From Candidatus Latescibacterota bacterium (GTDB lineage: Bacteria > Latescibacterota > UBA2968 > GCA-2709665), in assembly GCA_963662665.2 (NCBI GenBank), contig CAXXJS010000010.1, positions 224,001-288,000 of the forward strand: a stretch of 64,000 nucleotides of DNA, given 5' to 3'. A program made the position numbers and the translations under genes. The notes beneath the pieces were generated by a model. The model was not told the origin of the DNA and ran no database searches. It was given only the letters and a program-made list of their open reading frames with translations. This document shows positions 1-64,000 of the stretch, piece after piece (positions within the stretch are counted from its first letter, which is position 1; each line of letters begins with the position of its first letter).

Positions 1-58
1 TCCCCCGGAGGACAACCTTTTCGATCTTGACAATGGGGTCGGTAAAAGCACTGGTCAT
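1..58 (-). CDS. 5' end of a gene running off the window (MTSAFTDPIVKIEKVVLRG...), possibly a TRAM-domain RlmD-like RNA methyltransferase
   Basis: ATG at 58-56 and frame open to the window edge; VKIEKVV..G loosely resembles the 'L.IEKLV.GG' N-terminus of RlmD-like proteins; only 19 codons visible. Confidence 0.3.
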   Translation of the reverse strand, partial: MTSAFTDPIVKIEKVVLRG

Positions 59-180
59 ATGTAGGGCCCAGGAATCCCGTATGGATGTGCGGAATGATAA
101 AGTAAGCCAAAAAACGGGGGTTGGAAATCAAAAAAGCCTGTGTCGTCAGGCCTTCCGTTTTAGTACTCAGGAATTTGGTC

Positions 181-209
181 TTGACGGACGGTACAAGATG
201 TAGTATTTT
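181..209 (+). promoter_or_regulatory. Putative sigma70 promoter for smc
   Basis: TTGACG-N17-TATTTT. Confidence 0.4.
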
Positions 210-435
210 TCAGGCATCGCGACGGATAATTCCCCAATTTGTTGCGTAATCCGCACCTCCCCAACCCTCCCCGTTTCCATTTATCCTTGCTTTTCCGGAC
301 CAATAGCGAACGTCCGCGCAGTCCGGGTGAGGACACGACGGATCGGAACGCCTGGCGTTTCCTCCCCACCAGGGTGTCGGTCGCGTGTATCCGTACTGAC
401 AGGCCGGATGTTTGTGTTTTTCAGGAGGCGGTACT

Positions 436-3400
436 TTGCATCTTTCCCGGCTGACGGCATTGGGCTTCAAATCCTTCGTGCAACAGCTGGACCTTTCGCT
501 CCAGAATGGCATTACCTGCGTTGTGGGGCCTAACGGCTGCGGCAAATCGAACGTGGTTGATGCGCTGCGCTGGGCGCTGGGCGAGCAGCGGGTCCGGTCG
601 TTGCGCAGCACCAATATGGAAGATGTGATTTTTTCGGGTACACGGAATCGGAAACCACTCGGGATGGCCGAGGTATCAATCACGATTGACAATGCGGAAC
701 GGATTCTGCCGGTTGACTATACCGAGGTAACCGTTACCCGACGGCTGTTCCGGTCCGGAGACAGCGACTATCTGCTGAACAGGGTCCCCTGCCGGTTGAA
801 GGACATCCAGAATCTGCTGATGGATACGGGACTGGGCGCTCACGCCTACTCCGTGATAGAGCAGGGGATGATGGATGAGATCATCAGCGATAAACCCGAG
901 GAACGGAGGCGCCTCTTCGAAGAGGCCGCGGGCGTAACCCGTTACAAAGTACAGCGGCGGGCGGCGTGGAACCGTCTGGAGTCTGTCCGGAGGGACCTGG
1001 TGACCGTAGACGCAGTCATGGATCAGATCGAACGCCAGGTGAAATCCCTCGCACGGCAGGAGCGGAAAGCGCGGCTCTACAGACAGCTCTCGGACCAGAT
1101 GAAGGACCTCGAGGTCCGGTTGGGTCGCTACCGGTTCTTTCAGATGTCCGAAAGATCCCGGCCGGTTGCGGATGAGATGGCCTTTCTCAATGAGGACGTG
1201 GCGTTGGCCTCCGGTGACGTCGCTCGACTGGAGGCTCGTCTGGAGGCGGTTCGCACGGAACTGACCGAACGGGATCATGCACTCACGGAAGCCAACGCGG
1301 CGGTGAGCCGGCAGAGCGGACTGGCGCATCGGAAGCAAACGGATATCGAGGTCGAGCAGGAGAAAGTCCGTTCTATCGACACATTCCTCCAGCAGGCGGC
1401 CCGGCGACAGGAGGAACTGGCCGCACGGCGGGATATAGCGAGCGAGGGGGCAAAGGATGCGGCGCAGCGAGGGACCCGGGACCGGGAGGCGCTGCAACGC
1501 GCGGAAGCAGCATTGGCGGCGGAGCAGGCCGTGCTGGACGCGACGAACCAGGGCCTCGACGCGCGACGAAACCGGACGGACGAACAGAAGACACAACTGT
1601 TGAGCGCGATGGGTGAAATCACAGGTGGGAGCAGACGGCTGGAACGCGGCCAGGCCAGGCTGGAGGGAATTGCACAGCGCCAGGCCCGCCTTGAAGCGGA
1701 TGCGAAGCAGTCGACGCTACTGAAAGAGGAGGCAGACGACTCCCGTCGTGAGGCCGAACGGCAGATTGATCACCTGGAAAGTGAAGTTGCCGAACAAACC
1801 GAGCTCAGGGAGACTTACGCGGCTGAATACAGGCGGCTGAATGAAGAACAGGAAAGCATGACGGAAAAACGCAGCCTGCTGCGGGCTCAACGGGAGGCCG
1901 ACGGAGCGCGGGTTGGCCTTTTGAAAAAGCTTCGGGAGGGATTCGAAGGGTATTCCAACGGTGTACGCGCGCTGGCGGTCGATTCTCCGTTTGCGGACCG
2001 TGTGCGCGGCGTGGTTGCGGACCGCATTGAAGTGGATACGCGGTATGCGACTGCCATTGAAGCGGCTCTCGGACGCGCGCTGGAATGTCTGCTGGTGGAC
2101 GAGCCCGCCGACGCGGTGAAGGCAATGGATTACCTTAGATCGGGCGACCGCGGATCGGCTGCGTTTCTGCCGCTGAATTTCGTTTCCGGCGGCAACGGCG
2201 TCCCCTGGACGCCGCCGGATGACGCAGGGGTAGCGGGTAGAGCGTCGGATCTGCTGCGCGGTGAAGATTCACCCGTTCACGCACTGCTGCAACGGACGCT
2301 CGTGGTGGACAACTCGTATAACGCGCTTCCCCTTCTGGAAAAAATGCGGCCGCTTGGCGTGGACGTGGTCACCGAGAAAGGCGAGCTGTTTTCGGCCGAC
2401 GGGACGATATTCGGCGGGAAGAAGGTCGATGGCGGAACGGGACTGATCGGACGCAGACAGGAGATTGTATCGCTGGAAGCGAATCTGAGTACCGCCGACG
2501 TCGAACTGACGGCGTTGGCTGCGGAAATCGAAAACGGCGCTGCATCGATTAACGAATTGCAGACCCGCATTGGCGACACGGACGGTATTCTGACGGACCT
2601 GAACAATCGTCTGACCGGGCACCGCCAGGATCTTCAGGTCGCGCAGGCCGAAGAACAGCGACAGGTGCGCTTCGAGTCGGAAATACGCGATGAAATCGCC
2701 GCGCTGACGTCCGGCGAAACCTCACTGAGGGAATCGATCGCTTCCGAGGCCGCGGAATTGGACGTACTGGAAAAACGTCGGGAACAATTGGAAACGGCAA
2801 CGCGTGAGGCGGACGTGTCGATGCGGGAACGGGAGCACCGGCAGCGGTCGGAACAGGACGCCGTCTCCAGGCGGCAGGTAGAGATCGCTTCACTGAAAGC
2901 CGGCGTGGACCGGCACGGAGACGAAGCGCAGAGATGGGCTCGGGACCTGGCCGAATCAAAACGCGAAATCGAACGACTGGCCGCCGATTGCGGGAAACGA
3001 AAGAAGGAAAGGACCGACCTTGAGAAATCCGCTCAGGCTGCCGCGAAGGAACTGGAGGTCCTGCATCGCAGACAGGACGAACTGGAGGCGGAGCGGGACA
3101 GGCAGGCGGAGCGCCAGCAGGCGTTGCTGACGGATACCCGGAAGTTGGAAGACAGTGCGCGGGACAAGAACCGGCGGGCGAACCGGAACCGGGAACGATT
3201 GGGCGAACTGCAGGGCGAGATGGCGGAACTCAGAACGGGGGCCGAGGCGTTACGCTCTCGAATTCTGGACGAACACGAGGTGGATATCAAACAAGCGGGC
3301 GCGTTGGACGATCCGGAATTCGACGAAGACGTCACTGACAGACGGACAAGCGGGCTTCGCGAACGGCTCCGTCGGATGGGTCCGGTCAACCTCGCCGCCG

Positions 3401-4032
3401 TGGAAGAGTATGAGGACCAGAAGCAACAGTACGAGTTTATGTCCAAACACAGGAGCGATCTGCTGGACGCGGCGGAAACCCTTCAGCGCACCATATCGAA
3501 GATCGACCGGACGGCCCGCGGCCGTTTTATGGTAACGTTCGATCAGATCAGGGAGAATTTCCGGAAAACGTTCGAGGCGTTTTTCGAAGGCGGCCAGGCG
3601 GATCTCCTGATGCCTGCGGACCAGGACCCGCTGGAAGCGCCGCTGGAGATTATCGCCCGTCCGAAAGGCAAACAACTGCAGCATATCAATCTGCTTTCCG
3701 GTGGAGAACGGGCGTTGACCGCGATTGCGCTGTTGTTCGCAATCTACCTGGTGAAACCCAGCCCGTTCTGTATCCTCGACGAGGTCGACGCCCCTCTGGA
3801 CGATGCCAACGTCGCACGTTTCGTGCGGGTGCTCAAACGGTTCTCGGCCGACACCCAGTTCATCGTGGTGACCCACAACAAGGTCACGATGGCAGCGGCG
3901 GACTGTCTGCACGGGATTACCATGGAAGAGCCGGGGGTGTCCAGGCTGGTATCCGTCAGGCTGGACCACGAAACCCACGGCGGAAACGGGCGGGCGGAAG
4001 CGGTGGCGGAGACCACGGCCGCGGACGATTGA
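436..4032 (+). CDS. smc: Chromosome segregation protein SMC
   Basis: Walker A GPNGCGKSN, long coiled coils, hinge region, LSGGE signature, ILDEVDAPLD Walker B/D-loop; TTG start at 436 after AGGAGG (ORF track starts at 412). Confidence 0.97.
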   Translation: MHLSRLTALGFKSFVQQLDLSLQNGITCVVGPNGCGKSNVVDALRWALGEQRVRSLRSTNMEDVIFSGTRNRKPLGMAEVSITIDNAERILPVDYTEVTVTRRLFRSGDSDYLLNRVPCRLKDIQNLLMDTGLGAHAYSVIEQGMMDEIISDKPEERRRLFEEAAGVTRYKVQRRAAWNRLESVRRDLVTVDAVMDQIERQVKSLARQERKARLYRQLSDQMKDLEVRLGRYRFFQMSERSRPVADEMAFLNEDVALASGDVARLEARLEAVRTELTERDHALTEANAAVSRQSGLAHRKQTDIEVEQEKVRSIDTFLQQAARRQEELAARRDIASEGAKDAAQRGTRDREALQRAEAALAAEQAVLDATNQGLDARRNRTDEQKTQLLSAMGEITGGSRRLERGQARLEGIAQRQARLEADAKQSTLLKEEADDSRREAERQIDHLESEVAEQTELRETYAAEYRRLNEEQESMTEKRSLLRAQREADGARVGLLKKLREGFEGYSNGVRALAVDSPFADRVRGVVADRIEVDTRYATAIEAALGRALECLLVDEPADAVKAMDYLRSGDRGSAAFLPLNFVSGGNGVPWTPPDDAGVAGRASDLLRGEDSPVHALLQRTLVVDNSYNALPLLEKMRPLGVDVVTEKGELFSADGTIFGGKKVDGGTGLIGRRQEIVSLEANLSTADVELTALAAEIENGAASINELQTRIGDTDGILTDLNNRLTGHRQDLQVAQAEEQRQVRFESEIRDEIAALTSGETSLRESIASEAAELDVLEKRREQLETATREADVSMREREHRQRSEQDAVSRRQVEIASLKAGVDRHGDEAQRWARDLAESKREIERLAADCGKRKKERTDLEKSAQAAAKELEVLHRRQDELEAERDRQAERQQALLTDTRKLEDSARDKNRRANRNRERLGELQGEMAELRTGAEALRSRILDEHEVDIKQAGALDDPEFDEDVTDRRTSGLRERLRRMGPVNLAAVEEYEDQKQQYEFMSKHRSDLLDAAETLQRTISKIDRTARGRFMVTFDQIRENFRKTFEAFFEGGQADLLMPADQDPLEAPLEIIARPKGKQLQHINLLSGGERALTAIALLFAIYLVKPSPFCILDEVDAPLDDANVARFVRVLKRFSADTQFIVVTHNKVTMAAADCLHGITMEEPGVSRLVSVRLDHETHGGNGRAEAVAETTAADD

Positions 4033-4078
4033 ACGCGGCCGCGATCACGACATCAGAGTTGGCGCAAGACCGGTATGT

Positions 4079-6148
4079 TCATACCGAACCCAGGCTCTTC
4101 AGAATCTTCGCGACAATGGCATCCGTATCGTGCACGCCGGACAGCCGTTCGACGATGATTCCCTGCGGATCGACCAGGAAATAGGCCGGTATCCCGCGAA
4201 CGTTGTAGTCAACAACGGGACCGGAACCGGAGACCCCGGAGCGTACGTGTACCCCGTCGATCCCGTGTTCTTCAATGGCCTTGCGCCACGCGGCGTCGCT
4301 CGAATCCAGTGAAAGGTTAACGAAAACCACCGGCAAATCGGTGGTTTTCTTCTTTAATTTCCGGATAGACGGCAGGTTGGCGATGCATGGCCCGCACCAA
4401 CTCGCCCAGAAGTCCAGCAGCACCACCTTGCCTCTGAACTGGCTGAGGGATACCTGCTGCCCTCCCAGATCCGTCAGTGTAAATTCGGGCGCGGGACGGC
4501 CCGGCCGCAGCACCATCGCCTTTTCCAACGCCGCCAGGACCGCCGCGTTGTATTCCGGGTAGGGGTTGGTTGCGCGGAAGTCCCGCCATTTGCGACGGAC
4601 CAGTTCAAAGTTCTCGCCGCCGTACTCGAAACTTCGGATCAATTCCCCGGCCAGGAACCAGTAAAGCACGCGCCCTTTCAATTTCTTCTCGGCCAAGTCA
4701 ATCCTGTGTGGAAGCCTGGGTATGGACCGTTTCCTGATTGCATAGATCGAATCCAGCTTCGCCTGCACCGCCTGTGGCAGACCCAGACCCGCGAGGTCCA
4801 GCTTCTGGGACAGCTTGAGCGGCTGTCGGTTCTCGTACAGGGAGTCCAGATGTGCGACCACTTCCGGCGTCTGGTCCAATTCCGACAGATCCACCATTTC
4901 GGACAGCTTCTGCGTCTTGCGGATCGACTTCAATTGCCCTTCCATGTCCATGCCTTCTTCTACGGGCAGCCGGATAACCAGCGAACCGCCTGTGGTATCG
5001 ATTTCCGGTTTTTTCAGCTTGCTTGAAGTCGTGATCCTGTACGATCTGCCACTCTTTTCGTATAAGTAGTCGAGGCGGGCGTGAGCTGCCTGCGGGACGC
5101 CCAATTTCGGCAAATCGATGATGTCGGACAGTGTGGAACTGCTCCTGTTGTCATACAACGAATCAAGCCTGTCCGCGACCGGTTTCGGCAGATCCGATGC
5201 TCCCAGCCGGATCATTTTTGACAGCTTCGGGTGCCACCCGTACAGTGCATAGAGTGCGTCGAGACCTGCGACGGTCTCCTCCCGAAGAACCAGACTCGAC
5301 AAATCGTATTGATCGCTGAGCCTGTCGGACACGGGCATCCTCATCATTTCCAGGTCCAGCGTCCGGATGAGGTAGATCTTATACGTATCCATGCCGATCG
5401 CCTTCTCGTCCACCAGCGGGACCCGTTTCAGGAAGTCGTGGAATTCAGGCGGGATATCCGGGTTCTCCCGGCCGGTGGCGCGCCGGTAATTTTCCGGGTA
5501 TGAAATCTTCAGAAAGGCATACGTGTAGTTGAAAAAGCGTTTCGCATACTCGACGAATTCCGGCGAGAACGCGTATCTCGTTCGCCGCCTGTCCAGGAAT
5601 TCAAGCTGCTCCGTGCGCCACCCGTCCGCCAGGCGCGAAAAGTCTGCCGCCTTCACTGTCCTGGAGTCCCTGATTTCCTTTTGGAAGTCCTGGAACCGGG
5701 GGTACCATTCGGCAATAAACCGGCTGTTGTCCGCGTTGGTTCCGTTGAACCGGAACGAGGTATAGAGATGTCCGGGGTGGATTTTGATATGCAGGCTGTC
5801 GCCGGGCTCGACAAACAGCACCAGGGGACCGGGCTTGAAGATGGACGACGCGGCCTGCCGCACCCACTTCCACGGGACGCTTCTGCCCTTGTAACTCCCC
5901 CGAACGAGGGACCCTCGGACGACGGGAATCTCGAGGGCGAACCGGTTCCGGCTGTCCAGGCGCACGCGCTGCTCGGATTGTCGTCCCAGCGCCCAGGGCG
6001 AGTCATACTTGAACGTGATCTCTCTCGATGTCGGGTCCCGGACTTCACCTGTGATAACCGCGACCGAAGGCTCGCCGCTTTCCGCGGCAAAAGCAGCGGT
6101 CGACGCGGCAAGCAGGACGAACAGAATCTGACAGATTGCGCTCTTCAT
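4079..6148 (-). CDS. Exported TlpA/ResA-like thiol-disulfide oxidoreductase with long N-terminal region and internal ~31-aa repeats
   Basis: Signal peptide MKSAICQILFVLLAASTAAFA; C-terminal GRPAPEF...LDFWASWCGPC thioredoxin domain. Confidence 0.85.
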   Translation of the reverse strand: MKSAICQILFVLLAASTAAFAAESGEPSVAVITGEVRDPTSREITFKYDSPWALGRQSEQRVRLDSRNRFALEIPVVRGSLVRGSYKGRSVPWKWVRQAASSIFKPGPLVLFVEPGDSLHIKIHPGHLYTSFRFNGTNADNSRFIAEWYPRFQDFQKEIRDSRTVKAADFSRLADGWRTEQLEFLDRRRTRYAFSPEFVEYAKRFFNYTYAFLKISYPENYRRATGRENPDIPPEFHDFLKRVPLVDEKAIGMDTYKIYLIRTLDLEMMRMPVSDRLSDQYDLSSLVLREETVAGLDALYALYGWHPKLSKMIRLGASDLPKPVADRLDSLYDNRSSSTLSDIIDLPKLGVPQAAHARLDYLYEKSGRSYRITTSSKLKKPEIDTTGGSLVIRLPVEEGMDMEGQLKSIRKTQKLSEMVDLSELDQTPEVVAHLDSLYENRQPLKLSQKLDLAGLGLPQAVQAKLDSIYAIRKRSIPRLPHRIDLAEKKLKGRVLYWFLAGELIRSFEYGGENFELVRRKWRDFRATNPYPEYNAAVLAALEKAMVLRPGRPAPEFTLTDLGGQQVSLSQFRGKVVLLDFWASWCGPCIANLPSIRKLKKKTTDLPVVFVNLSLDSSDAAWRKAIEEHGIDGVHVRSGVSGSGPVVDYNVRGIPAYFLVDPQGIIVERLSGVHDTDAIVAKILKSLGSV

Positions 6149-6446
6149 AAGTCGATCCCCCATTCGGATCTCTTGTCACCCGACGCGCCAAACCCTGAGG
6201 CGACGTTCGCCGGAATTACGACACACAACTCAATCGTTTGCGATAGGCAATACGCCCGGTCGTCGCTGTTGAACCCAACCTGCGGCGTCAATGATAATCG
6301 CACCGCATTCCGCGGATACTTTTCCGTCCTCCCAGACACACAAAAAGATAGCCAATTTGCCGTCCGGAAGCGAACGCAAACGTCCGTCCCGCGACAGAGC
6401 CATTTCCGGCGATTGTCACGGAGACACTGATTGGTACAAACTGGAA

Positions 6447-8516
6447 TCATTCCGATTTTCTGGGGTTTTCGAAGATAGCCAGGTTGTTGTTCAGAAGGGC
6501 GTAGATATAATCGCCCCTTAGAATAAACATATCGCGTCCACGAACGGCCCCTCGCGGGTCAGATCTAAGAATGTTGGGGCCGAGGCGATAGGTAAACCGT
6601 TTATACAACCCGAGTGTCTCCATCCGCTTATACGCGCCGTAGACGGTTTTGCTATATGTTTGGACCGATCCACCTCTGAGGGCGTAGGCCGACTTTCCTT
6701 CGATCTTCATCAACGTTGGCAGACGCGTCCACGGGAGGTAGTCGACTTCCACCGGCTTCCGGGGATCGCTGATGTCCACAATCGCAATCTCGCGCGGCAG
6801 GGGTCGTTCGACATATGCCCGATCGTCATCAACGGTAAGTGGCCCCAATCCGGGCGGTGCGGCACGCGTGTACGCTTGTTTTCCGTGGATTTGCATCATC
6901 CGCTCGAACACCCGTGCAAACCTCGGACCCGCTTCCTCCTGTATCCTTGACAGGCGTTCAGGAACCTCTCCTGAAGCCAGTTGTTGATGGAATTCCTGAA
7001 CCATCGTCTCGTAACGGACAGAACGACCGAATCGACGCAGCGGCGTCCGGCTCAATATTGAGGGGCGACCGGAATCTGCAAGATCCAGAATCATGAAATC
7101 GTGTCCAAGCGTGAGAAATGCGCGTGGACCTGCGAACTGTATTGTCCACTCGTCGTTCCAGGCATGTTTCGCCGCCTCTTCGAGAGTCAATATCTGAGTC
7201 TGTTGTGGCAGGCCACCTTCTTGTATGTCAAACCTGTGCATTTCCAGGAATTTATCCCGGATAAGCCCCGCGTAAAGATGATTCTCCCATACTCCCCACC
7301 CTACGAACCGGGGGTTGCGCTTCAATGTTGGGGTTGTGCCTTTCTCGGTCAGATACAACAGCTTCTTCGACTGCAGCCGCACACGGTCCGGTTGGCTGAG
7401 GTCGAATATTGCGACGCCCACACTGCCGCGAAATCCGCCCCATACGTACGCACGCGAGCCGGACAACGCCAACCGTTGGAGGCGCCACCCGCCCCCGCTG
7501 ACCCGGCCGACTTGCACAGGCGCCGAGACATCCGACACGTCCACGACGCTCAGTTCCCGATCGAGTAATACAACCGCAAGTTCATCCCTCAACGCCATAT
7601 CCACCACTTTTGTTTCGTAGCGCAGGCGCCCTAACGGTCGGTTGTGGGGATGCGGGTGCGGAGATCGAACGTGATCCATTCCGATGAGGACAACTGCGCA
7701 GATCAAGGCGATTCCTCCAAGCACCCACTGGAAACGCCGTCGCAACTGCTCACTGCCTACACGGCAGGACAGAGCCAGAATGCCGCCGGCCACCAGGACG
7801 GCCACCGCGCTCCTGGCAATCAGAAGAGAAGCGTCGAATGCCTTTCGAAGGATTCCCGCGTGGTCGTGCACGCCAACGGAGAACAGGAGCCTGAAATAGA
7901 ATGCCACGATGGGCGGACCCCAGCTCCACGCAATCATTATACATACGTATGCTACCCAGGCGGCGATCAGGCACGTTACTGCAGCCTTGAGGGGATGGTT
8001 GGTAAGTGTCGATACGAGCACGGACAGGGCATAGGGAATCAAGCTGACCAGGAACCACAGGAGTACGGTCCGTCCATATCCAACGTCAGTCAGAATCTCA
8101 TCCGGCTGCCAGCCTGGCCACAGGATAAGAGACCGAGGCGGGAAGAAACCCATTTTGTCGATGAAATTTCCATCTATCGCCATATCGATGAATACACCAG
8201 CCCAATAGGAAGCCAGGACCGCCAGAAGTCCAACAGCGCCCACGATAAATTTCGTCAAGAGAATCTTCCACAAAGCCAGGGGCCGGCATAGCAGGAAGGG
8301 CAGCGTCATCCGGCTGCGCTCCCGAGCGATCGCATCCATCCCCATCAGCACCGCGCCAAAGAGACCTACCGAGTGACTGACGACATTGACATCGGCAGGG
8401 GCGAAGTCCCATTGGGAGAAAACCAGCCCGATAGTCATCGCCAACCCCGCGCACGCGGCGATTTTGTAGGCGGATTCCCGGGCTTCCTTCCAGAACAGAG
8501 CAACGATCGGGTTCAT
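6447..8516 (-). CDS. ABC-2-type transporter permease fused to a C-terminal LVIVD-like beta-repeat domain
   Basis: LFWKEARE N-terminus, ERSRMTLPFLLCRP motif, several TM helices, then repeats LSVVDVSD / AIFDLSQP / MILDLADS / IAIVDISDP; overlaps the ATPase stop. Confidence 0.8.
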   Translation of the reverse strand: MNPIVALFWKEARESAYKIAACAGLAMTIGLVFSQWDFAPADVNVVSHSVGLFGAVLMGMDAIARERSRMTLPFLLCRPLALWKILLTKFIVGAVGLLAVLASYWAGVFIDMAIDGNFIDKMGFFPPRSLILWPGWQPDEILTDVGYGRTVLLWFLVSLIPYALSVLVSTLTNHPLKAAVTCLIAAWVAYVCIMIAWSWGPPIVAFYFRLLFSVGVHDHAGILRKAFDASLLIARSAVAVLVAGGILALSCRVGSEQLRRRFQWVLGGIALICAVVLIGMDHVRSPHPHPHNRPLGRLRYETKVVDMALRDELAVVLLDRELSVVDVSDVSAPVQVGRVSGGGWRLQRLALSGSRAYVWGGFRGSVGVAIFDLSQPDRVRLQSKKLLYLTEKGTTPTLKRNPRFVGWGVWENHLYAGLIRDKFLEMHRFDIQEGGLPQQTQILTLEEAAKHAWNDEWTIQFAGPRAFLTLGHDFMILDLADSGRPSILSRTPLRRFGRSVRYETMVQEFHQQLASGEVPERLSRIQEEAGPRFARVFERMMQIHGKQAYTRAAPPGLGPLTVDDDRAYVERPLPREIAIVDISDPRKPVEVDYLPWTRLPTLMKIEGKSAYALRGGSVQTYSKTVYGAYKRMETLGLYKRFTYRLGPNILRSDPRGAVRGRDMFILRGDYIYALLNNNLAIFENPRKSE

Positions 8517-9412
8517 TGTTGCCCTCCTGATTCCGGCCGGACGTGGGCGACAAAGGCCTCCTCGAGGCCGACGTCCATGACGTCCTCGATATGCCCGCCC
8601 TGCGCCTGGATGGGCGCGGCCTGCGCCTCGCCGTACCCCACCACCGTCAGCAGCAGCCGCGACCCCTCGCCCTGCACCTGGCGCAGGCCCTCGATATCCC
8701 GCAGTTCATCCGCGCCATCCGGCATGCGCACGACCACCCGCTTTACCGAACCCTTCACCTCGTCCACTGCGCCTTCGGCCACCAGGCGGCCCTTTTCGAT
8801 TATCGCCACACGGTCGGCCACGCGCTCCACCTCGTGGACCAGGTGCGAGGAGAGGAAGACCGTGCGGCCCTCCTCCTGGATGAGCCCGATGATGCTCTCG
8901 AGGAAGTCACGCCGCACCACCACGTCCAGCCCCGAAGCCGGCTCGTCCAGGATCAGCAGCCGCGGCCCGTGGCCCAGGGCTAACGTGAGGGCCAGTTGAG
9001 CGTTCATCCCCCGGGACAGGTGTTTGACCTTCTGATCCGGGTCCAGGCCGAACCGGTCGATGAGCGCATCCACCCTGTCGTGGTTCCATGTGTCGTAAAA
9101 CTGACCGGTGAACCAGACGAGTTCCCTCACCCTCATCCAGCCGTACATCACGCGATTTTCCGCTACGTATCCCACCTGCCGCCGAAGCTCCATGGAGCCT
9201 GTCACCGGATTCAGCCCCAGGACCTCCACCCTCCCGGCCCTGGGCTTCAGGAGGTTCATGAGGATCTGAATCGTGGTGGTCTTGCCCGCGCCGTTACGGC
9301 CGAGGAAACCGCAGACCGTACCAGCGGGTACCTCCAACCGCAGATCGTCCACGGCTGTAAGTTTGCCGAAGCGATGGGTCAACCCCTCGATTGCGATCGC
9401 CGTGCCGTTCAT
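8513..9412 (-). CDS. ABC transporter ATP-binding protein (YtrB-like)
   Basis: GRNGAGKT, LSRGM, LILDEP, SSH motifs; ATG at 9412 after GGAG. Confidence 0.93.
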   Translation of the reverse strand: MNGTAIAIEGLTHRFGKLTAVDDLRLEVPAGTVCGFLGRNGAGKTTTIQILMNLLKPRAGRVEVLGLNPVTGSMELRRQVGYVAENRVMYGWMRVRELVWFTGQFYDTWNHDRVDALIDRFGLDPDQKVKHLSRGMNAQLALTLALGHGPRLLILDEPASGLDVVVRRDFLESIIGLIQEEGRTVFLSSHLVHEVERVADRVAIIEKGRLVAEGAVDEVKGSVKRVVVRMPDGADELRDIEGLRQVQGEGSRLLLTVVGYGEAQAAPIQAQGGHIEDVMDVGLEEAFVAHVRPESGGQQ

Positions 9413-9431
9413 ATCGACTCCTTCCTCCCGG

Positions 9432-9821
9432 TCAATCTTCTTTCCGAAAACGGTCAAGTCGTTCCCGGACCACCTGCTCCATTTCCTCAGGGCTCAGTTC
9501 CAGTTCAACGCCCTGCACCAGCGCCCTGTCCAGCAGTTCCCTCACGATTTCCAGCTTTTCTTCGCGGGATATGGTGACGTCCCGCTCGGCGACGTACGTG
9601 CCCATCCCACGTTTCTTGTAGATGAATCCCTCGCGCTCCAGTTCCAGATAGGCGCGCGCCACCGTATTCGGGTTGATCAGGTACTGGCCGGCGAGTTCCC
9701 TCACAGAGGGTAGTTCTTCGTGCGGCTTCAGCACCCCCCGGGCCATCTGGTACCTGATCTGCTCCATCATCTGCAGGTAGATGGGTACCCCGTTGGCCGT
9801 GTCTATGCGCAAGGGCAACAT
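9432..9821 (-). CDS. GntR family (YtrA subfamily) transcriptional regulator
   Basis: PIYLQ...LPSVRELA...INPNTVARAYLELEREG...GMGTYV with short C-terminus; directly upstream of the ABC genes. Confidence 0.92.
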   Translation of the reverse strand: MLPLRIDTANGVPIYLQMMEQIRYQMARGVLKPHEELPSVRELAGQYLINPNTVARAYLELEREGFIYKKRGMGTYVAERDVTISREEKLEIVRELLDRALVQGVELELSPEEMEQVVRERLDRFRKED

Positions 9822-9936
9822 GACAACGTTCCCGTTTTGCCCAATCCCAACGAAGTTCACTATCAGGACGGGGTTTCGACGTCCCGGACACGCCGTCCGG
9901 GCATCGATGAGTCTCAGGTGGAATGCTCGATGAGTA

Positions 9937-9994
9937 TTACTGTATGAGTGAACCGATACAGTAACATACTAACCAATCGCGTCCGGAAACGCAA
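9937..9994 (-). promoter_or_regulatory. Sigma70 promoter and palindromic YtrA-type operator
   Basis: Minus strand TTGCGT-N17-TAGTAT (9994-9966); inverted repeat TTACTGTAT-N10-ATACAGTAA (9937-9964) just downstream, TGTA...TACA core as in YtrA boxes. Confidence 0.7.
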
Positions 9995-10040
9995 GTGGTT
10001 TTTTCGTCAACAGGGAAAAATAGCCGGCGACCGTCGCGGC

Positions 10041-10065
10041 GGGCGCCCACAAGGGACGCCCCTAC
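10041..10065 (-). repeat. GTAG-type REP-like palindrome
   Basis: Minus strand GTAGGGGCGTCCCTTGTGGGCGCCC: GTAG foot plus imperfect hairpin. Confidence 0.55.
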
Positions 10066-10108
10066 AAGGCGAGGGGGAAGCGCTGAGAAGGTGAAGGCGC
10101 AGGATTAT

Positions 10109-10135
10109 GTAGCGCAAATTGCCAATTTGCGGTAC
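10109..10135 (+). repeat. Second GTAG-type REP-like palindrome
   Basis: GTAGCGCAAATTGCCAATTTGCGGTAC, near-perfect hairpin starting with GTAG. Confidence 0.5.
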
Positions 10136-10470
10136 GGCGGGCGGGGTGGGATGTGTATGTGCTGACGCTTGTTCAGTTTGCGAAATCTTACATGGATTCA
10201 AGTATTCCGGCGCGAGTTCATCGCGATAGCAGGAGAGTGTACTGCCCGGCGAGACGGATGAATGAAAGATGCTCGGACCACCTTCTACGCCGCAGGAGAT
10301 GCATCGCCAGGCTCCTGGATTTTCGGAGACTGGCACGCATTTTGCGGCCACAAACCCCAAGTACGTCCAGGAGTTTCGGTTTCGCGGCGGAATCTCAGAC
10401 CGGAGGATTTACGATCGGGCAGCCTCGCGAAAAACGCCATTGGGCGCCGCATACTGAAATTGGGTCTTTG

Positions 10471-11418
10471 GCCCCAATTCGAAAAAACAGCAACTCGGCA
10501 ACGAGATGAAAACCACTGAAACGGGGCGTAACGGTCGTCAAAAAGGACATTCTTTCAGTTCACGTCCAGTGACATGGTGTATCCTGTTAATCAGAAGTTA
10601 AATCGCCTTTATCTACTTGCCTAAATTCGGTTTTACTTCCCCGAAGAAGTAGAGTCGAGATGTGGCGCGGTGGTTTAGGAGTGGCCTGTCTGTTCCCGCC
10701 CCTTTCGTCTGGCGGTGCCTCAATAGCCCCTCCCTGCTCCGTTTCCACATCCCGCTCGTCGAACCGGACGTGCGGAGTTACCGCATCCGGCTCTCCGACG
10801 GACATCGCCTTCAGGTACACACTGCCCGATCTGCCCGGACAGCTTCACCTGAAACCTTAGCTTGATCTGGAGTCGCCTCGTCTTATTCTGGAGGAGGTTA
10901 TAGGCTTGCGCCACTCTCCCGACAGTTGTCCCCTTCACAAGCACATCCGAAGTCAGGCCCCTTTCCTCCGCCGGCGTTACCCGGCATCACAGGTACTACG
11001 AGCCTGTCCGCCACCCCATACGGCCCGGCCTGGCCCTCACGGGCTTCCGGTTGGTGGCTCTCCACCACCGCTGGGGCTTCCCGTGTTGCGTCGGATCTCC
11101 TTGTATGCGTGCCTCCGCCATTACCCCGGCGGGACCGTTGGGTGCTCTCGTTGCCTGCTTCCCCAACGACGGCGGCCTTCCCCGTTCGCAAGCCGGGTCG
11201 GCTCCCGCATTACCCTTTTCGAGGCCTGCTCAGCGTTTACTCACGTTTCAGCCCACATACTCGCCGAGTCGCCTGGCGACCCTCTACACCGGAGGCTTCG
11301 GAGATGTCGTTACCTACGTCTCCGCTCCGATTGCTTCCGACTGTGGCAACATCTGTCGGGTGGGACTCTCACCCACTGAAGTTCCGCGCCTTTTCACGGC
11401 GCACTTGCGAATCAAGGT
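10471..11418 (+). mobile_element. MITE family 1, copy A (192 bp: 10471-10648 plus 11405-11418), interrupted by a group II intron
   Basis: Colinear with copies at 23130, 35352 and 40551; joining ...CCGAAGAA|TTGCGAATCAAGGT restores the end seen intact at 35521-35542. Confidence 0.9.
10649..11404 (-). ncRNA. ORF-less group II intron (IIB-like), 756 nt
   Basis: Starts GTGCG and ends CTCTAC; domain V GAGCCGGATGCGGTAACTCCGCACGTCCGGTTC (10793-10761) with AGC triad and AC bulge; long domain VI; domain III-like TAGTACC...GGGTAAC...GGA..AAAGGGGC; EBS1 loop TTGCGAA complementary to the exon end TTCGCAA; no RT ORF. Confidence 0.93.
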
Positions 11419-11506
11419 TAGCCTCTGTCATTATTGCATTTCCCATTGACAACGCGCGATTTTTACTGTTGTTTTAATCAATCGGCGCGAGAAGGGAAAA
11501 ACCGGA

Positions 11507-11872
11507 GTGAAGTGGGTGTCCATCTGGAGCGTCAAGGAAACTGACAGGGTTTTGTTTGGAGTTGTGTCGGTCCTGGTGTTCTTCATTGGTGCGTGGAATC
11601 TGGTTTCCAGAAAGAGCTGGTCCAGCCTTTATTTTTCCGAAGACTTAGTCATTTTGGGCGCCTGGTCGGTCACTGTCGCCTACTTCACAATAGGGGCCAT
11701 TGACATCATGGTTATGATCTTTGGGACTATGACTGAACTTGTGGCCGGATGGTATAAAAACAGGGTTCTCAAAAATGCGCGCGAAGAGATCCGGGAACAG
11801 GTTCGAGAGGAAGTCCTTCAGGAACTTCGGGAGGCCCGGCAGGACAAGACTGATGCGGGTGAAGTAAATTAA
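11507..11872 (+). CDS. Hypothetical membrane protein with two TM segments and a charged helical tail
   Basis: 121-aa ORF, purine-rich sequence before GTG, two hydrophobic stretches, AREEIREQVREEVLQELREAR tail. Confidence 0.65.
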   Translation: MKWVSIWSVKETDRVLFGVVSVLVFFIGAWNLVSRKSWSSLYFSEDLVILGAWSVTVAYFTIGAIDIMVMIFGTMTELVAGWYKNRVLKNAREEIREQVREEVLQELREARQDKTDAGEVN

Positions 11873-11911
11873 ACATCCTGTTCCAATAAACCTGCTCAAC
11901 TGTAACCTCTG

Positions 11912-12032
11912 GTGTTCCGTCCCAGGAATACCTCACCATTCGGACGCCGATTCATCCCGTCTTGCTACGTTGCGTTGCGAGACGGGCGACTCGACGGCCG
12001 AATTCAGGCAACTTATTTCCGGGACAGACCAC
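11912..12032 (+). mobile_element. MITE family 2 (IS630-like ends), copy 1
   Basis: Imperfect TIRs GTGTTCCGTCCCAGGAATA...TATTTCCGGGACAGACCAC followed by TA; homologous to 36872-36987 and 46458-46611. Confidence 0.82.
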
Positions 12033-12034
12033 TA

Positions 12035-13256
12035 GTACCCTTTGACGGCTAAAGCACGGCGTAGTCTGGATACAGCTTTCTCAGTTTGATGCGAGCATCG
12101 TCGGTCGTGAACCGCCAATGGACGGCCTTGCTATTGTTGTTGCGATCATTCGCCCAGGCGGAAGTCTGCTCTTTGAGTGAATCGATATCGGGGATGCGCT
12201 GCTTCAAGCATTGGTTGCTCAAGACACTCAGTTCGATCTCGGCGATGTTGAGCCAACTCCCGTGTTTGGGCGTGTAGTGGATTTCGAGACGCCTGGCCAG
12301 ACGGCGAGCTTCTTCGGGTGAGAACGCCTCGTAGAGTGCCGCGGGCGTGTGCGTGTTGAGGTTATCACACACCAGGACGACGGTTTCGGCTTCACGGTAG
12401 TCCGTATCCAGAAGCTCCTTGATCTCCTGGGCCCAGTCCAGTGCGGTCTTGCGTTGTCTTACACGGACCTTGCGCCAGCACGAAAGCGGTTCAGTGAACA
12501 TGAAGTTCACGGCGGTTCCGTTACGTTCATACTCGTAGTCGTAGCGTTCAGGTTTGCCCGGACGTGTAGTGACCGGAACACGCGTCTCCTTGACCAACTG
12601 AACCGGGTGTTCGTCCATATTGACAACGGGCCTCAGGGCGTCGTACGGCCGCTGATAGACATCCAGGATATCCTCCATCGCGGCGACAAACGCGGCGTTT
12701 TGCTTGGGCGGAATCACCCAGCACGTTCTCAGGTGAGGCCTAAGTTTGTTTTTTTAAGCGTTCGCTGCACCGTCCGGTATGAGATGCTATCGACGATCTC
12801 CAGGGCTACGAGCTCATCGGCCAAAAGCTTCAGCGTCCACCGCTTACGTCCCGTTGGAGGTTCACTGCAAGCCAACGCGATCAATCGGGCTTCCTTAGCA
12901 CCATCCAGCTTTCTTTCGGTGGGAGGATGGGCGCGCTTCTTTCGCTCAAGGGCCGAATCCAGGCCCTCCAACACAAAACGCTTCCGGATGCCCTCAACCG
13001 TAGACCGATTGCACGAAAAGGCCTCCGTGATCTGCCGATCCAGCCAGGCCGGACCCTCTGCATCGGCCTTGAGAAGCACATGCGCGTGCCTGATTCGGTA
13101 CGCTTGCGTCTTGCCTTTGCTTACCAGATCCTGCAGCCGTTCCCGTTCTTCGGGACTCAGACGTACGACGTATTTCTTCGGCATGCCGATGGCTCCTTCG
13201 TCTTCAGGGGAGACATCGAACTATAAGCACGCCCAGTCTTAGAAGTCAATAGGTAC
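12035..13256 (-). mobile_element. IS630 family insertion sequence (two-ORF, frameshifting type)
   Basis: TIRs GTACCCTTTGAC / GTACCTATTGAC, flanked by TA on both sides (12033-12034 and 13257-13258). Confidence 0.92.
12049..13184 (-). CDS. IS630 transposase, OrfA (13184-12729) and OrfB joined by -1 frameshift
   Basis: HTH OrfA; DDE OrfB with MDE, CDNLNTH and HYTPKHGSWLNIAEIE; A7 slippery run at 12755-12749 gives LKKNKLRPHLRTCWVIPP in the -1 frame. Confidence 0.9.
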
Positions 13257-14344
13257 TAGTGTCTTGTCCCATGAATTAGTTCAAAAAGTCTAGTAATCTT
13301 GTCAAGGATCGATTCTGCGGTGGCGGTCCAGACGAACGGTTGTGAGTTGGTGTTGTAATGGTTAGTGAAATCCTGAATGTTGGCGATGAGGTCTTTCACC
13401 TTCTTGAAGGTCCCGCGTCGGATGGCTTTCTGGGTAATGATACCGAACCAGATCTCGACTTGGTTGAGCCAAGACGCGTAGGTCGGTGTGTAGTGAACGT
13501 GATATCGGGGCCTGGCTGCGATCCAGCGTTTGATTTTTTCGTGTTTGTGCGTGGCGTAGTTGTCGACGACGAGATGAATGTCAAGGTCCTTCGGGACGTT
13601 TTGGTCGATATATTTGAGGAATTGCAGGAATTCCTGGTGTCGATGTCGGGGTTTGCATTGGGCCAGCACCTTGCCGGAAGCGACCTCTAGTGCGGCGAAC
13701 AAGGTCGTGGTGCCGTGCCGGATATAATTGTGGGTCACCCCTTCCACATAGCCCAACCCCAAAGGCAATATCGGCTGCGTTCGTTCCAATGCCTGGATCT
13801 GGCTCTTTTCGTCAACGCATAATACCATCGCGTTGTCGGGAGGGTTCAGATACAGGCCGACAATGTCACGTACCTTCTCGACAAAGAACGGATCATTGGA
13901 CAGCTTGAAGTGTTTTTGCCGGTGCGGCTGTAGACCAAACGCTTTCCACACGCGCTGAACCGTAGACTTGGACAGTTGCGTCTGGGCCGCCAGAGAGCGG
14001 CAGGTCCAATGGGTGGCTCCCGACGGCTTGTCTTTGAGCGTTGTATAAATCAGCGCGGCGATGCGCTCATCGCTGATCGACCGGGGCCCCCCGGGGCGCA
14101 ATTCATCATAAAGCCCCATCAGACCTTGTTCTAAAAACCGACGGCGCCACTTCCCGACTGTGGCTCCCGACAGACCAAGCTGTCGTCCAATCTGCTGATT
14201 CGACAGCCCTTGATCACTCATCAGAACGATCTTCGCCCGACGTACATGACTGTGCGACATGCTTCTTGAACGGGAAATCGTTTCCAACTGTGCCCGAACC
14301 TCATCCCCAATACTCAGTGGCGCTAACGGACGTCCCCTGGCCAT
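13256..14344 (-). CDS. IS630 family transposase (single ORF)
   Basis: CVDEKSQIQAL, YIRHGTTTLFAAL, VVDNYATHK, YTPTYASWLNQVE; ends LIHGTRH* inside the terminal repeat. Confidence 0.95.
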   Translation of the reverse strand: MARGRPLAPLSIGDEVRAQLETISRSRSMSHSHVRRAKIVLMSDQGLSNQQIGRQLGLSGATVGKWRRRFLEQGLMGLYDELRPGGPRSISDERIAALIYTTLKDKPSGATHWTCRSLAAQTQLSKSTVQRVWKAFGLQPHRQKHFKLSNDPFFVEKVRDIVGLYLNPPDNAMVLCVDEKSQIQALERTQPILPLGLGYVEGVTHNYIRHGTTTLFAALEVASGKVLAQCKPRHRHQEFLQFLKYIDQNVPKDLDIHLVVDNYATHKHEKIKRWIAARPRYHVHYTPTYASWLNQVEIWFGIITQKAIRRGTFKKVKDLIANIQDFTNHYNTNSQPFVWTATAESILDKITRLFELIHGTRH

Positions 14345-14392
14345 AGATTCCTCCTTTCGCTATAAGAAATCTATGGCAAATAAACTATTTTT
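13259..14392 (-). mobile_element. Second IS630 element; right end intact, left TIR missing
   Basis: Right end GTGTCTTGTCCCATGAATTA follows TA 13257-13258; no matching left TIR; sequence joins a truncated gene at ~14393. Confidence 0.75.
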
Positions 14393-15771
14393 GCCGCCGT
14401 CCCAACGCGCTCAACGGAAAGCTTGGGCCGCATAGCAGCGCTGTCCGCGGCGACTGCCTCGATCCAACGACATTACAGGATGCATTCGTGGGAATCGACA
14501 CTGCCTACTATATGGTCCATTCGATGGGGGGCAGTGCCGATTTCGACATTCAGGACCGCCAGGCGGCGCGCAACTTCGGTGACGCGGCACGGGCCGCCCA
14601 CGTACGGCGCATCGTCTACGTCGGCGGTCTGGGCGCCGCGGAGGGGCTCTCCAGGCATCTGCGCAGCCGTCATGAAACGGGAGAGGAATTGCGGGCCTCG
14701 GGCGTGCCCGTGATCGAGTTCCGCAGCGGCATCGTGCTGGGCGCCGGCAGCCTCTCGTTCGAATTGATCCGGGCCCTGGTCGAACGCTTGCCGGTGATGG
14801 TCTGCCCCTCGTGGGTCCGCACGCCCACCCAGCCGATCGCCCTCGGCGACCTGGTGTCTTACCTTGTTGCGGCGCTGGACCTTCCCCGTGGTAGAAGCCA
14901 ACTGTTCGAGATAGGCGGAGCGGACGTGGTGTCGTACCGTGAGATCATGCTCGAGTACGCCCGGCGGCGCGGTCTTCGGCGCCTGCTGATTCCCGTGCCG
15001 TTGTTGACGCCCCGTCTTTCGAGCCTCTGGCTCGGGCTGACGACTCCGGTCTATGCGCGGGTCGGCCGCGAACTGGTCGACGGCCTGCGTACGGCAACCG
15101 TCGTGAACGCCGCCGCCGCCCGGACCGCTTTTCCGATAGCGCCGCTCGGTTTGCGGGCGGCCATCGCACGGGCCGTTGAAGAAGAGGACTCGGCGTTCGC
15201 CGCCACCCCGTGGTCGGAGGCCGCGCTGGCGTCCGGAACCGTACTGCGCTGGGGCGGCGTCCGTATCCGAAGCCGGTTGATCCATTCGGCCGCCGTGGAT
15301 CTGCCGGTGGGGTCCGCGGCTGCGTTCGCCCCCATTCAGCGCATCGGCGGGGCCCGTGGCTGGTACTACGGTGACTGGATCTGGCGTTTTCGTGGTCTGT
15401 TCGATCTTCTGCTGGGTGGGGTGGGCATGAACCGCGGCCGCCGGGACCCCGAGACCCTGGCCGCAGGCGACGTCCTGGACTGCTGGCGGGTGGATGCCTG
15501 CAAGCCGGATATTCGCCTCCGGCTCGCGGCCGAGATGAAGCTCCCCGGGCGGGGTTGGCTCGAGTTCGACGTCACACCGCGGGGCGGAGGCGCATCCAGA
15601 ATACGCCAGACCGCCGTCTTCGACCCGGCCGGGCTCTGGGGGCGCTTCTACTGGCACGCCCTGTATCCGATTCACGTCCTGTTGTTCGGTGGGCTTCTTC
15701 GAAGCATCGCCCGGCGAGCAATCGCGAAGTCGTCCTGGCGGAAAGGAGGACGCCATGCGCTTAAATATTGA
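14392..15771 (+). pseudogene. 5'-truncated YbjT-like NAD(P)-binding SDR/epimerase with C-terminal DUF2867-like domain
   Basis: Frame reads RRPNAL...VRGDCLD...GIDTAYYMVHSMG...HLRSRHETG...AEMKLPGRGWLEF but lacks a native start and the N-terminal GxxGxxG loop. Confidence 0.78.
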
Positions 15772-16387
15772 AGCGCAACTGAATACGACAACACGCACCG
15801 TGTCGTCGCCGGAGCGTAATGGACAACCCGCTCACGCGGTATCCGTTGTTCGCAGTTATCCCACGACTGTTGAGGACCTTTGGGATGCCGTGACGAACGG
15901 TGAGAGAATCTCGCGGTGGTTCCTGCCGATCAGTGGCGAACTCAAGCCTGGAGGCCGCTATCAGTTTGAAGGCAATGCAGGCGGATTAGTCACGGCGTGC
16001 GAACGCCCCTCTCATTTCGAGGTCACCTGGGAGTTCGGCGGCGACGTAAGTTGGGTTGAAGCGCGCATCTGTGAGGACGCTGACGGCCACGCTCGATTGA
16101 GGCTCACGCACACCGCGCACCATTCGAAACACTGGGACGAATATGGACCGGGCGCGGCCGGCGTGGGATGGGAAATGGGTCTGATGGGCCTTTCGAACCA
16201 TATCATGCAACCGGAAGCGCCATTGCAGGATGAAGCCGAGTTCGCCGCTTCGCCGGAAGGCAGGGCATTCATGGTGGGCAGCAGCGAGGCGTGGGAAACG
16301 GCGGCCGTGGGTGCCGGCACGGACCCTGCCGTTGCGCGCGCGGCGGCAGAGCGTACAGCCGCTTTCTATACCGGTGATTCGGCCTGA
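15755..16387 (+). CDS. SRPBCC/AHSA1-like (polyketide cyclase-type) domain protein
   Basis: DLWDAVTNGERISRWFLPISGEL..GGRYQ.EGNAGG and GPGAAGVGWE; ATG after AGGAGG. Confidence 0.85.
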   Translation: MRLNIEAQLNTTTRTVSSPERNGQPAHAVSVVRSYPTTVEDLWDAVTNGERISRWFLPISGELKPGGRYQFEGNAGGLVTACERPSHFEVTWEFGGDVSWVEARICEDADGHARLRLTHTAHHSKHWDEYGPGAAGVGWEMGLMGLSNHIMQPEAPLQDEAEFAASPEGRAFMVGSSEAWETAAVGAGTDPAVARAAAERTAAFYTGDSA

Positions 16388-16447
16388 CGATGTCAAACCC
16401 GTCCGCTGTCCAAATGGACAACAATTCTCACCGAAAGGAGACCGATT

Positions 16448-16789
16448 ATGGATATAGAACTCGTCTACTGCGCCATGTGAGGTTACGAAGACGAGGCCGT
16501 CAGTTTGACGCGCCATCTGCTGGAAAAATACAAGACGGGTATCTCGCGATTGACGCTGGTTCCATCGGGCAGGGGAAAATTTGAGATCACGGCTGACGGG
16601 GAGACGGTCTTCTCAAAGCTGAAGGAAGGCCGGTTCCCTGAAGACGTCGAGGTTGAGTCCCGCCTCGCCGTAAAAACAGGAAACAGCGGTTCCGGTTCGG
16701 GATCGTGCTGTCCGGAAGACGAACCTGTCAGGCGCAAAAGCATGGGGTTCCGCTCCCTCGTCGCGATGCTTTTCCGTAGAGCCGGATGA
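16448..16789 (+). CDS. SelW/SelT/Rdx family selenoprotein (CxxU), TGA at 16478-16480 read as Sec
   Basis: AAGGAG RBS, then MDIELVYCAM-TGA-GYEDEA...LVPSGRGKFEIT.DGE.VFSKLKEGRFPE, the Rdx family signature; SECIS-like hairpin downstream. Confidence 0.9.
16495..16514 (+). promoter_or_regulatory. Candidate bacterial SECIS hairpin
   Basis: CGTCA-GTT-TGACG stem-loop with apical GU at +23 from the UGA. Confidence 0.6.
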
Positions 16790-16971
16790 AATGTCGTTCG
16801 AGGGCGCGCCGTGGGATACCATGGAAATTGTCAATAAGTCCGAATCAGGTCAGGAACGATTCCTCTTCGGGGTATTGTTTCGTCGTAGAAAATAGGATAT
16901 CTTTAATCAGGGTTGGGCCGGGCAGGAAGACAAGGTTGTACTCTCCGATACTCACATCCAGGGAGGCTGCC

Positions 16972-17643
16972 ATGGTGTATCGTATCTGCCTCGCGCTGAC
17001 GTGTGTGTTCGCACTTGCCGGGTGTTATACGCAGATTCGGCCGCCCGAATATGAAACGGTAAGCCGTGTCGGTTCCGATTCGCCCGCTGATAAGGACACT
17101 GTTGTTGTATACAGGCAGTACGTGTACAACAGTTTCGATCCGTACGGGTGGGCGGTGGCGCCGTATTACGAACCGTATTTTCCGGGATATCCGTCCTGGG
17201 CAAGACGCGGTTTCCGATGGCGACATTCCTACTGGACGGCGGCATACGGACCGTGGTGGCGGGGGTGGGCGCGGCGCGTTCTCGCGCGCGGACGATTGCC
17301 CGCTCCCAGATACAGATATCGCCCGGTCGATACCGATCCCATCGATCTTCACGAACCGCGTCTGCGTATCAGATATACCGGATTGCGGGGTGGGGAGCAC
17401 GCGCCCGCCGGTACGGTCCGGAAGGGTAAGGTAGAACAGACGACGCGGAGGCGGCGAGCGCCGGTGGCAAGCGCCATCCGGAGCGATTCGAAAACGGAAA
17501 GATCGGGCAGCACTTCGAGAACCGCCTCGAAACCGCGCGATTCGGGCGGCGGTCAGTCGTCTAAACCGAAAGAAGACGAGAAGCAGCAGGAAAAGCGCGA
17601 GGAGAAGCGCGAGGGCCAGCGTCGAAGAGGGGGGATGCGATGA
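16972..17643 (+). CDS. Hypothetical lipoprotein with Tyr/Trp-rich middle and low-complexity Arg/Ser tail
   Basis: GGAGG RBS, lipobox FALAGC followed by YTQ; ATGA overlap with the next gene. Confidence 0.75.
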   Translation: MVYRICLALTCVFALAGCYTQIRPPEYETVSRVGSDSPADKDTVVVYRQYVYNSFDPYGWAVAPYYEPYFPGYPSWARRGFRWRHSYWTAAYGPWWRGWARRVLARGRLPAPRYRYRPVDTDPIDLHEPRLRIRYTGLRGGEHAPAGTVRKGKVEQTTRRRRAPVASAIRSDSKTERSGSTSRTASKPRDSGGGQSSKPKEDEKQQEKREEKREGQRRRGGMR

Positions 17644-18923
17644 GGCCGGTCCGTCCATTGGTTTCGATGCTGACAATATGCGCCTGGACGGCAGTGCTCA
17701 ACGCGCAGGAGGTTGCGCTGGACGGGTTTTCCGGAATCGGCGCGCGCGCGATGGGGATGGGGGGCGCGTACGTTACGGTATCGGATGATTTCTCCGGTCT
17801 ATTCTGGAACCCGGCGGGATTGGCACGGGCCCGGCGAGGGTCGATCTCGTGGGGGATGTCGCACGACCGTTATCGGAACGAGTCGCATTTCTTCAGTCAG
17901 TCTTCGGCATTCGAGTTGAACAGCACGCGCTTTGCGTCGGCCGGTGTCGTATACCCGGTTACGGTTTATCGTGGCAGCCTGGTTTTTGCGGGTGGGTTCG
18001 GGCGCATCCGGCACTTCGACGGTGGATTGCGGATCGACGCGTACGATGAAATCGCCGAGTTCGAAAAGTCGGGCGTTTCGGAAGACAGGGGCACATTCGG
18101 CGCGTGGACGCTGGGCGTTGCAGTTGACCTGGCGCCGCGCCTGTCCGCAGGGGTTTCGCTCTACAAATGGCGTGGAACCAACCGGTTCATGCAGGAACTG
18201 ACGCTCGAAGACGTGCGGCAGGCCCACGTGGATACGGTACGTATTTATCAGCGTTTCGAATCCGACGAGAGTTTTTCGGCGTTGGGCTTGCGGGGCGGCA
18301 TCAGTTTTTGGCATCCGTCCAATTTCCGGCTTGGCTTTACGGTTTCCGCGGCCACCCCCATTCGGGTATCGGCTGAACTGGCCGATGAATTTGAAGATAC
18401 GTTCGACGATCGGACGGATATCTATCCCCGCGATGCTTACGCTGACAAATACGAGATACGGCAGCCGCTTTCGTTGGGCTTCGGTCTGGGATGGTCCTTG
18501 GCGGGCTTGACGTTTAGCGGCGACGTGCACTATGGGGATTTACAGGAAGTGACCTACAGCGTCGTGGCACGCAACATCACGCCGCATGTCGACGATTTTC
18601 GCCGCCAATACCGAAATGCAGTGCGGATCCATCTCGGTGGCGAATACGCCATTCCCGGCCGGGGTGTGGCCATGAGGGCCGGATACTATCGCGACCCTGT
18701 TCGATACGTAGGAGGCGGCCCCGTACCCGAGGTGCGAATCGAGACCGACCGCGATGCGTGGACGCTCGGTATCGGCACTGAGCTGGATCGGTATTTTGCG
18801 CTGGATCTGGCCGCCGTGATTGGCGGGTACACCCAGACGGAAGGCAACCGCCAGGACAGGGTGCGTACCCTACGCGCGCTGGTTTCCATGCGGGTGAATT
18901 TCGACGTGGACCCGTACCGGTAG
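17640..18923 (+). CDS. OmpP1/FadL-family outer-membrane beta-barrel protein
   Basis: Signal peptide; GARAMGMGGAY...FWNPAGLA; RAGYY.DP; amphipathic beta strands. Confidence 0.85.
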   Translation: MRPVRPLVSMLTICAWTAVLNAQEVALDGFSGIGARAMGMGGAYVTVSDDFSGLFWNPAGLARARRGSISWGMSHDRYRNESHFFSQSSAFELNSTRFASAGVVYPVTVYRGSLVFAGGFGRIRHFDGGLRIDAYDEIAEFEKSGVSEDRGTFGAWTLGVAVDLAPRLSAGVSLYKWRGTNRFMQELTLEDVRQAHVDTVRIYQRFESDESFSALGLRGGISFWHPSNFRLGFTVSAATPIRVSAELADEFEDTFDDRTDIYPRDAYADKYEIRQPLSLGFGLGWSLAGLTFSGDVHYGDLQEVTYSVVARNITPHVDDFRRQYRNAVRIHLGGEYAIPGRGVAMRAGYYRDPVRYVGGGPVPEVRIETDRDAWTLGIGTELDRYFALDLAAVIGGYTQTEGNRQDRVRTLRALVSMRVNFDVDPYR

Positions 18924-18962
18924 AACGGACTCCCGACACATCCCGGTGAAGTACATTAAGAA

Positions 18963-18996
18963 CCGCCGGTTGCTGGCAACCGGCGGATCCTTTTTC
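18963..18996. terminator. Hairpin terminator between convergent genes
   Basis: CCGCCGGTTG-CTGG-CAACCGGCGG followed by ATCCTTTTT. Confidence 0.6.
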
Positions 18997-19026
18997 CTGA
19001 TGGCCGCCACAGACCTGCAATCGGGA

Positions 19027-20322
19027 TTACCCGGCGGCGGCGCGTATATTCGAGCGCGTTCCAGGGATGTCGAAACAGGCGTACTGGTTCGCCCGCATGA
19101 TGCGGGTCGCGACGTCGATCGCCTGTTTTTCGGTCATATATCCTTCCGCGATCTCCGCGTCTAGCGCCCGGCGGATTTCATTCCGCGCCTGAATGGAATA
19201 CGCCAGCGCGCCGGTAGGCCACCCGGTGTCGCCCCCGAACGCGAAGAGTTTGTTGGCGGGGACCGCATGCAGGAAGCGGCGCAGAAAGTCCCTCGAGCTG
19301 AACGGGTCGATGCTCCACGCCCAGCATAGGTCCACCCATATGTTCCGATAATGCTTGGCAAGCGCGACCAGTTCGTCGCTATACGGATAGGCGATGTGCA
19401 TCAGGACGAAACGGGCGTCTGGATATCGCGCGAATAGCGCACACATATTCCCGGCGGCGATCCGGCTCACCGGCATGCGGTCGTTCCCCGCGTAGTATCC
19501 CGTGTGGATCTTGAACGGCAGGTTGTGTTCAATCGAGAGTTCCACGCCGCGCGCCCAGCACCAGTCCCCGAGACAGAGTCGCGTCTGCACAGGGACGTCC
19601 TTCTCCGGGTTTGTCAATATTGTTTCGAGCGCGGCGGCGGCCTCCGAACGGTTCCGTTCCGTCCAGTTCAGGGTGCGGCTGTAGGCGTGCTGCGCCTTCA
19701 CCGCAATGGCGCATCCGGCATATTTGGAAAAGAGCGCTTCCATCGCCTGCCCGAGCGCGTCAATCCCGTTAACCTCTATATCTGTCTCCTCGTTTATCTG
19801 TTCCGGGTTGACCTGGCCGTTGCAGAACCCCGCCCAGGACAGGTCGTAAAGGAAAAAATCGAGGCCCGAATCATCGGGCAGACACGCCCACTGGAAATCG
19901 TCCGTCTGAACGTGGTCCAGGTTGGCCACGTCGCAAAGCAGGCGACGTCGTTCACCGGGTTGCCGCAGTGCGTACGTCTTTTCCTGGGCGTCCGCAACGG
20001 CGTCCGCGGTCAGGACGTCGATGCCGTACACATGCCTGGCGATCAACCGAACCGCTTCACCATATCCGGTAAATTGCGTCGCTTCCCAGGCTTCGCGGAT
20101 TCCCTCGAATCGGCCGGAAATGTCCGCGTCCGATCCGTCCATCAGCCGCTTCATGGCGGCAGGTGAGGCGCCGGCCGTGTGAAGGTCGGCCGGTACGTAG
20201 TTTCCAAACAGATCCTGCAGAATATCGGGGCCATCGTTCAGCCAATCCGGTTCCTTGCGCAAATGCTCGTGCGTATCGACCAGGGCGGTCTCCTGAATAT
20301 GATGTTTCAGATCTTCGTACAT
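19027..20322 (-). CDS. Amidohydrolase superfamily protein (Amidohydro_2-like)
   Basis: VDTHEH, KIHTG, FVLMHIAYPY, FGGD metal-ligand motifs. Confidence 0.85.
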   Translation of the reverse strand: MYEDLKHHIQETALVDTHEHLRKEPDWLNDGPDILQDLFGNYVPADLHTAGASPAAMKRLMDGSDADISGRFEGIREAWEATQFTGYGEAVRLIARHVYGIDVLTADAVADAQEKTYALRQPGERRRLLCDVANLDHVQTDDFQWACLPDDSGLDFFLYDLSWAGFCNGQVNPEQINEETDIEVNGIDALGQAMEALFSKYAGCAIAVKAQHAYSRTLNWTERNRSEAAAALETILTNPEKDVPVQTRLCLGDWCWARGVELSIEHNLPFKIHTGYYAGNDRMPVSRIAAGNMCALFARYPDARFVLMHIAYPYSDELVALAKHYRNIWVDLCWAWSIDPFSSRDFLRRFLHAVPANKLFAFGGDTGWPTGALAYSIQARNEIRRALDAEIAEGYMTEKQAIDVATRIMRANQYACFDIPGTRSNIRAAAG

Positions 20323-20365
20323 TCGATCGTCCTCCGGGCCGATTCCGACTGCGGTCTACCGGCTG

Positions 20366-20974
20366 TCAGGTCCCGGTCCAGACCGGGAAGAGGTTGTGCT
20401 CGATTTCCAGCAGATTCAGGATCCGTCCGGCGATAAAATCCGCCAGGTCATCAAAGGTTTCAGGTTTCTGGTAGAACGCGGGCATCGCCGGCAGGATGGC
20501 GGCCCCCGCTTCGGCCGCGGCGGTCATGTTCCGTAGGTGGACCAGGTTCATCGGCGTTTCCCTGGGTACGAGTATTAGGGGCCGGCGTTCCTTGAGCGTG
20601 ACGTCAGCCGCCCTCTCGATCAGGTTTCCGGACGCGCCATGTGCGATATTCGAAAGGTATTTCATCGAGCACGGCACGACGACCATACCGCGCAGGCCCA
20701 CGGACCCGCTCGCGACCGGAGCGGCCATATTGCCAATCTGGTGAACGACCACGTGCCCGTTCGCAATTTCCGCGCCGTACCGATCGGAGAGAAATTCCGG
20801 GAATTCGGATTGTTTTCCCTCGAAACCGCCCTCGTCGCGCAGAAGCATCCAGCCGAATCCGGAGATGATGAGATGGACCTCGAACCCGTTCATCAGCAGC
20901 GCGCGTAGGGTGCGCAGGGCATAGATCGCCCCGCTGGCGCCGGTAATCGCAACCGCAATCCCACTTACCGCCAC
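20366..20974 (-). CDS. ubiX: Flavin prenyltransferase UbiX
   Basis: ITGASGAIY, ASGS, VPCSM, RAADVTLKERR.L.LVPRETP, PAFYQKP. Confidence 0.95.
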   Translation of the reverse strand: MAVSGIAVAITGASGAIYALRTLRALLMNGFEVHLIISGFGWMLLRDEGGFEGKQSEFPEFLSDRYGAEIANGHVVVHQIGNMAAPVASGSVGLRGMVVVPCSMKYLSNIAHGASGNLIERAADVTLKERRPLILVPRETPMNLVHLRNMTAAAEAGAAILPAMPAFYQKPETFDDLADFIAGRILNLLEIEHNLFPVWTGT

Positions 20975-21825
20975 AGCACGTCTCCCAACGTAAATGCGAA
21001 AAAGACGGCGCTGATCGCGGCATTCACGTTCATGAATGCCACGCCCAGTCTTGAAAGGTCATCCGGCTTCACCAGCGAGTGCTCGTACAACATCAGCCCC
21101 GCCACCGCAACCAATCCTGCCGCGTAGATGACGCCCATTTCGAAACGCACACCCACCGCGCACATCAGAAGAAAGGAAACCGCGTGCAAAAACCGCGCGA
21201 TGGCCAGCCCACGGCGCACGCCGAAGCGTTGTGGAATCGAATGGATTCCGTAACCGCGGTCAAACGCCACGTCCTGGCAGGCGTAGATGATATCGAACCC
21301 GGAAACCCACGCCAATACGGCGCCGGCCAGAAGCAGGATCGCCGGATCCGGACTTCCGGTAATTGCAATCCAGGCGCCGATGGGCGCAATCGACAGCGCG
21401 AGTCCGAGAAATATCTGCGTGGTCCACGTAAACCTTTTGGTGTACGAGTAGAAGAATACAACTCCCAGGGCTACCGGCGACAGCGCTAAACACAGGGGGT
21501 TCAGGCGCCAGGCCGCCAGTATAAGCGCCGCAGACGAAACCGCAATCAGCGCGCGCACGGCGCCCGGCGAGATCCGTCCGCGCGGCAACTCGCGCGCAGC
21601 GGTCCTGGGATTCGCCGCGTCCATGTCGCGGTCCACGAGCCGGTTGAACCCCATTGCGGCGCTTCTGGCGCCGACCATCGCCACAGCGATCCAGAATACC
21701 TGGTCCAGGCTTACGTCCACTTCCAGCGCCGCCAGCGCCGCGCCGCTGAACGCAAACGGAAGGGCGAACACGCTGTGCGAAAACTTGATCATTCGCCCGT
21801 AGGTTACAATCCGTTCAACCAGCAT
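20965..21825 (-). CDS. UbiA-like polyprenyltransferase (MqnP-type)
   Basis: IKFSHSVFALPFA, ARSAAMGFNRLVDR.MDAANPRT..RELP, GFDIIYACQD. Confidence 0.92.
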   Translation of the reverse strand: MLVERIVTYGRMIKFSHSVFALPFAFSGAALAALEVDVSLDQVFWIAVAMVGARSAAMGFNRLVDRDMDAANPRTAARELPRGRISPGAVRALIAVSSAALILAAWRLNPLCLALSPVALGVVFFYSYTKRFTWTTQIFLGLALSIAPIGAWIAITGSPDPAILLLAGAVLAWVSGFDIIYACQDVAFDRGYGIHSIPQRFGVRRGLAIARFLHAVSFLLMCAVGVRFEMGVIYAAGLVAVAGLMLYEHSLVKPDDLSRLGVAFMNVNAAISAVFFAFTLGDVLWR

Positions 21826-21896
21826 GACGTGTCGGCCTTAAGCGATACATGGGAAGATCGACTAAGCGTGTACCAGCGCGAAAATCCGTCGGCTTC

Positions 21897-22979
21897 CTAG
21901 CCGGTTCCAAGCGCGGCATCCACGATTTCAGCGATTCGCGTCATGTCGTCGCCGGTAAACTCCACGCCGGCCGCGTTCACGTTGTCTTCCAGATGCCGCA
22001 TTTCGGTGACGCCGGCGATTACGGACGGCACCTGCTCGTTGGCCAGAAGCCAGGCGATGGCGAGTTGGGCCAGGGAAATTCCCTTTGCTTCGGCAACCGC
22101 GAGCAGCCCTTCAACGGCCTCCAGGTAGGGTTCGGTCAAAAACTCGGCTTCGTCACCGTCGTCAATGATCCGTCCGCTGGCTTCCTCCAGTTTCCCCTTG
22201 CGATACCGACCCGTGAGCAGCCCGCTCGCGAGCGGATAAAAGGGAATTACCCCCACGTCCGCCCTGGCCGCCGCATTCAGGAAATCTGCCGCCCTGCCAC
22301 CCTCCTCGCACGCCACTGCATCCTGTTGCACGAGATTGTATCGGTTCTGCACGGCCACAATCCGCCGGGACACGTCCTTGCCAACCTTTTCCAGCGACGC
22401 AACCACGTTGGCCATCTGCGTCGCCGAATGATTGGATACCGCCAGGTACCGCACCTTTCCCTGAGAGACCAGATCGTCGAAAGCGCCCCAGGTTTCCTCA
22501 ATCGGGACCCGGTAGTTTCCGTCGTCATCGGTACCGCTCTGGTGCAGATAGAGCAGATCGACATAATCCGTCTGCAACCGCTCCAGGCACTTGTCCACGC
22601 CAAAGTGGATATACGTCCGCGAGGCGCCTAGTTGATTCGGCGTAAAATCGGCCTCCATGGCGTGCTCTGCACGAACAGGGTTGTGAATCTTGGTCGCCAT
22701 AACCACCTGCTCTCTGACCGACTGCGGCCGAGCGGCGAAGTAACGCCCCAGCAGACGTTCTGAATTACCGGATCCAAGGTTGTAGGAACATGCCGTGTCC
22801 CAGTGAAAGACCCCCAGTTCCAGCGCACGGTCCAGGACCTCAAACCCCTCGTGGTCTCCTATGCGGGAGCCGTCGTACACGGGGTCGCCCCATTTCCACA
22901 TGCCCAGCCCGACAACGGATACGAACAGACCGGAGTTCCCCACGCGCCTGCACGGCATGCCTCTGAATTCCTCTGCCAT
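21897..22979 (-). CDS. Aldo/keto reductase
   Basis: GNSGLFVS.VGLG, DTACSY..G.SE, LERLQTDYVDLLYLH, PLASGLLTG. Confidence 0.92.
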   Translation of the reverse strand: MAEEFRGMPCRRVGNSGLFVSVVGLGMWKWGDPVYDGSRIGDHEGFEVLDRALELGVFHWDTACSYNLGSGNSERLLGRYFAARPQSVREQVVMATKIHNPVRAEHAMEADFTPNQLGASRTYIHFGVDKCLERLQTDYVDLLYLHQSGTDDDGNYRVPIEETWGAFDDLVSQGKVRYLAVSNHSATQMANVVASLEKVGKDVSRRIVAVQNRYNLVQQDAVACEEGGRAADFLNAAARADVGVIPFYPLASGLLTGRYRKGKLEEASGRIIDDGDEAEFLTEPYLEAVEGLLAVAEAKGISLAQLAIAWLLANEQVPSVIAGVTEMRHLEDNVNAAGVEFTGDDMTRIAEIVDAALGTG

Positions 22980-23129
22980 CTTTCCAAACCTCCATTGGTT
23001 GAAATTCTCACCAAACACACATCGAGCGCTATTTTAAACCTATATCGGCCGGATCACGGACCCTGTAATCGGGCGCCCTATCGTCGGTACGCCGGCCGAC
23101 CCGCCCCGGGCCGGACGGCGACGAAGTAA

Positions 23130-23322
23130 ACCTTGATACGTAATTCTTCGGGGAAGTAATACCGAATATATGTAAGTGGATAAAGGCGATTTAACTTCTG
23201 ATTACCAGGATACACCAGGTCACTGGACGTGAACTGAAAGAATGTCCTTTTTGCCGACCGTTACGCCCCGTTTCAGGGGTTTTCGTCGCGTCGCCGAGTT
23301 GCTGTTTTTTTCGGATTGGGGT
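23130..23322 (-). mobile_element. MITE family 1, copy B (193 bp)
   Basis: Reverse-complement homologue of copies A and C; ends ACCTTGATACGTAA...TTCGGATTGGGGT; flanked by TAA on both sides. Confidence 0.9.
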
Positions 23323-23339
23323 TAATCCCGGTTTCTGAA

Positions 23340-26156
23340 TCAGACGGACCGGATGCGTGGATGCTGATTATGCCATTCCGTTGCTTGTTCGTACGCCAGA
23401 CCGGCGGCCAGAACCGTCGCTTCGTCGTAGAGGTTGCCAATCAGCGTCAGTCCCCGGGGCATCCCGTCCATGAAACCGCACTTTAGCGTCAGGGCCGGAT
23501 GTCCGGTGAGATTGGAAATGGCCAGACTCGCCCCGGCATTGCCGGGCGCCAGCAGCACGTCCCAATTCGCCATCAGTTCCTCCATGTCGCGAATCATGAG
23601 GGAACGCACCTGCTGCGCGCGCAGATATTCTACGGCGGGCACCATCCGAAAGCTGCGTAAAACCGTCGGCCAGGAACTGCTGTCCGCATCGGTCATGGCA
23701 TCCAGTTCGCCCGCCCGCGTCGCACTGTCGAACGCAGCCGCCGCTTCCACGCAAAGCATCATCGAGACCGCGCCGTGAGGAGTTTCGGGAAGCGTGACCG
23801 GCTCTGCCTTCAGTCCGAGATCCGCGAACCTCCTGAACGAGGCTTCGTATACCGCCCGTTCCCCAACATCCTGGATGGCATCGAATTCCGGCTGAACGAA
23901 GCCGATTCGCAATGCGGATACATCCGGGGCTGCGGGCCAGTTAAACGGCACGTCCACCACGGACCGGTCTCTCCCGTCCGGTCCGTGGATGGCGCTGAAC
24001 ACGGCCGCGCAATCTTCAACGCCACGGCACATCGGACCCAGTTTGTCCATGGTCCAGGCAAGCGCCATCGCGCCGTATCGGCTCACGCGGCCGTAGGTGG
24101 GCCGCAGCCCCGTTACCCCGCAGGTGTGGCTCGGCGAGACGATGGACCCCAGAGTCTCCGAGCCGATGCTGAAGCCGACAAGACCGGCGGCGGTTGCGGC
24201 GCCCGGCCCGGCCGAAGACCCGCTCGAGCCTGTTTCGATATTCCAGGGGTTCCGGGTCATTCCGCCAAACCAGTGCGGTCCGTTTGCGAGCGCTCCGGTT
24301 GAGAGCTTGGCCGCCAGCACAGCGCCCGCGTCCCGAAGCCGTTCCACAACGGCGGCGTCGGTCTCGCCGGTTTGATCCTTGAACGGGGTGGCGCCCCACG
24401 TGGTCCGGATTCCCTTTGTGGCCAGCAGGTCCTTGGCGCCCCATGGGATTCCGTGCACCGGCCCCCGGTAACGCCCGGCCATGATCTCCGCCTCTGCGGC
24501 CTTCGCCTGCGCAAGGGCCAATTCTTCCGTGAGCGTAACAACGCATTTCAACTTGCCGCCGATAGCATCCAAACGGTCCAGGTAGAGCCGGGTGAGTTCC
24601 ACGGGAGACACCTCGCGGGTTTCCACCAGGCGGGCAAGCGTGCTCACCGGCTGAAAGGCCAGGCCGTCTTCGGATTCCGGTCGCTCGACCCTGGAGGCGG
24701 CAAACCGGAACGCGCTCTGTTCTCCGGACGGCGGCGGCTTCACGCCGGGCAGAAATATCGACGCCGGACTCGCGTCGTATCCCACGTCGACCTTACGAAG
24801 TTCCCGGTAACGGAGCCGATATTGCTCCACGTCCCGCCGCATTTTCCCGCGATGTTCCCCGGTAAAGCGGATCCCGCTCAGCTGCTCCGAGCCCGCGATC
24901 ATGGCATCTACGACAGCCGCCTCGGCCTCCGCGATTCCGGTCAGCGATACGTGTCGAATTTCCGTATCGAGATCCGGGCTGCATCCCTCGCCGATGTGTC
25001 CATGCGTGTAGACCAGGTCGGGTACGTCCACACTGTTGTGTCCGGTCTGCCGTTCGAGGGCGGGCAGCCAGTTGGATACGTCCGGCTCGTTGGACGATAT
25101 GCGGTAGCCGTTGAAGGTCTCCCCGCCGTCGCGGGATGTAAACAGCGCGATCTCGTTGCTGGAATCCGCCCAGCCGCCGCCTCGCCGGCAGACCGGGACC
25201 GCCGCGTAGATCACCCCGTCGTCCGCGATGCTGAGTGCACAGACGTCCGACATTTCACATTCGCCGAACAGGCGTTCGGCCTGAGGCATCAACGATACCA
25301 CATGCCAATCGTTCTTCCCTCTGGAATAGAAAAACGTCTCCGCCACACCGCCTTCGCGTCGGTTCAGCGTAAAGCAGAGCGATCCTTTGCCGCCGGTCAC
25401 GACGTTGCCCATCCGTACGTCCAGCCCTTCGTCGAACTCGATGACGCAGGGCGAGGTCGGAGTTGCGGGGAGGTCCAGCGTGCGTCCGTCAACGTTCTCC
25501 CAGTTCCCGCCCCGGTCGCGGGAACGCATCACGCCGAACCCTCTACCCCGCGTGTCGCCGTGATCCGCTCCGGTTGCCCGCACGATATGATAGGCCAGGT
25601 ACAGCGTTCCGCGCCTGTCGATGTGAAGCGCGTTTTCGAATTGGGTATACGCGGGCGGTCCCTCGGGGTCCACGAGCTTGACCGGGTCCGTCCATTCGCC
25701 GCCCCTGGTTCTTTTCTGATACACCAGCGACCAGGGCCGTTCCGCCGCGTACGACCCGCGGTAACAGGCGTGCAACGTATCGTTTTCGTCACAGACCAGG
25801 CTCGGATAGGTTGCTGTCGCGCCTCCGAACGAGGGTTGTTCCACCCACGACGTCGAGGTATTGGGGCGTCTGCTCACCACGTGCCGGATCGGGTTGTGAT
25901 GCGGGCCGAATGCCAGATGCAGGTATCCCTTTGAATCCATCGCAAAGGCCGCGCCGGCGTGGTTGTCGTCTCCGGTCCCCACGTAGACCGGCCTGCCCCA
26001 GCGCCTGGTCGCGTGATGGTAGGTCCGTACGTAGATCTTGCAGATCTGGTCCAGCCAGGCCACGTGAGTCTTGCCGGCGTGGGTCAGAATCTTGTTGCTC
26101 ATCGTGTACGCGGTTCCCCGCGTTGAACCCGTTATGGAAAGTACCTTGTGTTTCAT
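23340..26156 (-). CDS. Fusion of a BNR/Asp-box beta-propeller and an amidase-signature (GatA-like) amidase
   Basis: N-half DNH...DSKGYLHL.FG.H, ATYP, SRDRGGNW, SRDGGETF; C-half GIPWGAKDL, GSSGSSAG, GSETLGSI, GLRPTYGRVSR. Confidence 0.88.
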   Translation of the reverse strand: MKHKVLSITGSTRGTAYTMSNKILTHAGKTHVAWLDQICKIYVRTYHHATRRWGRPVYVGTGDDNHAGAAFAMDSKGYLHLAFGPHHNPIRHVVSRRPNTSTSWVEQPSFGGATATYPSLVCDENDTLHACYRGSYAAERPWSLVYQKRTRGGEWTDPVKLVDPEGPPAYTQFENALHIDRRGTLYLAYHIVRATGADHGDTRGRGFGVMRSRDRGGNWENVDGRTLDLPATPTSPCVIEFDEGLDVRMGNVVTGGKGSLCFTLNRREGGVAETFFYSRGKNDWHVVSLMPQAERLFGECEMSDVCALSIADDGVIYAAVPVCRRGGGWADSSNEIALFTSRDGGETFNGYRISSNEPDVSNWLPALERQTGHNSVDVPDLVYTHGHIGEGCSPDLDTEIRHVSLTGIAEAEAAVVDAMIAGSEQLSGIRFTGEHRGKMRRDVEQYRLRYRELRKVDVGYDASPASIFLPGVKPPPSGEQSAFRFAASRVERPESEDGLAFQPVSTLARLVETREVSPVELTRLYLDRLDAIGGKLKCVVTLTEELALAQAKAAEAEIMAGRYRGPVHGIPWGAKDLLATKGIRTTWGATPFKDQTGETDAAVVERLRDAGAVLAAKLSTGALANGPHWFGGMTRNPWNIETGSSGSSAGPGAATAAGLVGFSIGSETLGSIVSPSHTCGVTGLRPTYGRVSRYGAMALAWTMDKLGPMCRGVEDCAAVFSAIHGPDGRDRSVVDVPFNWPAAPDVSALRIGFVQPEFDAIQDVGERAVYEASFRRFADLGLKAEPVTLPETPHGAVSMMLCVEAAAAFDSATRAGELDAMTDADSSSWPTVLRSFRMVPAVEYLRAQQVRSLMIRDMEELMANWDVLLAPGNAGASLAISNLTGHPALTLKCGFMDGMPRGLTLIGNLYDEATVLAAGLAYEQATEWHNQHPRIRSV

Positions 26157-26196
26157 CGTTGATTACCGTCTTGCGGTGACGCGGCAATAACGTGGT

Positions 26197-26898
26197 TCAC
26201 GCATCCGCCTCGATTCTTGCCACCCATCCCGACGTCGCGTCGCAATAGAGGAATCCATCTCCGTTGCGGGAAAGTCCGTGCGGTTCGGGGTACCGGTCCG
26301 GAACCCGGATTCGATCCAACTCGTTTCCGGACTGCACGTCAAGTTTCACGATCGTCCGGTCCGAGGTGTGGACAACCCACACGCCGTCTTCGACTCGTAC
26401 TACGCCGTGCGCCCTTCCGTATGGAAGGGGAATCACCCGCAGAACGGACCAGTCCGAAATACGTACCTGGGTCAACGTCTGGCTCTTCAACGTGGTCAGC
26501 CACAAGGTCCCGGATTCAAAGGAATCGTATTCCAGCCCGTGGGTTCCACCGCCGCCGGGCAGCGGCCACCGCCCACGGGTTTCCCCGGTCCCTGGATCCA
26601 CCCGTAGGATCTCGCCGGAATCAGCGTCGGTGTCTCGGGGCGTTCGCCACTTCTCCGCCGACCCGTTTGCCGCCAGCCAGAGCGATCCGCCGCCCCACGC
26701 CAGCCCGCTCGTGTTCGACGAAACGGTGGGCACTTCGGATCTCAGGCGTAACATCCCGTACTCGTCCGCATCCGAGACCTCCAACAACGCGACGCGGTCC
26801 GTCACCTGGTCGACCACCCGGATACCGTCGTGGGTTGCCTGTACGCCGTTCGGCATCGCATAGGGTGCCCTGAACCAACGTTCGATTTTCACGGTCAT
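26197..26898 (-). CDS. Beta-propeller protein (glutaminyl-cyclase/SMP-30-like fold, function unknown)
   Basis: Repeats PNGVQ / TSGLAW.GG.LW / THGLEY / AHGVV / PHGLS. Confidence 0.65.
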   Translation of the reverse strand: MTVKIERWFRAPYAMPNGVQATHDGIRVVDQVTDRVALLEVSDADEYGMLRLRSEVPTVSSNTSGLAWGGGSLWLAANGSAEKWRTPRDTDADSGEILRVDPGTGETRGRWPLPGGGGTHGLEYDSFESGTLWLTTLKSQTLTQVRISDWSVLRVIPLPYGRAHGVVRVEDGVWVVHTSDRTIVKLDVQSGNELDRIRVPDRYPEPHGLSRNGDGFLYCDATSGWVARIEADA

Positions 26899-26976
26899 CG
26901 GCGATAACTTTCGATAGTGCGCCGGAGCGCAGTCCCGTCGGGAGGATCGATAGTTGCAGCGGGCGGCGACGGTCCT

Positions 26977-28074
26977 TCAGGCGACCTGCCGGCCCGCGGT
27001 TTCGAACAGCCGGTATTCCTGCCACGCGTGCTCGCAGCATGGTCCTCTGGCAAACCACGCCCACCCGTGCGACGGTTGAAGCACGATGCCGCAAATCGTC
27101 TGCCCGCATCCGTTTACGCTATGCCTGCAAATCGAAACCGGGGTGTTCACGTGGTCCCTCAACGCCGACTTGATCGTCTCCGCATCAGGGTCCGCGGATC
27201 TTCTCAAGAGCCGCGTCGCCCGGCCCCAGCGGGCAAGACTCTGTCCGCGCTGATCGTCAGCCCGCCGCTCCAGCGGTTTCAGACGGTCGGCCAGATAGTG
27301 GTTCGAGTGCGCCATCGGTCCGTCGAACGGGCTGGTGGCTTCGTAGTCCGCGGCCGTGGTTTCCAGGTTGTAGATTTCCCCGTGACGGTCGCACAGAACA
27401 TAATTCATGCCGGATGCCCGGCGAGAGGCGACCGCGGCGTCGATGGCGTCTCCGATCTGAGTCGTGGCGAGAATCCGCCGGATCACGAATGGGTAGGGAA
27501 CGCCGGGTCCGGCGTCACCGGGGACGAGGTTATTGATGACCACGCCGATGCCTTCGCTGTTCATGCCCGCGCAGCCCAGCATTCCCGCCGTCGTGTACAT
27601 GAGCGCGTCCGGTCCCGCACCGGTGATTTTCAGCAGTACCGCCGCAGGCTGGAAGATCTCCACCAGGTCGTAATTCTGGCCGATTGCAGCCCTCGCGCCG
27701 CCTTCCATGTCGGGGACCATAAACGTCGTACAGCCCGCCCCGATAAAGTTCGGAGAGAGATAGTCGAAGATGTCCAGGAAGCCGTTGAGCGCTATGATCT
27801 CCTCAATCGGCACACCGGCGCCTGTTGCGATTCCTCTTGCCTCTTCCATCAGGTCCGCGGCGTATGCTGCTGCGGGCTCTGCGTAGGTCCCCGAGATTTC
27901 AAGGACCCGTGTCTTGCTCAAAACCGGCACCCGGTGGTCGCGGCTGAGCCGTTCCAGGTGGTCAAAATAGACCGGAAGCAGCGCACGAATCTCCTCACGA
28001 AAGACCTCGCCGTGCGCCTGCCCGCGACTAAAGGGCGATCCCGAAACCTCAAGGAGCGGAAATCCGTCGTTCAT
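26977..28074 (-). CDS. C45 family Ntn-hydrolase (acyl-CoA:6-APA acyltransferase-like)
   Basis: RGQAHG, G|CTT autoprocessing site, GQNYD, GMNSEGI...N.L, HSNHY. Confidence 0.88.
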   Translation of the reverse strand: MNDGFPLLEVSGSPFSRGQAHGEVFREEIRALLPVYFDHLERLSRDHRVPVLSKTRVLEISGTYAEPAAAYAADLMEEARGIATGAGVPIEEIIALNGFLDIFDYLSPNFIGAGCTTFMVPDMEGGARAAIGQNYDLVEIFQPAAVLLKITGAGPDALMYTTAGMLGCAGMNSEGIGVVINNLVPGDAGPGVPYPFVIRRILATTQIGDAIDAAVASRRASGMNYVLCDRHGEIYNLETTAADYEATSPFDGPMAHSNHYLADRLKPLERRADDQRGQSLARWGRATRLLRRSADPDAETIKSALRDHVNTPVSICRHSVNGCGQTICGIVLQPSHGWAWFARGPCCEHAWQEYRLFETAGRQVA

Positions 28075-28125
28075 GGGGCAATCTCCTTCAACGTGAGTAC
28101 GGCGGCAAGCGCATCCGGAATTGGT

Positions 28126-29541
28126 TTACGACTCGCCACCGTCTGTTTCTTCGTGTTCCCCGGCGTCCCTCGCCTGCAGTTTCCTGGCCGTCTTCGGCGA
28201 CCCGATATAGAGTGAGTCATACGCCGCTTTCGAACTTGGAAAGGGGCCCTCGTGTCGGGTGCCGTGCCACTGCAGATTGGTGAACATCGGATTGGTCAGG
28301 CCCGTTTCTCTTTCTCGTCTTTCAATCCAGGCCTCCATGCGGTGTCGCAGCATCCGAACGACCCCGGATTCCGCTTCCGCAAGATTCACGTTCTCGTCCG
28401 GGTCTTCCACCAGGTTGTACAGCTCTACCTCGGGCTTCCCGTGGAAATCGGGCTCGAGCGCCGCGATCAGCTTCCACTCGGGCGTGCGCCACCCGTGCTT
28501 GCGCATCCAGGTGGCCTCCGTGATATAGAATTCAGACCGGTTCGACGCCCGCTGTCCACGAATCAGCGGCAAAAGGTTATCCCCGTCAAATTCGATGTTT
28601 GTGCCAACATCCAGAAGCTCCAATAGGGTCGGCACGAGATCGGGGTGACTCGTATGGCCGTTCACGCGCAACCCTTCCGGCAGCACGCCCGGTAGACGCA
28701 GAATCAGCGGTACATGCAGGGTGCAGTCGTACATTCCGTGATGATCGAAATAACAATCGTGATCGGCCAGCGTTTCGCCGTGGTCTCCGTTGTATACGAC
28801 GAGCGTCTCTTCTGCCAGTCCCAGTTCCTCCAGGCGGGTAAGGATCCGCTGGATACAGGCATCCATATACGCGACTTCGCCGTCGTACTGCGCGATCACG
28901 TAGTCCGCGTCGGTGATGCCGGGCGGCATCCAGCTGAGATGAAAGTCCCGAAACGGCTTGAAATTCCGCACGGGCTCCATCGACGTTTTGGCCGGATCGC
29001 ACGGATCGCCACTGTAAAACATCGTATCGTACGGCGGAGGCGGCAGGTAAGGCGCGTGAGGGTCCATATGCCGCAAAAACAGGAAGAAGGGCCGGTCGGC
29101 CGCCGCGAGCCGATCCAGTTCCGGAATCGTGACGTCGTTCAGCCACTCGGCCTTGCGAAGGGGTCGTTGCTCCCACGACCCCCATGCCTCGTAGTTGAGG
29201 TACCTGTCGAACCCCCGCGAACCGGGGTTGCCAGTGAAACCGACGCAAGTCGTATCGTATCCGGCGTCGCGAAGAATCTCGGGAAGACTCGTCACCTCGG
29301 GCCTTAAACCGCCCTGGTGGCGCAGCGCCACGACTTGCGTGGAAAAACAGTCCATGCCGGTCAGCATTGACGCATAGGCAGAGGTGGTCGGAATGTGCGG
29401 GCTGTAGTTCTTCTCGAACAACACCCCCTGCGTGGCCAGCCGGTCCGCGTAGGGCGTCGTCAGCCGTTCGTACCCGTAGCAGCTCATGTGGTCGGCCCAG
29501 AGGCTGTCCACACCGAGAAACAACAAATTCCGTTTTGACAT
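28126..29541 (-). CDS. Sulfatase-like alkaline phosphatase superfamily hydrolase with Thr at the nucleophile position
   Basis: VDSL.ADH, TTSAYASMLTG, DPHAPY, GDHGE, VPLI. Confidence 0.85.
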   Translation of the reverse strand: MSKRNLLFLGVDSLWADHMSCYGYERLTTPYADRLATQGVLFEKNYSPHIPTTSAYASMLTGMDCFSTQVVALRHQGGLRPEVTSLPEILRDAGYDTTCVGFTGNPGSRGFDRYLNYEAWGSWEQRPLRKAEWLNDVTIPELDRLAAADRPFFLFLRHMDPHAPYLPPPPYDTMFYSGDPCDPAKTSMEPVRNFKPFRDFHLSWMPPGITDADYVIAQYDGEVAYMDACIQRILTRLEELGLAEETLVVYNGDHGETLADHDCYFDHHGMYDCTLHVPLILRLPGVLPEGLRVNGHTSHPDLVPTLLELLDVGTNIEFDGDNLLPLIRGQRASNRSEFYITEATWMRKHGWRTPEWKLIAALEPDFHGKPEVELYNLVEDPDENVNLAEAESGVVRMLRHRMEAWIERRERETGLTNPMFTNLQWHGTRHEGPFPSSKAAYDSLYIGSPKTARKLQARDAGEHEETDGGES

Positions 29542-29621
29542 GGTCTATAGACCCTTTTCGTTCGGCGATGAAGCGGCGATACGGAGCCGGAAAACAACGG
29601 ACCCCGACGCCCGTTTCGGAA

Positions 29622-30716
29622 TCAGTCCTGCATCAGCGGGAGTTTCACAGGCTGCCCGGTTTCGTAACACTGCAATGCCGCAAACGCGATTTCGTGCGTC
29701 ACAATCGCATCGTCCAGGTTGCAGTGCGATTCCGTGTCTGTCTGGATACATTGCACGAAATGGTCCATCTGGCCCTGGAACGGGTGGTGGGTCACGTCCG
29801 CGCTGTCCGGAAGGATGGCCGGAATCTCCACCCAGCTGTTCTGCCCCGGATACTTATGCGACCAGACCCGGTTGTCCTTGACGGTTCCCTTATTCCCGAA
29901 GATTTCGACCGGGAACGTGTACGGCATGATGCACCCGTAGTTCACGGAGACCTTTCCGACGGCCCCATTGGAAAACTTCACCAGGGCGACTTCAAGATCG
30001 TCGTACTCCAGGGGCAGGCCGACCACCCACTTGTTGGCAAGGTAGTCGAACTCTTTCTTGAGACCCTTCCGGTAACCACCCGAATAGGCGAAGACCTCCA
30101 CGGGTCGGGCCGCTTCGAACTCGCCCTGCGCGGCGAACCAGCGCAACGAGTCGATGGCGTGGCACCCGCCGGTGAGAAACGCGCTCACGCCGGTGCTCGT
30201 CTTCCTGGCCTCGTCCCAGCCCGTCCACCAGCTTGCGATATCGTGCTGGTAGTCAGTCTCCACGTAGAAGACGTCTCCGAGGGCGTCGTCGGCGACCATT
30301 GCCTTGATGGTCTCGAACAGCGGATTCCACCGCAGCACGAAGCTCACCACCGTCCGCACTCCTGCCTTGTGCACGGCCTCGCGCATGGCCCTGATTTCGT
30401 CCAGGCTGTTGGCGATGGGCTTCTCGATGACAATGTGTTTTCCCGCCTCCGCAGCGGCGATGGTATTCTCCGCGTGAAAACGCTGCGGGGTGCAGACGCA
30501 CACGATGTCCACCCCGTCGTGCGACAGAGCCTGCTCGTAGCTATCGTACAGCCCGATGTCCTCCAGGCCGGCCTCTTCGGCGCGGGTCCGCGCGCTTGAC
30601 AGTTTCCGGCTGGATACGGCCACCACATCGGTATTCGGATTGTTGGTGAAGGCCATGATGTGCTGCGTGGACACCCAGCCTGCCCCGTGAACGAGGACCC
30701 CCAGTTTTTCAGACAT
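29622..30716 (-). CDS. Gfo/Idh/MocA family oxidoreductase
   Basis: GAGWV...H, VCTP..FH, GKH.VIEKP, GGCHAID; ATG after AGGAGG. Confidence 0.92.
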   Translation of the reverse strand: MSEKLGVLVHGAGWVSTQHIMAFTNNPNTDVVAVSSRKLSSARTRAEEAGLEDIGLYDSYEQALSHDGVDIVCVCTPQRFHAENTIAAAEAGKHIVIEKPIANSLDEIRAMREAVHKAGVRTVVSFVLRWNPLFETIKAMVADDALGDVFYVETDYQHDIASWWTGWDEARKTSTGVSAFLTGGCHAIDSLRWFAAQGEFEAARPVEVFAYSGGYRKGLKKEFDYLANKWVVGLPLEYDDLEVALVKFSNGAVGKVSVNYGCIMPYTFPVEIFGNKGTVKDNRVWSHKYPGQNSWVEIPAILPDSADVTHHPFQGQMDHFVQCIQTDTESHCNLDDAIVTHEIAFAALQCYETGQPVKLPLMQD

Positions 30717-30795
30717 ATCATACCTCCTTGGAGTGTTTTCCGAGCGGCGGGCAGCCGCGCCTCTCACCGGATTCACCCGCGACCCGGTTTTACAA

Positions 30796-32217
30796 CTACA
30801 ACCGCGACTGATCGAATAGCGGAACGTGTGACAGGGCCGATTCGCCAACTTCCAGTGAGCCCCCGGTCACCGGTCTGTTTTTCCGAATATACGCCATGAG
30901 CAGGTTGTGATATTCCTCTGCGACGTCGGAATGGTCTCTCACCACGTTGGCCAGTTCATTGGGATCCGACGTCAGATCGTACAGCTCCTGCGGCGCCAGA
31001 GGTTGCCTGTTTCCCTCCGCCGGCGCAGGATTGTTCTTCACCCAGGGCGTCTGATAATTCCAGGTCCTGCTGCGAACGCTGGCGTAGTTTCCGAATGCGG
31101 TAATCACGTGTTCCCGCCCGTGTTCAATTTCTCCTGTGAGGAGATCCGCGCCCAGACATCGATCCGGGGCATCGATCCCCATCAATCCCAAAAGGGTGGG
31201 CATCAGGTCCTGGTGTTGTACGAATGCATCCACAACGTTTCCGCCAAAGGCGCCCACGTCCGGATGCCGGATGATCAGAGGCACCTGCGTACATTGCCAG
31301 CGCAGCCGGCTGGGGCCTTTGTGGAGTTGCCCCTGTTCTCCCATCATCGTGCCATGGTCGGAAAGGAAGACCACGATCGAGCCTTCCAGCAGCCCGAGGT
31401 CTTCCGCGGTTTCCATCAGCCGGCCGAACCACCGGTCGATCAACGCGCACAGGCCCCGGTAGTGCGCCCGCACCCGATGGACCTGGTTTTCGCTCATTCC
31501 GTCCGTGCTGGCAGGAGGAAAAATCCACTCCACGCCGTCGTGGTCGTCCCCCTCGTAATGCTGTTCCACCAGTTCAGGAGGGGCAAACCACGGTTCGTGC
31601 GGGAAAAAACACTCCAGCCAGAGCATGAAGGGCTGCTGGCGCGCATTTTCCCTGAGGAATTCGATGCCTTTCCGAAGCACCCGAACGCTGCACCAGTCGG
31701 TCTCGTCTTTCCAGTCCCGGCTGTTCATCAGAAACTGCGTCAGCACGGGCGAGCCCACCCCGGTGGGATCGAACCTGTCAACCGGAACGACGTCGCGGGG
31801 CCCGGCCACTACGTAATCCATTTCCTGTCCGCGTTCCCAGTTGAACTGAACGAACCCCCGGTGGAAGTTCTTGCCGGGTTTGAACTGGTGCGGCAGATCG
31901 CTGATCAGCCCGGTGACGTATCCGCGTTCGACCAGCCACTCCGCCAGGGTCATGTCCTCGTGGAACAGGGGATGCCAGCCGGCAAGCTGCACCCGGTCCC
32001 ACTTCTGAGGCGCCCACAGGAACGGAAAAATCGGCCGCCCGGTATAGAGCACCCGGCGGGCGGGCAGGGTGGGTATGCCTTCACCGAACGCCGAGTCGAA
32101 CCGTACGCCTTCGGCTGCCAGGCGGTCGATATTGGGTGTATCGACCGGCGAGTCGTCGCGGTAACAGCTCAGATGGTCCACTCGAAACGTGTCGCTGCAC
32201 AGCACGATCAGATTCAC
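30796..32217 (-). CDS. Sulfatase-like hydrolase with TxPxR motif
   Basis: SDTFR.DH, TLPARRVLYTG, PHEPW, SDHG, ELYDL..DP.E..N. Confidence 0.85.
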   Translation of the reverse strand: MNLIVLCSDTFRVDHLSCYRDDSPVDTPNIDRLAAEGVRFDSAFGEGIPTLPARRVLYTGRPIFPFLWAPQKWDRVQLAGWHPLFHEDMTLAEWLVERGYVTGLISDLPHQFKPGKNFHRGFVQFNWERGQEMDYVVAGPRDVVPVDRFDPTGVGSPVLTQFLMNSRDWKDETDWCSVRVLRKGIEFLRENARQQPFMLWLECFFPHEPWFAPPELVEQHYEGDDHDGVEWIFPPASTDGMSENQVHRVRAHYRGLCALIDRWFGRLMETAEDLGLLEGSIVVFLSDHGTMMGEQGQLHKGPSRLRWQCTQVPLIIRHPDVGAFGGNVVDAFVQHQDLMPTLLGLMGIDAPDRCLGADLLTGEIEHGREHVITAFGNYASVRSRTWNYQTPWVKNNPAPAEGNRQPLAPQELYDLTSDPNELANVVRDHSDVAEEYHNLLMAYIRKNRPVTGGSLEVGESALSHVPLFDQSRL

Positions 32218-32301
32218 CGGTACCTCGGGTCGATTCGCGAAGGAGAATAGAAAAGCCGTCCTGGGGACGACTCGCGGCGTGTCCCCGGCTTAACGAAGCT
32301 C

Positions 32302-32904
32302 TCAGTCGAGTACGTTTTTGCCGCCGTCGTCCAGGCTGTCGGGACGACGCCAGTACGTGAACTGGGGCGTCCAATCCTCTTCGTCGAGGCCCGCAAGGCC
32401 CAGCAACGTCCACATTGAGCAATAGATGTCTCCCGGACCGAAGACGCACGCGTTCTTGCGGAGGACCGAATCGCCGGCGCGGTGGTAGACCACCGCGCCG
32501 GGGTAGTTGTCGTCTCCATCCATGACAGACTGCTCGCGGATGTAGTCTCCGCCGCCGTGTGAGGCCAGTTGAAATCGCCACCCGCGGGCGTTTGCGAAGC
32601 GGCGCTGGGTTTCCGGAGGGTCCTTTGACAGGAGTACCACTGCCAGAGCGTTCTCCAGATGCGGGAGCAGTCCGTTGAAGCCGTCCGCCCAGAGCGTGCA
32701 ATAGCGGCAGCCCTGGCCCATATTGTGGATGGCCAGCAGCCTTTCGTTGTCGCCGAACAGGTCGAGCAGCGTGGTTTCACCCGCCATCGTTTCAAACGTG
32801 TAGTTGGGGACCGGCGCTGCCGGATTTTCCTTCTGAAGGGCGTGGAGTTCCACGATCATTTCACCGATGCGCCGTTCGAGATCCGCGATTCTATCGCTCG
32901 ACAT
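32302..32904 (-). CDS. DUF899-like thioredoxin-fold protein
   Basis: VPNYTF...G.TTL.DLFG, HNMGQGCRYCTLWADG, RGW. Confidence 0.8.
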   Translation of the reverse strand: MSSDRIADLERRIGEMIVELHALQKENPAAPVPNYTFETMAGETTLLDLFGDNERLLAIHNMGQGCRYCTLWADGFNGLLPHLENALAVVLLSKDPPETQRRFANARGWRFQLASHGGGDYIREQSVMDGDDNYPGAVVYHRAGDSVLRKNACVFGPGDIYCSMWTLLGLAGLDEEDWTPQFTYWRRPDSLDDGGKNVLD

Positions 32905-33373
32905 GTGGGTCCCTTCCCTGTTATCTGATGTTCGACCCTCGCATACGGGCGTGGTTTTCGCCGTCCCGGATGGCCGTCGGTCTCCGCAACCGGCAGAGCC
33001 ACAACGGGGGCCCATAACCTAATGCCAGAGCCAAAATGCCGCAAGCGGAATAGATATCCTCGCAGCAAACAAGCCGCTTCCGGATGTGAGGGTCAAAATG
33101 CACGACGAGACCCGGTGAATTCTGACTACGGCCGAATCCGTGGTTCCCTCACCCTCTCTCATTAGCGAGGGGGCCGGGGGGAGAGGTCGCCTGAAGGCGG
33201 GTAGACGGAAGACGGGAAAGGGTCGAGATTGTCAGCCCCGTACGGTTTCATATCTTGCCGGAGGCATAAAGGACGAGTCAATCGGGCAAGGATGTCCTCT
33301 CACGGCTAACGGCTCCCGTCTCACCGATTCACGCTGACAGCTTTTTCTGAGAGGTCCATTGAGCGGACCGCCA

Positions 33374-33402
33374 TTGACATCGGGAAACTTAACGGATATC
33401 TT
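33374..33402 (+). promoter_or_regulatory. Sigma70 promoter for manA
   Basis: TTGACA-N17-TATCTT. Confidence 0.6.
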
Positions 33403-33454
33403 GAACGGCGCGTGATTTTCCGGGCTATCCAAACCACCGAATACGGATCCAGCC

Positions 33455-34441
33455 ATGCTACCAGGCGTTCTTCCTCTTAAACCCTATTTCCGAGAGATGA
33501 TCTGGGGCGGCCGAGGCCTGCAGGAACAGTTCGACAAGGCCCTGCCGTCCGGCCGGCTCTACGGCGAGTCCTGGGAAATCTCCGCGTACCCGGGCATGGA
33601 GAGCATCGTTGCGACCGGTCCGCTTGCCGGACGGTCCCTTCGCGGCCTGGTTGAATCGCACGGCCGCGAGTTGCTTGGCGGGGCGGTTTTCGACCGCTAC
33701 GGCGGCGAATTTCCCCTGCTTGTCAAGCTGCTCGACGCGCACCGGGACCTATCCATCCAGGTCCACCCCGACGACGCATACGCCCGGACGAAACGTCTCG
33801 GGAATTTCGGAAAAATGGAAGCCTGGTTCGTGCTGTCGTCCGAAAACGGCCGGATCGCGTGCGGACTGAAACCCGGCGTTGACAGGTCCGAATTCGTGGA
33901 TGCCATCGACAACAACCGCGTCTCGGATGCCGTCGAGTTTCATGAGGCCCGCCCCGGCGACGTCGTCTTCATCCCACCGGGGACGGTCCACGCCCTCTGC
34001 GCCGGGGTTATGGTGTACGAGGTCCAGCAATCCAGCGACGTCACCTTCCGCATTTACGACTACAACCGCCCCGGCGCCGACGGGAAACCCAGAGAATTGC
34101 ATGTTGACGACGCCCTTGCGGTCATCGATTTCGAAGGCCCGCGCCGAAACCCGGTAGCCTCGTCCACGCTGCCCTCGGCAGGCTCCGGCCAGACCCTCCT
34201 GATCGAGTCCGAACACTTCAGACTTGAACGCTTCATCCCCTCCGGAAACGGGATCGATCACCCACCCGTTACCTCGGTGTCAGCGGTCACGTTTATTCAG
34301 GGAAGCGCCGAGATCCAGGGCGGCGACGACGCCTTCCGCGCGGGGAAAGGCGATACCCTTCTCATCCCCGCCGGTCGCGACTTTTACGTTATTCCTCAGG
34401 GCGAAACCCCGTCTGAATACCTTGTTTCGTCCGTGCCCTGA
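33455..34441 (+). CDS. manA: Type I phosphomannose isomerase
   Basis: IWGG, GESW, FPLLVKLLDA..DLSIQVHPDD, K.EAW, PGTVHAL, EVQQSSD.TFR.YDY.R. Confidence 0.92.
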   Translation: MLPGVLPLKPYFREMIWGGRGLQEQFDKALPSGRLYGESWEISAYPGMESIVATGPLAGRSLRGLVESHGRELLGGAVFDRYGGEFPLLVKLLDAHRDLSIQVHPDDAYARTKRLGNFGKMEAWFVLSSENGRIACGLKPGVDRSEFVDAIDNNRVSDAVEFHEARPGDVVFIPPGTVHALCAGVMVYEVQQSSDVTFRIYDYNRPGADGKPRELHVDDALAVIDFEGPRRNPVASSTLPSAGSGQTLLIESEHFRLERFIPSGNGIDHPPVTSVSAVTFIQGSAEIQGGDDAFRAGKGDTLLIPAGRDFYVIPQGETPSEYLVSSVP

Positions 34442-34464
34442 TCCATCGACATTCTTGACAATAC

Positions 34465-34502
34465 AGAGCCCCGGAGAAGCGGATCTCCGGGGCTCTTCGT
34501 TA
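34465..34502. terminator. Hairpin terminator between manA and the PIN toxin gene
   Basis: AGAGCCCCGGAGA...TCTCCGGGGCTCT. Confidence 0.7.
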
Positions 34503-34522
34503 TGCAGGTCTCGTGCGCCAGG

Positions 34523-34975
34523 TCAATCCGGATTGTCGTCTCTACCAGACCCCGTTTCTGCGGTCAGATGTACCAGGCGATCCAGTTCATCGGGCGCATA
34601 GACAGGAATCGCTGCACGTTTGAAATCGCCCGCGTTTCGGGTCACGATTCCGTCCCCATCGACGTTCAGCGCGGCCTGATGCAATACCGCATCCTCGAAG
34701 TCTGAGAATTTCGACGCCAGGGCGCCTTCTAAGACCACCCGGTTTACCGACGCGACTTCAAAGAGGTCCATCAATTTCCCTATCTCTTCCCGTGCCCGCC
34801 GATCGCCAACCGTCCTGCGGGCAAGAAAGTGGACGGTTGTCACCGTTGTCGCACATATGAATCCATTGAGGTCGCCCGCGTCCACCAGGGAAAAGAGCCG
34901 GGCGGCGGTCGTTGAAAACGGCTTGCGGTCCAGCAGAAGATCCAATACCACGTTGGTATCAAAGAGGATTTTCAC
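34523..34975 (-). CDS. PIN-domain (VapC-like) toxin
   Basis: LFDTNVVLD...DFEDA...IVTRN..DF. Confidence 0.9.
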   Translation of the reverse strand: MKILFDTNVVLDLLLDRKPFSTTAARLFSLVDAGDLNGFICATTVTTVHFLARRTVGDRRAREEIGKLMDLFEVASVNRVVLEGALASKFSDFEDAVLHQAALNVDGDGIVTRNAGDFKRAAIPVYAPDELDRLVHLTAETGSGRDDNPD

Positions 34976-35202
34976 AGGAATTTTTCCTCGAGATACCTCC
35001 CGTAGTCTTCCTCGTTAGCACCCCGCAACGCCCCTCGCAAAGCGCGAACCGCGGGCGTGGTGTCTGTATTGCGATTCTCGTTTCCCAGGAGCGCGAAATA
35101 GTCGGCCACAATCCGGGAGACGGACTTTCCGCTGGACCTCGCGAATGCTTTGGCGAGGCGGACGAGATCCTCGTCCAGCCTCAGGGTGAGTTTGGTTTGC
35201 AT
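34972..35202 (-). CDS. DUF6364-like ribbon-helix-helix antitoxin
   Basis: MQTKLTLRLD....AK.FA...GKSVS.IVADYF...YLEEK; GTGA overlap with the toxin gene. Confidence 0.88.
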   Translation of the reverse strand: MQTKLTLRLDEDLVRLAKAFARSSGKSVSRIVADYFALLGNENRNTDTTPAVRALRGALRGANEEDYGRYLEEKFL

Positions 35203-35220
35203 TATGTTCTCCTCACGAGG

Positions 35221-35270
35221 ATGACGTATTAATATTCAAGAAATATACGTCATGTTGACGGCCGTGTCAA
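35221..35270 (-). promoter_or_regulatory. TA operon promoter with overlapping operator palindrome
   Basis: Minus strand TTGACA-N17-TATATT; inverted repeat ATGACGTAT-N15-ATACGTCAT (35221-35253) covers the -10 box. Confidence 0.75.
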
Positions 35271-35351
35271 GATCCGCCTGACAAAAAAAATAGGGCGCCG
35301 GCAAAGCAGAGCCCTTTTTTACTCCGTAAATTCCCGCAAGAACTGGCGTCA

Positions 35352-35542
35352 GCCCCAATTAGAAAAAAAGCAACTCGGCAACGCGACGAAAACCCCTGAA
35401 GCGGGGCGTAACGGTCGTCAAAAAGGATATTCTTTCAGTTCACGTCCAGTGACCTGGTGTATCCCGGTAATCAGCCGTTAAATCTCCTTTATCCACTTGC
35501 ATATCTTCGGTTTTACTTCCCCGAAGAATTTCGAATCAAGGT
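35352..35542 (+). mobile_element. MITE family 1, copy C (191 bp, intron-free)
   Basis: GCCCCAATTAGAAA...CCGAAGAATTTCGAATCAAGGT, colinear with copy A. Confidence 0.9.
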
Positions 35543-35570
35543 TAGCCTCGCGAAAAGACGCCCGACCTTT

Positions 35571-36029
35571 CTACTCTTCTCCGTCATAGTACTCCGCATC
35601 GGTCATACGGCCCAGTTTGCCAGGGGGACGGATGGCCCACTTGTCCGAATCCGGATAGTAGCATGGATCGCACACGGGATTATCGGCGATGACGTAGTAG
35701 ATCAGGTCCTCGTCTTCGCTCGGGTTCCGGATGTGGTGCGCTGTGCCGGGCGGTTGGACGAACACGTCGCCGGTCTCCACCTCGAACGTGCGGTCGTTCC
35801 GCCTGACAACGCCCCTGCCGCTGACCACAATGTAGAACTCCCACTGAACCTGGTGCGCGTGATAGGGAAAGTTGGTCTTTCCGGCGGGAAGCCGCACCCA
35901 ATCCACCTCGAACGGCTGCCCATGGGTTCCCAACGCGCCTGAAATGTCCTTCCTCGACACGCAGAATTTCTCGCTGGGCGAACGATGTAACTTTTCCTCA
36001 ATTTCGGGTTCGTGGATTTTGTCAATCAT
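35571..36029 (-). CDS. Cupin domain protein
   Basis: PYHAH...EFYIV.SG.G and PPG.AH.I.N. Confidence 0.85.
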   Translation of the reverse strand: MIDKIHEPEIEEKLHRSPSEKFCVSRKDISGALGTHGQPFEVDWVRLPAGKTNFPYHAHQVQWEFYIVVSGRGVVRRNDRTFEVETGDVFVQPPGTAHHIRNPSEDEDLIYYVIADNPVCDPCYYPDSDKWAIRPPGKLGRMTDAEYYDGEE

Positions 36030-36114
36030 ATCGGGTTCCTCCGAATTTGCCGTGAAACGCGTTTATTACAGGTGCGCCTGCAATGTCACGCAGGAATAAG
36101 CCGCGTATGAACCA

Positions 36115-36780
36115 TCAGTCGCCCCGCATCCACTGGCCGGCCACCCTGGCCAGTTCCTCCAGAACCGGTTCGTCGGTATTTCTTCGTTTCAGCACTTTGA
36201 ATCCGTGATCCGCGGTATCCACCACGTGGAGCGTCGCATTGTTCAGCCCGCGGACGACGGGCTCGAGCAGCTTCAGGTCCGCCATTCTGTCCCGCTGTCC
36301 CGATAGGAACAACATCGGTACGGATACGTCCTGCAGATGCGCCGCGCGCTCTGAATTCGGTTTTCCGGCGTGCAGGGGAAATGCGAAAAACACGATGCCC
36401 TTCAAACCATCCATCAATTCCTGGGAACAGGCCATGGAAAACATGCGTCCGCTCATGGAATGTCCGCCCGCGAAGACAGGCAGGCCATTCGCGTGATTCA
36501 ACGCGGTTGCGACGGCGGCGCGCACGGTGGCCAGGCGCACCTTCTCGCCGTCCATACCGCCTCCTTTTTCGGAATAGGGAAAGTTGAAACGGAACGTGGC
36601 GATGCCCGCGTCGTTCAACGCATCGCTCAGGCCCTGCATGAACGCATGACGCATATTGGTGCCCGCCCCATGGCCGAGCACGAGCATTGCATCCGCCCAG
36701 CCCGGCCGTGCGATCAACGCCGACACCTCGCCTTTTTCCTCCGTCGCCAAAAACTCCAATTCCTCGGCTTCAACGGGCAT
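36115..36780 (-). CDS. Alpha/beta hydrolase (KANL3/Tex30-like)
   Basis: HGAG..M, RFNFPY, GGHSMSGR, G.RD, ADHGF. Confidence 0.88.
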   Translation of the reverse strand: MPVEAEELEFLATEEKGEVSALIARPGWADAMLVLGHGAGTNMRHAFMQGLSDALNDAGIATFRFNFPYSEKGGGMDGEKVRLATVRAAVATALNHANGLPVFAGGHSMSGRMFSMACSQELMDGLKGIVFFAFPLHAGKPNSERAAHLQDVSVPMLFLSGQRDRMADLKLLEPVVRGLNNATLHVVDTADHGFKVLKRRNTDEPVLEELARVAGQWMRGD

Positions 36781-36871
36781 TTCTCACCTATCGTGAAAGT
36801 CTGAGACTGCGGAAACTGCGCACGGGTCTTCGCGTCCACGGTACTGCGCCTGCCTCCTTTGGGTGTCCGCA

Positions 36872-36987
36872 TCGCATCGCCCGGCTCGCAAGGCGCCTGA
36901 GTGCAGGCGACCTGGGCAGGTCGGCCCAACGTAGCGAGACGGGATGAATCGGCGGCCGAATGGTGAGGTATTCTTGGGACAGGACAC
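36872..36987 (-). mobile_element. MITE family 2, copy 2 (one end missing)
   Basis: Minus strand GTGTCCTGTCCCAAGAATACCTCACCATTCGGCCGCCGATTCATCCCGTCTCGC matches copies 1 and 3; similarity stops near 36872. Confidence 0.75.
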
Positions 36988-37064
36988 CAGGGCATCCTGC
37001 CCTCGAAATCGATACAATCCCAGCCCTGTTTCTCTTCTCAAGCCCAATCAGTCTGTTCGAGAAA

Positions 37065-37529
37065 CTACGGTTCCCACGCGATCCGCGATTCGTCCGGCGT
37101 GCCGCACACCGGGCCGCCGTGGTCGTCGGTCAACTTCAGCCTCACGACGATCGGTTCGCCGGTCTCGTGCGCCTGTTCAATCTCCGGCCACATCAAGTGT
37201 ATGAGGCGGATCTTCAGCCGCCGGAACATGTTGAATCGATCGGACCGCTTTACCCCCCAGGAAAGATAGAAGAACCGGTCCCCTGGCCTGCCCTGGGCGT
37301 ACGGACCGAGAAAATTGGGGGAACCGTCGGGTTTCGACCCTATCCTGAATTCGGGATGGAACACCACCTGACACCGATCGGCCGGGACCTGTTCGATCAC
37401 CTCGGTTCCGCGCTGGATTCCCAGATATACGGGTTCCTTGACCCTGGGTTCGTGTTTGTAAGGGTCTTCGAAGCGGAGCCCCGGTAACTGCGAGCACACG
37501 ACTTTCAATTTCAATTGTTTTTCAGGCAT
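37065..37529 (-). CDS. DUF5990-like hypothetical protein
   Basis: LGIQRG.EV, F.GPYAQG.PGDRFFYLSWG, MFRRLK, LTD..GGP.CG. Confidence 0.75.
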   Translation of the reverse strand: MPEKQLKLKVVCSQLPGLRFEDPYKHEPRVKEPVYLGIQRGTEVIEQVPADRCQVVFHPEFRIGSKPDGSPNFLGPYAQGRPGDRFFYLSWGVKRSDRFNMFRRLKIRLIHLMWPEIEQAHETGEPIVVRLKLTDDHGGPVCGTPDESRIAWEP

Positions 37530-37538
37530 TAATCTCCT

Positions 37539-39278
37539 TCAACTCCTGCGCCGGGTTTCGGCCGGATTCCCTCTCTTCTGCATCCTCGCCCAGGTATCGC
37601 GCAGGGTAATCGTACGATTGAATACGAGCTTATCGGGCGTTGAATCCGGGTCCACGCAGAAATATCCCAATCGTTCGAACTGGTAACGGCTTCCGGGTTC
37701 GGCGCCCCTGACCGTGGACTCCACAAAACAGCTCCGCCGCACCTCCAGAGAGTTCGGATTCAGCGTTTCGCCGATGTCCCCGCCTTCGGCCGCCTCCATC
37801 GGATTCTCGGCGTTGAACAGCCGATCGTAGAGGCGCACCTCCGCTTCAACCGCGTGTGCGGCAGACACCCAGTGGATGGTACCCCGGACCTTTCGGCCGT
37901 CAGGCGTCGACCCGCCCCGGCTTTCCGGGTTGAACGTACACCGCAGTTCCACGATCTCTCCGTTTTCGTCCCTTATTACGTCCGTGCATGTGATATAACA
38001 CGCTGCGCGCAGCCGCACCTCCCGCCCCGGCGCCAGCCGGCGGAATTTCCGCGGCGGATCCTCCATGAAATCGTCCCGTTCGATGTAGACTACCCTCGAA
38101 AACGGCACGCTGCGCGTCCCGGCGGACGGATCTTCGGGATTCACCTGCGCCTGGAACACTTCCTCCTTGTCCTCCGGGTAGTTATCGATCACCACTTTCA
38201 ACGGATCGATCACCCCCATGACGCGGGGCGCATGCCGATTCAGATACGCCCGGATATGAAACTCCAGCAGGTCGATCTCCACGGTTGTATCTCGTTTGGA
38301 CATTCCCACGCGGCGGATGAAATCCCGAATCGCCTCGGGCGGCACGCCCCTTCGCCGTAGTCCCGATAGCGTGATCAGCCTGGGATCGTCCCATCCGGCG
38401 AGCAGTCCGTTTTCGATTAACGGACGCAGGTGCCGTTTTCCCACCACCGTATGCGTGACGAACAGCTTTGGGAACTCAATCTGCCGCGAAGGGAAAATCC
38501 CGAGTTCGCGGATATACCAGTCATAGAGCGGGCGGTGGTCTTCGAATTCCTGCGAACACAGGGAATGCGAGACCCCCTCGATCGCGTCCGACTGCCCGTG
38601 GGTAAAATCGTACATCGGATAGATGCACCACGCATCTCCACGGCGGTAGTGAGATGCCCGGAGGATGCGAAACATCACCGGATCGCGCATGTTCATGTTG
38701 GGCGACGCCATATCGATCTTCGCCCTGAGGGTCCGCGTGCCATCGGGAAATTCGCCGGCCCTCATCCGCGCAAACAGGTCCAGGTTCTCGTCGATGGACC
38801 GGTTTCGATACGGGCTTTCTGTTCCCGGCGAGGTCACCGTCCCGCGGTAGGTCCGGGTCGCAACCGTGCTCAAATCGCACACGTAGGCTTTGCCCTTCTT
38901 GATCAGGCTGACGGCGAATTCGTAGAGTTGTTCAAAATAGTCGGAGGCAAAATAGAGGCGGTCCTCCCAGTCAAACCCCAGCCATCGGATATCCCGCCGG
39001 ATACCGTTGACGTAGCTGGCCTCTTCCTTGGTGGGGTCGGTGTCATCGAAGCGGAGATTGCAGACGCCGCCGAATTCCTCGGCAACCCAGAAATTGAGAC
39101 AGATCGCCTTGGCGTGGCCGATGTGAAGATGCCCGTTCGGCTCGGGAGGAAAGCGCGTCATCACGCCCTCATACCGGCCGGCGGCGAGGTCCTCACGAAT
39201 CGCGTCGCGGATAAAATCGGAGAGGACTTTGTCTTCGCCGTCAGCCCGGCTCGCGTTACCTTCGTTCATGGGTAACAC
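37539..39278 (-). CDS. glnS: Glutamine--tRNA ligase
   Basis: [49 protein letters not shown]. Confidence 0.96.
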
Positions 39279-39518
39279 CTCGAATGGGAAAGAGAATCAA
39301 AGTAAGTATAACGCCGCTTTACGGTGTTCAGCCGCAGCCGAAACATTTGGACGCAAGATAAAGAGCCGATGGGTCCGGGAAATGCGTCTGCCAAACGTAA
39401 GCCGGGACGGTCATCCCCGGGAAACGGGTGTGAAGGTGGGGTCTGCCTGCTTCGGTTGCGCACAGACTGCCACGTCGTTGGATCGTCAGGCCGAAAAGGG
39501 CCCTTCAACGCTCCCGCT

Positions 39519-40496
39519 TCAACTTTCGTTCTCGCCTTCTTTGATCCATTCCGGCTCCGTGAACAGGCTGCTGACCGACTCGCCAATGTGAATCCTGCGA
39601 ATGGCTTCCGCGAGCAGGGGCGCCACGGACAAAGTCGCCAGTTTGGTGTGTGACTGAATCCCCGCGGGCCGGGGGACGGTATCCGTTGTCACCACCTCCC
39701 GAACCTCGTCGAGCGCGCAGAAGCGCTCCATGGCGTTCCCCGTAAAAAGGCCGTGCGTGCATGCGATCGTGACGTCACTTACCCGCCGGTCCCGGAGGCG
39801 GTGGATAAGCTCTACGATGGTTCCGCCGGTGGCGATCTCATCGTCCAGTACGATGACGCTCTTGTCGTCCACGTCGCCCACGATCGCGTCGATCACCACC
39901 TTCGTGTCGGAGATGCGCCGTTTGCTTCCGGCGGCTACGGGCAGCCTCAGTATTCTGGCAAAATGGGCGGCCTCTTTCGCCCTGCCGAGGTCGGGCGATA
40001 CCACCACCGTATTCTCCAGATTCCGTCCCTGGAAGTGGCCGGCCAATATGTGCAGCGCGTTGAGGTGATCAACGGGCACGCTGAAGAAACCATGGACCTG
40101 CGCAGCGTGGAGCGTCATCGTGAGCACGCGGCTGGCGCCGGCGGTGTGGAGCAGGTCCGCGACCAGCCGGGCGGCGATGGAGATTCTGGGCGCGTCTTTC
40201 TTGTCCGACCGCGCATATCCGAAATAGGGGATAACGGCCGTCGTCCGTGCGGCCGATGCGCCCCGGGCCGCGTCGAGCATCTGCAACAGCTCCATGAGAT
40301 GATCGTGGACCGGCATCACCATGGGCTGGATGAGAAACACGTCGGCTTCCCGGCAGTTGGCTTCGAGCTGCACCTGGATGCATCCGTTGCTGAAACGATT
40401 GACCGTGCTGGAGCTGGGTTCAACCCCCAGGTGGCTGCAGATGTTTGCCGTCAGGCCCGGATGCGCGTTGCCGCCGAACATCACGATGTCACGCAT
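39519..40496 (-). CDS. prs: Ribose-phosphate pyrophosphokinase
   Basis: PYFGYARSDKK, LHA.Q.HGFF..PVD, VSPDLG, DDEIATGGT, CTHG. Confidence 0.95.
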   Translation of the reverse strand: MRDIVMFGGNAHPGLTANICSHLGVEPSSSTVNRFSNGCIQVQLEANCREADVFLIQPMVMPVHDHLMELLQMLDAARGASAARTTAVIPYFGYARSDKKDAPRISIAARLVADLLHTAGASRVLTMTLHAAQVHGFFSVPVDHLNALHILAGHFQGRNLENTVVVSPDLGRAKEAAHFARILRLPVAAGSKRRISDTKVVIDAIVGDVDDKSVIVLDDEIATGGTIVELIHRLRDRRVSDVTIACTHGLFTGNAMERFCALDEVREVVTTDTVPRPAGIQSHTKLATLSVAPLLAEAIRRIHIGESVSSLFTEPEWIKEGENES

Positions 40497-40550
40497 GGAT
40501 TGAACTCCTCATTCAGGCGTAACGTCCACCACGTCGGATATCTGAATTCA

Positions 40551-40743
40551 ACCTTGACTCGAAATTCTTCGGGGAAGTAAAACCGCATATCTGCAAGTAG
40601 ATAAAGACGATTTGACGGCTGATTACCAGGATACACCAGGTCACTGGACGTGAACTGAAAAAACGTCCTTTTGGACGACCGTTGCGCCCCGTTTCAGGGG
40701 TTTTCGTCCCGTCGCCGATTTGCTGTTTTCTTCGGATTGGGGT
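40551..40743 (-). mobile_element. MITE family 1, copy D (193 bp)
   Basis: ACCTTGACTCGAAATTCTTCGGGGAAG...TTCGGATTGGGGT. Confidence 0.9.
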
Positions 40744-40803
40744 CAACGATGAAGGGTTCGACGGCCGTGAACGCGGATTGAACACGTCAACATACGAGGC
40801 CCG

Positions 40804-41751
40804 TTAAGGTTGCCCGGCGATAGATGCGATCCGCATCGCGTCCAGTTCGGCGGCGCTGAAGAACCCTGCCTGGTAAAGATTGAGGTATTCCTGCGAAACA
40901 CTCTGTCCGAAGATCATCGGATCGTCCGTATTGACGGTTACTTCCACGCCGTGATCGAAGAGTATGCGAATGGGATGCGACGCCAGCGAGTCGGCGGCGC
41001 CCAACATTACGTTGCTGGACGGACAGACGTGGAGGCGGATCCGATTGTCCGACAACCATCGCATCACGTCGGTGGACTCAGCGGACGCGATGCCGTGTTG
41101 GATCTCGTCCAGCCCAAGCGCTTCCGCTGTCTTCCGCACCCGTTCAGCCCCGCCGAACTCACCCGCGTGCGCCTTCAACTTCATCCCGGCCGATCGCGCG
41201 TGTCCGTAAATAGGAATCAGGTCGTCGAGAGCGCATGCGTATTCGTCCCCGTACACGTCTATTGAGCGGAACACGCCCGATTCAATACCCTCGCGGGCGC
41301 GATGCGCCATTTCTCTGTCGCGGATGATCTCTCGCGGGATCCCGAGTTCCGGCCTGAGTTCGATCCGTTCCCGATGTCGTTCCGCCAGATTCCGGATGGC
41401 CGACGAGAACCCCTCGATGCCGGTTTCGAAATGGCTCGCAGACCGGACGTCGAAGCTCATCTCCAGAAGCCGGACGCCGTCTTCCATCGATTCTTCTACC
41501 GCCGCTCGCGCAATGAATTCGCACGCTTCCCGGGATCTGAGGTAGGGGTAAAGCGCTTTGCCCGCGTAGTCCTCCATCCCCTTAATGCCGCGCATCGGGA
41601 GTACCGGCCGGTCCAGCGCGTGCCCGAGCCATCGCTCCGCGTTCTCGATCCGCGTGCCGAAGTAATGGTGACGGTGGTATTCGGCCTTCGGCGCACGCTG
41701 CATGGATTGCAGATCTCCACTCTCGAGTGCTCGAGCGAAGGGTATGGTCAT
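40804..41751 (-). CDS. Adenosine/adenine deaminase family protein
   Basis: PKAEYHRH, HAGE, HGI, CPSSN, NTDDP. Confidence 0.9.
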   Translation of the reverse strand: MTIPFARALESGDLQSMQRAPKAEYHRHHYFGTRIENAERWLGHALDRPVLPMRGIKGMEDYAGKALYPYLRSREACEFIARAAVEESMEDGVRLLEMSFDVRSASHFETGIEGFSSAIRNLAERHRERIELRPELGIPREIIRDREMAHRAREGIESGVFRSIDVYGDEYACALDDLIPIYGHARSAGMKLKAHAGEFGGAERVRKTAEALGLDEIQHGIASAESTDVMRWLSDNRIRLHVCPSSNVMLGAADSLASHPIRILFDHGVEVTVNTDDPMIFGQSVSQEYLNLYQAGFFSAAELDAMRIASIAGQP

Positions 41752-41853
41752 TGCCGCCTTTCGTCATGCCGGTATGCGGACGCCGCACGTTGTCCACAGG
41801 TCGTGCGTGCGGTCCATCTAAGGCAATGACTACACGCACGAAGGCATGAAATT

Positions 41854-41927
41854 TGGCTGCCCCCCAGGGATTCGAACCCCGATACTACGGTCCAGAGCCG
41901 CATGTCTTGCCATTAGACGAGGGGGCA
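41854..41927 (-). tRNA. tRNA-Gln (CTG)
   Basis: TGCCCCC acceptor stem, CT-CTG-GA anticodon loop, GTTCGAATC T-loop, encoded CCA. Confidence 0.95.
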
Positions 41928-41954
41928 GCCATAACTGTTGCGCGTATCGACAGC

Positions 41955-43394
41955 TTATTGGGTGACGGTCTCCTTTCGTCCCAGCCTTTCAAGGCCCGTC
42001 TTCATTCGCCGGATGCAGGTCTCACGACCCAGAACGGCCATCATTTCGAACAACCCCGGACCCATGTTCGTTCCGCTGAGTACGAGGCGCGTGGGGTGGA
42101 TCAGTTTGCCGGCAGAGATGCCCAGTTGCCCCGAGAGCGTCCTTGTGGCGCCTTCGATTGACCGCTCGTCGAATGCAGTCAGCGCCTCCAGCCTCTCAAT
42201 CAGTGTCTCCAGCCGGGAGGGGCTGTCGACCTTCCAGTGTTTCTTCCGGGCTTTTTCGTCGTAAGCTTCGGGATCGTTGAAAAAGTATTCAAAATTCAGA
42301 AATTCCCGTACGGTCTGAATGCGCGGCTGCATCAGTTCCACCGCCCCAGGCAGGCTCTCGCGTCTGCCTTCCGCATCGTCCGCCGTTATCCATCCCGCGT
42401 CAATCCACAGACTCAGCGCCGCCCGCAGGAGTTCGGAAACCGGCTTCAACCTCAGGTGTTCGCCGTTCAGCCACACCAGCTTCCGCTCGTCGAACACCGC
42501 GTTTTTCCTGAGCATTCCTTCAACGGTAAACGCCTCAACCAATTCATCCTTTGTGAAAACCTCCCGGTCGTCCCCTGGAGACCAGCCCTGAAGCGCCAGA
42601 AAGTTGAACAACGCTTCGGGCAGGATGCCCTGCTGCCGGTATTCAGTGACGGTTGTCGCGCCAAGGCGCTTGCTCAGCTTTCTCCCATCCGGCCCCATCA
42701 GCAGCGTTGTGTGTGCGTATGCCGGGACGGTCCATCCAAGCGCATGAAAGAGCATCACCTGCTTGGGCGCATTGGAGAGGTGTTCCGCTCCCCGGATCAC
42801 CAGCGTCACGCCCAGATCGTGGTCGTCAACAACCACCGCCAGGTGGTAGATGGGCGATCCGTCCGCACGCAGAATGATGAAGTCCTCAACCTCGCGGTTG
42901 TCCCATCGCTGCGTGCCCCTGACGGGATCCTGCCAGATCGTCTCGCCTTCCGGAACCCGGAAGCGAACCGTCTTCGGCCGGCCCTCGGCTTCAAGAGCCG
43001 CACATTGTTGTGGTGTGATGTCCCGGTTATACCTGACACGACGCCCCTCAGCCTGCGCCCGCTGCTGCAGGGCTCGCACTTCCTCCGGGGTTTCGTAGGC
43101 GTAGTACGCGTGCCCGGACTCCGCAAGCCGGTCTACCGCCTCCCGGTGCGCCCGCGCGTTGCGGGATTGAATAATCGCCTCGCCGTCGAACGCGATACCC
43201 AGCCATTCCAGGCTTTCAAGGATCGTGTTCAGTGAGGCTTCGGTAGACCGTTCCCGGTCTGTATCCTCAACACGGAGATGCAGCCGGCCGCCATAGCGCC
43301 GCACATACAGATAGTTGAACAGCGCCGTTCGGGCGTTCCCTACGTGGAACCCGCCCGTGGGCGAAGGTGCGAATCGTAATACCGTTTCGGACAT
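41955..43394 (-). CDS. gltX: Glutamate--tRNA ligase
   Basis: RFAPSPTG..HVGNARTALFN, VVDDH, IRG.EH..N, KLSKR. Confidence 0.96.
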   Translation of the reverse strand: MSETVLRFAPSPTGGFHVGNARTALFNYLYVRRYGGRLHLRVEDTDRERSTEASLNTILESLEWLGIAFDGEAIIQSRNARAHREAVDRLAESGHAYYAYETPEEVRALQQRAQAEGRRVRYNRDITPQQCAALEAEGRPKTVRFRVPEGETIWQDPVRGTQRWDNREVEDFIILRADGSPIYHLAVVVDDHDLGVTLVIRGAEHLSNAPKQVMLFHALGWTVPAYAHTTLLMGPDGRKLSKRLGATTVTEYRQQGILPEALFNFLALQGWSPGDDREVFTKDELVEAFTVEGMLRKNAVFDERKLVWLNGEHLRLKPVSELLRAALSLWIDAGWITADDAEGRRESLPGAVELMQPRIQTVREFLNFEYFFNDPEAYDEKARKKHWKVDSPSRLETLIERLEALTAFDERSIEGATRTLSGQLGISAGKLIHPTRLVLSGTNMGPGLFEMMAVLGRETCIRRMKTGLERLGRKETVTQ

Positions 43395-43657
43395 TGAGAG
43401 TCAGTTGGAAGCGAGTCACGCAGGACGCAAGTAGCTAACAGCGATATCGGCGCCGCAATGTCATACTCAATCGCGACTCGCAATTCGCCCGCGTGTGGGC
43501 GTTGACTAAGCAGCGATCAGCATTCAGTGGACTGCAATAGCGGAATGACACAAAAGGCCGGAAGCAATATAGCAGGAGACATAAAAAAAACGACCGGGGC
43601 GATGGGTGTGGTATTCTTCCGTCTTACTTCTTCCTTCTCACCGCCTCTTTGTTTTTT

Positions 43658-43750
<93 letters not shown>

Positions 43751-43774
43751 GAATTGTAAGTTCAAAGGAAGTTA

Positions 43775-43803
43775 ATACTACCAAAACGGGCCTCTGAAAT
43801 CAA
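43775..43803 (-). promoter_or_regulatory. Sigma70 promoter upstream of tRNA-Ser(GCT) and gltX
   Basis: Minus strand TTGATT-N17-TAGTAT. Confidence 0.5.
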
Positions 43804-43910
43804 GGAAAACCTGAAGGATTCAGGCCGGACGCGCCGGCACGCGGAAATGCCGCCGCCTCACGTTCCCAACAGCTTTGCCGAGAGACAGCCCTCGGGTCAT
43901 CCGGGGTTTC

Positions 43911-43999
43911 TGGCGGTGGGGGTGGGATTCGAACCCACGGATCCGGTTAGGATCAACGGTTTTCAAGACCGCCACGTTCGACCACTCCGTCACCCCACC
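43911..43999 (-). tRNA. tRNA-Ser (TGA)
   Basis: GGTGGGG acceptor stem, CT-TGA-AA loop, long variable arm, GTTCGAATC, CCA. Confidence 0.95.
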
Positions 44000-44305
44000 G
44001 TCACGATGGACCCTGGCTTGAAACCAGCGGCGATCCTGCGGAAAAATAACAGGAAACGGGTCCTTCCTGTCAAGACTTTTGTCTCTCGAAACGGCTGATC
44101 GCGTCCCTCGGAACGTCGCCGGTTTTGGCGTTACGGATCGTCTCTTTCCGCCGGTTTCAAAGGGACAAAATTGGGGTTGCGCCGCCCCGGAGATTCCTGT
44201 ATTATTAGGCAAGTTTGAGGCGTTCTCGGGCGGTCCGGATTCTGCCGGCGTTTCAGCCGCACGAAGACCGCTGGGGGTTTTCAGACAGCATCCAACGGAG
44301 GCCCG

Positions 44306-45913
44306 GTGCCCCAGGTCCATGCCAGGCTCGTAACCGGCGCGCAGATGGCACGTATCGACAGCGGAGCCATCCAGCGCGGGGTGTCCGGCATCCAACTGAT
44401 GGAACGTGCGGGACGTGGCGCCGCCAGGGTGCTGGCAGATCTTGTTGGCGGCTTCCCGGGCAAACGGATCGTTGTCCTCTGCGGCAAAGGCAACAACGGA
44501 GGCGACGGGTTTGTTATTGCCGATCTCGCCGCATCCGCGGGCGCTTCGGTTTCGGCATTTTTACTTGCAACGGAAGCGCAGGTAAAGGGCGACGCCCGCC
44601 ACCACCTGGAACGCGCCCGGGGAAACGGCCTCGATTTTGAACAGATCCGGGATTTCAATGGCCTGGGTCGGATCAGCAGCGCGCTTTCCGGCGCATCCGC
44701 CGCGGTAGACGCCCTCCTCGGAACCGGAATTCGGGGTGGCCCACGGGGGCTTGTCGCCGGCGCAATCGAATCGCTTCAGGACGCTGATTGTCCCATCCTG
44801 GCCGTAGACGTCCCGTCAGGCCTGGATGCCGACAGCGGGCGCGCGGAAGGGCCCTGCGCGGCTGCGACACGCACGGTGACTTTCGGACTGCCTAAAGCCG
44901 GGCAGTTTCGCTATCCGGGCCGGGCTCTCTGTGGAACACTGATTTGTGCGGACATCGGTCTGCCGCCGGCAGCCGTCGACGCTGAAAACGTCAACGTCCA
45001 ACTCATTGCAGCACATGGGGTCGGGCCGCTTCTGCCCCGAAGACCGCCTGATGCCCACAAGGGAGATTGCGGTCGGGTGGTCATCCTCGCCGGCTCTACG
45101 GGTTTCACGGGCGCGGCGGCGCTTTGCGCGCATGGCGCACTCAGATCAGGAGCCGGTCTGGTCCAGGTCGGCGTGCCGGAGAGCCTGAACGATATTCTGG
45201 AGGTCAAGCTCACCGAAGCGATGACCCATCCGCTTCCCGAGGTCCGGAAACCCCGCTGCCTCGCCCTTCGCGCCCGCGGTGACATTCAGAGACTGGTTGC
45301 AACGGCGGACTGTGTCGCGCTGGGGCCGGGCCTGGGCATGTATAGGGAAACGGTTCAACTGGTCCGACGGATCGTTCACGATATTCAAGCGCCTCTGGTT
45401 CTGGACGCCGACGGCATCAACGCCCTCGCCGGAGCGCCGGACAACCTGAAAACGCGGGCCGCGCCAACCGTAATTACGCCGCACCCGGGGGAGTTCGCCC
45501 GTCTCACCGGTCTCGACGTCGCGGCCGTTCGGTCAGACCCCATCGGTTCGGCGCAGACGCTCGCCCGCTCGGCCGACGTCATCGTGATCCTTAAGGGTGC
45601 TCCAACTGTTGTGGCCGTACCAGGCGGCCGCACGTACGTCAATCCCAGCGGAAATGCCGGCATGGCCTCGGGCGGTTCCGGAGACGTTCTCACCGGAATC
45701 CTCGCGGCTCTGATCGGGCAGGGGATGGACCCGGAAACGGCGGCCTGTCTGGGTGTCTACGTGCACGGTCTCGCCGGAGACCTGTGCGCGGAACACATGT
45801 GTGAGGCCGGACTGACTGCCGGCGACGTCGCGTCGGCGCTCCCGCGTGCGCGTCGCGCGATCGAAACAGGCGCCGATAAGGATCGGTACATCCGATTTCA
45901 TACGTTAAATTGA
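44306..45913 (+). CDS. nnr: Bifunctional NAD(P)H-hydrate epimerase/dehydratase
   Basis: LMERAG, GKGNNGGDG, DALLGTG, DVPSG, HKGD.G, TPHPGEF.RL, GGSGDVL.G. Confidence 0.95.
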   Translation: MPQVHARLVTGAQMARIDSGAIQRGVSGIQLMERAGRGAARVLADLVGGFPGKRIVVLCGKGNNGGDGFVIADLAASAGASVSAFLLATEAQVKGDARHHLERARGNGLDFEQIRDFNGLGRISSALSGASAAVDALLGTGIRGGPRGLVAGAIESLQDADCPILAVDVPSGLDADSGRAEGPCAAATRTVTFGLPKAGQFRYPGRALCGTLICADIGLPPAAVDAENVNVQLIAAHGVGPLLPRRPPDAHKGDCGRVVILAGSTGFTGAAALCAHGALRSGAGLVQVGVPESLNDILEVKLTEAMTHPLPEVRKPRCLALRARGDIQRLVATADCVALGPGLGMYRETVQLVRRIVHDIQAPLVLDADGINALAGAPDNLKTRAAPTVITPHPGEFARLTGLDVAAVRSDPIGSAQTLARSADVIVILKGAPTVVAVPGGRTYVNPSGNAGMASGGSGDVLTGILAALIGQGMDPETAACLGVYVHGLAGDLCAEHMCEAGLTAGDVASALPRARRAIETGADKDRYIRFHTLN

Positions 45914-46452
45914 GAATCCGACCCATGCCGGATATTCGCGAGAGCATCGACGAAATGATTGAAGAGTCCTATCTCGTCGGTCTCACGGAGGGTGAGATCA
46001 AAGCGGATATGGAACGCTTCGTGAGCATCTGCGGCAGGGTGATCCGCGAGAACGTCCACGACAAGAAGCAAACCCGCAGACTGACCGAACAGCTGGCCAG
46101 CGCCAGGGCGCTCAGCCTGGTTGAAGACGTTTCCGGATCCGGGGACGATTCGGATCTTCTCGTCCCCGACGCTGGCTCGCGCACGTCTCCCGGGGGTCGG
46201 TACGCCGAACGGGCGGCCCGCAACAAACGCCTTATACTGCGTGTCATTAGAGAATGCGATCCGAAACTGGAGCAACTCATTGAACAGGAGCGGTTTTCGG
46301 GGTCGCTCGCGCAACCGGCCGCCCCGGCGCTACCCATCAGCGGCAACGCACCCCGGAACAGGGTAAGGGATCTCGTCCTGAAAACCTGTTTTGCCGTCAC
46401 ACTGCTCTTCATCCTCCTGCTGGTCTACCTGGTTCTGCTGCAAAATGTCTGA
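45910..46452 (+). CDS. Hypothetical protein with C-terminal TM helix
   Basis: 180-aa ORF overlapping the nnr stop; hydrophobic C-terminus; start may be ATG 45925. Confidence 0.6.
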   Translation: MRIRPMPDIRESIDEMIEESYLVGLTEGEIKADMERFVSICGRVIRENVHDKKQTRRLTEQLASARALSLVEDVSGSGDDSDLLVPDAGSRTSPGGRYAERAARNKRLILRVIRECDPKLEQLIEQERFSGSLAQPAAPALPISGNAPRNRVRDLVLKTCFAVTLLFILLLVYLVLLQNV

Positions 46453-46457
46453 ACCTT

Positions 46458-46611
46458 GTGTCCTGTTCCGGAAATACCTCACGATCCGTCCGCCGATTCA
46501 TCCCGTCTCGCGCCGTTGCCTTCGCTCGTCGACCTTGCGCAGGTCGGAGGCGCCTGCGAGCCGGGCGACGCGACGGCCGAACGTCGGCGACTTATTTCCG
46601 GATCGGAACAC
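46458..46611 (+). mobile_element. MITE family 2, copy 3
   Basis: GTGTCCTGTTCCGGAAATA...TATTTCCGGATCGGAACAC; shared core GCCGATTCATCCCGTCT. Confidence 0.82.
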
Positions 46612-46744
46612 CGGACAACCATACGGTTCCACGCCGCCTGCGAGTATCCTTTTTATCAAGGACAGCCGCAGGTTTTTTTCTGAAGACCCTGTCCGACCAT
46701 CGATGACCATATCCATTTTATAGACGGAGACGTTTCCTGCAATC

Positions 46745-48187
46745 ATGCCCAGACGTAACGACATTCGAAAAATCATGCTCATCGGATCCGGACCGATCGT
46801 GATCGGCCAGGCCTGTGAGTTCGACTACTCCGGCGTGCAGGCGTGCAAGGCCCTCAAGGAAGAGGGATATGCGGTTGTCCTGTTGAACAGCAATCCGGCG
46901 ACGATTATGACCGATCCGGAAATGGCGGACCGGACCTACGTGGAACCGGTTACGCCGGAAGTGTGCGCCGCCATTGTTGAACGGGAGCGTCCCGACGCGC
47001 TTCTTCCCACACTTGGCGGACAGACCGGTTTGAACGTGGCCATGGATCTCTACAACAGCGGAGTTCTCGCGAAATTCAACGTGGAGATGATCGGCGCAAA
47101 GGCCGAAGCCATCGAAAAGGCCGAAAACAGGGAACGCTTTCAGGCGGCGATGGCCGCGATCGGCGTCGAATTCCCCAGGGGGAGATTTGCACACAGCCCG
47201 GAAGAAGCCCGGGACGTGATTGCCGAAATAGGATATCCCGCCATCATACGTCCGTCTTACACGCTGGGCGGATCCGGCGGGGGCACCGCCTACAACGCGG
47301 AGGAATACGAACACCTCGCGGTTCGGGGGTTGGAACTCTCGCCTTCCACCGAAATCCTGGTCGAAGAGTCCATCATCGGGTGGAAAGAGTTCGAACTGGA
47401 AGTCATGCGTGATCTGAACGACAACGTGGTCATTATCTGTTCCATCGAAAACTTCGATCCCATGGGCGTACATACCGGCGACTCCATTACGGTGGCGCCG
47501 GCGCAGACCCTTTCAGACAAAGAGTACCAGGCCATGAGGGACGCTTCCATCGCCGTCATCAGGGAGATCGGCGTGGAGACGGGCGGATCAAACATTCAGT
47601 TCGCGCTGAATCCGCATGACGGGCGCATCGTCATCATCGAGATGAACCCCCGGGTATCCCGGAGTTCCGCCCTGGCCTCGAAAGCCACAGGATTCCCTAT
47701 CGCTAAAATCGCCGCCAAACTCGCGGTCGGATACACGCTGGATGAAATCCGGAACGACATCACCCGGGAAACGCCCGCCTCGTTCGAACCGACGATCGAC
47801 TACTGCGTGGTCAAGATTCCGCGGTGGACGTTTGAAAAATTCCCACAGACAGAAGACCTTCTGGGCACCGAGATGAAGTCCGTAGGCGAAACCATGGCCA
47901 TCGGGCGGACGTTCAAGGAGGCATTTCAGAAGGGACTGCGTTCCCTCGAAATCGGACGCGCCGGTTTCGGGGCCGACGGGAAAGATCTGGACGTTACGGA
48001 CCGCGCCGTTATGGAACACCGGCTGCGGGTGCCCAATTCACAACGGGTCTTTTATCTGAAGGCCGCGCTGGACGCAGATTGGTCCATTTCGGAACTCTAC
48101 GATCTCACGGGAATCGACCCCTGGTTCCTGGAGAACCTGAGACAGATCACCGAATTCGAAAAAGAACTCGCGCGCCTGATCGCGTGA
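46745..48187 (+). CDS. carB: Carbamoyl-phosphate synthase large chain, N-terminal part
   Basis: [45 protein letters not shown]; stops after IDPWFL...ELARLIA. Confidence 0.93.
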
Positions 48188-50052
48188 TTTCCATCGTCCT
48201 GACGAACCCGGTAGCCACTATGCGCAATAAACAACGCACCCTCGAAGACCTGCGCGCCCGTATCGGCCGTGTCGACCTCATCAAGGCCAAACGATACGGC
48301 TTCAGCGACCGGCAGCTTGCCCACCTGTGGAAAACCAGTGAATGGACCGTCCGGGCCCTCAGAAAAGAACTGAATATTCAGGCGGTCTACAAAACCATCG
48401 ATACGTGCGCCGCGGAGTTCGAAGCGTATACACCGTACCACTTTTCGACTTACGAAGACGAAAACGAGGCCGTCCGCTCGGATCGGCCCAAGATCATGAT
48501 TCTGGGCGGCGGACCCAACCGCATCGGGCAGGGCATCGAGTTCGACTACTGCTGCGTACACGCGGCGTTCGCCCTCAAGGAAGACGGTTTTGAGACCATT
48601 ATGGTCAATTCCAATCCGGAAACCGTCAGCACCGACTACGACACGTCCGACAAACTCTATTTCGAGCCGCTAACCGCCGAAGACGTCCTCAACATCGCGC
48701 ATCTGGAACAGCCTGAAGGCGTCATCGTGCAGCTTGGCGGGCAGACCCCCTTGAATCTCGCACGGGACCTGGAGCGCGGCGGCGTCCGCATCTTCGGGAC
48801 GTCTCCTGACAGCATCGATCTGGCCGAAGACCGCAAACGCTTCGGCGCGCTGATCAGCCGACTCGGTATTTCCCAGCCCGATAACGGAACTGCTACAAGC
48901 GTTGACGAGGCCGTGGCGGTCGCCGACGCCATCGGATATCCGGTGCTTGTCCGGCCTTCGTACGTCCTCGGCGGACGAGCCATGGTAATTGTCTACGAAC
49001 GGAATGCGCTACTCAGCTATATGGAGAAGGCGATGCAGGCCTCGCCCGAGCATCCGGTCCTGATCGATCGGTTTCTGGAAGATGCGCACGAGTTCGACGT
49101 GGACGCCGTCGCGGACGATACCACGGTGGTGATTGGCGGCATCATGCAGCATATCGAAAGTGCCGGCGTGCATTCGGGCGACAGCGCCTGCGTGCTGCCG
49201 CCCTACGACATCTCCCCGGAACACCTTGATGAACTCCGTTCCCATACCCATGCGCTAGCCGGCGCCCTGAACGTCGTGGGGTTGATGAACGTGCAATTCG
49301 CCCTCCAGGGCAATCGAGTCTACATTCTCGAAGTCAATCCTCGGGCCAGCCGCACGGTGCCATTCGTCTCAAAGACCATTGGCGTCCCCCTGGCCAAGGT
49401 GGCGGCGCGGGCCATGGTAGGTCGATCGTTGATGGAACAGGGGCTTACAGGGGAAGTCTCCTTCGATCACATCGCGGTCAAGGAGGCGGTTTTACCATTC
49501 GCCAAGTTCCCGGGCGTGGATACCCTGCTGGGGCCCGAAATGAAGTCCACGGGCGAAGTGATGGGCATCGACACGGACTTCGGATTGAGCTTCCATAAAG
49601 CGCAACTCGGCGCCGGCGTCCGGTTGCCCACTTCCGGTGCTGTTTTCATCTCGGTAAACGACCGGGACAAAGACGCCGTGATTCCTGTTGCCCGGCGTCT
49701 TTCGGAACTCGGTTTTCGGATCGTTGCGACCCGCGGCACCCACGCGCGGCTCAAGGCGCACGGCATTCTCGCCGAGTCCATCCTCAAAATCCAGCAGGGA
49801 CGCCCCAATATTCTGGACGCCATAAAAAACAGGACGATCGTCCTGATGGTCAACACCCCGGCCGGGGAAGCAGCGCAAGCGGACGATCACAAGATTCGCC
49901 AGGCGACGCTGCAATACGGCATTCCCTATACCACCACGCTGGCCGGAGCTTTGGCGGCCGTGTCCGGCATTGAATCCCTGAAGAGAAACGGCGGGATCCG
50001 GATTTGTTCTCTCCAGGAATTCCACGGGAAGAAGGTGCCCGATAAATCATGA
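48184..50052 (+). CDS. carB: Carbamoyl-phosphate synthase large chain, C-terminal part (different frame)
   Basis: [45 protein letters not shown] domain; GTG 48184 overlaps the upstream TGA; alternative ATG at 48220. Confidence 0.88.
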
Positions 50053-51830
50053 AAACGAACCGAAAGATTCTCCTGCCATGGATTGTCCTCCTTACCGGAA
50101 CCCTGGCCTCCGGGTGTGTCTATTACAATACGTTTTATAACGCCCGAAAACAGTACCGGGAGGCGGAACGCAAAAGAGAGGAGGCCGAGAACGTGGCTGC
50201 CACCGGCCAGAAGAGCCGGCAGATGGTGTTCCGTTACCGCGAACTCTACATGCGGGCTATCCGCAAGGCCTCCATCATCCTCGACCGGCATCCCGACAGC
50301 AAGTGGGTGGACGATAGCCTTCTGCTCATCGGCAAGTCGTTCTACTGGCGTGACAGTTACCGTGACGCCCTGGTCAAATTCCAGGAGCTCCAGGACAATT
50401 TTCCGCAAAGCCTTTTGCTCACCGAAGCGATGTACTGGAACGGGCTTACGCTCTGGGCGGTCGGAAGAGCCGAAGAAGCCCGGCCCGTACTGGCGAACGT
50501 GGGTGAGAGTGCCCATCCGAAATTTTCCGCGCAAGCACGCCTCGCGCTGGCCGAATTGGAAGCTGAAGCCGGTGAGCACGCCGCGGCCATCAATGCGTAC
50601 CAGAAGCTGCTGAAGGGCAGTTCCAGGGGACTCGCCACGAAAATATGGGAGGGCATCGGGAACGCCAGGTTTCACCTGGAACAGTACGAAGAAGCCCTTT
50701 TGGCCTACCGCCGTGTTCTGAAAACAAAGCCGAAAAACAAGATCAATTACGAGACCCGCCTTCAGATCGGCCGGATTCTGGAACGACAGGGTAAGTTGGA
50801 CGAAGTGCTTGAGGAATACAGGCGAATTCTGAAGACCAAGAGCCTGAAATCCTACGAGCCCGACGTCCAGCTCAAACGGGCGAAGGTGTATCAACTCATG
50901 GGCAAGCAGGATATCGCCGATCAGATCTTCAGTGAAGTCATCGAGCGCAATCCGAGGACCGAGTACAGCGCGGAAGCGTACTACAGCCTGGCGATGGTGG
51001 CGCAGAGAACCCACAGAGATATGGAAAAGGCGAAGGAGCTTTTCGCAAGCGCCCGAAAAGAAAAGCCGGGATCCGACGCCGGCAGGGCGGCGAGAGACCG
51101 GGAAAGGGACCTGGGCAAGCTCGCGCGTTTCCAGAAGGCGGCCGCCAAGGGCAAGAAAAAGGGATTGAAAGCGCTGTTCAATGTGGCTGAAATGTATTTC
51201 TTCAACTTCTCCGAACCGGATTCCGCGCTCGCCACCTACCGCAGAGCGTACCAAATCGCCGATAGCCTGGATACCGAACTTGCGCCCAAAGCACTCTATG
51301 CCATTGGCCTCATCTACGCGGACAGCCTTAAGAACCGGGAAGCTGCCGAGAAGACGTTCCGGCAACTGATCGACGCGTATCCGGTCAACCCCTACGCGGT
51401 GGATGCCCGCCAGCGGCTGGTGCAGGCCCGTGAGGACGACGCCGGCGCGGAGGCCCGGTTTCGCGAGGCCGAAACGCTGATAAACAGGGCTGTAACACCA
51501 ACAGGCTATCTTGAAATTCTCAAACAACTGTCATCCGATTACCCGAACACCCCCTTTGCGGCCAAGGCACTTTATACAATCGCCTGGACCTACGCGAATC
51601 GCCTGGAGAACCCCGATACCGCCCGGGTCTATTACCAGCGGCTTGTGGACAGCTATCCTCTAACCGAATTCGCGGATATCGCCACCAAAAGCCTGAAGGG
51701 CGATTTTCTGAAGGCCATCGCACAATCCGATCCGGAAGCGGAATCTGCAGGAGGAACCGACGGAACGAGCCCTGCCAGCCGGAGGAATGATCATCGCCAG
51801 CCCGAGTCCGAAAACCCGCGAAAGGAATAG
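50049..51830 (+). CDS. TPR-repeat lipoprotein
   Basis: Lipobox LASGC followed by VYYNTFYNA; many TPR and 'L...YP' helical repeats. Confidence 0.85.
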   Translation: MKTNRKILLPWIVLLTGTLASGCVYYNTFYNARKQYREAERKREEAENVAATGQKSRQMVFRYRELYMRAIRKASIILDRHPDSKWVDDSLLLIGKSFYWRDSYRDALVKFQELQDNFPQSLLLTEAMYWNGLTLWAVGRAEEARPVLANVGESAHPKFSAQARLALAELEAEAGEHAAAINAYQKLLKGSSRGLATKIWEGIGNARFHLEQYEEALLAYRRVLKTKPKNKINYETRLQIGRILERQGKLDEVLEEYRRILKTKSLKSYEPDVQLKRAKVYQLMGKQDIADQIFSEVIERNPRTEYSAEAYYSLAMVAQRTHRDMEKAKELFASARKEKPGSDAGRAARDRERDLGKLARFQKAAAKGKKKGLKALFNVAEMYFFNFSEPDSALATYRRAYQIADSLDTELAPKALYAIGLIYADSLKNREAAEKTFRQLIDAYPVNPYAVDARQRLVQAREDDAGAEARFREAETLINRAVTPTGYLEILKQLSSDYPNTPFAAKALYTIAWTYANRLENPDTARVYYQRLVDSYPLTEFADIATKSLKGDFLKAIAQSDPEAESAGGTDGTSPASRRNDHRQPESENPRKE

Positions 51831-51894
51831 ACGACGGGATGAACCACCCTGATCTTCAATCCGATTCCGTATGTCCGCGTGACGCGTTCGCTCA

Positions 51895-52689
51895 ATGATT
51901 CCACACTTTACCCAGGAGAACGCCGAAGTTCTCGTCAACGAGCGGATCGCCCGAAACGTCTACCTGATGCGTCTTCGCGCCCCGCGAATTGCCCGGGCAT
52001 GCCGCCCCGCCCAGTTTGTGCAGATCCGGGCCGGCGCCGGCCCGGCGCCTTTTCTGCGCCGACCTTTCAGCGCGCTCCGGGTGGACCCGGACGCCGGGTG
52101 GCTGGATATCGTTTACGACGCGATCGGGGAAGGTACCCGCCGGATGGCCGGGTCCGCCGCCGGTCAGAATCTGGATATAATCGGTCCGCTCGGACGACCC
52201 TTCGAACCGGCCCGAAATGGTCGTGTGCTTCTGGTCGCCGGCGGGGTCGGTCTGGTCCCTCTCGCGTATATGGCCTGGTTCCATAAGGAACGGCGTGCTG
52301 AAATGGTCTTTCTGATGGGGGCTGCCAGCAAGGCGCGCATGCCCGACCTGGATCGTGTCATACCGGCCGATCTGTGTCGACGGCTGGCTACGGACGATGG
52401 CAGTCTGGGGCATCGAGGCCCGGTAACCGACTTGATTCCGGAGCAGGTTCTACAGGACGGAACGCAGGTCATTACCTGTGGCCCCCACGCGATGATGACA
52501 CGGGTCGCCAGGATCGCGGCCGGGTATCGTCTGCCCTGCTTCGCTTCCCTCGAAAACCATATGGCCTGTGGTTTTGGCGCGTGTGTCGGATGTGTGGTGG
52601 AATACCGGGAAGCGGACCGGGAAGACCATCGGTACAGGCGTGTCTGCGTGGACGGGCCGGTGGTGGATGCCCACGCGATCATCTGGTAG
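51895..52689 (+). CDS. pyrK: Dihydroorotate dehydrogenase electron transfer subunit
   Basis: LRRPFS, GPLG..F, AGGVG..P, CGP..M, E..MACGFGACVGC...C.DGPV. Confidence 0.93.
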   Translation: MIPHFTQENAEVLVNERIARNVYLMRLRAPRIARACRPAQFVQIRAGAGPAPFLRRPFSALRVDPDAGWLDIVYDAIGEGTRRMAGSAAGQNLDIIGPLGRPFEPARNGRVLLVAGGVGLVPLAYMAWFHKERRAEMVFLMGAASKARMPDLDRVIPADLCRRLATDDGSLGHRGPVTDLIPEQVLQDGTQVITCGPHAMMTRVARIAAGYRLPCFASLENHMACGFGACVGCVVEYREADREDHRYRRVCVDGPVVDAHAIIW

Positions 52690-52756
52690 CCGCTCCCCAA
52701 GACTCGTCTCGCCGCAGCCGGCGATCACTCAACCGAATTTTCAGGCCATTTCGCCA

Positions 52757-53680
52757 ATGGACCTTTCTACACACATAGGTGGCGATCTGACCATCCGCAA
52801 CCCGGTCATGATGGCCTCAGGCACCATCGGACACGGCGCCGAGTACACGGGCATGTTCGACTTCGCGCGTGTAGGCGGCGTGGTCACCAAGACCATCACC
52901 TACTACCCCCGTGCGGGTAACAGTGCCCCGCGAACCGCGGAAACCCCGTCGGGGATGCTCAATTCCATCGGCCTGACAAACCCCGGGCTGGACGCGTTTA
53001 TTGTGGAAAAGGTCCCGGCCTTGAAGGCGCTGCCTACAGCGCGGGTTGTCAGCATCGCCGGCACTTCGAACGACGAATTCGCCGAAATGACCCGGCGGTT
53101 CAGCGATATACCGGATATCGACGCCCTCGAATTGAACATCTCGTCGCCTAACATGAAAGACGGCGGCCAACTCTTCGGATGTCATGAGCAGGCCGCGCAT
53201 GATGTGACGGCAGCAGTAAAGGCAGTTTCCAGACTTCCGGTTATCGTCAAGCTCACACCCAACGTAACCGACGTCGCAGCCGTGGCGTCCGCAGTGGAAG
53301 AAGGCGGCGCAGACGGTATCGCGCTAATCAACACCTTGCTGGGGCTGGCCGTGGACGTCGGGTCCCGGCGCCCCATTCTGGGCAATATAACCGGCGGCCT
53401 TTCCGGTCCCGCCATCAAGCCTGTTGCGCTGGCGATGGTGTGGAAGGTCGCAAATGCGGTTACGATTCCAATTGTCGGCATGGGCGGTATCGCTACCGCT
53501 CAAGACGCGATCGAGTTTCTTATCGTTGGCGCATCCGCCGTACAGGTTGGAACCACCACTTTTGTCAACCCCTGGGCCGCCCTGGAGATTGTCGATGGCA
53601 TTTCCGAATACTGCCGCAGCCAACGGATCGGGCGTGTATCAGACCTCGTGGGTTCGTTCGAAACCGGCTCGCGGAACTGA
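52757..53680 (+). CDS. pyrD: Dihydroorotate dehydrogenase family 1B catalytic subunit
   Basis: NP.M.ASGT, GMLNSIGL.NPG, ELNISSPN, VKLTPNVTD, GGLSGPAIKP. Confidence 0.94.
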   Translation: MDLSTHIGGDLTIRNPVMMASGTIGHGAEYTGMFDFARVGGVVTKTITYYPRAGNSAPRTAETPSGMLNSIGLTNPGLDAFIVEKVPALKALPTARVVSIAGTSNDEFAEMTRRFSDIPDIDALELNISSPNMKDGGQLFGCHEQAAHDVTAAVKAVSRLPVIVKLTPNVTDVAAVASAVEEGGADGIALINTLLGLAVDVGSRRPILGNITGGLSGPAIKPVALAMVWKVANAVTIPIVGMGGIATAQDAIEFLIVGASAVQVGTTTFVNPWAALEIVDGISEYCRSQRIGRVSDLVGSFETGSRN

Positions 53681-54122
53681 CCGTGTCTCAATTCACATTC
53701 TCCTGATATTCGCAATCGGTCTGACTTCGGGCTGTTTCTCCAGACCGCGGTATCGCTCCTCGCCTCCCGGAAGCGAGTCAAAAAAAACATCAATCGAACC
53801 TCCCGAAATATCCACCGCAGACGCGTTTCAGGTTGGCCTCGCTTCATTTTATGCGCACAAGTTTCATGGCCGTCCCACCGCCAGCGGTGAGATCTACAAC
53901 ATGTACGGCCTCTCCGCCGCGCACAGGGAACTTCCTCTCGGTACCGTAATCCACGTAACCCATCTCGGCAACGGACGGAGCGTTCAGTTGAAGGTCAACG
54001 ACCGGGGACCCTTCATTGAAGGCCGGATTCTCGATCTCTCCCTTGGCGCCGCGCGTCGTCTGGACATGGTCGAAGAGGGCGTTGCCCGGGTTAAGATCCG
54101 GATTGTCAAGGCCATCGATTGA
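53634..54122 (+). CDS. rlpA: Septal ring lytic transglycosylase RlpA family lipoprotein (start uncertain)
   Basis: Lipobox LTSGC; GLASFY..KFHGR.TASGE, AAHR.LP.GT, VNDRGPF..GRILDLS. Confidence 0.85.
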   Translation: MYQTSWVRSKPARGTDRVSIHILLIFAIGLTSGCFSRPRYRSSPPGSESKKTSIEPPEISTADAFQVGLASFYAHKFHGRPTASGEIYNMYGLSAAHRELPLGTVIHVTHLGNGRSVQLKVNDRGPFIEGRILDLSLGAARRLDMVEEGVARVKIRIVKAID

Positions 54123-54171
54123 GGATATTGCAACGAAGCAGGAGATTCGCGTCGCTCCCCTCGGTGTGCGG

Positions 54172-55422
54172 TCAACGGTCGCGGCTGGATTCCCGTTGCG
54201 AAAGGGTACGGAAAGCGAACTGAGCGATAAAGTCGATACCCAGCAACCGACCCATCACCCGCCAGTCTTCAAGGTCGACGGCGCTCAGTCCCGGGCCGCC
54301 GCCGTCAAGCACCAGCGTGCCGACGTAGAGGCGCGAACCGTCCGGAGAAACGCCGATCGTAGACGCGGCATCGCCAACCCTCAGTTGATTCGAAATGAGG
54401 TTGCGCTGTACGTCAATGGCAAGCAGGAACCCGCCCGACAATGTCCCCGTGGAAGCTACGTAAAGTGTCCGGCCGTCCGGTGAGAACGCCAGTCCCCGCG
54501 CGGAATCTCCATTCAATTGAATGCCGTTTTCGACCTCATCCAAACTTAGATCCAGAACCGAAACGACGCCGCGGTCTACGTTGGTCACATACGCCCGCGT
54601 CCCGTCCGACGTAATTCCAATTTCACCGGGGACGCCGCCAATAATGATTTCGCTCGCGATTTCCCCGCTATCCACGTCGATGACCGAAACGTCGCGACTG
54701 TCGGCGTTCGCCACGTAGAGCTTTTTGCCATCCGGCGTAATTGCCAGGTCGATCGGTCTCTGTCCAACGGAAATCGTATCCACGGGAACCCGCGCCTCCA
54801 GATCCAATATTACCAGCCGGTTGTTCCGTTCTTCCGTTACGTATGCGAACCGCTCGTCCGGACTTAATACAACCCGTCCCTGGGATTCCGTGGGGATCGA
54901 GAACAGGGCTTCGTGATTCGTATCGATGGCAAAGAGCCCGAATCCTTCCGATACGTAGATCTTCCGCTCGTTTGCAGAGACCGCGATACCGGTCGGTCCG
55001 CGAAACCTGAGATAATCCGAAAGCAGATAGGATTCCGAATCAATGACCGCCGCCCCGCCCAGCACGGGGTCGAGCACGTAGATGGCGTGTCGCGTGTATA
55101 TCGGGGATTCGGAAGTGGCGCCGTACGCGGCGCCGAACGAGACGAAATCGGGAAAATTGATTGTGCCGTCGCCATTCAGGTCCATCCTGGCGTCGTACGC
55201 CGGTTCCCCTTCCCGGGCATTGAAACTGCGCGCGAATAGCAGAAAGTCCGAGAATCCGACAATGCCGTCTTCGTCAAAATCCGCCGCTGGCGGACCGCTC
55301 GTCTCCTGCGTTACATGCCCTTCCGGTTGCCATATCAACTCCGGATTCTGTCCATGCGCGTGGCATACGAAAACACAAATTAAAAAAAAGGCCCAAAGCA
55401 ATTGGCTTAGATTCCGATTCAT
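54172..55422 (-). CDS. Secreted protein with dockerin/EF-hand pair and YVTN beta-propeller
   Basis: ADFDEDGIVGFSDF and DLNGDGTINFPDF; repeats TPDGKKLYVAN / DGTRAYVTN / SPDGRTLYV. Confidence 0.85.
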   Translation of the reverse strand: MNRNLSQLLWAFFLICVFVCHAHGQNPELIWQPEGHVTQETSGPPAADFDEDGIVGFSDFLLFARSFNAREGEPAYDARMDLNGDGTINFPDFVSFGAAYGATSESPIYTRHAIYVLDPVLGGAAVIDSESYLLSDYLRFRGPTGIAVSANERKIYVSEGFGLFAIDTNHEALFSIPTESQGRVVLSPDERFAYVTEERNNRLVILDLEARVPVDTISVGQRPIDLAITPDGKKLYVANADSRDVSVIDVDSGEIASEIIIGGVPGEIGITSDGTRAYVTNVDRGVVSVLDLSLDEVENGIQLNGDSARGLAFSPDGRTLYVASTGTLSGGFLLAIDVQRNLISNQLRVGDAASTIGVSPDGSRLYVGTLVLDGGGPGLSAVDLEDWRVMGRLLGIDFIAQFAFRTLSQRESSRDR

Positions 55423-55503
55423 AATGCATCCTTTTCTAAAGGCGCTCAGGCCTTCTCATTGGTTCCACGATCCGATCCCGCGACAGTACGGGAGTCGCGG
55501 CCG

Positions 55504-56715
55504 TCAACCGGCCAGGGCCGCCCGCGCCACCCGGAGCATGTTGCCGCCCAGGATCTTTCGGATATCCGAATCTGAATAACCGCGCTGGACCATGCCCACT
55601 GTAAAGAGAGGCCAGTTGGTCCAGGCCAGACTCTTCACCATGTGATCCTGCCGCCATTGGGCGTCGAATGCATCCGGCGGCCAGAAGGCCGCCCACCTGG
55701 AACGCCGCTGCGAACGCGGCGCCTTTCTCCTTTCCGCGACGGACGCGCGCGAGGCGTAGGCCGTGTCCGTCCCGATCGTAACGTGATCGGCGCCGTACGT
55801 TCTGACCATATAATCGACATGATCCAGGAGCGCCCGTACGTCTCCGCTTCCGCCCAGAAATGCCGGAATGCAGCAGATGCCCACGTAACCGCCCGAATCC
55901 ACAATCGCACGGATCACATTATCCGGTTTGCACCTGATGTGCTCGTTCACTGAACAGCAGCCCGAATGGCTTGCCACCATCGGAACCGCGGAAGCTCTGG
56001 CCGCCTCCAGGCTGGTCTGCCAGCCCGCGTGCGCGACGTCAACAATCACGCCCACCCGGTTCATCTCGGCCACAACTGCCCCGCCAAAATCGCTCAATCC
56101 AGCGTTGGCCGGCTCGGCGCACCCGTCTCCCAGCATATTGCGCCGGTTGTAGGTCAGGTGCATTATTCTGATACCCAGTTGAAAGAAGATGCGAATATAC
56201 CTCAGTTCCTCCTCTACGGACACCCAGTCCTGTGAAAGAGGCACGCCGTTGCCGCTCATATAAAAACACTGTCTGCCCTGTACCTTGGCCGCCTCGATAT
56301 CCGCCGGCGTGGTTGCCCGCACCAGGAAATCCCTCATTACGTCGGCCACATAGGTAAACCTCGCGAGACGTTTAATCAACCGTAAAGGCGCCTGCCCCTC
56401 CTCGCCGGCGTTCTGCACGATACAGGTCACGCCGCCCGAACGCCATGCCCCCTGAAATTCCTCTCGCTCGCCCGAATCGGTTGCGCACCGGGTCATCGAC
56501 ATATCTTCATTCATATCGTTCAGCTCAGCATCCGACGCACCGGCTGCCACGGCAGCGGCCATCGCGTCTCCATCGATGGCTGCCCGGGGGGCGAATCCGT
56601 ACGTGTCACACACAATCGAGTCTGCGTGCAATGCCAGCCCGTGTTCCAACTCCGCCTTTCGCGGCTTCAATATCTGAAGCCCAACCTGCCGCGCCTCTTC
56701 GATTTTTTCATTCAT
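55504..56715 (-). CDS. Membrane dipeptidase (M19) family protein
   Basis: HLTYN.RN..GDG, GLSDFG..VV.EMNR.G..VDVAH, ASHS, IGTD. Confidence 0.85.
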   Translation of the reverse strand: MNEKIEEARQVGLQILKPRKAELEHGLALHADSIVCDTYGFAPRAAIDGDAMAAAVAAGASDAELNDMNEDMSMTRCATDSGEREEFQGAWRSGGVTCIVQNAGEEGQAPLRLIKRLARFTYVADVMRDFLVRATTPADIEAAKVQGRQCFYMSGNGVPLSQDWVSVEEELRYIRIFFQLGIRIMHLTYNRRNMLGDGCAEPANAGLSDFGGAVVAEMNRVGVIVDVAHAGWQTSLEAARASAVPMVASHSGCCSVNEHIRCKPDNVIRAIVDSGGYVGICCIPAFLGGSGDVRALLDHVDYMVRTYGADHVTIGTDTAYASRASVAERRKAPRSQRRSRWAAFWPPDAFDAQWRQDHMVKSLAWTNWPLFTVGMVQRGYSDSDIRKILGGNMLRVARAALAG

Positions 56716-56763
56716 CTCGTGTCCCCTGTCCGTGAAGAGCTTGCTGGCCTCCGAATTCCCTGA

Positions 56764-56922
56764 CAGTCCGTTGATAAAGTCGCTCTGCAGGCGAGGCCGA
56801 GAGATTGTGGCCGAAGACAAGGCGCGCGACCGCGTCGAATCGGGGATTCGGGGAGGAAGCGCAACGCAGTAATTCGGCCACAAGGGCCGGACGCAGCCCG
56901 GATGGACTTTTCCAACGGGCTG
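56764..56922 (+). mobile_element. MITE family 3, copy 1
   Basis: TIRs CAGTCCGTTGATAAAGTC...GACTTTTCCAACGGGCTG; internal TGTGGCCGA...TCGGCCACA hairpin. Confidence 0.82.
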
Positions 56923-57061
56923 CTAACACGAGAAAATATACGATAACGCGTGCACGCGATCAACGATGAGATTTCGGAAACCCGTGAGATCGTATCCGGT
57001 GGAAACCGCGAATCCGCGGTTGAGCGACAGCCGCCTTCAACGCGAATAACCCAAAAAAACC

Positions 57062-57090
57062 TTGCGTCTTTCGAATTTTCTCATACCTTT
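57062..57090 (+). promoter_or_regulatory. Putative promoter for the S1-domain gene, lying between the two MITE3 copies
   Basis: TTGCGT followed about 16 nt later by TACCTT in an AT-rich patch. Confidence 0.35.
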
Positions 57091-57133
57091 ATGTGTTTCG
57101 ATTCGAGGGCCGAGCGATGGGAGCGGGCGTTAA

Positions 57134-57293
57134 CAGTCAGTAGATTAAGTCGCTCTGCAAGCGAGGCCGAGAGATTGTGGCCGAAGGCAAGTCGCGCGAC
57201 CGCGTCGGATCGGGGGAATCGGGAAGGGAATGCAACGCAGTAAATCGGCCACAAGGGCCGGACGCAGCCCGGATGGATTTTTTTTGCGGGCTG
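57134..57293 (+). mobile_element. MITE family 3, copy 2 (direct repeat of copy 1, eroded TIRs)
   Basis: AAGTCGCTCTGCA.GCGAGGCCGAGAGATTGTGGCCGAAG...TCGGCCACAAGGGCCGGACGCAGCCCGGATGGA shared with copy 1. Confidence 0.82.
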
Positions 57294-57368
57294 TCAGGAT
57301 CCTCGCGCCGGGCGAGCGCGCGGGGGTTTGACCGAACATCGCCGGAAGAGGAGCATAAGAGAAGCCGC

Positions 57369-58595
57369 ATGAACGAACCGCGAAATGTCCATGAATTGGA
57401 CGAAAAGTACGTCGCCGACCGGTCCAGCGACGAGTTCGCAGCAATGCTCGAGAATGAATCAGATCAGGCGCCCGCGCCGATACTTTCGGTCGGCCAGCGG
57501 CTCTCGGGCCGCATTCAGTCCATCGATGAGTCCTCAGTATTTGTAAACTATGGAGGCCGAAGCGAAGCCGTTGTCGACGTCCAGGAACTGAAGGACGAAC
57601 ACGGGGAGGTCTCATGCCAGGTTGGCGACAACATAGAAGCCTTTGTCGCCTCGGTGGAGAATGAAGTCCGATTGACCCTGTCCCGGCGTACGGGAAACGT
57701 TCAGATTCTGCGTCAGGCCTACGAAAACAATATACCGGTCGACGGTCGGGTTACCGGTTTCAACTCCGGGGGTCTGGTTATCAACCTCGGTGGCCGGCGG
57801 GCTTTCTGTCCGGTTTCACAGATCGACACGGGGTACAGCAAAGATTTGGCGTCTTATGCCGGCCAGACCCATACATTTAAGATTGTCGAGTTTCGAGGCC
57901 GGGGTCGCAACATTGTGCTGTCGCGCCGCGCCCATCTGGAAGCCGAGGCCGCCCGCCGCGCTGACGAACTGCGGGAAAAACTCAGTGAGGGCGCCGAAGT
58001 CACGGGTAAGATCACCCGGCTTGAACGTTTCGGCGTGTTTGTCGACCTCGGTGGCGTGGAGGGGCTGGTCCACATATCGGAAATCGCACACAATCGCGTA
58101 GGTCATCCGAAAGACGTGCTCCGGTCCGGAGACGAAGTTACCGTGAAGATCCTCGAACTCAAGGGGCTCGGAGGAGATAAAGAACGGATTTCGCTCTCCA
58201 TCAAAGCGCTCCTGCCCGACCCGTGGGACGGTGCGGTGATGAAATATCGAGAGGGGGAGGTAATCACCGGAAAAGTCGTCTCGATCCAGCAGTTCGGCGC
58301 CTTTGTCGAAGTTGCTCCGGGTGTGGAAGGCCTGGTTCACGTCTCACAACTCGCTCGAAGCCGGGTTGCACGGCCCGCCGACGTCGTTTCGGTGGGGCAG
58401 GACGTCCGCGTCCGAATCCGGAAAATCGACCGCGACAAGAAACGCATATCACTTTCCATACGCGACGTACAGGAAGAAGAGAAGAAAGCCGTTGAAGTCA
58501 AGGAAATCGAAGCCTTCAAGATCAAGGAAAACTCGTCCGACGACAGATCTGAAAGCGTCATGGCCGACGCCCTCCGCCGTGCCGGATTGCTTTAG
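57369..58595 (+). CDS. Ribosomal protein S1-like RNA-binding protein with four S1 domains
   Basis: AFCPVSQID, FGVFVDLGGVEGLVHISEI, FGAFVEVAPGVEGLVHVSQL, RISLSI. Confidence 0.9.
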   Translation: MNEPRNVHELDEKYVADRSSDEFAAMLENESDQAPAPILSVGQRLSGRIQSIDESSVFVNYGGRSEAVVDVQELKDEHGEVSCQVGDNIEAFVASVENEVRLTLSRRTGNVQILRQAYENNIPVDGRVTGFNSGGLVINLGGRRAFCPVSQIDTGYSKDLASYAGQTHTFKIVEFRGRGRNIVLSRRAHLEAEAARRADELREKLSEGAEVTGKITRLERFGVFVDLGGVEGLVHISEIAHNRVGHPKDVLRSGDEVTVKILELKGLGGDKERISLSIKALLPDPWDGAVMKYREGEVITGKVVSIQQFGAFVEVAPGVEGLVHVSQLARSRVARPADVVSVGQDVRVRIRKIDRDKKRISLSIRDVQEEEKKAVEVKEIEAFKIKENSSDDRSESVMADALRRAGLL

Positions 58596-58670
58596 AAGCA
58601 GACCTGAGGATCCGGCATCCGGCCAGGTCTGATCTGGCCGGGGCGGCCGTAGGCGGCCACGGATCCCGAC

Positions 58671-59021
58671 ATGCCCCTTCATAACACAGATCCTGAAACC
58701 CTCCGCAAGGAAGTACGATTCCAGCCCTTTCGCGGCGGCGGTCCGGGAGGCCAGCACCGCAACAAGGTTGAAAGCGCGGTCAGGCTTGTGCACATTCCCA
58801 CCGGTATCACCGTCGTTGCGTCCGATCATCGGCTTCAGGGTCGGAACAGGGATCTTGCCCTCCTGCGTCTCCGTCGAATCCTCACCGGGTTGAACCGGCG
58901 AAACAAACCCCGCATACCCACCAGACCTTCACGAGCGTCCCGGGCGCGACGCCTGGAACAGAAGCGCCGGCTGTCGCGCAAGAAATCACTTCGCCGTATC
59001 GCTGAGAGCTCTTGCTTATAG
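58671..59021 (+). CDS. arfB: ArfB/RF-1-like peptidyl-tRNA hydrolase
   Basis: GGPGGQHRNKVESAVRL.H.PTG with basic tail R.PTRPSRAS..RRL..K. Confidence 0.85.
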   Translation: MPLHNTDPETLRKEVRFQPFRGGGPGGQHRNKVESAVRLVHIPTGITVVASDHRLQGRNRDLALLRLRRILTGLNRRNKPRIPTRPSRASRARRLEQKRRLSRKKSLRRIAESSCL

Positions 59022-59266
59022 TCTTCGAACCGGGGTTCCGGACAATCTCCGCGTCCTGTGTTATTCTGCACCCGCAGGATCCCGGGCAGGGTCCGGACGT
59101 GGACACGGCTATTTACCGGGACGGAACGCTCCCCGACTTTCGGCATTTTCAACCGTAACGCTGAATCATATCGAGGGTTGATGCGTCTTAATGTTATGTG
59201 TTCCGACGGACGTCCTGAGTTGCAGAGCCCCGAAGTTTACCTGACGATCAACCGAGCGTCTTCGCT

Positions 59267-62200
59267 ATGAATAACCGATCTTCCGTTTTGTCACGTATCT
59301 CCGTCAATCGTCCGGTGACAATCACGGTGTGCCTGATTGCGCTGCTCGTGATGGGTGCCGTGGCCTATTCCCGGATCGCGGTGAAAATGATGCCGGCGGG
59401 ATTTGATCCGCCCTTTCTGTGGTTGAGCGTCCGGTATCCCGGATCGAACGCCACGCCTCAAGAGGTCGAACAACAGATTACACGGCCCCTGGAGGAGCGC
59501 CTGCGGACCGTCAAGGGAATCGAACAGATCCGGACGTACACGGACAGCCGGGGCGTCGGCGCACCCCTCCGCTTTCAGCAGGATGCCGACATGACCCTGG
59601 CCTACAATCAGTTGAGGGACCAGTTGGACCGGCTCAAGCCGGACCTTCCTGAGGAGGTGCGAGACCGGATTTTCGTATGGAAGTACAACGACGAAGGCTG
59701 GAACATCATGTGGATGGGTGCCGCCCTGGACTCCACCATCGTCGACGTCTACAGTTTCCTGGAGACCCATGTGCAACGGCCTCTGGAGCGCATCGAAGGT
59801 GTTGCCCGTGTGGAACTCTGGGGTGCGGACCCCAAAGAGGTGATGATCGAAATAGACCGTGAGCAACTCATGGCGAGGGGCGTGAACGTCTACGACATGG
59901 TTCGAAGCCTGCAAAACGACAATTTCGCGCTCAAGAGCGGTTACGTTAACGAAGGAACCAAGAAATTCTACGTCCGCTCTCTGGCGCGTTATCGCAGTCT
60001 GGAGGAGATTGGCAATATCCCCGTCGGCTCCCGTCAGGGCGGCGTCAGGTTGCGTGAAGTCGCGGACGTTGTGTACGATATTCCGGCTCGGAGCTGGTAT
60101 CAGCGAATCGACGGGCAGCCGGCTTCTTCAGTGGGGATCAAGGCCGAGTCGGGCGCCGATATCGCCACGGTATGCGACCGCGTTTCGGACGCCCTTATCC
60201 ACATTGAGAACGGGCCGGCTGCAGGGAAAGTGCAATTCAACGTGTTTTTTAACCAGGGTGATCTCATCCGGGGGTCGGTTGCCAATTTGAGAAATACGGG
60301 ACTCTGGGGCGGGTTGTTTGCCGCGTTGATCCTGCTGTTCTTCCTGCGCGTCATCCGAATGACGGCCATTATCACACTGTCTATTCCCCTGTGCGCGATG
60401 ATAACCGTCACGGTGCTTTATTTCTCGGGGTGGTCACTGAATCTTTTGACAATGATGGGATTGATGGTGGGTGTGGGGATGGTCGTAGACAACGCAGTTG
60501 TAATACTGGAGAACATCTACAGGCGGCGGGAAAAGGGCGAGTCGCCCAAGCCGGCTGCCGTCACGGGCGCCAGCGAAGTCGCCATGGCGATTACCATGGC
60601 GACGCTGACCACGGTCGTGGTTTTTCTGCCCCTGATGTTGATGACGGGAAACGTGGGGATGACGTTTTATCTCTCCCGTATGGGCGTCCCCGTAATTGTG
60701 ATGCTGGTGGGGTCGTTGTTCGTGGCGCTCCTGATCATCCCCCTGGCCTCGGTGCGGTTCGGCGGCGGCCGTGTGAAGCCGGATTCCAGGTCCATCGGGT
60801 GGGCGCGGTTGCGTTACGGCCGCGTTCTGAGATGGGCATTGAGCCACCGCCGGGACGCAATACTGATCCTGCTGGCGGTATTTGCGACGATTTCGATTCC
60901 GGCAGGTAAGATGAAACGTTCGGATGCCTCCAGGGGAAACATCAACGACATCGACATCAATATTCGAACGCCGCGCGACTTCACAACGTATGAGACTTTT
61001 GAACTGATGAATGAAGTGGAGGAATTCCTGGATTCCAAGCGGGAGACGTACGGTGTCAGGACGATCCGATCATGGTTCCGCAAGACCCGGGGAAATTTCG
61101 AGATCTACCTCGACTCCAATCCGAACGAAGCCTGGTGGTACGTTGCGTACAAGAATCTTAGATCGGGGCTGGGCGTTCCGGTGGACAATACGATGGCGCG
61201 CGCGGATGTGATTAAGGATTTGAAACAAGACATGCCCAAATACGTAGGGGTCCGCATCGGCGTCGAGAGCCGGGCGCGAGGGGGCGGCGATCCTTCGGTG
61301 TCCGTATATCTCTACGGCGACGATACCGAGGTGCTGGCGGCTCTTGTAACGGCAGTGGAGCGCCGTCTCCGGGAGATACCTTCGGTTGTGAACGTGGACT
61401 CGGACCTGGAACGGTCAACCGACGAGGCGCAGGTCCATATCGACAGGGAGCGGGCGCGGCGGTACGGGATTTCTCCTCAGGTCGTCGCGCGGACGCTGGC
61501 CTTTACCATGCAGGGGGTGAGCCTGCCGCGGTTCCAGTCCGGAGAGCGAGAGGTGGATACGCGCTTGTACCTGGAAGAGGCGGATCGCCAGACGCTGCAT
61601 CATCTGAAGAGTTTCATGTTCACGTCGGCGTCGGGCGAGGAAATCCCTCTTTCGGAACTGGCCAGCTTCAAGGTGACGCCCGGGCGCGGGAGGATTCGAC
61701 GGGAAGACGGCAAGACACGCCTGGCGGTGAGGGCGTTCACGACCAAGGACGATTTAAAGGGACTCTACGCCGATATCGATCGTGCGATGGCCGGCTTTGA
61801 AATGCCAAGGGGTTATTCGTGGAACAAGGGTGAACGCTTCGCCAGGTTCCAGGAGTCCGACAACGAAACGATATTTGCAGTGGTGATGGCGGTTACCTGT
61901 GTCTTTCTGCTGATGGGGGTTTTGTTCGAGTCCGTGGTTCTTCCGTTCTCGGTGCTGTTTTCCATACCGTTCTCATTCCTGGGGGTGTACTGGACGCTCT
62001 ATCTGACCGGTACCCCGATGGACATGATGGCCAATATCGGCATGATCGTGCTGATCGGCGTGGTGGTAAACAACGCGATCGTACTTGTGGATATGATCAA
62101 CCGGATGCGCCTGGAGGGCATGGGCCGCACGAAGGCGATTCTGGAGGCCGGGCACAATAGGTTCCGCCCCATTCTAATGACGACGTTCACCACGGTGTTC

Positions 62201-62422
62201 GGCCTGTTGCCAATGGCATTGGGGAACAGCAATCTGATTGGGATTCCCTATGCGCCGCTGGGACGAACCATGATGGGCGGACTGTTTGTGTCGACGTTCC
62301 TGACCCTGCTGCTTGTGCCCCTGTGCTATACGCTGCTGGACGACTTGCGGGTGTTTCTGCAGAGGGTGGTAAGGGCCGCTTTCTTCCGGCAGGCCGCATA
62401 CGATCAATCGGCAGACGACTGA
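59267..62422 (+). CDS. RND (AcrB/AcrD/AcrF family) transporter permease
   Basis: RPVT, GMVVDNAVVILENI, VVFLP, GVVVNNAIVLVD, RFRPILMTT. Confidence 0.93.
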   Translation: MNNRSSVLSRISVNRPVTITVCLIALLVMGAVAYSRIAVKMMPAGFDPPFLWLSVRYPGSNATPQEVEQQITRPLEERLRTVKGIEQIRTYTDSRGVGAPLRFQQDADMTLAYNQLRDQLDRLKPDLPEEVRDRIFVWKYNDEGWNIMWMGAALDSTIVDVYSFLETHVQRPLERIEGVARVELWGADPKEVMIEIDREQLMARGVNVYDMVRSLQNDNFALKSGYVNEGTKKFYVRSLARYRSLEEIGNIPVGSRQGGVRLREVADVVYDIPARSWYQRIDGQPASSVGIKAESGADIATVCDRVSDALIHIENGPAAGKVQFNVFFNQGDLIRGSVANLRNTGLWGGLFAALILLFFLRVIRMTAIITLSIPLCAMITVTVLYFSGWSLNLLTMMGLMVGVGMVVDNAVVILENIYRRREKGESPKPAAVTGASEVAMAITMATLTTVVVFLPLMLMTGNVGMTFYLSRMGVPVIVMLVGSLFVALLIIPLASVRFGGGRVKPDSRSIGWARLRYGRVLRWALSHRRDAILILLAVFATISIPAGKMKRSDASRGNINDIDINIRTPRDFTTYETFELMNEVEEFLDSKRETYGVRTIRSWFRKTRGNFEIYLDSNPNEAWWYVAYKNLRSGLGVPVDNTMARADVIKDLKQDMPKYVGVRIGVESRARGGGDPSVSVYLYGDDTEVLAALVTAVERRLREIPSVVNVDSDLERSTDEAQVHIDRERARRYGISPQVVARTLAFTMQGVSLPRFQSGEREVDTRLYLEEADRQTLHHLKSFMFTSASGEEIPLSELASFKVTPGRGRIRREDGKTRLAVRAFTTKDDLKGLYADIDRAMAGFEMPRGYSWNKGERFARFQESDNETIFAVVMAVTCVFLLMGVLFESVVLPFSVLFSIPFSFLGVYWTLYLTGTPMDMMANIGMIVLIGVVVNNAIVLVDMINRMRLEGMGRTKAILEAGHNRFRPILMTTFTTVFGLLPMALGNSNLIGIPYAPLGRTMMGGLFVSTFLTLLLVPLCYTLLDDLRVFLQRVVRAAFFRQAAYDQSADD

Positions 62423-62493
62423 TTGACGCGGTGCGGCCGGGGATTGAGCCGTTTTGCGGGTGGTCGCTCAAGTGGTTTTTCCCGGATGACTCC

Positions 62494-62527
62494 AACGCCG
62501 GAGGTGTTTTCCTCCGGCGTTTTCTTG
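62494..62527 (+). terminator. Rho-independent terminator after the RND gene
   Basis: AACGCCGGAGG-TGTTTT-CCTCCGGCGTT followed by TTTCTT. Confidence 0.7.
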
Positions 62528-62698
62528 TCCGTATCGCAAATGTGCCAGGGTTGAAGTGGTCGCTGTTGTACGTTATATTGAGAAGAATTGCTCAACAGTT
62601 GAACCGGCAACGATGCGAGGGTGGCGTCGATTGATTCGCGAAAAAAGCAGGCAACCTCGACAATTGCATGAATTAGTCGGGAGCACAAGGGCGTATCC

Positions 62699-63463
62699 GT
62701 GAATTTCAGGCCGTGTATCGATCTGCGCGGCGGGCGCGTGGTGCAAATTGTGGGGGGGTCGCTGCGGTGCGGCGCCGCGCCGGCGACGAACTTCGAGTCA
62801 GGCCGGCTGCCGTCCGACTACGCGAGGATGTACAGGTCGGACGACCTGCCCGGAGGTCACGTCATCATGCTGGGACCGGGCAACGAGACGGCCGCGTTGT
62901 CCGCGTTGTCAGCCTATCCCGGCGGGCTCCGGGCCGGCGGCGGCATTCGGCCGGGAAACGCGCAACGATATCTGGATGCCGGCGCCAGCCACGTGATTGT
63001 AACGTCGTACGTATTCCGGGATGGACGCGTGGATACCGATCGACTGGACAGGATGGTCCGAACAGTAGGTCGCGACCGCCTGGTGCTGGATCTGAGTTGC
63101 CGGAGGCGCGGCGGCGCATATCATGTGGTGACCGATCTGTGGCAGCGGTTTACAAGCGTCCGGGTGAACGGTACAACGTTAAACTGGCTTTCGGAGTTTT
63201 GTGACGGTTTCCTGGTACACGGGGTGGACGTGGAGGGCACGCGGACGGGGATTGAAGATACGCTGGTGGAATTACTGGGCGCCGAGTCGCCGATAGAAGT
63301 GACGTACGCGGGTGGCGCTCGGCGCCTGGATGATCTGGACCGCGTGGAGAGACTGGGGAACGGTCGTGTGGGACTTACAATTGGCAGCGCGCTGGATATA
63401 TTCGGCGGCGACGTACCCTATGCTGAGGTGGTGGCCTGGCAAAGACGACGTGAGCGGCCCTGA
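62699..63463 (+). CDS. hisA: ProFAR isomerase, His6 (eukaryote-like) type
   Basis: FRPCIDL..G.V.QIVGGSL, GGHVIMLG, GASHVIVTSYVF, LVLDLSCR, HGVDVEG, TIGSALDIFGG. Confidence 0.9.
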   Translation: MNFRPCIDLRGGRVVQIVGGSLRCGAAPATNFESGRLPSDYARMYRSDDLPGGHVIMLGPGNETAALSALSAYPGGLRAGGGIRPGNAQRYLDAGASHVIVTSYVFRDGRVDTDRLDRMVRTVGRDRLVLDLSCRRRGGAYHVVTDLWQRFTSVRVNGTTLNWLSEFCDGFLVHGVDVEGTRTGIEDTLVELLGAESPIEVTYAGGARRLDDLDRVERLGNGRVGLTIGSALDIFGGDVPYAEVVAWQRRRERP

Positions 63464-63540
63464 CGAGACCACGCGCCGGCTGACCGGAATCGTTTGTCCC
63501 CTCCTGGCCATGCCGGCTTCCACTTCACCTGGAGATACCG

Positions 63541-64000
63541 GTGACGACATTTGGGGAGATTGGCGAGTTTGAATTTATCGCGCGGATTGCAACGGCCGGC
63601 CTTGCCCGTCCCGCCGACGTGCGTTGTGGTATCGGGGATGATTGCGCCGTATTGGGGCGTGGAAGCGATCGGGTGCGACTCATTACTTCCGATCTTATGG
63701 TGGAAGGCTGTACACTTCCTGGTTGAGGCGTCCCAACGCCTGGTGGCTGGGTTACAAACTGCTGGCCGTGAACCTGTCCGACGTCGCGGCGATGGGAGGG
63801 GAGCCTCGTGAGGCCCTGGTTTCGGTGGCGGTTCCCCCGGATTTCGACGTCGGCTATATGGAACGCGTCTACGAGGGACTGCACGGGTGCGCAGACCGTT
63901 TGCGGCGTGAACGTCGTGGGGGGCGACACAACGCGGAATACCGGGCCGCTGGTTATGAGTCTGACGCTGACGGGCGAGATGGATCAGGACCGGGTATGCT
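63541..64000 (+). pseudogene. thiL: Thiamine-monophosphate kinase, partial, with three apparent +1 frameshifts (probably sequence errors)
   Basis: GEFEFI, GIGDDCA, D.MVEG | VHF | LGYKLLAVNLSDVAAMGG.P | VVGGDT spread over three frames; extra bases near 63709, 63734 and 63901. Confidence 0.85.

What the first reader, a model, noticed from the sequence alone, without database searches (positions are those of the whole stretch)
10471..11418. ORF-less group II intron inserted in the terminal repeat of a multicopy MITE: a non-autonomous element nested in a non-autonomous element
Seen: a complete 756-nt group II ribozyme (GTGCG...domain V...CTCTAC, minus strand) with no RT ORF splits MITE1 copy A exactly 14 nt from its end, inside the TIR. 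Removing it restores the sequence seen at 35521-35542, with no target duplication, as expected for reverse splicing. Known: group II introns often target mobile DNA and ORF-less introns can be mobilised in trans by a related intron-encoded protein. Inference: this MITE family (four copies in 64 kb) acts as a renewable, intergenic pool of homing sites for a trans-mobilised mini-intron, and insertion in the TIR probably immobilises the host MITE copy.
Basis: partly seen in the sequence, partly recalled or inferred. Interest (0 to 1): 0.85.

Follow-up and report, generated by a model that had tools for sequence, protein, structure and literature searches.

The report
ORF-less group II intron homing into MITE ends
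A 756-base self-splicing intron that has lost its own reverse transcriptase gene sits in eight near-identical copies, each at the same spot near the tip of a small multicopy transposon, and related copies in sister species do the same with other small transposons, which looks like a parasite of a parasite.

Summary
Window 10649-11404 (minus strand) is a structurally complete 756-nt group II intron without an ORF. It lies 13 nt inside a ~190-nt MITE that carries a 4-bp target duplication. The assembly holds 8 copies (99.87-100% identical), all at the same MITE position. It also holds 3 copies of a 1975-nt cognate intron (95-96% identical ribozyme) encoding an intact RT/maturase with no endonuclease domain. 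These are the only group II maturase genes found in the genome. The intron's EBS1 (TTGCGAA) is the exact complement of the MITE's last 7 nt. It occupies 6 of 17 MITE copies ending TTCGCAA, 2 of 3 ending TTCGCTA, and 0 of 45 others. The host MITEs are only 88-96% alike and are scattered on the MITE tree, so the intron entered existing copies one by one. Sister genomes carry the same ORF-less lineage with a shared 152-155-nt domain IV remnant. Their EBS1 sequences differ and match other repeats, including a second MITE family. One complete sister genome has at least 6 copies and no group II RT. No RNA or mobility data exist. The closest precedent is the Thermosynechococcus TeI3/TeI4 system; I found no report of homing into MITE ends.

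The parts
10649..11404 (-). ORF-less group II intron, 756 nt (5' GTGCG ... 3' CTAC)
11241..11378 (-). Part of domain I matched by Rfam RF02003 (group-II-D1D4-4), 89.7 bits
11185..11191 (-). EBS1 loop TTGCGAA (intron nt 214-220), exact complement of the 5' exon TTCGCAA
   Evidence: same loop pairs with the exon in relatives
11212..11216 (-). Tentative EBS2 AGGGT (intron nt 189-193), pairing with ACCTT at -14..-10 of the exon
   Evidence: read by eye; the loop varies among lineages together with EBS1
10800..10954 (-). Domain IV remnant, 155 nt, replacing the 1376-nt ORF-bearing domain IV. It includes a 29-nt block (10894-10922) that resembles the ribosome-binding site and start-codon region of the full-length intron
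10761..10793 (-). Domain V (GAGCCGGATGCGG...CCGCACGTCCGGTTC)
10649..10758 (-). Domain VI with a ~75-nt insertion in its distal part. The bulged A, the presumed branch point, is at 10655, 7 nt from the 3' end
   Evidence: the branch point is inferred from the pairing
11405..11417 (-). Left tip of MITE1 copy A (CCTTGATTCGCAA), split off by the intron. IBS1 = 11405-11411; IBS2 = 11414-11418
10472..10648 (-). Remainder of MITE1 copy A, ending ...CGAATTGGGG
11418..11421 (-). Target-site duplication CTAA (left)
10468..10471 (-). Target-site duplication, degenerate copy CCAA (right)
23129..23321 (+). Intron-free MITE1 copy (site TACGTAA)
35352..35549 (-). Intron-free MITE1 copy (site TTCGAAA)
40550..40749 (+). 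Intron-free MITE1 copy (site CTCGAAA)

Best explanation
The element is a structurally complete but non-autonomous (ORF-less) group II intron. It belongs to a lineage that lost its reverse transcriptase gene once, before the species of this genus of Candidatus Latescibacterota diverged.

Inferred mechanism. [quoted passage not shown] That sequence is the outermost 14 nt of the MITE1 transposon (the last base of its target duplication plus its first 13 nt). Because the protein has no endonuclease domain, cDNA synthesis is presumably primed at replication forks.

MITE1 has about 66 intergenic copies whose tips are conserved. It therefore offers many harmless, self-renewing homing sites. The intron has filled 8 of the 20 copies whose last three bases fit its EBS1.

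Shown: the structure, the copy number, the site identity, the EBS/IBS fit, the independence of the insertions, and the presence of a cognate IEP.
Inferred: splicing, supply of the protein in trans, the priming mode, and any effect on MITE mobility.
For: Ribozyme features:
- Rfam RF02003 at 89.7 bits; domains V/VI at 35.7 bits.
- The consensus fold of 17 ORF-less relatives gives domains I-VI. Domain V is invariant and 8 pairs show compensatory changes.

Copies:
- 8 copies of 756 nt. Five are identical, two share G671C and one has T239C.
- All 8 lie at TAACCTTGATTCGC(A/T)A|...|TT(C/T)TTC in MITE1.

EBS1:
- The loop TTGCGAA complements TTCGCAA.
- The same loop complements the last 6-7 exon bases in full-length relatives L004-L011 and L015, and by my reading in 22 of 29 ORF-less loci of sister genomes.

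Census of 66 MITE1 copies:
- occupied 6 of 17 ending TTCGCAA;
- occupied 2 of 3 ending TTCGCTA;
- occupied 0 of 45 others (Fisher p = 2.5e-5).
- All 17 exact 14-nt targets in the genome are MITE1 tips.

Independent entry:
- Host MITEs are 87.7-96.4% identical (median 92.1).
- They are scattered over the MITE tree.
- One host is 100% identical to an empty copy.

Helper:
- 3 copies of a 1975-nt intron, 95% identical over nt 1-450 and 96% over nt 606-756.
- Each has an intact 441-aa ORF with RVT_1 + GIIM. TIGR04416 scores 354 bits against a cut-off of 300. No endonuclease domain.
- They are the only PF08388 hits in the genome.

Lineage:
- ORF-less versions covering the whole 756 nt occur in 7 further genomes of the genus.
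- All 21 distinct sequences carry a 152-155-nt domain IV remnant, median 91% identical.

Precedent: trans-mobilised ORF-less introns derived from one deletion are shown experimentally in T. elongatus (PMC2882425, passages read).
Against: - No RNA evidence. No listed run is on record as RNA, and only assembled contigs were available, which showed neither a spliced nor an empty-site joint.
- The near-identity of copies could be inflated if the assembler or a polishing step collapsed repeats.
- In the assembly, the three full-length copies carry EBS1 sequences that do not fit their own exons but fit each other's. This points to a mis-phased assembly or to recombination, and leaves their own splicing competence uncertain.
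- 11 of 17 perfect targets are vacant, so homing is not efficient, or it is recent.
- A complete sister genome, G009 (1 contig, 99% complete), has at least 6 ORF-less copies but no group II RT/maturase. A resident helper is therefore not always present.
- The similarity of the domain IV remnant to the presumed protein-binding region of the full-length intron is weak: 22 of 29 bases, and the local alignment score is only about 2.3 sd above shuffles.
- A test for replication-strand bias using local GC skew was null: 4 positive and 4 negative among the 8 copies.
Confidence: 0.82

Rival explanations
1. The MITE acquired the intron once, and the MITE+intron composite (~950 nt) was then copied by the MITE's transposase. 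On this view the 8 copies reflect transposition, not intron homing.
For: All 8 introns sit at the same place and in the same orientation in the same element. The 13-nt tip plus target duplication is still present outside the intron.
Against: The introns are 99.87-100% identical, but their host MITEs are only 87.7-96.4% identical (median 92.1). The hosts fall in different parts of the MITE tree. For 6 of 8, an empty copy is the nearest or tied-nearest relative, and one host equals an empty copy exactly. Occupancy follows EBS1 complementarity: 8 of 20 fitting copies against 0 of 45 others.
Confidence: 0.03
2. The copies are immobile relics. The lineage spread in the past and is now stranded, with no functional helper, and the apparent identity of copies is an assembly effect.
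For: G009 carries at least 6 copies without any group II RT. In the assembly the full-length copies in G000 have EBS1 loops that do not fit their own exons. 11 of 17 perfect sites are empty. A review states that ORF-less introns have generally lost retromobility (PMC4424553, passages read).
Against: The three IEP ORFs are intact. The copies differ at only 2 positions in all, while the host MITEs differ by 4-12%. The orthologous locus in the closest relative, G006, has neither this MITE nor the intron, so the insertion is younger than that split. Contigs of an independent run carry long error-free intron pieces at several-fold the depth of the flanks, which is consistent with many identical copies, although depth is no copy number.
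Confidence: 0.1
3. The intron is mobile, but the helper is not the resident 1975-nt intron. The protein comes from another element, such as a plasmid, phage or co-resident strain, or the ribozyme reverse-splices and is copied by an unrelated RT.
For: G009 has identical ORF-less copies at different loci (L116 = L118, with different flanks). It has no group II IEP, only an unrelated 522-aa RT. The G000 assembly is 92% complete.
Against: In G000 the only maturase genes are those of the cognate intron, whose ribozyme is 95-96% identical. G001, with at least 15 ORF-less copies, has 10 intact cognate IEP genes.
Confidence: 0.05

Closest known systems
TeI3 (ORF-less) / TeI4 (ORF-containing) group II introns of Thermosynechococcus elongatus (Mohr, Ghanem and Lambowitz 2010, PMC2882425; passages read)
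   Same: The ORF-less copies derive from a single ORF deletion. [quoted passage not shown]
   Different: - That case is one cyanobacterial species with experimental proof. Here it is an uncultivated genus of Latescibacterota with sequence evidence only.
- There the ORF remnants are recognisable on both sides of the deletion. Here they are not.
- There the targets are other introns (twintrons) and scattered sites. Here all 8 copies are in the tip of one MITE family, and a sister species uses another MITE.
- The IEP here lacks an En domain.
Group II introns that home into other mobile DNA: RmInt1 in ISRm2011-2 (recalled, not checked here), and archaeal ORF-less introns homing into intron ORFs (Dai and Zimmerly 2003, seen only as a reference-list entry)
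   Same: The intron uses another selfish element as a harmless, multicopy homing site.
   Different: In those cases the hosts are autonomous IS elements or introns. Here both partners are non-autonomous, and the target is the terminal repeat itself.
Class C (IIC) introns that insert next to terminator hairpins or integron attC sites (recalled; the IEP's best solved relatives are IIC RTs, 6ar1 at 186 bits and 7uim at 175 bits)
   Same: An En-less IEP and a preference for repeated, intergenic, structured DNA.
   Different: This ribozyme is about 600 nt without domain IV. It has a 7-nt EBS1 and an EBS2-like loop, and it recognises its site by sequence. The class of the intron was not assigned.
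The 'MITEtron' of Candidatus Thiomargarita nelsonii (PMC4853749; passages read)
   Same: An intron and a MITE are nested in one locus of an uncultivated bacterium.
   Different: There a MITE lies inside a group I intron at one described locus (in dsrA). Here a group II intron lies inside MITEs, repeatedly and at a defined base.

Membership tests
Group II intron (ribozyme) | 5' GUGYG and 3' AY termini | tested here: met
   GTGCG at 11404-11400 and ...CTAC at 10652-10649. Invariant in 17 relatives.
Group II intron (ribozyme) | Domain V hairpin with AGC triad and 2-nt bulge | tested here: met
   RF00029 alignment, 35.7 bits against a cut-off of 40, with the score lost in domain VI. The helix is invariant in 17 sequences.
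Group II intron (ribozyme) | Domain VI with a bulged branch-point A 7-8 nt from the 3' end | tested here: inconclusive
   GAGCGGGATGTGG / CCACATCTCG-A-CTC can pair with the A at -7 bulged. RNAalifold paired the last bases differently. The helix carries an unusual ~75-nt insertion.
Group II intron (ribozyme) | Domain I-IV architecture matching a curated model | tested here: met
   RF02003 at 89.7 bits against a cut-off of 49.
Group II intron (ribozyme) | EBS1-IBS1 pairing with the 5' exon | tested here: met
   7 of 7 at 6 sites and 6 of 7 at 2 sites. The loop was validated in relatives.
Group II intron (ribozyme) | Self-splicing or protein-assisted splicing | not testable with these tools
   No RNA holder was listed and only contigs were available.
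Trans-mobilised ORF-less group II intron (TeI3-like) | No IEP ORF in domain IV | tested here: met
   155 nt in place of 1376 nt. No maturase hit.
Trans-mobilised ORF-less group II intron (TeI3-like) | A closely related IEP-encoding intron in the same genome | tested here: met
   3 copies with intact 441-aa RT/maturase. Not met in sister genome G009.
Trans-mobilised ORF-less group II intron (TeI3-like) | [quoted passage not shown] | tested here: met
   8 copies.
Trans-mobilised ORF-less group II intron (TeI3-like) | Common deletion shared by all ORF-less copies | tested here: met
   A 152-155-nt remnant in 21 distinct sequences from 8 genomes.
Trans-mobilised ORF-less group II intron (TeI3-like) | Mobilisation by the IEP demonstrated | not testable with these tools
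   Needs a mobility assay.
MITE | Short (<~500 bp), non-coding, many dispersed copies | tested here: met
   ~190 nt, 66 copies aligned over at least 150 nt.
MITE | Terminal inverted repeats | tested here: met
   CCTTGATTCG against CCCCAATTCG, 7 of 10. The repeat is short and imperfect.
MITE | Target-site duplication | tested here: met
   Flanking 4-mers CTAA or TTAA are identical on both sides in 41 of 66 copies. The orthologous site in G006 is a single TTAG occupied by a different ~130-nt MITE. A 2-bp TA duplication is not excluded.
MITE | Autonomous IS with the same ends | tested here: not met
   None of the 23 tip-motif hits outside blast-defined MITE copies is an IS end. The assembly is 92% complete, so this is weak evidence.
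Class C (IIC) group II intron | Small ribozyme without EBS2, inserted just after a hairpin | tested here: not met
   The ribozyme is about 600 nt and has an EBS2-like variable loop. The site is defined by sequence. No terminator-like site was found in 10300-12100.

The most novel reading that the evidence does not exclude
[quoted passage not shown] It survives by changing EBS1/EBS2 and hopping between the termini of different MITE families, so it acts as a hyperparasite of non-autonomous transposons. It outnumbers its RT-encoding relatives and even persists, with identical copies at several loci, in a complete genome that has no group II reverse transcriptase at all. If true, non-autonomous group II introns can be evolutionarily stable in bacteria. 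That is contrary to the current view that such derivatives are rare and short-lived (PMC4424553, passages read).
Probability: 0.5. Interest if true: 0.8.

Novelty: new variant of a known kind. Interest (0 to 1): 0.68.

Why it matters
[quoted passage not shown] Only one system, Thermosynechococcus, shows them proliferating through a shared 'driver' protein, a situation often invoked as a model for how spliceosomal introns and a common splicing machinery arose.

This finding points to a second, independent case in an uncultivated phylum, with three extra features:
- The non-autonomous lineage is spread across a genus.
- It retargets by small changes in EBS1.
- Its chosen niche is the conserved tip of MITEs, so two non-autonomous elements with different mechanisms (DNA transposition and retrohoming) are stacked.

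MITE tips may be an ideal safe haven because they are multicopy, intergenic, kept constant by the transposase and continually renewed.

The data also offer a natural series of EBS1/target pairs for studying retargeting. One complete sister genome carries introns but no RT, which raises the question of how such elements persist.

Tried and rejected
- **Sequencing runs.** No RNA holder was listed. The four runs laid (X1, X7, X8, X9) were assembled contigs broken at the repeats. No contig bridged the intron, no empty-site joint 10648/11405 was seen, and no spliced form was seen. This says nothing about expression or polymorphism.
- **Replication-strand bias from local GC skew, +/-20 kb.** The 8 occupied sites were 4 positive and 4 negative, and 12 vacant sites ending TTCGCAA or TTCGCTA were 5 positive and 7 negative. 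Uninformative; local skew probably reflects gene orientation.
- **Promoter/terminator scan of 10300-12100.** 0 promoter-like and 0 terminator-like sites. My idea that the MITE carries a terminator downstream of the intron is dropped.
- **Remnants of the ORF in the 155-nt domain IV.** Only a 29-nt block at the same offset, 22 of 29 identical, with a score about 2.3 sd above shuffles. The 3' half shows nothing above shuffles.
- **Autonomous IS for MITE1.** None found. The IS630-family element next to the locus does not carry the MITE1 tip motif: no motif hit lay on its contig.
- **Class of the intron.** Not assigned. The solved relatives only show it is nearer to IIC RTs than to LtrA. The paper on En-less classes (PMC3552965, passages read) gives no sequence I could compare.
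- **TPP riboswitch hit inside the intron** (19.9 bits against a cut-off of 54.3, E 0.43). Chance.
- **Composite-transposition hypothesis.** Rejected.
- **Literature.**
  - searched 'group II intron', 'ORF-less' and 'MITE'. 175 papers hold at least 2 of the terms; none of the 25 listed holds all three.
  - searched 'group II intron' with 'miniature inverted-repeat' and found 18 papers. I read passages of three (PMC9769881, PMC11602168, PMC4853749) and only titles and abstract starts of the rest.
  - None describes a group II intron inside a MITE. This is a limited search of open-access text.
  - Supplementary tables of PMC8919778, which list ORF-less introns by genome, could not be seen and might hold similar cases.
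  - Simon et al. 2008 (PMC2525955) is not held.
Full report
**1. What is at the coordinates**

Read on the minus strand, window 11404 to 10649 is a 756-nt element that begins GTGCGCC and ends GACTCTAC.
- Rfam's gathering-threshold scan of the whole window finds one intron match: RF02003 (group-II-D1D4-4), 89.7 bits against a cut-off of 49, at 11378-11241(-).
- A permissive scan of 10300-11600 adds RF00029 (domains V and VI) over 10795-10649(-) at 35.7 bits, cut-off 40, E 5e-05. Domain V aligns cleanly. The score is lost in a long insertion inside domain VI.
- No minus-strand ORF inside the element exceeds 97 aa.

The observation of a complete ribozyme without an RT gene is correct.

**2. Copies in the genome**

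The window is C10:224001-288000 of a 4.86-Mb, 66-contig assembly. It is 92% complete and has 58.8% G+C. blastn of the 756 nt finds the following:
- 8 full-length copies. Five are identical, two share G671C and one has T239C.
- 3 copies of a 1975-nt version, matching nt 1-450 at 95% and nt 606-756 at 96%.
- 2 distant fragments.

In the 1975-nt version, the 155 nt of domain IV are replaced by 1376 nt. This stretch holds an intact 441-aa ORF in all three copies.
- The protein has RVT_1 and the group II maturase domain GIIM.
- It passes NCBIfam TIGR04416 at 354 bits against a cut-off of 300.
- It ends soon after the maturase domain, so it has no endonuclease domain.
- A family search of the whole genome for GIIM finds these three loci and nothing else.

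**3. The host repeat is a MITE**

With the intron removed, the locus matches 80 BLAST segments. Sixty-six copies align over at least 150 nt: 57 empty, 8 with the 756-nt intron and 1 with the 1975-nt intron.
- The element is about 190 nt, from CCTTGATTCG to CGAATTGGGG.
- The four bases outside it are mostly CTAA or TTAA. They are identical on the two sides in 41 of 66 copies, where base frequencies predict about 15.
- At the orthologous locus of the closest relative (G006), the flanks align well. In place of MITE1 plus intron there is a different ~130-nt element with 17-nt inverted ends, flanked by TTAG on both sides.

So MITE1 is a real insertion with a 4-bp duplication of a YTAR-type site. 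A 2-bp TA duplication is not strictly excluded. Its arrival at this locus postdates the split from G006. No autonomous IS with the same tips was found.

**4. Where the introns sit**

All 8 ORF-less copies have the same junctions: TAACCTTGATTCGC(A/T)A | intron | TT(C/T)TTC. Upstream of the TAA the flanks are unrelated. The intron is therefore 13 nt inside the element, or 14 nt counting the last base of the duplication. There is no duplication around the intron, as expected for reverse splicing.

The three full-length copies sit as follows.
- C61 is at the same position of a MITE1 copy whose tip ends ATT.
- C24 is in a MITE1 variant, on the opposite strand. There an internal arm, CGAATCAAGG, recreates CCTTGATTCG.
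- C16 is in unique DNA after a tRNA-like 3' end, at TAACTTCGGATTCGGAA|TTCC, which resembles the MITE tip.

**5. Target recognition**

Intron nt 214-220 read TTGCGAA, in a loop closed by GACCCG/CGGGG. That is the exact complement of TTCGCAA.

The loop is the true EBS1. In the full-length relatives L004-L011 and L015 it complements the last 6-7 exon bases, allowing G-U pairs. By my reading, it also does so in 22 of 29 ORF-less loci of sister genomes. Six loci pair poorly and one has lost the loop.

A second variable loop (nt 189-193, AGGGT) can pair with ACCTT at -14..-10. I regard this EBS2 assignment as tentative. It holds by eye for the G000, G006 and G001-B lineages but not clearly for others.

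Census of the 66 MITE1 copies:

| MITE1 tip (-7..-1) | Copies | Occupied by the 756-nt intron |
|---|---|---|
| TTCGCAA | 17 | 6 |
| TTCGCTA | 3 | 2 |
| Any other | 45 | 0 |

The comparison of 8 of 20 against 0 of 45 gives Fisher p = 2.5e-5. The 66th copy, ending TTCGATT, holds the full-length intron and is left out of the test. The exact 14-mer ACCTTGATTCGCAA occurs 17 times in the genome: 11 times followed by MITE sequence and 6 times by the intron.

**6. Independent homing, not composite transposition**

- The eight host MITEs are 87.7-96.4% identical pairwise (median 92.1), while their introns differ at 2 positions in all.
- On a tree of the 66 copies the occupied ones are scattered.
- For 6 of 8, an empty copy is the nearest or tied-nearest neighbour.
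- The host on C40 is identical to an empty copy on C10.

The intron therefore entered already diverged MITE copies one at a time.

Caveat: repeat collapse or polishing in the assembly could exaggerate intron identity. In one run, contigs carry long error-free intron pieces at several-fold the depth of the flanks. This is in line with many identical copies, but depth is not a copy number.

**7. The lineage beyond this genome**

The nearest full-length introns (IEP 86-90% identical) are in MAG chromosomes labelled Candidatus Latescibacterota.

A DNA search of 31 genomes (30 relatives plus G000) finds matches in 13 of 14 other genomes of the genus and in none of 12 genomes of the neighbouring family. 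Versions that align over the whole 756 nt, domain IV remnant included, occur in G001 (at least 15 copies), G009 (6), G007 (3) and G006 (1, 97% identical). Near-complete ones occur in G003, G005 and G011.

All 21 distinct ORF-less sequences from 8 genomes have a remnant of 152-155 nt, median 91% identical. That remnant is unlike the full-length domain IV except for a 29-nt block around the ribosome-binding site and start codon (22 of 29 identical, weak statistically). This argues for a single loss of the ORF before the species diverged.

A consensus fold of 17 sequences recovers six domains, an invariant domain V and a structured remnant, with 8 compensatory pairs.

In a tree of the ribozyme parts the ORF-less sequences form essentially one group. 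The G000 full-length introns nest inside it next to the G000 ORF-less intron (support 0.97). This suggests exchange between the two forms.

**8. Retargeting**

The lineages differ in EBS1 and sit in different repeats.

| Lineage | EBS1 | Host sequence |
|---|---|---|
| G009, L119 and L120 | TGACGAT | MITE1, same position, tip ending TCA |
| G006 | TTTCGAA | A sequence like the other MITE1 tip (TTAGCCTCAATTCGAAA) |
| G001, family B (7 copies) | TGTCAGC | A ~165-nt element with inverted ends TATTACsrGGAGCA, i.e. a second MITE. Six of 7 copies have the whole element and one a partial one |
| G001 and G009, family A | CATGGAT | Mostly at the edge of a third, T-rich repeat, with some ectopic sites sharing only IBS1 |

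**9. A complication**

G001 has 10 intact cognate IEP genes. G009, a single-contig genome rated 99% complete, has none. The protein search gives no hit at E <= 1e-30. The TIGR04416 search gives only a 72-bit partial hit, in a 522-aa RT without a maturase domain whose best (weak) family is Drt4. Yet G009 holds identical ORF-less copies at different loci (L116 = L118, with unrelated flanks). Either the helper was lost recently or it is supplied from elsewhere.

**10. An unexplained detail**

In the assembly the full-length copies on C61 and C24 carry EBS1 TTTTGGA but sit after TTCGATT. The copy on C16 carries AATCGAA but sits after TTCGGAA. Each loop fits the other's exon: perfectly in one direction, and with three G-U pairs in the other. 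I suspect mis-phasing of 99%-identical 2-kb repeats in the assembly. Recombination is the alternative. This does not touch the ORF-less copies, whose loops fit their own exons.

**11. Comparison with what is known**

- A review states that bacterial ORF-less introns are rare, are nearly always accompanied by a related IEP-encoding intron, and that derivatives probably do not persist long (PMC4424553, passages read).
- The T. elongatus study shows 17 ORF-less introns derived from one deletion. They have diverged into families and are mobilised in trans by driver IEPs (PMC2882425, passages read). The present case works like that system.
- It differs in three ways: its host phylum, its spread across a genus, and its niche in MITE tips.
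- My two literature searches found no report of a group II intron inside a MITE. The nearest is a MITE inside a group I intron in Thiomargarita (PMC4853749).

**12. Verdict**

The mechanism, retrohoming of a trans-complemented mini-intron into MITE tips, is well supported by sequence but untested at the RNA or biochemical level. I rate it a new variant of a known kind, of good interest to people who study group II introns and bacterial repeats.

Noticed in passing
L001 (G000:C61), L002 (C24), L003 (C16); intron nt 212-219: The EBS1 loops of the three full-length introns do not fit their own 5' exons but fit each other's. C61 and C24 have TTTTGGA after TTCGATT; C16 has AATCGAA after TTCGGAA. 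Five clustered substitutions distinguish otherwise 99%-identical copies. The cause is either assembly mis-phasing or recombination.
   Followed up: partly
G009 (whole genome); L116-L121, L135: A single-contig sister genome has at least 6 ORF-less introns of this lineage, two of them identical at unrelated loci. No group II RT/maturase was found. It has only an unrelated 522-aa RT, weakly Drt4-like, with no maturase domain.
   Followed up: partly
L104-L110 (G001): A second MITE family of ~165 nt, with inverted ends TATTACsrGGAGCA, hosts all 7 copies of another ORF-less sub-lineage about 55 nt from its right end.
   Followed up: partly
L130 (G006:C58), orthologous to window ~10460-11425: At the same TTAG where G000 has MITE1, G006 has a different ~130-nt MITE with 17-nt inverted ends (CAGCCCGTTGAAAAAGT...). 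Two MITE families have used one target site in two species.
   Followed up: partly
G000:C23:45040 (outside the window): A 55-nt element made of the MITE1 left tip, a 21-nt perfect hairpin identical to intron nt 1-19 plus AC, and the MITE1 right tip. It may be a collapsed intron-in-MITE remnant.
   Followed up: no
A1 alignment; L115 (G011), L116, L119-L121 (G009): Palindromes of 27-33 nt (GCCTGCCTG...CAGGCAGG) are inserted in three different peripheral loops of some ORF-less introns. This looks like a further small invading repeat.
   Followed up: no
window 12032-13250 (-) and 13256-14344 (-): Two IS630-family transposase loci (DDE_3 + HTH_32) lie just upstream of the intron on the same strand. 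The first is split into two ORFs. Window 12032-12700 of it has 100%-identical copies on C5, C30 and C40.
   Followed up: partly
rz tree: The G000 full-length introns nest within the clade of ORF-less introns, beside the G000 ORF-less copy (support 0.97). This suggests sequence exchange between the autonomous and non-autonomous forms.
   Followed up: no
G000:C24:7977-8270: Two MITE1 copies lie in tandem, the first truncated, next to the full-length intron on C24.
   Followed up: no
L112 (G003:C52): The 5' flank of this ORF-less copy is the 3' end of another intron copy (...CCACATCCCTACTCTAC|GTGCGC). This is a head-to-tail pair at a contig end.
   Followed up: no
window 41857-43999 (-): Three tRNA genes, two with long variable arms (Rfam RF00005, 52-59 bits).
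   Followed up: no

Follow-up and report, generated by a model that had tools for sequence, protein, structure and literature searches.

Our analysis points to a group II intron of 756 nt, devoid of an open reading frame and IIB-like in character, that multiplies through retrohoming into the left TIR of a MITE family and whose targets are set by base pairing; we put the probability of this reading at roughly 85%. The window, by which we mean the entire 64,000-nt stretch of DNA that was analysed, corresponds to positions 224001-288000 of contig C10 in an assembly of 66 contigs and 4.86 Mb with an estimated contamination of 5.4%. It is through EBS/IBS pairing that introns of this kind choose their targets. 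Both this targeting rule and the scheme of a driver IEP are already known.

Four copies of a repeat of ~200 nt are present in the window, three of them uninterrupted and one split by the intron. When the empty copies B, C and D are compared with the two flanks of copy A, an insert of 756 nt is seen to separate ...TTCGCAA from TTCTTCGGGG... Read on the minus strand, the upstream junction runs ...CTAACCTTGATTCGCAA and then GTGCGCC..., with the first intron base at 11404, and alignment with the same three empty copies places the downstream junction between ...CTCTAC and TTCTTCGG. The termini GTGCG...CTCTAC agree with the 5' GUGYG and 3' AY ends of group II introns. The repeat copies and the main parts of the intron are located as follows.

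10468-10648, minus strand: MITE1 copy A, portion 3' of the intron (repeat families D2, I3 and I4, and alignment)
10649-11404, minus strand: ORF-less group II intron, GTGCG...CTCTAC, 756 nt (ends fixed by alignment with the empty MITE copies)
10649-10759, minus strand: domain VI with an extra insertion of ~85 nt (RF00029 alignment)
10760-10793, minus strand: domain V, a 34-nt hairpin with the AGC triad (RF00029 alignment, full-length for domain V)
10800-10954, minus strand: domain IV remnant, intron positions 451-605 (BLAST matches confined to the eight ORF-less copies)
11405-11421, minus strand: MITE1 copy A, first 17 nt of the left inverted repeat (the CTAACCTTGATTCGCAA region; alignment)
23122-23325, plus strand: MITE1 copy B, empty, site TACGTAA at 23137-23143
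35363-35550, minus strand: MITE1 copy C, empty, site TTCGAAA at 35529-35535
40544-40746, plus strand: MITE1 copy D, empty, site CTCGAAA at 40558-40564

The consensus of the repeat measures ~203 nt and begins with cTAACCTTGATTCGtAA. Compared by eye, its left end, TAACCTTGATTCG.AA, matches the reverse-complemented right end, TTAGCCCCAATTCGAAAA, at ~13 of 16 positions; the inverted repeats are imperfect, ~16 nt long, and the intron sits 17 nt inside the left one. BLAST with the repeat returned 78 HSP rows in the genome, and at least 71 left ends (63 empty and eight occupied) were counted. With its small size, high copy number, inverted-repeat ends and lack of space for a gene, the element can fairly be called a MITE. 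The consensus both starts and ends with TA, which would possibly fit a TA target-site duplication.

The Rfam model RF02003 (group-II-D1D4-4) matches the minus strand at 11241-11378 with 89.7 bits, well above its gathering score of 49. Under permissive thresholds, RF00029 (domains V/VI) aligns with 10649-10795 at 35.7 bits (E=3.6e-5), which falls short of the gathering score of 40 owing to the insertion of ~85 nt in domain VI. The bulged A of domain VI is intron position 750 (window position 10655), 7 nt from the 3' end, as given by the bulge position of the model and a pairing read by eye. At 756 nt, the intron is far too short to encode a reverse transcriptase and is therefore ORF-less; the RT/maturase ORF of an autonomous mobile group II intron is missing, and domain IV spans ~155 nt.

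The preliminary description of this locus had proposed that a domain I loop of the intron, closed by CCCG/CGGG, reads TTGCGAA, the exact reverse complement of the exon end TTCGCAA (11411-11405), and this is borne out. The elements that would serve exon recognition are listed below, all on the minus strand.

10648, minus strand: IBS3, first 3' exon base, T
11121, minus strand: EBS3, intron A284, within the coordination loop, an internal loop of the Id stem (covariation, consensus fold)
11181-11197, minus strand: Id3 hairpin CCCG-GCTTGCGAA-CGGG, carrier of EBS1 (MFE fold and 52-sequence consensus fold)
11185-11191, minus strand: EBS1 TTGCGAA, intron positions 214-220 (7/7 Watson-Crick pairs with TTCGCAA; covariation)
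11212-11216, minus strand: candidate EBS2 AGGGT, intron positions 189-193 (five pairs, one of them G-T, with exon ACCTT)
11405-11411, minus strand: IBS1 TTCGCAA, last 7 nt of the 5' exon, within the left inverted repeat of the MITE
11414-11418, minus strand: candidate IBS2 ACCTT, exon positions -14 to -10 (2-nt linker GA before IBS1)

TTGCGAA is present once in the intron and was found anywhere in 2.8% of 20,000 shuffled versions of it. The MFE fold of the whole intron displays GCUUGCGAA as a hairpin loop closed by CCCG/CGGG, and RNAalifold, applied to 52 non-identical domain I sequences, likewise places the EBS1 loop in a hairpin. In this consensus fold, both partners of the two inner closing pairs of the hairpin have changed in 11 and 6 sequences, respectively, and the helix enclosing the hairpin exhibits 14, 11, 1 and 20 double changes.

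For the comparison with relatives, the IEP of a full-length copy of the intron was used as the query; 499 stretches matched the pattern, 469 of them with an IEP relative, and the best 80 of these 469 loci, which stem from many phyla, formed the comparative set. Of 84 sequences, among them the window and the copies of its own genome, BLAST located the 5' end of the intron in 64 and the 3' end in 59; the 20 excluded sequences had alignments that stopped short of the first five intron bases. Among the 51 distinct exon/loop pairs drawn from the 64 aligned introns, cognate loops and exons pair on average at 5.92 of the 7 positions from -7 to -1, as opposed to 3.04 for all non-cognate combinations; four positions are paired in 2 cases, five in 18, six in 13 and all seven in 18. 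Judged by this covariation and by the two folds, the loop TTGCGAA is EBS1 and occupies the Id3 loop, as had been supposed.

EBS3 calls for a correction by one base. That an A of domain I fits the T with which the 3' exon begins was correctly noticed, but the base in question is intron position 284 rather than 283: in 39 of 40 distinct relatives, position 284 forms a pair with the base that opens the 3' exon (35 of these pairs are Watson-Crick; 43% for non-cognate combinations), whereas A283 (window position 11122) is invariant and pairs with that base in only 16 of 40. Within the motif GGGGTA-N-TGG, variation is limited to N, which is position 284 (window position 11121). In the consensus fold, this base is unpaired and forms part of an internal loop within the Id stem, as expected of an IIB-type coordination loop. 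With EBS3 in such a loop and paired with the first 3' exon base, the intron appears to be IIB-like in its exon recognition. An assignment as an IIC intron was considered and ruled out by the lack of a hairpin upstream of the site, the 7-nt IBS1 and the presence of an EBS2 candidate.

The candidate EBS2 is the variable 5-mer preceding a conserved AATG; in the relatives, 3.85 of 5 positions are paired in cognate and 2.91 in non-cognate combinations, a signal that is weaker than that of EBS1 and leaves the exact extent of the element uncertain. At the insertion in the window, EBS1/IBS1, the candidate EBS2/IBS2 and EBS3/IBS3 are all paired, in line with the earlier suggestion that the intron entered with intact pairing. 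These contacts would make up a scheme of target choice. The excised intron RNA would recognize the DNA site via EBS2 (AGGGU) with ACCTT at -14 to -10, EBS1 (UUGCGAA) would pair with TTCGCAA at -7 to -1, and EBS3 (A284) with the T at +1. Since G216 of EBS1 faces exon position -3, invasion would be limited to MITE copies with a C at this position. The sites of the three empty copies in the window had been read correctly as TACGTAA, TTCGAAA and CTCGAAA; the statement that each is mismatched at -3, however, is wrong for copy B, where the T at -3 faces G216 in a G-T wobble and the clear mismatch is the A at -6. Copy D has a further mismatch at -7.

BLAST of the genome with the 756-nt intron recovered eight ORF-less copies, five at 100% and three at 99.87% identity with one substitution each, together with three full-length copies of 1975 nt and two fragments. 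The intron-specific read depth in run X1 (85.6, as compared with 9.3-13.3 in unique flanks) fits ~8 copies. All eight ORF-less copies reside at the same position of the MITE, six of them after TTCGCAA and two, on contigs C8 and C23, after TTCGCTA. Empty sites were taken from an exhaustive ungapped Hamming scan that allowed up to 11 mismatches in 39 positions and that leaves out copies with indels or truncated left ends. The 63 empty left ends thus counted carry TTCGTAA (12), TTCGCAA (11), TTCGTCA (7), TTCGAAA (6), TTCGCTA (1), TTCGCCA (1) and others, and 50 of the 63 are without a C at -3.

Eight of the 21 sites with a C at -3 are occupied and none of the 50 other sites is (Fisher p=1.9e-5), and occupancy reaches 6/17 for perfect TTCGCAA as against 2/54 for the rest (p=1.8e-3); both tests overstate independence, because the MITE copies are kin and three of the eight occupied ones fall into one TTCGCAA-rich clade. 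Against TTCGTAA, which offers a G-T wobble at -3 and is occupied in 0/12 cases, the p-value for the 6/17 is 0.028, and against TTCGAAA (0/6) it is 0.14, kinship being ignored in both comparisons. A genome-wide association between the TTCGCAA allele and intron occupancy, which the preliminary description had led us to expect, consequently exists; yet two of the eight occupied sites carry TTCGCTA, with a mismatch at -2, and perfect pairing is not strictly required. The further claim that a single TIR polymorphism determines which copies are susceptible is true insofar as occupancy is confined to sites with a C at -3, but 11 of the 17 perfect sites are empty, at least seven of them identical to occupied sites over -15 to +24. 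A match is therefore not sufficient, and pairing fails to explain which of the cognate sites become filled. Taken as observed, a match to EBS1 looks necessary, or nearly so, for occupancy without being sufficient.

The empty cognate sites might be taken to mean that the -3 polymorphism is a marker carried along by hitch-hiking, occupancy being set instead by MITE subfamily, by replication or transcription context or by bases that the IEP reads. The -3 allele is indeed partly structured by clade, and the relatives L045/L050, L048 and L052 occupy sites with a wobble at -3, by which standard TTCGTAA could have been expected to serve as well. We nevertheless regard this explanation as quite improbable. 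None of the 50 sites lacking a C at -3 is occupied, and this C is present in all five of the occupied copies that fall outside the TTCGCAA-rich clade. The EBS1/exon covariation over 51 relatives also argues for a direct role of pairing, as does the fact that base 216 shifts together with the exon base at -3 in sister genomes. Endonuclease-less introns would be expected to favor one replication strand, but local GC skew over 30 kb to either side, a proxy for replication orientation that is noisy in these contigs, does not separate the two groups: the G-rich strand was found for 3/8 occupied and 4/12 cognate empty sites.

The 185-nt MITE parts downstream of the eight introns are 86-95% identical in pairwise comparisons (mean 91%), whereas the introns themselves are 99.87-100% identical and differ by at most one base. 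As the hosts are thus far less alike than their introns, the insertions must have been separate and recent events that struck MITE copies that had already diverged. This bears directly on the proposal that a composite of MITE and intron was formed once and then spread as DNA by the transposase of the MITE, the TTCGC.A allele simply reflecting common descent. Such a course of events could account for the identical position of the intron in all eight copies and for the three hosts that share a clade; it is hardly credible, however, in view of the divergence of the host MITE bodies. In a tree of 72 MITE copies, moreover, occupied and empty copies are interleaved at five or more places, and the occupied copy on C23 belongs to a diverged subfamily, where it adjoins an empty TTCGCTA copy. 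With the left inverted repeat interrupted 17 nt from its end, an occupied copy should also find it harder to transpose.

Without an RT gene of its own, the ORF-less intron would most likely depend on IEP supplied in trans by the three full-length relatives, each of 1975 nt, that are found elsewhere in the assembly.

C61:80849-82823, full-length intron, 1975 nt
C24:8271-10245, full-length intron, 1975 nt
C16:124183-126157, full-length intron, 1975 nt

The identity between full-length and ORF-less forms is ~95% for intron positions 1-450 and 96% for the 151 nt at the 3' end. An intact ORF of 441 amino acids is present in all three full-length copies and contains the Pfam families RVT_1 and GIIM alone, with no nuclease domain. 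The genome has exactly three IEP genes, all of them in these copies; a close ORF-containing intron with an intact IEP therefore coexists with the ORF-less copies in the same genome, as a driver system demands. Domain IV of the ORF-less form differs strongly from that of the full-length form, but a block CGGGAGA.TGG....AGCCTA..ACCTCC is common to both in a pairwise alignment, and part of the ORF-less domain IV resembles the sequence that surrounds the IEP start codon in the full-length form. In the Ll.LtrB intron, the IEP start-codon region of domain IV is the high-affinity binding site of the IEP. We infer that the ORF-less RNA would enter its DNA targets by reverse splicing, that its splicing, if it proceeds in present-day cells, would need the IEP of the full-length copies in trans, and that, since this IEP is without an endonuclease domain, cDNA priming presumably follows an endonuclease-independent route. 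The earlier suggestion that the RNA may still splice left out this dependence on a protein encoded elsewhere.

As to its classification, the IEP may, by its domain layout, be akin to classes E/F or groups g1-g4: these, according to PMC3552965 and PMC4424553, combine RT and X domains with the lack of D/En and with IIB-like introns that use EBS1/EBS2/EBS3. Membership in class D (RmInt1-like) was considered and rejected, as the C-terminus, ...LGLTRLEAQTRNFPWANA, when compared by eye, misfits the motif LX3AX3PXLF[V/A]HW quoted in PMC4615759.

The EBS1 loops of all three full-length copies mismatch their own exons at -1 and -2. The copies on C61 and C24, which are one difference apart, carry the loop TTTTGGA after the exon TTCGATT, and the copy on C16 carries AATCGAA after TTCGGAA. 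The C16 loop is perfectly complementary to the exon of C61/C24; conversely, the loop of C61/C24 can pair with the C16 exon at 7/7 positions, three of them wobbles. Among the 19 differences between the C61 and C16 copies, five fall into the 9-nt loop (binomial p=2e-8), 14 into the ORF and none into the remainder of the ribozyme. Either pairing is not always kept in this genome or the assembly mis-phases the loop; mis-phasing of the repeat by the assembly and gene conversion between the copies are both possible causes of the crosswise fit.

These mismatches can be turned into an argument that we are dealing with the relic of a past burst, that is, with an intron that no longer splices or moves, for instance because the IEP is inactive on it, and whose pairing is a matter of history. 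Many cognate sites are still empty, domain IV is strongly unlike that of the full-length copies, and no contig joining the exons (10648 to 11405) appeared in two DNA-type and two RNA runs over window positions 10300-11750, nor, by the same token, did any sign of an empty allele at this locus. What the RNA runs X18 and X20 contain are pieces of 44-229 nt from related introns (domains I-III, with a different EBS1 loop), free of MITE or flank sequence. We consider an extinct intron unlikely, since eight copies with no more than one difference over 756 nt bespeak a very recent burst. Domain V, the bulged A of domain VI and all invariant columns of the 52-sequence domain I alignment have been kept, the domain IV segment that resembles the ORF-start region has been retained, and the three IEP ORFs are all intact.

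Searched with the 756-nt intron, 17 of 41 related genomes, that of the window included, give a match; by family, matches occur in 16 of 21 genomes of the same family and in 0 of 19 genomes of the sister family. ORF-less copies of 756-819 nt reside in several genomes of the genus, and the loss of the ORF is consequently old. In 28 ORF-less copies from related genomes, the 5' end was found in 27 and the loop was readable in 26; 17 of these loops pair with their exon at 7/7 positions (wobbles counted), three at 6/7 and six at fewer. The loops correspond to distinct target families (CATGGAT, TGTCAGC, TGATAGC, GGTTAGC, TGACGAT, TTTCGAA and others). The intron of genome G006 differs from that of the window at 22 of 756 positions, two of them in the EBS1 loop; with G replaced by T at position 216, its EBS1 reads TTTCGAA, and it resides after TTCGAAA, to which it is paired 7/7. 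Genome G009 harbors two ORF-less introns with the EBS1 TGACGAT in MITE1-like copies, where they follow TTCGTCA with 6/7 positions paired; its 51 pattern matches to empty sites are mostly TTCGTCA, a single allele being dominant. EBS1 thus follows the local repeat allele in genomes of the genus.

Proliferating ORF-less introns are rare in bacteria, as stated in PMC4424553. The closest parallel is provided by Thermosynechococcus elongatus, whose ORF-less TeI3 introns are mobilised by 'driver' IEPs of TeI4 (Mohr, Ghanem and Lambowitz, 2010; PMC2882425). There, ORF-less derivatives outnumber their ORF-containing kin in the same genome, as is the case here, and the TeI3 derivatives share one domain IV deletion and split into families by their EBS sequences. 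In contrast to that system, the intron studied here would be served in trans by an IEP without an endonuclease domain, its host is likely a Latescibacterota MAG, and its targets are alleles of one MITE family; the domain IV remnant, moreover, is no simple deletion of the co-resident full-length copies. A second parallel is RmInt2, an intron of Sinorhizobium meliloti that targets the inverted repeats of ISRm17 (PMC4615759). The two introns have in common an endonuclease-less IIB-type organization, a natural target in a terminal inverted repeat of another mobile element and a 2-nt linker at -9 and -8 between IBS2, a candidate in the present case, and IBS1; they differ in that RmInt2 has its own IEP, of class D, whereas the target here is a non-autonomous MITE of which a single inverted repeat is used. 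In the literature searched, we found no paper on intron homing into a MITE; PMC9769881 mentions both kinds of element separately.

The MITE family amounts to a natural, replicated series of alleles, with 71 target copies in one genome that display few differences in IBS1 and in which the filled sites all match or nearly do so, and sister genomes show the compensating change in EBS1. The finding also furnishes a second case of proliferating ORF-less introns, phylogenetically distant from the main one studied, T. elongatus; the lineage concerned is uncultivated and the IEP lacks an endonuclease domain. One selfish element here lies almost wholly inside another, an arrangement that limits harm to the host. 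The pairings are directly usable for the design of splicing and mobility tests.

One may ask whether intron and MITE are engaged in a running chase, in which the MITE escapes by changing the bases of its repeat that EBS1 reads, and the 9-nt loop follows by selected change. Insertion into the inverted repeat would disable the MITE copy. We offer this idea as a doubtful, if conceivable, extension of the retrohoming reading; were it true, the full-length copies with loops fitting each other's exons would be snapshots of an exchange of loops between copies. The combinations of G at position 216 with TTCGCAA in the present genome and of T with TTCGAAA in G006, together with the different loop that faces the dominant TTCGTCA in G009, would fit such a chase. 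So would the manner in which changes pile up in the loop, which accounts for 5/19 differences between the full-length copies and for 2/22 between the ORF-less copies of two genomes.

All three IEP-encoding full-length introns of the genome (G000), each 1975 nt long, are mismatched to their own 5' exon at positions -1 and -2:

G000:C61:80849-82823, full-length intron L001
G000:C24:8271-10245, full-length intron L002
G000:C16:124183-126157, full-length intron L003

They fall into two types, and the EBS1 loop of each type, the element that pairs with the last seven bases of the 5' exon, fits the exon of the other. The loop AATCGAA pairs with the exon TTCGATT of the other type, and the loop TTTTGGA with TTCGGAA, three wobbles included. 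The two types differ at 19 positions, five of them in the 9-nt EBS1 loop and none in the remaining ribozyme.

The L002 region (G000:C24:8105-10290) carries its full-length intron on the bottom strand of a copy of the MITE1 repeat family, inserted between GCCTTGATTCGATT and TTAGTCC at an internal pseudo-site that is similar to the usual target in the left repeat. Read by eye, the interior of the MITE1 consensus contains GCCCCGTTTCAGGGG, a terminator-like hairpin with TTTT directly behind it; the hairpin has the orientation of the intron and lies at about 10510-10535 in copy A of the window. Domain VI of the 756-nt window intron (10649-10759) has an insertion of about 85 nt that is also present in the full-length copies, and because of it the RF00029 score stays below the gathering threshold.

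A 5' exon pattern of approximately CTAGCC(C/T)GGA at -17 to -8 is common to related introns of many phyla (loci L014-L083), which suggests that the intron clade as a whole favours a single type of target, perhaps the termini of transposable elements that are related to each other. A second repeat pair occurs in the window:

56763-56845, first repeat
57133-57215, second repeat

The pair holds ACAGTCCGTTGATA followed without interruption by AAGTCGCTCT, the exact exon junction of the full-length relatives L008 and L009 from other Latescibacterota MAGs. In the window it forms an empty homing site whose matching intron type is absent from G000.

Two metatranscriptomes, X18 and X20, yielded contigs of related introns covering domains I-III only (compared with window 10888-11426), in X20 at high word depth; in this comparison with the window intron locus, none derived from the MITE or its flanks. 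Among the X18 contigs, one differs in its EBS1 loop and another continues into an exon ending in CATCCATG.

Directly upstream of the window intron lie two ORFs:

12049-13184, minus strand (as the intron), ORF
13256-14344, minus strand (as the intron), ORF

From the look of their sequence, we take them to resemble IS630-family transposase genes; one of the two is split in two frames. Repeats at 11909-12032, 36927-36991 and 46454-46611 resemble the ends of these putative IS630-like elements. Rfam RF00005 matches (52-59 bits) mark three tRNA genes, and in two of the three the variable arm is long:

41857-41927, minus strand, tRNA gene
43661-43750, minus strand, tRNA gene
43914-43999, minus strand, tRNA gene
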